From the IMG/VR virus record IMGVR_UViG_2698536408_000009, positions 1 through 5,537 of that record: DNA of 5,537 nt. The stretch is one strand, 5' to 3'. Within the stretch, counting starts at the first letter, position 1, and every line of letters begins with the position of its first letter. The notes under the pieces are model-generated. The model was not told the DNA's origin. It did not search any database and worked only from the letters and a program-made list of their open reading frames with translations. Position numbers and translations under genes: made by a program. Of the stretch, positions 1-5,537 are shown piece by piece. The stretch comes from a virus. Taxonomy: Duplodnaviria > Heunggongvirae > Uroviricota > Caudoviricetes.

Positions 1-255
1 CAACATGGTGTAGCAGCCAGCCAGTTATTTCTCTGGCGTAAGCAATACCAGGAAGGAAGTCTTACTGCTGTCGCCGCCGGAGAACAGGTTGTTCCTGCCT
101 CTGAACTTGCTGCCGCCATGAAGCAGATTAAAGAACTCCAGCGCCTGCTCGGCAAGAAAACGATGGAAAATGAACTCCTCAAAGAAGCCGTTGAATATGG
201 ACGGGCAAAAAAGTGGATAGCGCACGCGCCCTTATTGCCCGGGGATGGGGAGTAA
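1..255 (+). CDS. insC: IS2 transposase OrfA (InsC), 5'-truncated by the window edge; C-terminal 84 codons present
   Basis: Frame +1 from position 1 reads [24 protein letters not shown]...LLPGDGE and stops at TAA 253-255; matches remembered InsC C-terminus. Confidence 0.85.
207..213 (+). other. Programmed -1 ribosomal frameshift motif (A AAA AAG) linking insC and insD frames
   Basis: A6G heptamer at 207-213 sits in the insC/insD overlap; insD frame is -1 relative to insC. IS3-family transposases are made as OrfAB fusions by -1 frameshifting (established knowledge). Confidence 0.6.
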
Positions 256-1118
256 GCTTAGTCAGCCGTTGTCTCCGGGTGTCGCGTGCGCAGTTGCACG
301 TCATTCTCAGACGAACCGATGACTGGATGGATGGCCGCCGCAGTCGTCACACTGATGATACGGATGTGCTTCTCCGTATACACCATGTTATCGGAGAGCT
401 GCCCACGTATGGTTATCGTCGGGTATGGGCGCTGCTTCGCAGACAGGCAGAACTTGATGGTATGCCTGCGATCAATGCCAAACGTGTTTACCGGATCATG
501 CGCCAGAATGCGCTGTTGCTTGAGCGAAAACCTGCTGTACCGCCATCGAAACGGGCACATACAGGCAGAGTGGCCGTGAAAGAAAGCAATCAGCGATGGT
601 GCTCTGACGGGTTCGAGTTCTGCTGTGATAACGGAGAGAGACTGCGTGTCACGTTCGCGCTGGACTGCTGTGATCGTGAGGCACTGCACTGGGCGGTGAC
701 TACCGGCGGCTTCAACAGTGAAACAGTACAGGACGTCATGCTGGGAGCGGTGGAACGCCGCTTCGGCAACGATCTTCCGTCGTCTCCAGTGGAGTGGCTG
801 ACGGATAATGGTTCATGCTACCGGGCTAATGAAACACGCCAGTTCGCCCGGATGTTGGGACTTGAACCGAAGAACACGGCGGTGCGGAGTCCGGAGAGTA
901 ACGGAATAGCAGAGAGCTTCGTGAAAACGATAAAGCGTGACTACATCAGTATCATGCCCAAACCAGACGGGTTAACGGCAGCAAAGAACCTTGCAGAGGC
1001 GTTCGAGCATTATAACGAATGGCATCCGCATAGTGCACTGGGTTATCGCTCGCCACGGGAATATCTACGGCAGCAAGCCAGTAATGGGTTAAGTGATAAC
1101 AGGTGTCTGGAAATATAG
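213..1118 (+). CDS. insD: IS2 transposase OrfB (InsD), DDE integrase-like catalytic domain, 301 aa
   Basis: ORF 213..1118 starting at GTG; translation [23 protein letters not shown]...NRCLEI matches remembered InsD; overlaps insC in the -1 frame. Confidence 0.9.
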
Positions 1119-1129
1119 GGGCAAATCCA
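1089..1129. repeat. IS2 right terminal inverted repeat (approximate extent)
   Basis: Terminal about 40 bp of the element ending ...CAGGTGTCTGGAAATATAGGGGCAAATCCA; left IR is outside the window so pairing cannot be verified here. Confidence 0.55.
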
Positions 1130-1237
1130 GCGTTCATCAGCCCCCGCATTGCCGACAGGATCACAGACGGGGGGCGCAACTGGTTGTCGTTCAACTGGCC
1201 CAGCTACCGTTCTTGTATCAGAGGTGTGGCTGCATGA
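1130..1237 (+). pseudogene. Possible 3' remnant of a phage replication gene (O/gene-18-like position) cut by the IS2 insertion
   Basis: Frame +2 is stop-free for 35 codons from the IS2 junction and ends at TGA 1235-1237, overlapping the helicase ATG 1234-1236 as ATGA. Weak: 35 open codons can occur by chance. Confidence 0.3.
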
Positions 1238-2625
1238 CAACACCAGTCTGGCGTAATGATGACCTGGAAGGCGCTGTCATTGGCGCATTCTTTCTGCGTG
1301 GGGCAGATCATGAAGTGATGGATATTCTGATCACACTACCGGCGGACATTTTTTCTGTACGAGCGTATCGGGATATCTACACAGGCATCTGCAGACAGGC
1401 CCGTGTTTCAGGAGTGATTGACCCCGTGCTGTTGTGTAATGAGATGCCGGAACTTGCCCCGGTGATTACTGATACCGGGCGTAAAACCTGGGTGAAGTCT
1501 TCACTGGAGCACTATGTTGCAGCGTTGCGGCGCAATGCCGCACTGCGCGATGCAGAAAAAACACTGAATGAGGCGCTGCAGAAATTACGTGATGCGCATA
1601 CCTGTGAAGCAGCTGAAGATGCCCTGAAGGATGCGCAGAACATGATGGTCACACTGTCGACAGGAAAGGGCGTCATTCAGCCGGTACATATTGATGATGT
1701 GCTTCCGGAAGTGGTTGAGCGTGTTGAATGCCGGAATCAGGGGCTGGAGAAATCCAGGACGTTGATGACCGGTATTGATGAACTGGACGCAAAAACAGGC
1801 GGTATGGAGCCCGGAGACCTGGTATTCATTGCCGCCCGTCCTTCGATGGGGAAAACCGAACTTGCGCTGGACATCATCGACAAGGTGACTGAGCAGGGGC
1901 ATGGTGTGCTTCTGTTCACCATGGAGATGGCGAACATCCAGATTGGTGAACGTATGGTGTCTGCGGCTGGAGGGATGCCAGTATCACGCCTGAAATCTGT
2001 GGCTCACTTTGAAGATGAAGACTGGGCGCGTTTCTCACAAGGGGTGGGGCGGATGACCGGGCGCAATATCTGGATGGTGGACCAGGCGAACCTGACCATT
2101 GATGAGATATGCGCAACAACGAAACACCATCTGATTAAACATCCGGAAACGGCGCTGGTGGTGGTTGATTATCTCGGGCTGATAAAAACCCGAACCACGG
2201 GGCGTCATGACCTTGCCGTGGGTGAAATCTCAAAGGGGCTTAAAGGCCTGGCAAAATCCGGTGGTTTTCCGTTGATTGCGCTGAGCCAGCTCTCCCGCGG
2301 TGTGGAGTCCAGACCCAATAAACGTCCCATGAACTCAGACCTGAAAAATTCCGGAGAAATAGAGGCGGATGCAGACATCATTCTGATGCTTTACAGGGAT
2401 GAAGTGTACAACCCGGATACACAGGCTACAGGCATAGCAGAAATTAATATCACGAAACAACGTAACGGTTCTCTGGGGACGATTTACCGGCGTTTTTATA
2501 ACGGACATTTTCTGCCTGTGGACCAGGAAAGCGCACAGGTTCTTTCCACCCCAATGCGGCAGCCCCAGCCGCGCAGATACAGCAATACACGTACCGACAG
2601 CAGTAAGATGGAGCGTTTCTTTTGA
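1234..2625 (+). CDS. Phage-type replicative DNA helicase, DnaB family (P22 gp12-like), 463 aa
   Basis: Walker A AARPSMGKT, Walker B LVVVDYLGL, and ALSQLSRGVESRPNKRPMNSDLKNSGEIEADADIILMLYRDEVY and ITKQRNGSLG motifs align to E. coli DnaB. Start at ATG 1234 with GAGG 9 nt upstream; the ORF track's 1093 start is a GTG inside the IS2 terminus. Confidence 0.85.
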   Translation: MTTPVWRNDDLEGAVIGAFFLRGADHEVMDILITLPADIFSVRAYRDIYTGICRQARVSGVIDPVLLCNEMPELAPVITDTGRKTWVKSSLEHYVAALRRNAALRDAEKTLNEALQKLRDAHTCEAAEDALKDAQNMMVTLSTGKGVIQPVHIDDVLPEVVERVECRNQGLEKSRTLMTGIDELDAKTGGMEPGDLVFIAARPSMGKTELALDIIDKVTEQGHGVLLFTMEMANIQIGERMVSAAGGMPVSRLKSVAHFEDEDWARFSQGVGRMTGRNIWMVDQANLTIDEICATTKHHLIKHPETALVVVDYLGLIKTRTTGRHDLAVGEISKGLKGLAKSGGFPLIALSQLSRGVESRPNKRPMNSDLKNSGEIEADADIILMLYRDEVYNPDTQATGIAEINITKQRNGSLGTIYRRFYNGHFLPVDQESAQVLSTPMRQPQPRRYSNTRTDSSKMERFF

Positions 2626-2879
2626 ACAACCAGACAATGACTTTTACCTCTGAACAATTGCGTAAACACGCGCAGGAAATGTTGCGACAGGCGGAACAAC
2701 TGGAAAAAACAGGTGTAACAAAAGATGCCATTCGTCGGGATATGGTGCCAGCGCTCAGGGAACTGATGCAGGCGAAACATCGCGCACAAAAAGCGGTGGA
2801 TGAGCTCGTTGATTGTGTGGCAGAGCTGGAAACCAAAGTTGGAAAGTTTGAAAAAATGGTGCAGGAGGTGCTGCGCTGA
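2622..2879 (+). CDS. Hypothetical small phage protein (nin-region position), 85 aa from TTG 2622 or 80 aa from ATG 2637
   Basis: ORF between helicase and rusA; GGAG at 2610-2613 is 8 nt before TTG 2622; stop TGA 2877-2879 overlaps the rusA ATG. Charged, helical-looking sequence; no family recognised. Confidence 0.5.
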   Translation: MNNQTMTFTSEQLRKHAQEMLRQAEQLEKTGVTKDAIRRDMVPALRELMQAKHRAQKAVDELVDCVAELETKVGKFEKMVQEVLR

Positions 2880-3250
2880 TGCGCCATGAGTTTATTTTAC
2901 CTTATCCGCCGACGGTGAATACTTACTGGCGACGTCGTGGCAGCACATATTTTGTATCAAAAGTTGGTGAGCGTTATCGCCGTGATGTGACGCTAATTGT
3001 TCGCCAGCAGCGGCTGAAATTAAACCTGTCCGGAAGGCTGGCGATAAAGATTATTGCAGAGCCACCGGATAAGCGCCGTCGTGACCTGGACAATATCCTG
3101 AAAGCACCACTGGATGCGCTGACGCATGCCGGACTACTCATAGACGACGAGCAGTTTGATGAAATCAATATTGTGCGCGGTCAGCTCGTTCCTGGTGGGC
3201 GACTGGGCGTGAAGATTTATGAAATCACAGGTGATAACGATGGCGCGTGA
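2879..3250 (+). CDS. rusA: Holliday junction resolvase RusA (endodeoxyribonuclease RusA family), 123 aa
   Basis: Translation [21 protein letters not shown]...[30 protein letters not shown]...[11 protein letters not shown] parallels E. coli RusA (PPSNNRYY...[30 protein letters not shown]...GGRLELTITEM). Confidence 0.85.
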
Positions 3251-3626
3251 TATTCAGCAGGTTATGGAACGGTGGGGGGCTTGGGCTGCAAACACTCATG
3301 AAGATGTATCCTGGGCGTCGATCGCTGCTGGTTTTAAAGGGTTAATTCCGTCGAAAGTGAAATCACGCCCTCAGTGTTCTGATGATGATGCAATGATAAT
3401 TTGTGGCTGTATGGCCCGGTTGAACAAGAAAAATCAGGATTTGCACGATTTGCTGGTGGATTATTACGTAGGTGGAATGACTTTTATGAGTCTGGCACGG
3501 AAACATGGGTGTTCGGATACCTGTATTGGCAAGCGCCTGCAGAAAGCGGAAGGGGTTATTGATGGCATGTTGATGATGCTTGATATCCGGCTGGAGATGG
3601 ACAGATACGTAGAACGAATTATGTAG
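3240..3626 (+). CDS. quuD: Late-gene antitermination protein Q, short Phage_antitermQ-type (DLP12 QuuD-like), 128 aa
   Basis: Translation [23 protein letters not shown]...[20 protein letters not shown]...[19 protein letters not shown]...[23 protein letters not shown] resembles the remembered DLP12 Q-like protein; ATG 3240 overlaps rusA stop; sits immediately after rusA as in lambdoid nin-Q regions. Confidence 0.65.
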
Positions 3627-3630
3627 GTGC

Positions 3631-3660
3631 TTGACCAGACACATTGTCCGGGGCTATATT
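3631..3660 (+). promoter_or_regulatory. Candidate sigma70 late promoter (PR'-like) just downstream of Q: TTGACC-18-TATATT
   Basis: -35 TTGACC 3631-3636 and -10 TATATT 3655-3660, starting 5 nt after the Q stop, as lambda PR' does. Sequence-motif call only. Confidence 0.45.
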
Positions 3661-3721
3661 CCTCACGCGCCAGCAAAATCTGGCGTCGGGATTGGAACCC
3701 CGGATAGAGACCGCGACAGAC

Positions 3722-3746
3722 ACACGCCGCGAGCGTGTTTTTTATT
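3722..3746 (+). terminator. Intrinsic terminator (tR'-like) about 80 nt downstream of the candidate late promoter
   Basis: Stem ACACGC (3722-3727) / GCGTGT (3733-3738), 5-nt loop, then TTTTT; preceded by two more hairpins at 3667-3685 and 3687-3702. Confidence 0.55.
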
Positions 3747-3871
3747 GTCGTATGCACGCGCACATCTGAATTATGGTGGGGCGCATGGGGGAGCTGAAAA
3801 GCTCGCCGGTCGGTTTCCCGGTAGTTCCAACCCTGTGCGTCTCACCACCCGATGATTGGAACCTGACGGTG

Positions 3872-3900
3872 TTGACAGTTTCAGGTTTGCAGTTTACATT
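3872..3900 (+). promoter_or_regulatory. Second candidate sigma70 promoter: TTGACA-17-TACATT, possibly serving the downstream ORF6N gene
   Basis: Perfect -35 TTGACA 3872-3877 and -10 TACATT 3895-3900 with 17-bp spacer; a weak hairpin plus T7 run follows at 3936-3963. Confidence 0.4.
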
Positions 3901-4100
3901 TCCCCGCGGTGCTCAAAACACCTCGAAAGCGGTATCCACACCCGATAGCCATGTGGTTTTTTTGTGTCCAGAATTCTTGGTTTATGACCGGGTGTGCGGC
4001 TAATACAATACCAGCAATGGAAATACGCCCGCCGACTTTCGACGGTTTTGAGCGCCCGGTCACCCTCTCAAAAGGGGTAAATCAAAATATTCGAAAGGAC

Positions 4101-4670
4101 ATGTCTATGAATCGCACGTCTATTGAAAAACTCCCGTCACTTACGCATAACCATCTTCCTGTCATGACAACAGAGCTGCTGGCTGATTTGTACGGAACAG
4201 AGCGCCAGCGTTTGACAAACAATTTCAATCGAAACAAAGAACGGTTTATAGAAGGTAAACATTTTTTCCTGATAGAAGGTGATGCGTTACGAGAGTTGAA
4301 GAACGAAAACTCTTTAAGAGTTTCTGTGAAAATTGCCCGTAACGTTCGCTCCCTCATCCTCTGGACAGAACGTGGCGCAGCCCGTCACGCCAAAATGCTC
4401 GAAACCGATCAGGCGTGGGAAGTGTTCGAAAAACTGGAAGACTGTTATTTCAACCAGAAACAGCCACCAGCGGCACAAAACACATCTATCGAAAATGATG
4501 GATGCGCATTACTGAGCCACTTCGATAAACACGGTCAGGTTGAGTTCACGGAAAAGGTACCCGCCGATGCGATGGTATGTACTCTGGAACGGTTTAAATT
4601 TTATCTGGAGCAACACGGGTGGATCGTTGCCCGTAAAGAGCAACTGGTGGAGCGGTTGATGCGGTTTTAA
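4101..4670 (+). CDS. ORF6N-domain / phage antirepressor-like protein, 189 aa
   Basis: ATG 4101 with AAGGA 2 nt upstream; N-terminal region LADLYGTERQRLTNNFNRNKERFIEGKHFFLIEGDALRELKNE...LWTERGAARHAKML looks like the ORF6N/antirepressor N-terminal domain. The 3909 upstream extension in the ORF track has no plausible start. Confidence 0.7.
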   Translation: MSMNRTSIEKLPSLTHNHLPVMTTELLADLYGTERQRLTNNFNRNKERFIEGKHFFLIEGDALRELKNENSLRVSVKIARNVRSLILWTERGAARHAKMLETDQAWEVFEKLEDCYFNQKQPPAAQNTSIENDGCALLSHFDKHGQVEFTEKVPADAMVCTLERFKFYLEQHGWIVARKEQLVERLMRF

Positions 4671-4745
4671 AAATTTTTTCCGAAAACTTTACGATCGTAA
4701 AAAGTTGAATATCCTGTTAAGAGTGGTTACTACGCCACACAGCTT

Positions 4746-4772
4746 AAACCCGCCGATGAGCGGGTTTTTTTA
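4746..4772 (+). terminator. Rho-independent terminator after the ORF6N gene (A-tract upstream, so possibly bidirectional)
   Basis: AAA-CCCGC-CGATGA-GCGGG-TTTTTTT: 5-bp GC stem, 6-nt loop, 7-T run, 76 nt after the stop codon. Confidence 0.7.
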
Positions 4773-4821
4773 TACCTGAAAAACGGCACAGGACGTTAAA
4801 CGTGCTGGTGGTCAGATGAGT

Positions 4822-4850
4822 TTGCAGATGTGATGACATATGGTTATTAT
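4822..4850 (+). promoter_or_regulatory. Candidate promoter for the tRNA array: TTGCAG-17-TATTAT
   Basis: -35 TTGCAG 4822-4827, 17-bp spacer, -10 TATTAT 4845-4850, GC-rich discriminator, first tRNA starting 10 nt downstream. Confidence 0.4.
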
Positions 4851-4859
4851 TCTGCCTCC

Positions 4860-4936
4860 GGCCCTTTAGCTCAGTTGGTCAGAGCGAGCGACTCATAATC
4901 GCCAGGTCGCTGGTTCAAGTCCAGCAAGGGCCACCA
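4860..4936 (+). tRNA. tRNA-Ile2 (anticodon CAU, lysidine type; ileX/ileZ-like), 77 nt with encoded CCA
   Basis: Hand-folded cloverleaf: acceptor GGCCCTT/AAGGGCC, D-stem GCTC/GAGC, anticodon loop CTCATAA, T-arm GCTGG-TTCAAGT-CCAGC. Anticodon and T arms match remembered E. coli ileX, so Ile2 rather than Met. Confidence 0.75.
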
Positions 4937-4937
4937 A

Positions 4938-5014
4938 CCACCACTAGCTCATCCGGATAGAGCATCAACCTTCTAAGTTGACGGTGCGAGGTTCGAGTCC
5001 TCGGTGGTGGGCCA
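4938..5014 (+). tRNA. tRNA-Arg (anticodon UCU), phage-type, 77 nt with encoded CCA
   Basis: Hand-folded cloverleaf with all stems perfect: acceptor CCACCAC/GTGGTGG, D-stem GCTC/GAGC, anticodon stem TCAAC/GTTGA with loop CTTCTAA, T-arm CGAGG-TTCGAGT-CCTCG. Diverged from host argU; unusual C1:G72 first pair. Confidence 0.7.
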
Positions 5015-5016
5015 GC

Positions 5017-5092
<76 letters not shown>

Positions 5093-5095
5093 TAT

Positions 5096-5170
<75 letters not shown>

Positions 5171-5176
5171 AGATGT

Positions 5177-5252
5177 GCTGATATAGCTCAGTTGGTAGAG
5201 CGCACCCTTGGTAAGGGTGAGGTCGGCAGTTCGAATCTGCCTATCAGCACCA
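5177..5252 (+). tRNA. thrT: tRNA-Thr (anticodon GGU), thrT, 76 nt
   Basis: GCTGATATAGCTCAGTTGGTAGAGCGCACCCTTGGTAAGGGTGAGGTCGGCAGTTCGAATCTGCCTATCAGCACCA; 6-nt spacer after glyT and 114-nt spacer before tufB, as I remember for K-12. Confidence 0.9.
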
Positions 5253-5330
5253 CTTCTTTTCTCCTCCCTGTTTTTTCCTTCTGTTTATTGCATTCAACAA
5301 GTCGGGCATGTTGCCTGGTTGATGTGGTGA

Positions 5331-5537
<207 letters not shown>

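Follow-up and report, generated by a model that had tools for sequence, protein, structure and literature searches.

Organization of the locus

The window, i.e. the whole stretch of 5,537 nucleotides analysed here (positions 1 to 5,537 of the IMG/VR virus record IMGVR_UViG_2698536408_000009), opens inside an IS2 element. This is followed by a short remnant of a helicase-loader gene and by an intact replicative helicase gene, to which prophage early/delayed-early genes are still joined downstream (2622 to 3626). The features are the following:

1-1129, plus strand: IS2 (nt 203-1331 of the 1331-bp element); boundaries taken from copies bearing target duplications
up to 255, plus strand: 3' part of orfA, within IS2; the window starts inside the element
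213-1118, plus strand: orfB of IS2, 301 aa; from the open reading frame list
about 1089-1129, plus strand: IRR (right inverted repeat) of IS2; 41-bp IRR length from PMC3299598
1108-1113, plus strand: TGGAAA, putative outward -35 of the IRR (Pjunc -35); deduced from the IS2 end sequences and the 17-nt spacer rule
1130-1134, no strand assigned: GCGTT, 5 bases abutting the IS2 right end; possible target-duplication copy if the original event was an insertion
1130-1237, plus strand: remnant of a DnaC/IstB-like helicase-loader gene, codons 258-292 and TGA; from homology to intact genes
1221-1226, plus strand: Shine-Dalgarno-like GAGGTG, 7 bases upstream of the helicase ATG; read from the sequence
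1234-2625, plus strand: intact DnaB-family replicative helicase gene, 463 aa; PF03796
2622-2879, plus strand: 85-aa open reading frame; from gene calls in Shigella sonnei loci
2879-3250, plus strand: RusA; Pfam RusA, E = 7.5e-15
3240-3626, plus strand: antiterminator Q; Pfam Phage_antitermQ, E = 2.2e-52

The ends of IS2 (TAGACTGG...GCAAATCCA; 1331 bp) were set from copies at four other sites, each with a perfect 5-bp duplication (GACAC, AGGCT, TTTTC and ATGGG). Alignment with these fixed boundaries places the last base of the element at 1129, 104 bp before the helicase ATG, where the earlier note had located it, and window positions 1-1129 correspond to IS2 nt 203-1331. The element carries the characteristic termini, of which the right end lies in the window, and the orfA/orfB arrangement of IS2. 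In related loci the orfB gene matches the Pfam profiles HTH_21, rve and rve_3, and thus encodes a DDE (rve) transposase. An A6G slippery run can be read at 206-212, and the IRR of IS2 is 41 bp long (PMC3299598). Compared with seven E. coli copies, the IS2 of the window shows 1-5 mismatches to six of them and 17 to the remaining one.

The helicase is complete. It matches the DnaB_C profile (PF03796) with E = 7.8e-73 over profile positions 2-247 of 255, and it scores 22.3 bits against PF00772, the profile of the DnaB N-terminal domain, for which the cutoff is 23. Its start and its length equal those annotated in the intact prophage of E. coli RMDEC465 (locus L001) and in the Stx2e phage phiP27. 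The GAGGTG sequence in front of it is kept inside the remnant and is conserved in both relatives. In its own frame, the helicase gene meets no stop upstream as far as a GTG at 1093; the corresponding N-terminal extension into IS2 should not be annotated. Many assemblies encode a protein identical to this helicase, among them the complete genome of S. sonnei 53G (HE616528).

Both ends of the window lie in repeated DNA, IS2 on the left and tuf on the right. Exact matches to the helicase, to the ORF6N protein and to IS2 OrfB led only to S. sonnei genomes, which are unlike the window in the interior of IS2 and in the DNA that follows a phage-borne tRNA-Gly, or to unrelated IS2 sites of E. coli. 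Up to position 5170, the window and the S. sonnei locus differ at 20 sites, every one of them inside IS2. The element is a mosaic: positions 952-1129 have no mismatch to the S. sonnei copy adjacent to the helicase gene while positions 1-1036 have none to another S. sonnei IS2 copy, which locates the crossover between 952 and 1036. On the right, the window diverges from the S. sonnei loci precisely where the tRNA-Gly ends, and from there it continues into chromosomal thrT-tufB. The mosaic and the tRNA-Gly/thrT-tufB join may stem from genuine recombination in the source strain or else be products of a short-read assembly path leading through repeats. Exact-pattern scans of a one-genome-per-species collection detected neither the association of the phage tRNA-Arg with thrT nor the junction between IS2 and the loader remnant, which is the expected outcome if an E. 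coli genome alone stands for Shigella there. This last junction is affected neither by the mosaic nor by the tRNA-Gly join, and it is confirmed by 19 S. sonnei loci.

The remnant of a helicase-loader gene

The 104 bases between the end of IS2 and the helicase ATG (1130-1233; ATG at 1234-1236) belong to a stretch that is free of stops in frame +2 from 1103 to a TGA at 1235-1237. This TGA overlaps the helicase ATG as ATGA (1234-1237). The open frame and the overlap had been taken in the earlier note as what is left of an upstream replication gene, translationally coupled to the helicase gene, after IS2 had replaced its body, and comparison with intact relatives bears this out. The translation of 1130-1234, AFISPRIADRITDGGRNWLSFNWPSYRSCIRGVAA, corresponds to residues 258-292 of a 292-aa protein encoded by the E. 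coli RMDEC465 prophage, to whose C-terminus it is identical at 34 of 35 positions (BLASTP E = 2e-22). Identity to the C-terminus of L18 of phiP27 is 32/35. The loader and helicase genes overlap by 4 bases both in RMDEC465 (CDS 5230-6108 and 6105-7496) and in phiP27 (5350-6108 and 6105-7496, as annotated).

At the DNA level, 352 complete E. coli genomes match 1130-1700 by megablast, the best of them with 97.7% identity over 571 bases, and in nearly all of the matches listed the features underneath are an 'ATP-binding protein' and a 'replicative DNA helicase'. The closest phage match is phiP27 (94.3% DNA identity over 1130-2700). Homology to the intact relatives begins exactly at 1130, directly after IS2, and their sequence at the junction reads ...GTTGTGG GCGTT CATCAG. 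The related prophages devoid of IS2 at this place thus carry a coding gene there and not plain intergenic DNA.

Could 1130-1233 nevertheless be ordinary intergenic DNA with a frame left open by chance? A run of 35 codons without a stop has a probability of about (61/64)^35 = 0.19, and two frames are open over this stretch, that of the helicase being included in an open reading frame spanning 1093-2625. The open frame is therefore not significant in itself, and it is the homology that identifies the remnant as real coding sequence. The annotated 292-aa protein which it matches carries an IstB_IS21 domain and belongs to a large family (744 members at E <= 1e-20 in a search of 5.8 billion proteins), with a length of about 292 aa in most of the best 120 of these 744 matches. 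A chance frame can hardly be reconciled with these data and is given next to no credence.

The earlier note had assumed that the interrupted gene encoded the replication initiator. The full-length homologues match PF01695 (IstB_IS21; E = 1.4e-15, residues 140-256) as well as the DnaA ATPase domain. Members of the family are common in enterobacterial prophages and are sometimes labelled 'DNA replication protein DnaC', and the gene lies immediately upstream of a DnaB-type helicase gene with an ATGA overlap, the position of a loader. Judged by these homologies, the severed gene is a DnaC/IstB-like AAA+ helicase loader and not an initiator. The candidate initiator of the intact relatives is a helix-turn-helix protein related to LvrA-C, encoded one gene upstream of the loader; it too is missing from the window. 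The remnant (residues 258-292) lies wholly downstream of the ATPase domain, and the window holds no AAA+/Walker region. It is a gene fragment and not a functional loader.

The E. coli relatives and phiP27, in which L17 is the helix-turn-helix protein, L18 the DnaC-like loader and L19 the replicative helicase, share the gene order and the ATGA overlap with the window. In contrast to phiP27, L18 is reduced here to its last 35 codons and L17 is missing. Differences from phiP27 are also observed downstream, where RusA is located before Q and a c4-type RNA/ORF6N region after it.

The IS2 junction in Shigella sonnei

The junction between IS2 and the loader remnant is identical in 19 of 19 full-length S. 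sonnei loci fetched, which come mostly from complete chromosomes. Positions 1130-5170 are 100% identical to the window in 17 of them; one of the two others (L021) has 1 mismatch, and in the second (L013) the helicase gene is interrupted by an IS. Directly to the left of IS2, each of the 19 loci reads ...GCTTTAGTTGC, part of a gene for a 459-aa AIDA autotransporter-stalk repeat protein which runs into IS2. Pfam identified AIDA repeats in this protein and no other match, so that it appears to be truncated too. The pentamers bordering IS2 are GTTGC on the left and GCGTT on the right, and the target duplication sought at the left end is therefore absent from the 19 loci. A second IS2, about 11 kb away and covered over its whole length in 7 of those loci, exhibits a perfect GACAC duplication. 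The prophage left arm (6 kb, from RMDEC465 and phiP27) was compared by BLAST with all loci and gave no match up to 10 kb from the junction in S. sonnei. The DNA beyond the remnant varies among the S. sonnei loci, with bamE-recN in some and raiA-pheA in others.

IS copies are known to be left after deletions without direct repeats (PMC9330008). Here, the presence of different truncated genes on the two sides of IS2, together with the lack of a target duplication, points to a deletion or rearrangement junction rather than to the plain insertion which the earlier note had proposed. From these sequence comparisons, the junction is probably a scar left by a deletion or rearrangement associated with IS2, as in the S. 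sonnei loci, an overall explanation to which we assign a probability of about 0.85. The initial step would have been insertion of IS2 into the loader gene at GCGTT. Homologous recombination with a second IS2 located in the autotransporter gene, the most likely route, may then have followed. As an outcome, the left arm with the integrase, the immunity region, the initiator and the ATPase domain of the loader would have been lost from the locus, or possibly relocated. The helicase gene is left intact but orphaned: it has its own Shine-Dalgarno sequence, but no longer a loader, translational coupling or its native promoter, which is of the pR type and lies far upstream.

Two other histories have to be weighed. 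After a simple insertion of IS2 into the loader gene, the rest of this gene and the left arm would lie directly across IS2, with a duplication of GCGTT. The right flank does begin with GCGTT as in the intact relatives, so that the original event could have been such an insertion, and the window opens inside a mosaic IS2 that differs at 20 sites from the S. sonnei copy, so that the left flank in the source may differ from that of the 19 loci. However, every one of these S. sonnei loci with the identical junction shows GTTGC and the autotransporter fragment on the left, and neither loader nor left-arm sequence occurs within 10 kb in any of the 19, which makes a simple insertion improbable. A somewhat better case, although still an unlikely one, can be made for an inversion or translocation between IS2 copies, after which the 5' part of the loader gene and the left arm would survive elsewhere beside another IS2. 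The alternation of bamE-recN and raiA-pheA reveals IS-mediated rearrangement among the S. sonnei loci, the IS2 of the window is a hybrid of two copies, and rearrangement rates in Shigella are reported to be high (PMC8072062). Against this, left-arm DNA was found in no fetched locus. Likewise, no Shigella-labelled N-terminal fragment of the loader is evident among the best 120 protein matches listed, a weak argument as clustering at 90% identity hides members and names are sparse.

Expression of the orphaned helicase

The earlier note left the orientation of IS2 undecided and supposed that the helicase now relies on read-through or on a junction promoter. The transposase genes and the IRR point towards the helicase gene, which is the orientation able to form hybrid promoters. 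In IS3-family elements, the outward -35 of the circle-junction promoter is located in the IRR and can create a fusion promoter if the flank supplies a correctly spaced -10, and for IS2 such promoters are documented for ampC, acrEF and neoR (PMC9330008). The junction promoter of IS2, Pjunc, needs a spacer of exactly 17 nt, which results from the 1-bp spacer of the circle junction (PMC3299598).

Activation of the helicase by a hybrid promoter, composed of the -35 of the IRR and a -10 in the flank as for ampC, would agree with the succession of transposase, IRR and helicase, with the known IS2 fusion promoters and with the absence of a terminator in a scan between orfB and the helicase ATG. However, a consensus scan of 900-1400 yielded no sigma-70-like promoter, a search which a weak or non-sigma-70 promoter could escape. 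The hexamers found 15-19 bp from TGGAAA (AGCGTT, GCGTTC, CGTTCA, GTTCAT and TTCATC) match TATAAT at no more than three positions and none has the A at its second position. GTTCAT, the best candidate with 3/6, would lie at 18 bp from the deduced -35, and the junction promoter of IS2 fails at spacings other than 17 (PMC3299598). Such an activation is thus highly improbable. The likeness to the ampC fusion promoter (Jaurin and Normark 1983, as cited in PMC9330008) and to Pjunc (PMC3299598) is restricted to geometry, namely an outward -35 in the IRR located 5' of a gene in the same orientation; unlike in these systems, there is no -10 at the 17-bp spacing and no predicted promoter. A terminator-like hairpin at 1271-1286 lies inside conserved helicase coding sequence and, with 0.3 expected per shuffle, was treated as a chance occurrence.

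The promoter of IS2 itself is weak and repressed by OrfA (PMC3299598). The helicase is most likely silent, or weakly transcribed by read-through from this promoter. Of the two sources of expression considered in the earlier note, the junction promoter thus finds no counterpart in the sequence, and read-through would be the one left. The helicase looks to be without a role in phage replication and dispensable: in one S. sonnei genome, that with the IS noted above, the gene is interrupted by a 1.26-kb IS3-family element. In another assembly (L018), a prophage 98% identical carries a different IS3-family element, which interrupts the loader gene about 130 bp upstream of the position where it is cut here. 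The orphaned gene, intact and identical in the many S. sonnei assemblies carrying it, might instead be kept weakly expressed by IS2 read-through and be a co-opted gene, interfering for instance with phiP27-like phages that enter the cell or with the restart of host replication, and not a relic that has yet to decay. We regard this as a very remote prospect.

Comparison with known systems

The locus is a phiP27-type (lambdoid) replication module that IS2 has truncated within a decayed S. sonnei prophage, and it offers nothing of a new kind. Published complete genomes already contain the junction, which represents ordinary, known biology and raises no new question on phage replication or on IS2. 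Its value is one of annotation, since the 104 bases can be labelled as a helicase-loader pseudogene fragment. Since all 19 full-length S. sonnei loci fetched have the junction, it may have reached fixation and could serve as a stable marker of the lineage.

About half of the S. sonnei pseudogenes are due to IS insertions (Hawkey et al. 2020, PMC7373316), and frequent rearrangements between IS copies are described in Shigella by Seferbekova et al. (2021, PMC8072062). The locus shares the features of this IS-driven pseudogenization and prophage decay (PMC7373316 and PMC8072062): here too, a gene is truncated by one of the IS elements of the expanded Shigella set, which marks the site of a rearrangement. 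It shows no difference of substance from these cases and constitutes one specific instance of them.

Other insertions in the loader and helicase genes

The loader remnant (1130-1237) differs from the RMDEC465 protein at a sole amino acid, Arg to Cys (CGT to TGT, position 1219). Such a change fits the neutral drift of a dead gene fragment; one substitution, however, is no proof. The same loader gene has received an independent IS hit in a 98%-identical prophage from another assembly (L018, 5685-7030), where it is cut approximately 130 bp further upstream than in the window, within the Walker B region (...DEVGVQFG). The truncating element belongs to the IS3 family, is different from the window's IS2 and lies in the opposite orientation, with a phage integrase on its far side.

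Upstream of its ATG the helicase frame remains open over 1093-1233; the GTG with which this stretch begins, at 1093, lies in the IS2 inverted repeat. A naive longest-ORF call would therefore yield a spurious 510-aa helicase, its N-terminus being partly IS2-encoded. The helicase gene itself is split at about codon 77 in one S. sonnei genome (GCA_020874455.2; L013 6093-7357, corresponding to 1463-1466 of the window) by a 1.26-kb IS3-family insertion whose OrfB is 272 aa long.

A mosaic IS2 copy

The window IS2 (1-1129) and the helicase-adjacent S. sonnei IS2 differ at 20 sites, all located in 72-951, and match over 952-1129. A second S. sonnei IS2 copy matches the window perfectly over 1-1036 and differs at 7 sites in 1037-1103. 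The window copy is a mosaic, with the crossover between 952 and 1036. This pattern implies either IS2-IS2 recombination or gene conversion, or else an assembler path through IS2 variants.

The tRNA cassette and the right end of the window

A cassette of four tRNA genes (CAU, Arg-UCU, Thr-UGU and Gly-UCC) occupies positions 4860-5170 of the window and 8618-8928 of the RMDEC465 locus (L001). The CAU tRNA is called Met by ARAGORN and annotated as Ile in RefSeq. Not one base of the cassette differs between the window, S. sonnei 53G and E. coli RMDEC465; the DNA beyond it is unrelated among the three. Host thrU and glyT share about 99.6-99.8% identity with the Thr and Gly genes of the cassette, a similarity suggesting capture from the thrU-tufB operon of the host.

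Region 5017-5537 carries the phage-borne tRNA-Thr(UGU) and tRNA-Gly(UCC), followed by chromosomal thrT and tufB; tyrU is missing from this chromosomal stretch. Identity to RMDEC465 and all fetched S. sonnei loci runs to 5170, the last base of tRNA-Gly, past which these relatives diverge from the window into phage DNA. At the tRNA-Gly/thrT join, either the phage-borne glyT has recombined with the chromosomal one, or the assembly is a chimera formed through a 75-base repeat.

RNA elements upstream of the ORF6N gene

Four Rfam matches, all above the gathering score, sit between Q and the ORF6N gene (3654-4069) and are listed here with that gene:

3654-3706, c4-a1b1 targets (Rfam)
3667-3743, isrK (Rfam)
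3769-3852, C4 antisense RNA (Rfam)
3986-4069, sRNA-Xcc1 (Rfam)
4107-4670, Ant-like gene, ORF6N (antirepressor-like)

Region 3654-4069, upstream of the Ant-like gene, looks like an antisense-RNA control region of the P1/P7 immI type.

Follow-up and report, generated by a model that had tools for sequence, protein, structure and literature searches.

An AnrP-like ORF6N gene in a Shigella prophage and the antisense-type RNAs encoded in its leader

Described relatives of the locus

Antirepressor-type proteins set the timing of prophage waking, and in Shigella, Salmonella and Shiga-toxin-producing E. coli this timing governs the release of toxins and the transfer of genes. In the immI region of phages P1 and P7 (c4-icd-ant) the antisense RNA is reportedly released by cleavage from the leader of the same operon. 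A pair of short boxes is said to be repeated there, once upstream (a1, b1) and once at the ribosome-binding site (RBS; a2, b2), with the box sequence setting the specificity, an arrangement reportedly worked out by Citron and Schuster in 1990 and by Heinrich et al. in 1995. In Gifsy-1 the promoter PisrK drives transcription of anrP, whose product has been termed 'predicted anti-repressor-like' (Hershko-Shalev et al. 2016, PMC4825925). Expression of anrP raises antQ and SL2581 mRNA and induces Gifsy-1 independently of the isrK locus, while IsrK is an activator that works through an upstream ORF, and the C4-like RNA STnc1160 is processed (PMC4825925). The CI RNA of phage P4 (seqA/seqB/seqC) is similarly a processed leader RNA that pairs with repeats on both sides (PMC4825925), but it leads to premature transcription termination of replication genes and not to RBS occlusion of an antirepressor-type gene. 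Finally, sRNA-Xcc1 of Xanthomonas campestris (Chen et al. 2011; Rfam RF02221) has been described as a trans-acting, virulence-linked integron sRNA.

We analysed a stretch of 5,537 nucleotides (positions 1 to 5,537 of IMG/VR record IMGVR_UViG_2698536408_000009; hereafter the window), in which the genes, ORFs, promoters, RNAs and terminator described below are all located on the plus strand. With a probability of roughly 0.7, its ORF6N gene encodes an AnrP-type regulator that acts as a prophage on-switch and whose synthesis is RNA-gated by the logic of P1 immI. This explanation is based on domain identity, on orthology and synteny with AnrP, on the RNA families and on a three-way co-variation of pairing boxes, all of which are directly observed.

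As in P1/P7 immI, the gene that would be controlled is of the antirepressor type, and the Rfam C4 and c4-a1b1 models both match the window. The window differs from immI in that its gene-proximal RNA belongs to RF02221 and not to RF01695, in that an icd-like coupling ORF is missing, and in that the protein carries an ORF6N domain and no AntA or ANT domain. Gifsy-1 shares with the window the succession of Q, promoter, 77-nt IsrK with terminator, C4-like RNA (STnc1160), 187-aa ORF6N protein and tRNA, and the Rfam matches occur in the same order in both. In contrast to the window, Gifsy-1 has a Q82-like Q, the stop codon of its orf45 overlaps the anrP start (ATGA), and box a' of its C4 RNA pairs beside the anrP Shine-Dalgarno sequence; in the window this junction is replaced by a second cassette (3872-4099), and no isrJ is found downstream. 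The antA/antB modules of the Stx phages Nil2, 2851, P13374, phi191 and TL-2011c have the same layout of decoy, Xcc1-type RNA and RBS, with a different b box, and window positions 3908-4457 share 79% identity with antB of Nil2 and its leader. In these phages, however, the order isrK-C4-antA-promoter-decoy-Xcc1-antB lies in the nin region upstream of Q, whereas the window lacks antA and has its gene downstream of Q, and the antB proteins have a different C-terminus.

The ORF6N gene, its protein and its neighbours

The gene spans positions 4107-4670 and encodes 187 amino acids in an intact ORF that ends at 4670. The preliminary description had placed its start at 4101, which we correct to the ATG at 4107, 6 nt downstream. 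The Shine-Dalgarno sequence AAGGA (4095-4099) is located 7 nt ahead of this ATG and just 1 nt ahead of 4101, the E. coli EC12 homologue has no ATG at the position equivalent to 4101, and the RefSeq homologues are 564 nt long with alignments that begin at the methionine of 4107. Longer protein forms of 214-253 aa, starting at GTG 3909 or ATG 4018 and annotated in some records, were rejected. Their frame is open through the Xcc1-type RNA in just 7 of 44 loci, and stop codons in frame with the ORF6N gene in the EC12 and Nil2 leaders also argue against them.

Three parts make up the protein: the ORF6N domain at residues ~1-115, a linker at ~116-130 that is disordered, and, at ~131-187, a small C-terminal domain of beta-beta-alpha-alpha type. 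Residues 15-99 match Pfam ORF6N (PF10543) with an E-value of 9e-21 and 74.4 bits, well past the curated cut-off of 27.8 bits, in agreement with the N-terminal domain proposed in the preliminary description. Besides ORF6N, no Pfam domain was found in the protein at E up to 0.1, and it contains no P22_AR_N/P22_AR_C, AntA or ANT (KilAC) domain, i.e. none of the domains of the P22 Ant and P1 Ant families. PHROG 2379, annotated 'anti-repressor', matches from end to end (E 3e-85). An identical 187-aa protein, recorded as 'ORF6N domain-containing protein [Shigella sonnei]', is present on at least 1000 contigs. Alignment with Gifsy-1 STM2616/AnrP (SL2578) gives 49% identity and 64% positives (184/187 aa, E 6e-58). 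The suggestion made earlier that the gene encodes an antirepressor or regulator is thus strengthened by its closest studied relative, as AnrP switches on the Q operon and induces the prophage.

The C-terminal part had been described as resembling nothing recognised, and this holds after Pfam, PDB-sequence and fold searches, all of which came back empty: the C-terminal 76 aa have no Pfam match at E up to 10, and for the C-terminal ~60 aa no counterpart was found among Pfam families, PDB sequences or known folds. The module recurs in other proteins, where it is fused to Rha and AntA domains. Compared with AnrP it is a different allele, with about 25-30% identity in this domain, so that the target of the ORF6N protein may differ from that of AnrP.

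A DNA-binding transcription factor of the KilA-N/ORF6N type, which would activate early promoters directly and not by inactivating a repressor, is a rather unlikely alternative. ORF6N is said to be regarded as a KilA-N-like DNA-binding domain, a view reportedly due to Iyer, Koonin and Aravind in 2002, and in the fold search the sole near-match of the model was the winged-helix-like DNA-binding domain of Dachshund, which at E 0.54 is not significant. On the other hand, PHROGs annotate the family as anti-repressor throughout, and the C-terminal module is common to AntA- and Rha-type proteins, which suits a protein-binding specificity module. Moreover, trans-acting antirepressors are known from the Gifsy phages (PMC3121763).

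Upstream of the gene lies the antiterminator gene Q (3219-3626; Pfam PF06530, E 2.7e-52; PHROG 79). Downstream follow an intrinsic terminator (4746-4775), formed by an 8-bp stem with 5 G-C pairs at 4746-4767 and a T-run, and a phage tRNA cluster (4860-5170) of the order Met/Ile(CAT)-Arg(TCT)-Thr(TGT)-Gly(TCC), as found by ARAGORN; from 4860 onward the window has five tRNAs. The gene had been placed between Q and the phage tRNAs with a promoter and terminator of its own, and all of this is found, with two strong sigma-70-like promoters at 3631-3660 and 3872-3900 and the terminator-like site at 4746-4767. S. sonnei chromosomes carry Q, ORF6N, tRNAs, holin and lysozyme in this order, which corresponds to a position between Q and the lysis genes. 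In the E. coli VL40 prophage an ORF6N gene is followed by the same four tRNAs. Across 5096-5170 the prophage tRNA-Gly of the window is joined to the chromosomal thrT-tufB, either through a genuine rearrangement or through an assembly chimera, and a search for the tRNA-Gly/thrT junction among 185,579 species-representative genomes found 0 occurrences.

Two RNA cassettes between Q and the ORF6N gene

The 480-nt leader, passed over as 'intergenic' in the preliminary description, holds an IsrK/c4-a1b1 element, a C4 RNA, a second promoter with a short terminated RNA, and an RNA of the sRNA-Xcc1 family. Most likely these RNA genes decide whether the ORF6N protein is made.

The promoter of cassette 1, the equivalent of PisrK, is located at 3631-3660 (TTGACC, 18-nt spacer, TATATT) and agrees with the consensus at 10 of 12 positions. 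Its -10 element and the transcribed region are kept in all eight isrK cassettes compared (8/8), whether Q is upstream or not. It is followed by an IsrK-type short RNA at 3667-3743 (Rfam isrK, 77.5 bits, cut-off 50), which corresponds to the a1/b1 decoy of C4; the Rfam c4-a1b1 model matches at 3654-3706 with 50.1 bits (cut-off 46.7). Box b1 is GAUUGGAAC (3690-3698) and box a1 is GAGACC (3707-3712), and a terminator scan places the terminator stem at 3722-3738. The C4 antisense RNA of this cassette occupies 3769-3852 (Rfam C4, 71.0 bits, cut-off 45) and carries boxes a' GGUUUC (3812-3817) and b' GUUCCAA (3824-3830). Box b2, GAUUGGAAC at 3854-3862, is an exact repeat of b1, and b1, b' and b2 show co-variation when the window is compared with Gifsy-1, phi346 and P13374.

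Just after b2 cassette 1 is truncated and lacks an a2 box, a Shine-Dalgarno sequence and an ant start. In the cassettes of Gifsy-1, L001, L003, Nil2 and P13374, which show the same co-variation, a2 abuts the Shine-Dalgarno sequence of the ant gene. The likeness to other cassettes stops near 3871, at the beginning of the cassette 2 promoter. An a2/b2 target of C4 type, placed on the RBS of the gene that follows, was not recovered for cassette 1: b2 alone is left, and the cassette 2 promoter stands in place of the rest. A 76-codon ORF (3773-4003) has AUGs at the same +107/+119 positions as Gifsy-1 orf45, but is unlikely to be a conserved coding gene in this locus; its equivalents in other loci end after 14 to 76 codons. 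Translational coupling of the orf45 type was rejected for the window, since the ORF stops at 4003, 104 nt before the ORF6N start. Among the loci compared, an ATGA overlap of the small ORF with the ant start occurs in Gifsy-1 only.

Cassette 2 starts with a promoter at 3872-3900 (TTGACA, 17-nt spacer, TACATT; 10 of 12 consensus matches). Of the 26 viral loci in which a strict sigma-70 match is found, 24 have the end of the -10 element 10-14 nt ahead of the a1 loop, and the same spacing is found here. A short decoy RNA, as read from the sequence, extends from 3908 to 3963, and Stx-phage antB leaders resemble the window from 3908 onward. Its hairpin GGUG-CUCAAAA-CACC presents a1 at 3912-3918 and is followed by box b1, UCGAAAG, at 3923-3929; an upstream loop of the CUCAAAA type is carried by 43 of 44 viral loci. 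The decoy terminator (CCACA...UGUGG, then U7; 3936-3963) is weak, and its stem shows compensatory changes relative to Nil2.

The sRNA-Xcc1-family RNA comprises 84 nt at 3986-4069 (RF02221, 77.4 bits, cut-off 53), with box b' in the loop (CUUUCGA, 4036-4042) and box a' GUUUUGAG at 4045-4052. The target region on the ORF6N leader (4067-4099) contains a2, CUCAAAA, at 4067-4073 and b2, UCGAAAG, at 4091-4097, the latter overlapping the Shine-Dalgarno sequence at 4095-4099. Boxes a2 and b2 are exact complements of a' and b', and the CUUUCGA loop finds its 7-nt exact complement at both 3923 and 4091. Long-segment RNA duplex prediction gave uninformative long duplexes and was replaced by tests of exact boxes and of cognate versus non-cognate pairs. 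All six loci checked by hand (6/6) have different loop sequences, each fitting its own upstream box and its own RBS box. Across 44 unique IMG/VR viral loci, complementarity of at least 6 nt between loop and RBS is present in 93% of cognate pairs compared to 4.8% of non-cognate pairs.

Such strong co-variation of leader RNA and RBS would not be maintained if the leader RNAs were incidental. This bears on the possibility that the gene is plain late-operon cargo, transcribed on induction from a Q-modified late promoter like stx, which we consider unlikely. The gene does lie between Q and the tRNA and lysis genes, PisrK begins 5 nt past the Q stop codon, and the sole other promoter between Q and the gene is that of cassette 2. 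Furthermore, IsrK supplied in trans raised the long Gifsy-1 transcript about 8-fold (PMC4825925), a rise consistent with Q-dependent read-through should PisrK also serve as pR'. However, such promoter-RNA-ant cassettes are also present, with no Q upstream, in nin regions and beside integrases, and the PisrK -10 element and transcribed region are identical after three different Q types and without Q. Of the cargo slot envisaged in the preliminary description, the location between Q and the tRNAs stands, but rather than being simply cargo, the gene is part of a cassette complete in itself, made up of promoter, decoy RNA, antisense RNA and ant gene; such a cassette is also found in the nin region of Stx phages, and a Q gene precedes it in no more than 10 of 62 species-representative loci. 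PisrK was also considered as a Q-specific late promoter; the promoter travels with the cassette. Transcription as late cargo and gating by RNA are not mutually exclusive.

The host prophage is defective, with IS2 on its left (window 1-1130), IS4 in the portal gene and the early region missing, and the 8 kb upstream show no repressor gene. The locus might hence be a functionless relic, kept merely because Shigella sonnei is a young clone, and identity among S. sonnei genomes indeed tells little about selection. We regard this as improbable, as the ORF, both promoters, both antisense RNAs and all pairing boxes are intact, and many E. coli, Salmonella and Citrobacter prophages also carry intact genes of the same allele family. 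Action in trans on other prophages would, moreover, require no cognate repressor in cis.

Proposed regulation and occurrence of related cassettes

According to the RNA-gated reading, transcription from the promoter at 3872-3900 would yield the short terminated RNA 3908-3963 with boxes a1 and b1, and transcripts that read through the terminator would contain the Xcc1-family RNA. Its loop b' and the following single strand a' are predicted to pair with b2 and a2, and pairing should block translation, as b2 sits on the ORF6N Shine-Dalgarno sequence. The decoy RNA, bearing the same boxes, could titrate the antisense RNA and so release translation. We infer this sign of regulation, in which the antisense RNA represses and the decoy relieves, by borrowing the direction from P1/P7 C4 and from the logic of Shine-Dalgarno occlusion. 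Cassette 1 (3631-3862) would be the older one, which may have lost its ant gene and now just supply read-through transcripts and an orphan C4 RNA. Once made, the ORF6N protein would de-repress the early/Q operon of a lambdoid prophage. Pairing may take place in cis or in trans, the direct target of the protein may be a repressor or DNA, and action on other prophages is plausible.

Predicted antisense control at the RBS would be tight, as might also be expected for a toxic ORF6N protein silenced in a type-I-toxin-antitoxin-like or abortive-infection module. Expression of KilA-N and Bro-type genes is frequently toxic. In the literature sRNA-Xcc1 is also found upstream of the toxin gene symE in Xanthomonas integrons. 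We nevertheless judge such a module very improbable, because anrP alone, in a strain without the locus, gave normal colonies, and toxicity needed AntQ (PMC4825925).

We read the sRNA-Xcc1-family RNA at 3986-4069 as a C4-type antisense RNA on the strength of its boxes. The Rfam C4 model (RF01695) gives no match to this segment at E up to 5, and the likeness to C4 is architectural only, comprising a closing stem, two hairpins and a 3' ACCC. The window scores 77 bits with the same Rfam family as the Xanthomonas RNA, but unlike in the Xanthomonas description, the Xcc1-type RNA of the window and of 44 viral loci appears to behave as a leader-encoded antisense RNA matched to the RBS of the gene that follows. 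No description of sRNA-Xcc1 as a C4-type regulator turned up in a literature search, only notes of co-location, and the reading as a C4-type leader RNA may be new.

It is fairly probable that RF02221 represents a second structural class of P1-C4-like immunity RNAs, i.e. leader antisense RNAs with a swappable 7-nt loop and a promoter-proximal decoy that gate genes of the antirepressor type (ORF6N, Bro-N, KilA-N, Rha, P22 Ant), in phages whose range extends from Enterobacterales to Acinetobacter and Pasteurella. If so, the Shigella gene would stand under two such cassettes in tandem, and the orphan C4 and Xcc1 RNAs could act in trans, conferring immunity against incoming phages with the same boxes. 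As the Shigella gene shows, the IsrK/AnrP switch of Gifsy-1 is not confined to Salmonella and is one case of a widespread modular cassette of promoter, decoy RNA, antisense RNA and ant gene. Should pairing work as in P1, each cassette would have a 'specificity code' of a few nucleotides, cross-talk and immunity between co-resident prophages would be predictable from sequence, and sRNA-Xcc1 matches in Xanthomonas, Xylella and symbiont phages would need re-reading. Among the genes following Xcc1-type RNAs (n=40), Bro-N was found 9 times, ORF6N 8, KilA-N 7, Rha 6 and P22_AR_N 3 times. Conversely, when 80 ORF6N loci were taken from different species, 44 showed a C4 or Xcc1 RNA 35-90 nt upstream.

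The gene and its closest studied relative

The preliminary description placed an ORF6N/antirepressor-like gene at 4101-4670. The frame is intact and ends at 4670 in the six-frame ORF list, but the start has to be corrected. The Shine-Dalgarno sequence AAGGA (4095-4099) lies 1 nt from the ATG at 4101 and 7 nt from the ATG at 4107, the homologue in E. coli EC12 has no ATG at the position matching 4101, RefSeq homologues are 564 nt long, and the Met at 4107 is the alignment start in all homologues. The gene therefore spans 4107-4670 on the plus strand and encodes 187 amino acids. Some records annotate longer forms of 214-222 aa whose start falls within the Xcc1 RNA; these were rejected because their reading frames are not conserved. 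The domain expected from a Pfam scan is present: ORF6N (PF10543) covers residues 15-99 (E = 9e-21, 74.4 bits, cut-off 27.8), and PHROG 2379, 'anti-repressor', covers the full length of the product (E = 3e-85).

Alignment of 38 relatives divides the protein into a conserved ORF6N part with the invariant core LILW.ERGAARHAKM.ET..AW.VFE.LEDCYF, a variable linker and a C-terminal module of ~60 aa. This module exists in different allelic forms, with ~25-30% identity between the Shigella/E. coli and Gifsy-1 types. An AlphaFold2 model of the full-length protein predicts two domains and a disordered linker (pLDDT 74.5), and a domain-only model predicts a beta-beta-alpha-alpha topology (pLDDT 83.2). 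Within the gene, the 106 nt at 4347-4452 encode the core RSLILWTERGAARHAKMLETDQAWEVFEKLEDCYF; their DNA identity stays at 88-96% in Gifsy-1, the E. coli genome VL40, phi346 and the two phage Nil2 genes antA and antB, with the flanks beyond BLAST reach. Judged from the sequences compared, this identity exceeds what protein constraint alone predicts, and the stretch may be a recombination joint for the exchange of C-terminal modules. In Nil2 antA, a unit of ~30 nt, ttgcgggttactttaagtaactcacaaaat, is repeated three times in tandem (5440-5550 of locus L004) in the variable linker region of this ORF6N-type gene; the same linker insertion is seen in the protein sequences of two other relatives, P0023 and P0160.

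STM2616 (AnrP) of Salmonella phage Gifsy-1 is the decisive relative, with 49% identity over 184/187 residues. Its neighbours match those in the window (Q, the gene, then tRNA), and the order isrK, c4-a1b1, C4 is the same in the window, Gifsy-1 and three E. coli prophages. Transcription of anrP is driven by the isrK promoter, and anrP expression raises antQ and SL2581 mRNA and induces Gifsy-1 with no need for the isrK locus, while AnrP alone is not toxic (Hershko-Shalev et al., PMC4825925). The gene belongs to this known, experimentally studied kind, that of AnrP in the isrK locus with C4-type control, and the proposed role as antirepressor or regulator is supported by the ability of its nearest studied relative to induce a prophage. 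An orf45-type coupling ORF with an ATGA overlap, the overlap being found in Gifsy-1 only, was rejected as a conserved feature as its equivalents stop after 14-76 codons. The sRNA isrJ lies immediately 3' of anrP (3588-3662 of the Gifsy-1 locus L006) and has no match in the window at 4671-4775, after the ORF6N gene. This stretch contains only a terminator hairpin, with a weak resemblance to leaders of amino-acid operons (Trp_leader, E = 0.018, under the cut-off).

Two antisense RNA cassettes in the leader

As prophage proteins go, this one is ordinary; the interest lies in the tandem antisense cassettes and in a re-reading of sRNA-Xcc1, and the RNA gate they would form is the main addition to the preliminary description. 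RNA genes, previously unnoticed, fill the 480 nt between Q and the ORF6N gene. Four families score above their Rfam gathering scores: c4-a1b1 (3654-3706, 50.1 bits), isrK (3667-3743, 77.5 bits), C4 antisense RNA (3769-3852, 71.0 bits) and sRNA-Xcc1 (3986-4069, 77.4 bits). The gene had been credited with its own candidate promoter and a terminator, which agrees with strong sigma-70-like promoters at 3631-3660 (cassette 1, the isrK-C4 unit, 3631-3862) and 3872-3900 (cassette 2, the sRNA-Xcc1-type unit) and with a terminator-like site after the gene (4746-4767); a further terminator-like site lies in isrK (3722-3738).

Comparison of eight isrK-C4 loci demonstrates co-variation of three boxes in cassette 1, namely the loop of the second IsrK hairpin (decoy b1), a single-stranded C4 stretch (antisense b') and a box after C4 (target b2). 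They read GAUUGGAAC/GUUCCAA/GAUUGGAAC in the window, GAUUGGCGUC/ACGCCAA/GAUUGGCGUC in Gifsy-1, GAUUCGAAC/GUUCGAA/GAUUCGAAC in phi346 and GAUUGCUAC/GUAGCAA/CUUGCUAC in P13374. The b1-b' pairing in Gifsy-1 has been verified by compensatory mutations (G28/C162 and G31/C159; PMC4825925). The second C4 hairpin loop (a') complements a box adjoining the Shine-Dalgarno sequence of the antirepressor-type (ant) gene: GGUGAU/AUCACC in Gifsy-1, GGUUGAU/AUCAACC and GUUUCGA/UCGAAAC in the E. coli loci L003 and L001, GGUUUC/GAAACC in Nil2 and CCUUGAUUG/CAAUCAAGG in P13374. In the window and in EC12 the likeness to other cassettes stops right after b2, near 3871, and cassette 1 of the window has no a2 box, Shine-Dalgarno sequence or ant start. 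Its C4 RNA (3769-3852) has thus lost the cis target with a' and b' intact. This orphan RNA could act in trans on prophages with the boxes UUGGAAC and GAAACC, e.g. L001 and L003. The promoter TTGACn-17/18-CUAUAUU is kept in 8/8 cassettes, also where no Q lies upstream, and therefore belongs to the cassette; this promoter, PisrK, may double as a Q-dependent late promoter in the window's phage.

Cassette 2 (3872-4099) is 87% identical to the antB leader of Stx phages (Nil2, 2851, P13374, phi191, TL-2011c, POCJ13), where isrK-C4-antA-promoter-Xcc1-antB follow one another, the entire set within the nin region; the window looks like this arrangement minus antA. Read from the sequence, the promoter (3872-3900) is followed by the hairpin GGUG-CUCAAAA-CACC carrying a1 (3912-3918), b1 UCGAAAG (3923-3929), a weak terminator CCACA...UGUGG then U7 (3936-3963), the Xcc1-family RNA with its CUUUCGA loop b' (4036-4042) and a' GUUUUGAG (4045-4052), a2 CUCAAAA (4067-4073) and b2 UCGAAAG (4091-4097), which overlaps the Shine-Dalgarno AAGGA. 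Across elements the b1/b'/b2 boxes show three-way co-variation: UCGAAAG/CUUUCGA/UCGAAAG in the window, UCAGUAG/CUACUGA/UCAGUAG in EC12, GCAAGUAG/CUACUUGC/CAAGUAG in Nil2 and P13374, CUACUAG/CUAGUAG/CUACUAG in E. coli VL7S7, UACGAAG/CUUCGUA/ACGAAG in Acinetobacter phage 4316 and CCAAAAA/UUUUUGG/CCAAAAA in Pasteurella phage Pmp3.

Pairing across loci and the proposed gate

An IMG/VR scan yielded 120 loci with a conserved Xcc1-type core. In 44 unique loci an ORF follows the RNA, and about 25 distinct loops are represented. A perfect loop complement of 6 nt or more, lying between -25 and +3 relative to the ORF start, occurs in 93% of cognate loop/ORF-start pairs versus 4.8% of non-cognate ones. 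A CUCAAAA-type loop lies upstream in 43/44, and the -10 element ends 10-14 nt before it in 24 of the 26 strict sigma-70 loci, as in the window. The genes that follow (n = 40) include Bro-N (9), ORF6N (8), KilA-N (7), Rha (6) and P22_AR_N (3). Conversely, 44 of 80 ORF6N loci from different species have a C4 (17) or Xcc1-type (27) RNA 35-90 nt upstream, a lower bound because the nhmmer search used sequence only.

In the immI region of P1 and P7, processing of the operon's own leader releases an antisense RNA; this pairs via two short boxes with the downstream RBS region, which blocks antirepressor synthesis, and the box set is duplicated upstream. This system, reportedly described by Citron and Schuster in 1990, Biere et al. 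in 1992 and both Heinrich et al. and Hartmann et al. in 1995, is matched in arrangement by the window leader. Co-variation shows the pairing partners; the direction of control, a cis or trans mode of action and processing by RNase P are inferences. In the account favoured here, the Xcc1-type RNA would occlude the Shine-Dalgarno sequence of the ORF6N gene, and a short terminated RNA from the same promoter, carrying the same boxes, would titrate it, in the manner of IsrK supplied in trans in Gifsy-1 (PMC4825925). Output would depend on how often transcription stops at 3936-3963 and how often it reads through. Cassette 1 would now give only the orphan C4 RNA and read-through transcripts with two terminators to pass.

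A closing stem followed by ACCC makes the 3' end of the Xcc1 RNA resemble that of C4. No match to the Xcc1 RNA is obtained with the C4 covariance model at E up to 5, and the likeness is therefore architectural rather than demonstrable homology. Papers mention sRNA-Xcc1 in APSE phages, where it precedes an ORF6N gene, and in Xanthomonas integrons, where it precedes symE, and otherwise treat it as a trans-acting, virulence-linked sRNA. Its reading as a C4-type leader antisense RNA was not found in the searchable literature outside subscription journals, and is therefore rated as possibly, not certainly, new.

Prophage setting and downstream junction

As described before, the gene occupies the slot between the antiterminator Q gene (3219-3626; PF06530, E = 2.7e-52) and the phage tRNAs, five of which follow from 4860. 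At least 1000 contigs carry the exact 187-aa protein, named 'ORF6N domain-containing protein [Shigella sonnei]', and as far as base 5170 the identity between the window and S. sonnei chromosomes is 99.6-100%. The chromosomal element is a broken lambdoid prophage with the order IS2, DnaB-like helicase, RusA, Q, ORF6N, tRNAs, holin, lysozyme, Rz, HNH, terminase, portal, the portal gene being interrupted by IS4. Prophages of E. coli, Salmonella, Citrobacter and E. albertii commonly carry relatives with 64-94% identity. On the question whether homologues share the slot, Phage_antitermQ as the upstream gene is the commonest single context (10/62 species-representative loci) but not a rule.

An IS2-type element (1-1130), whose transposase gene orfB (213-1118) encodes rve and HTH_21 domains, adjoins the helicase gene in place of the phage early/immunity region, and in S. 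sonnei chromosomes no repressor gene was found over the 8 kb upstream. A coiled-coil-like ORF of 85 aa (2622-2879) separates the helicase gene from rusA; its only matches are to the C-terminal ends of two PHROG families of unknown function, 2565 and 2539.

In the region 5096-5177, agreement between the window and the S. sonnei prophage is exact through the last tRNA-Gly base (5170); the window then continues into chromosomal thrT-tufB, unlike the reference chromosomes, which run into the holin gene. The junction, which none of 185,579 species-representative genomes contains, arose either when the tRNA-Gly of the phage recombined with the glyT of the chromosome or when reads were joined across this repeat during assembly. 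The phage Thr(TGT)-Gly(TCC) pair (5017-5170) appears to have been captured from host thrU...glyT, minus the tyrU segment. The chromosome matches in two pieces spanning 727 bp versus 521 bp in the window, and the Ile-Arg-Thr-Gly tRNA set is also found in the E. coli VL40 prophage.
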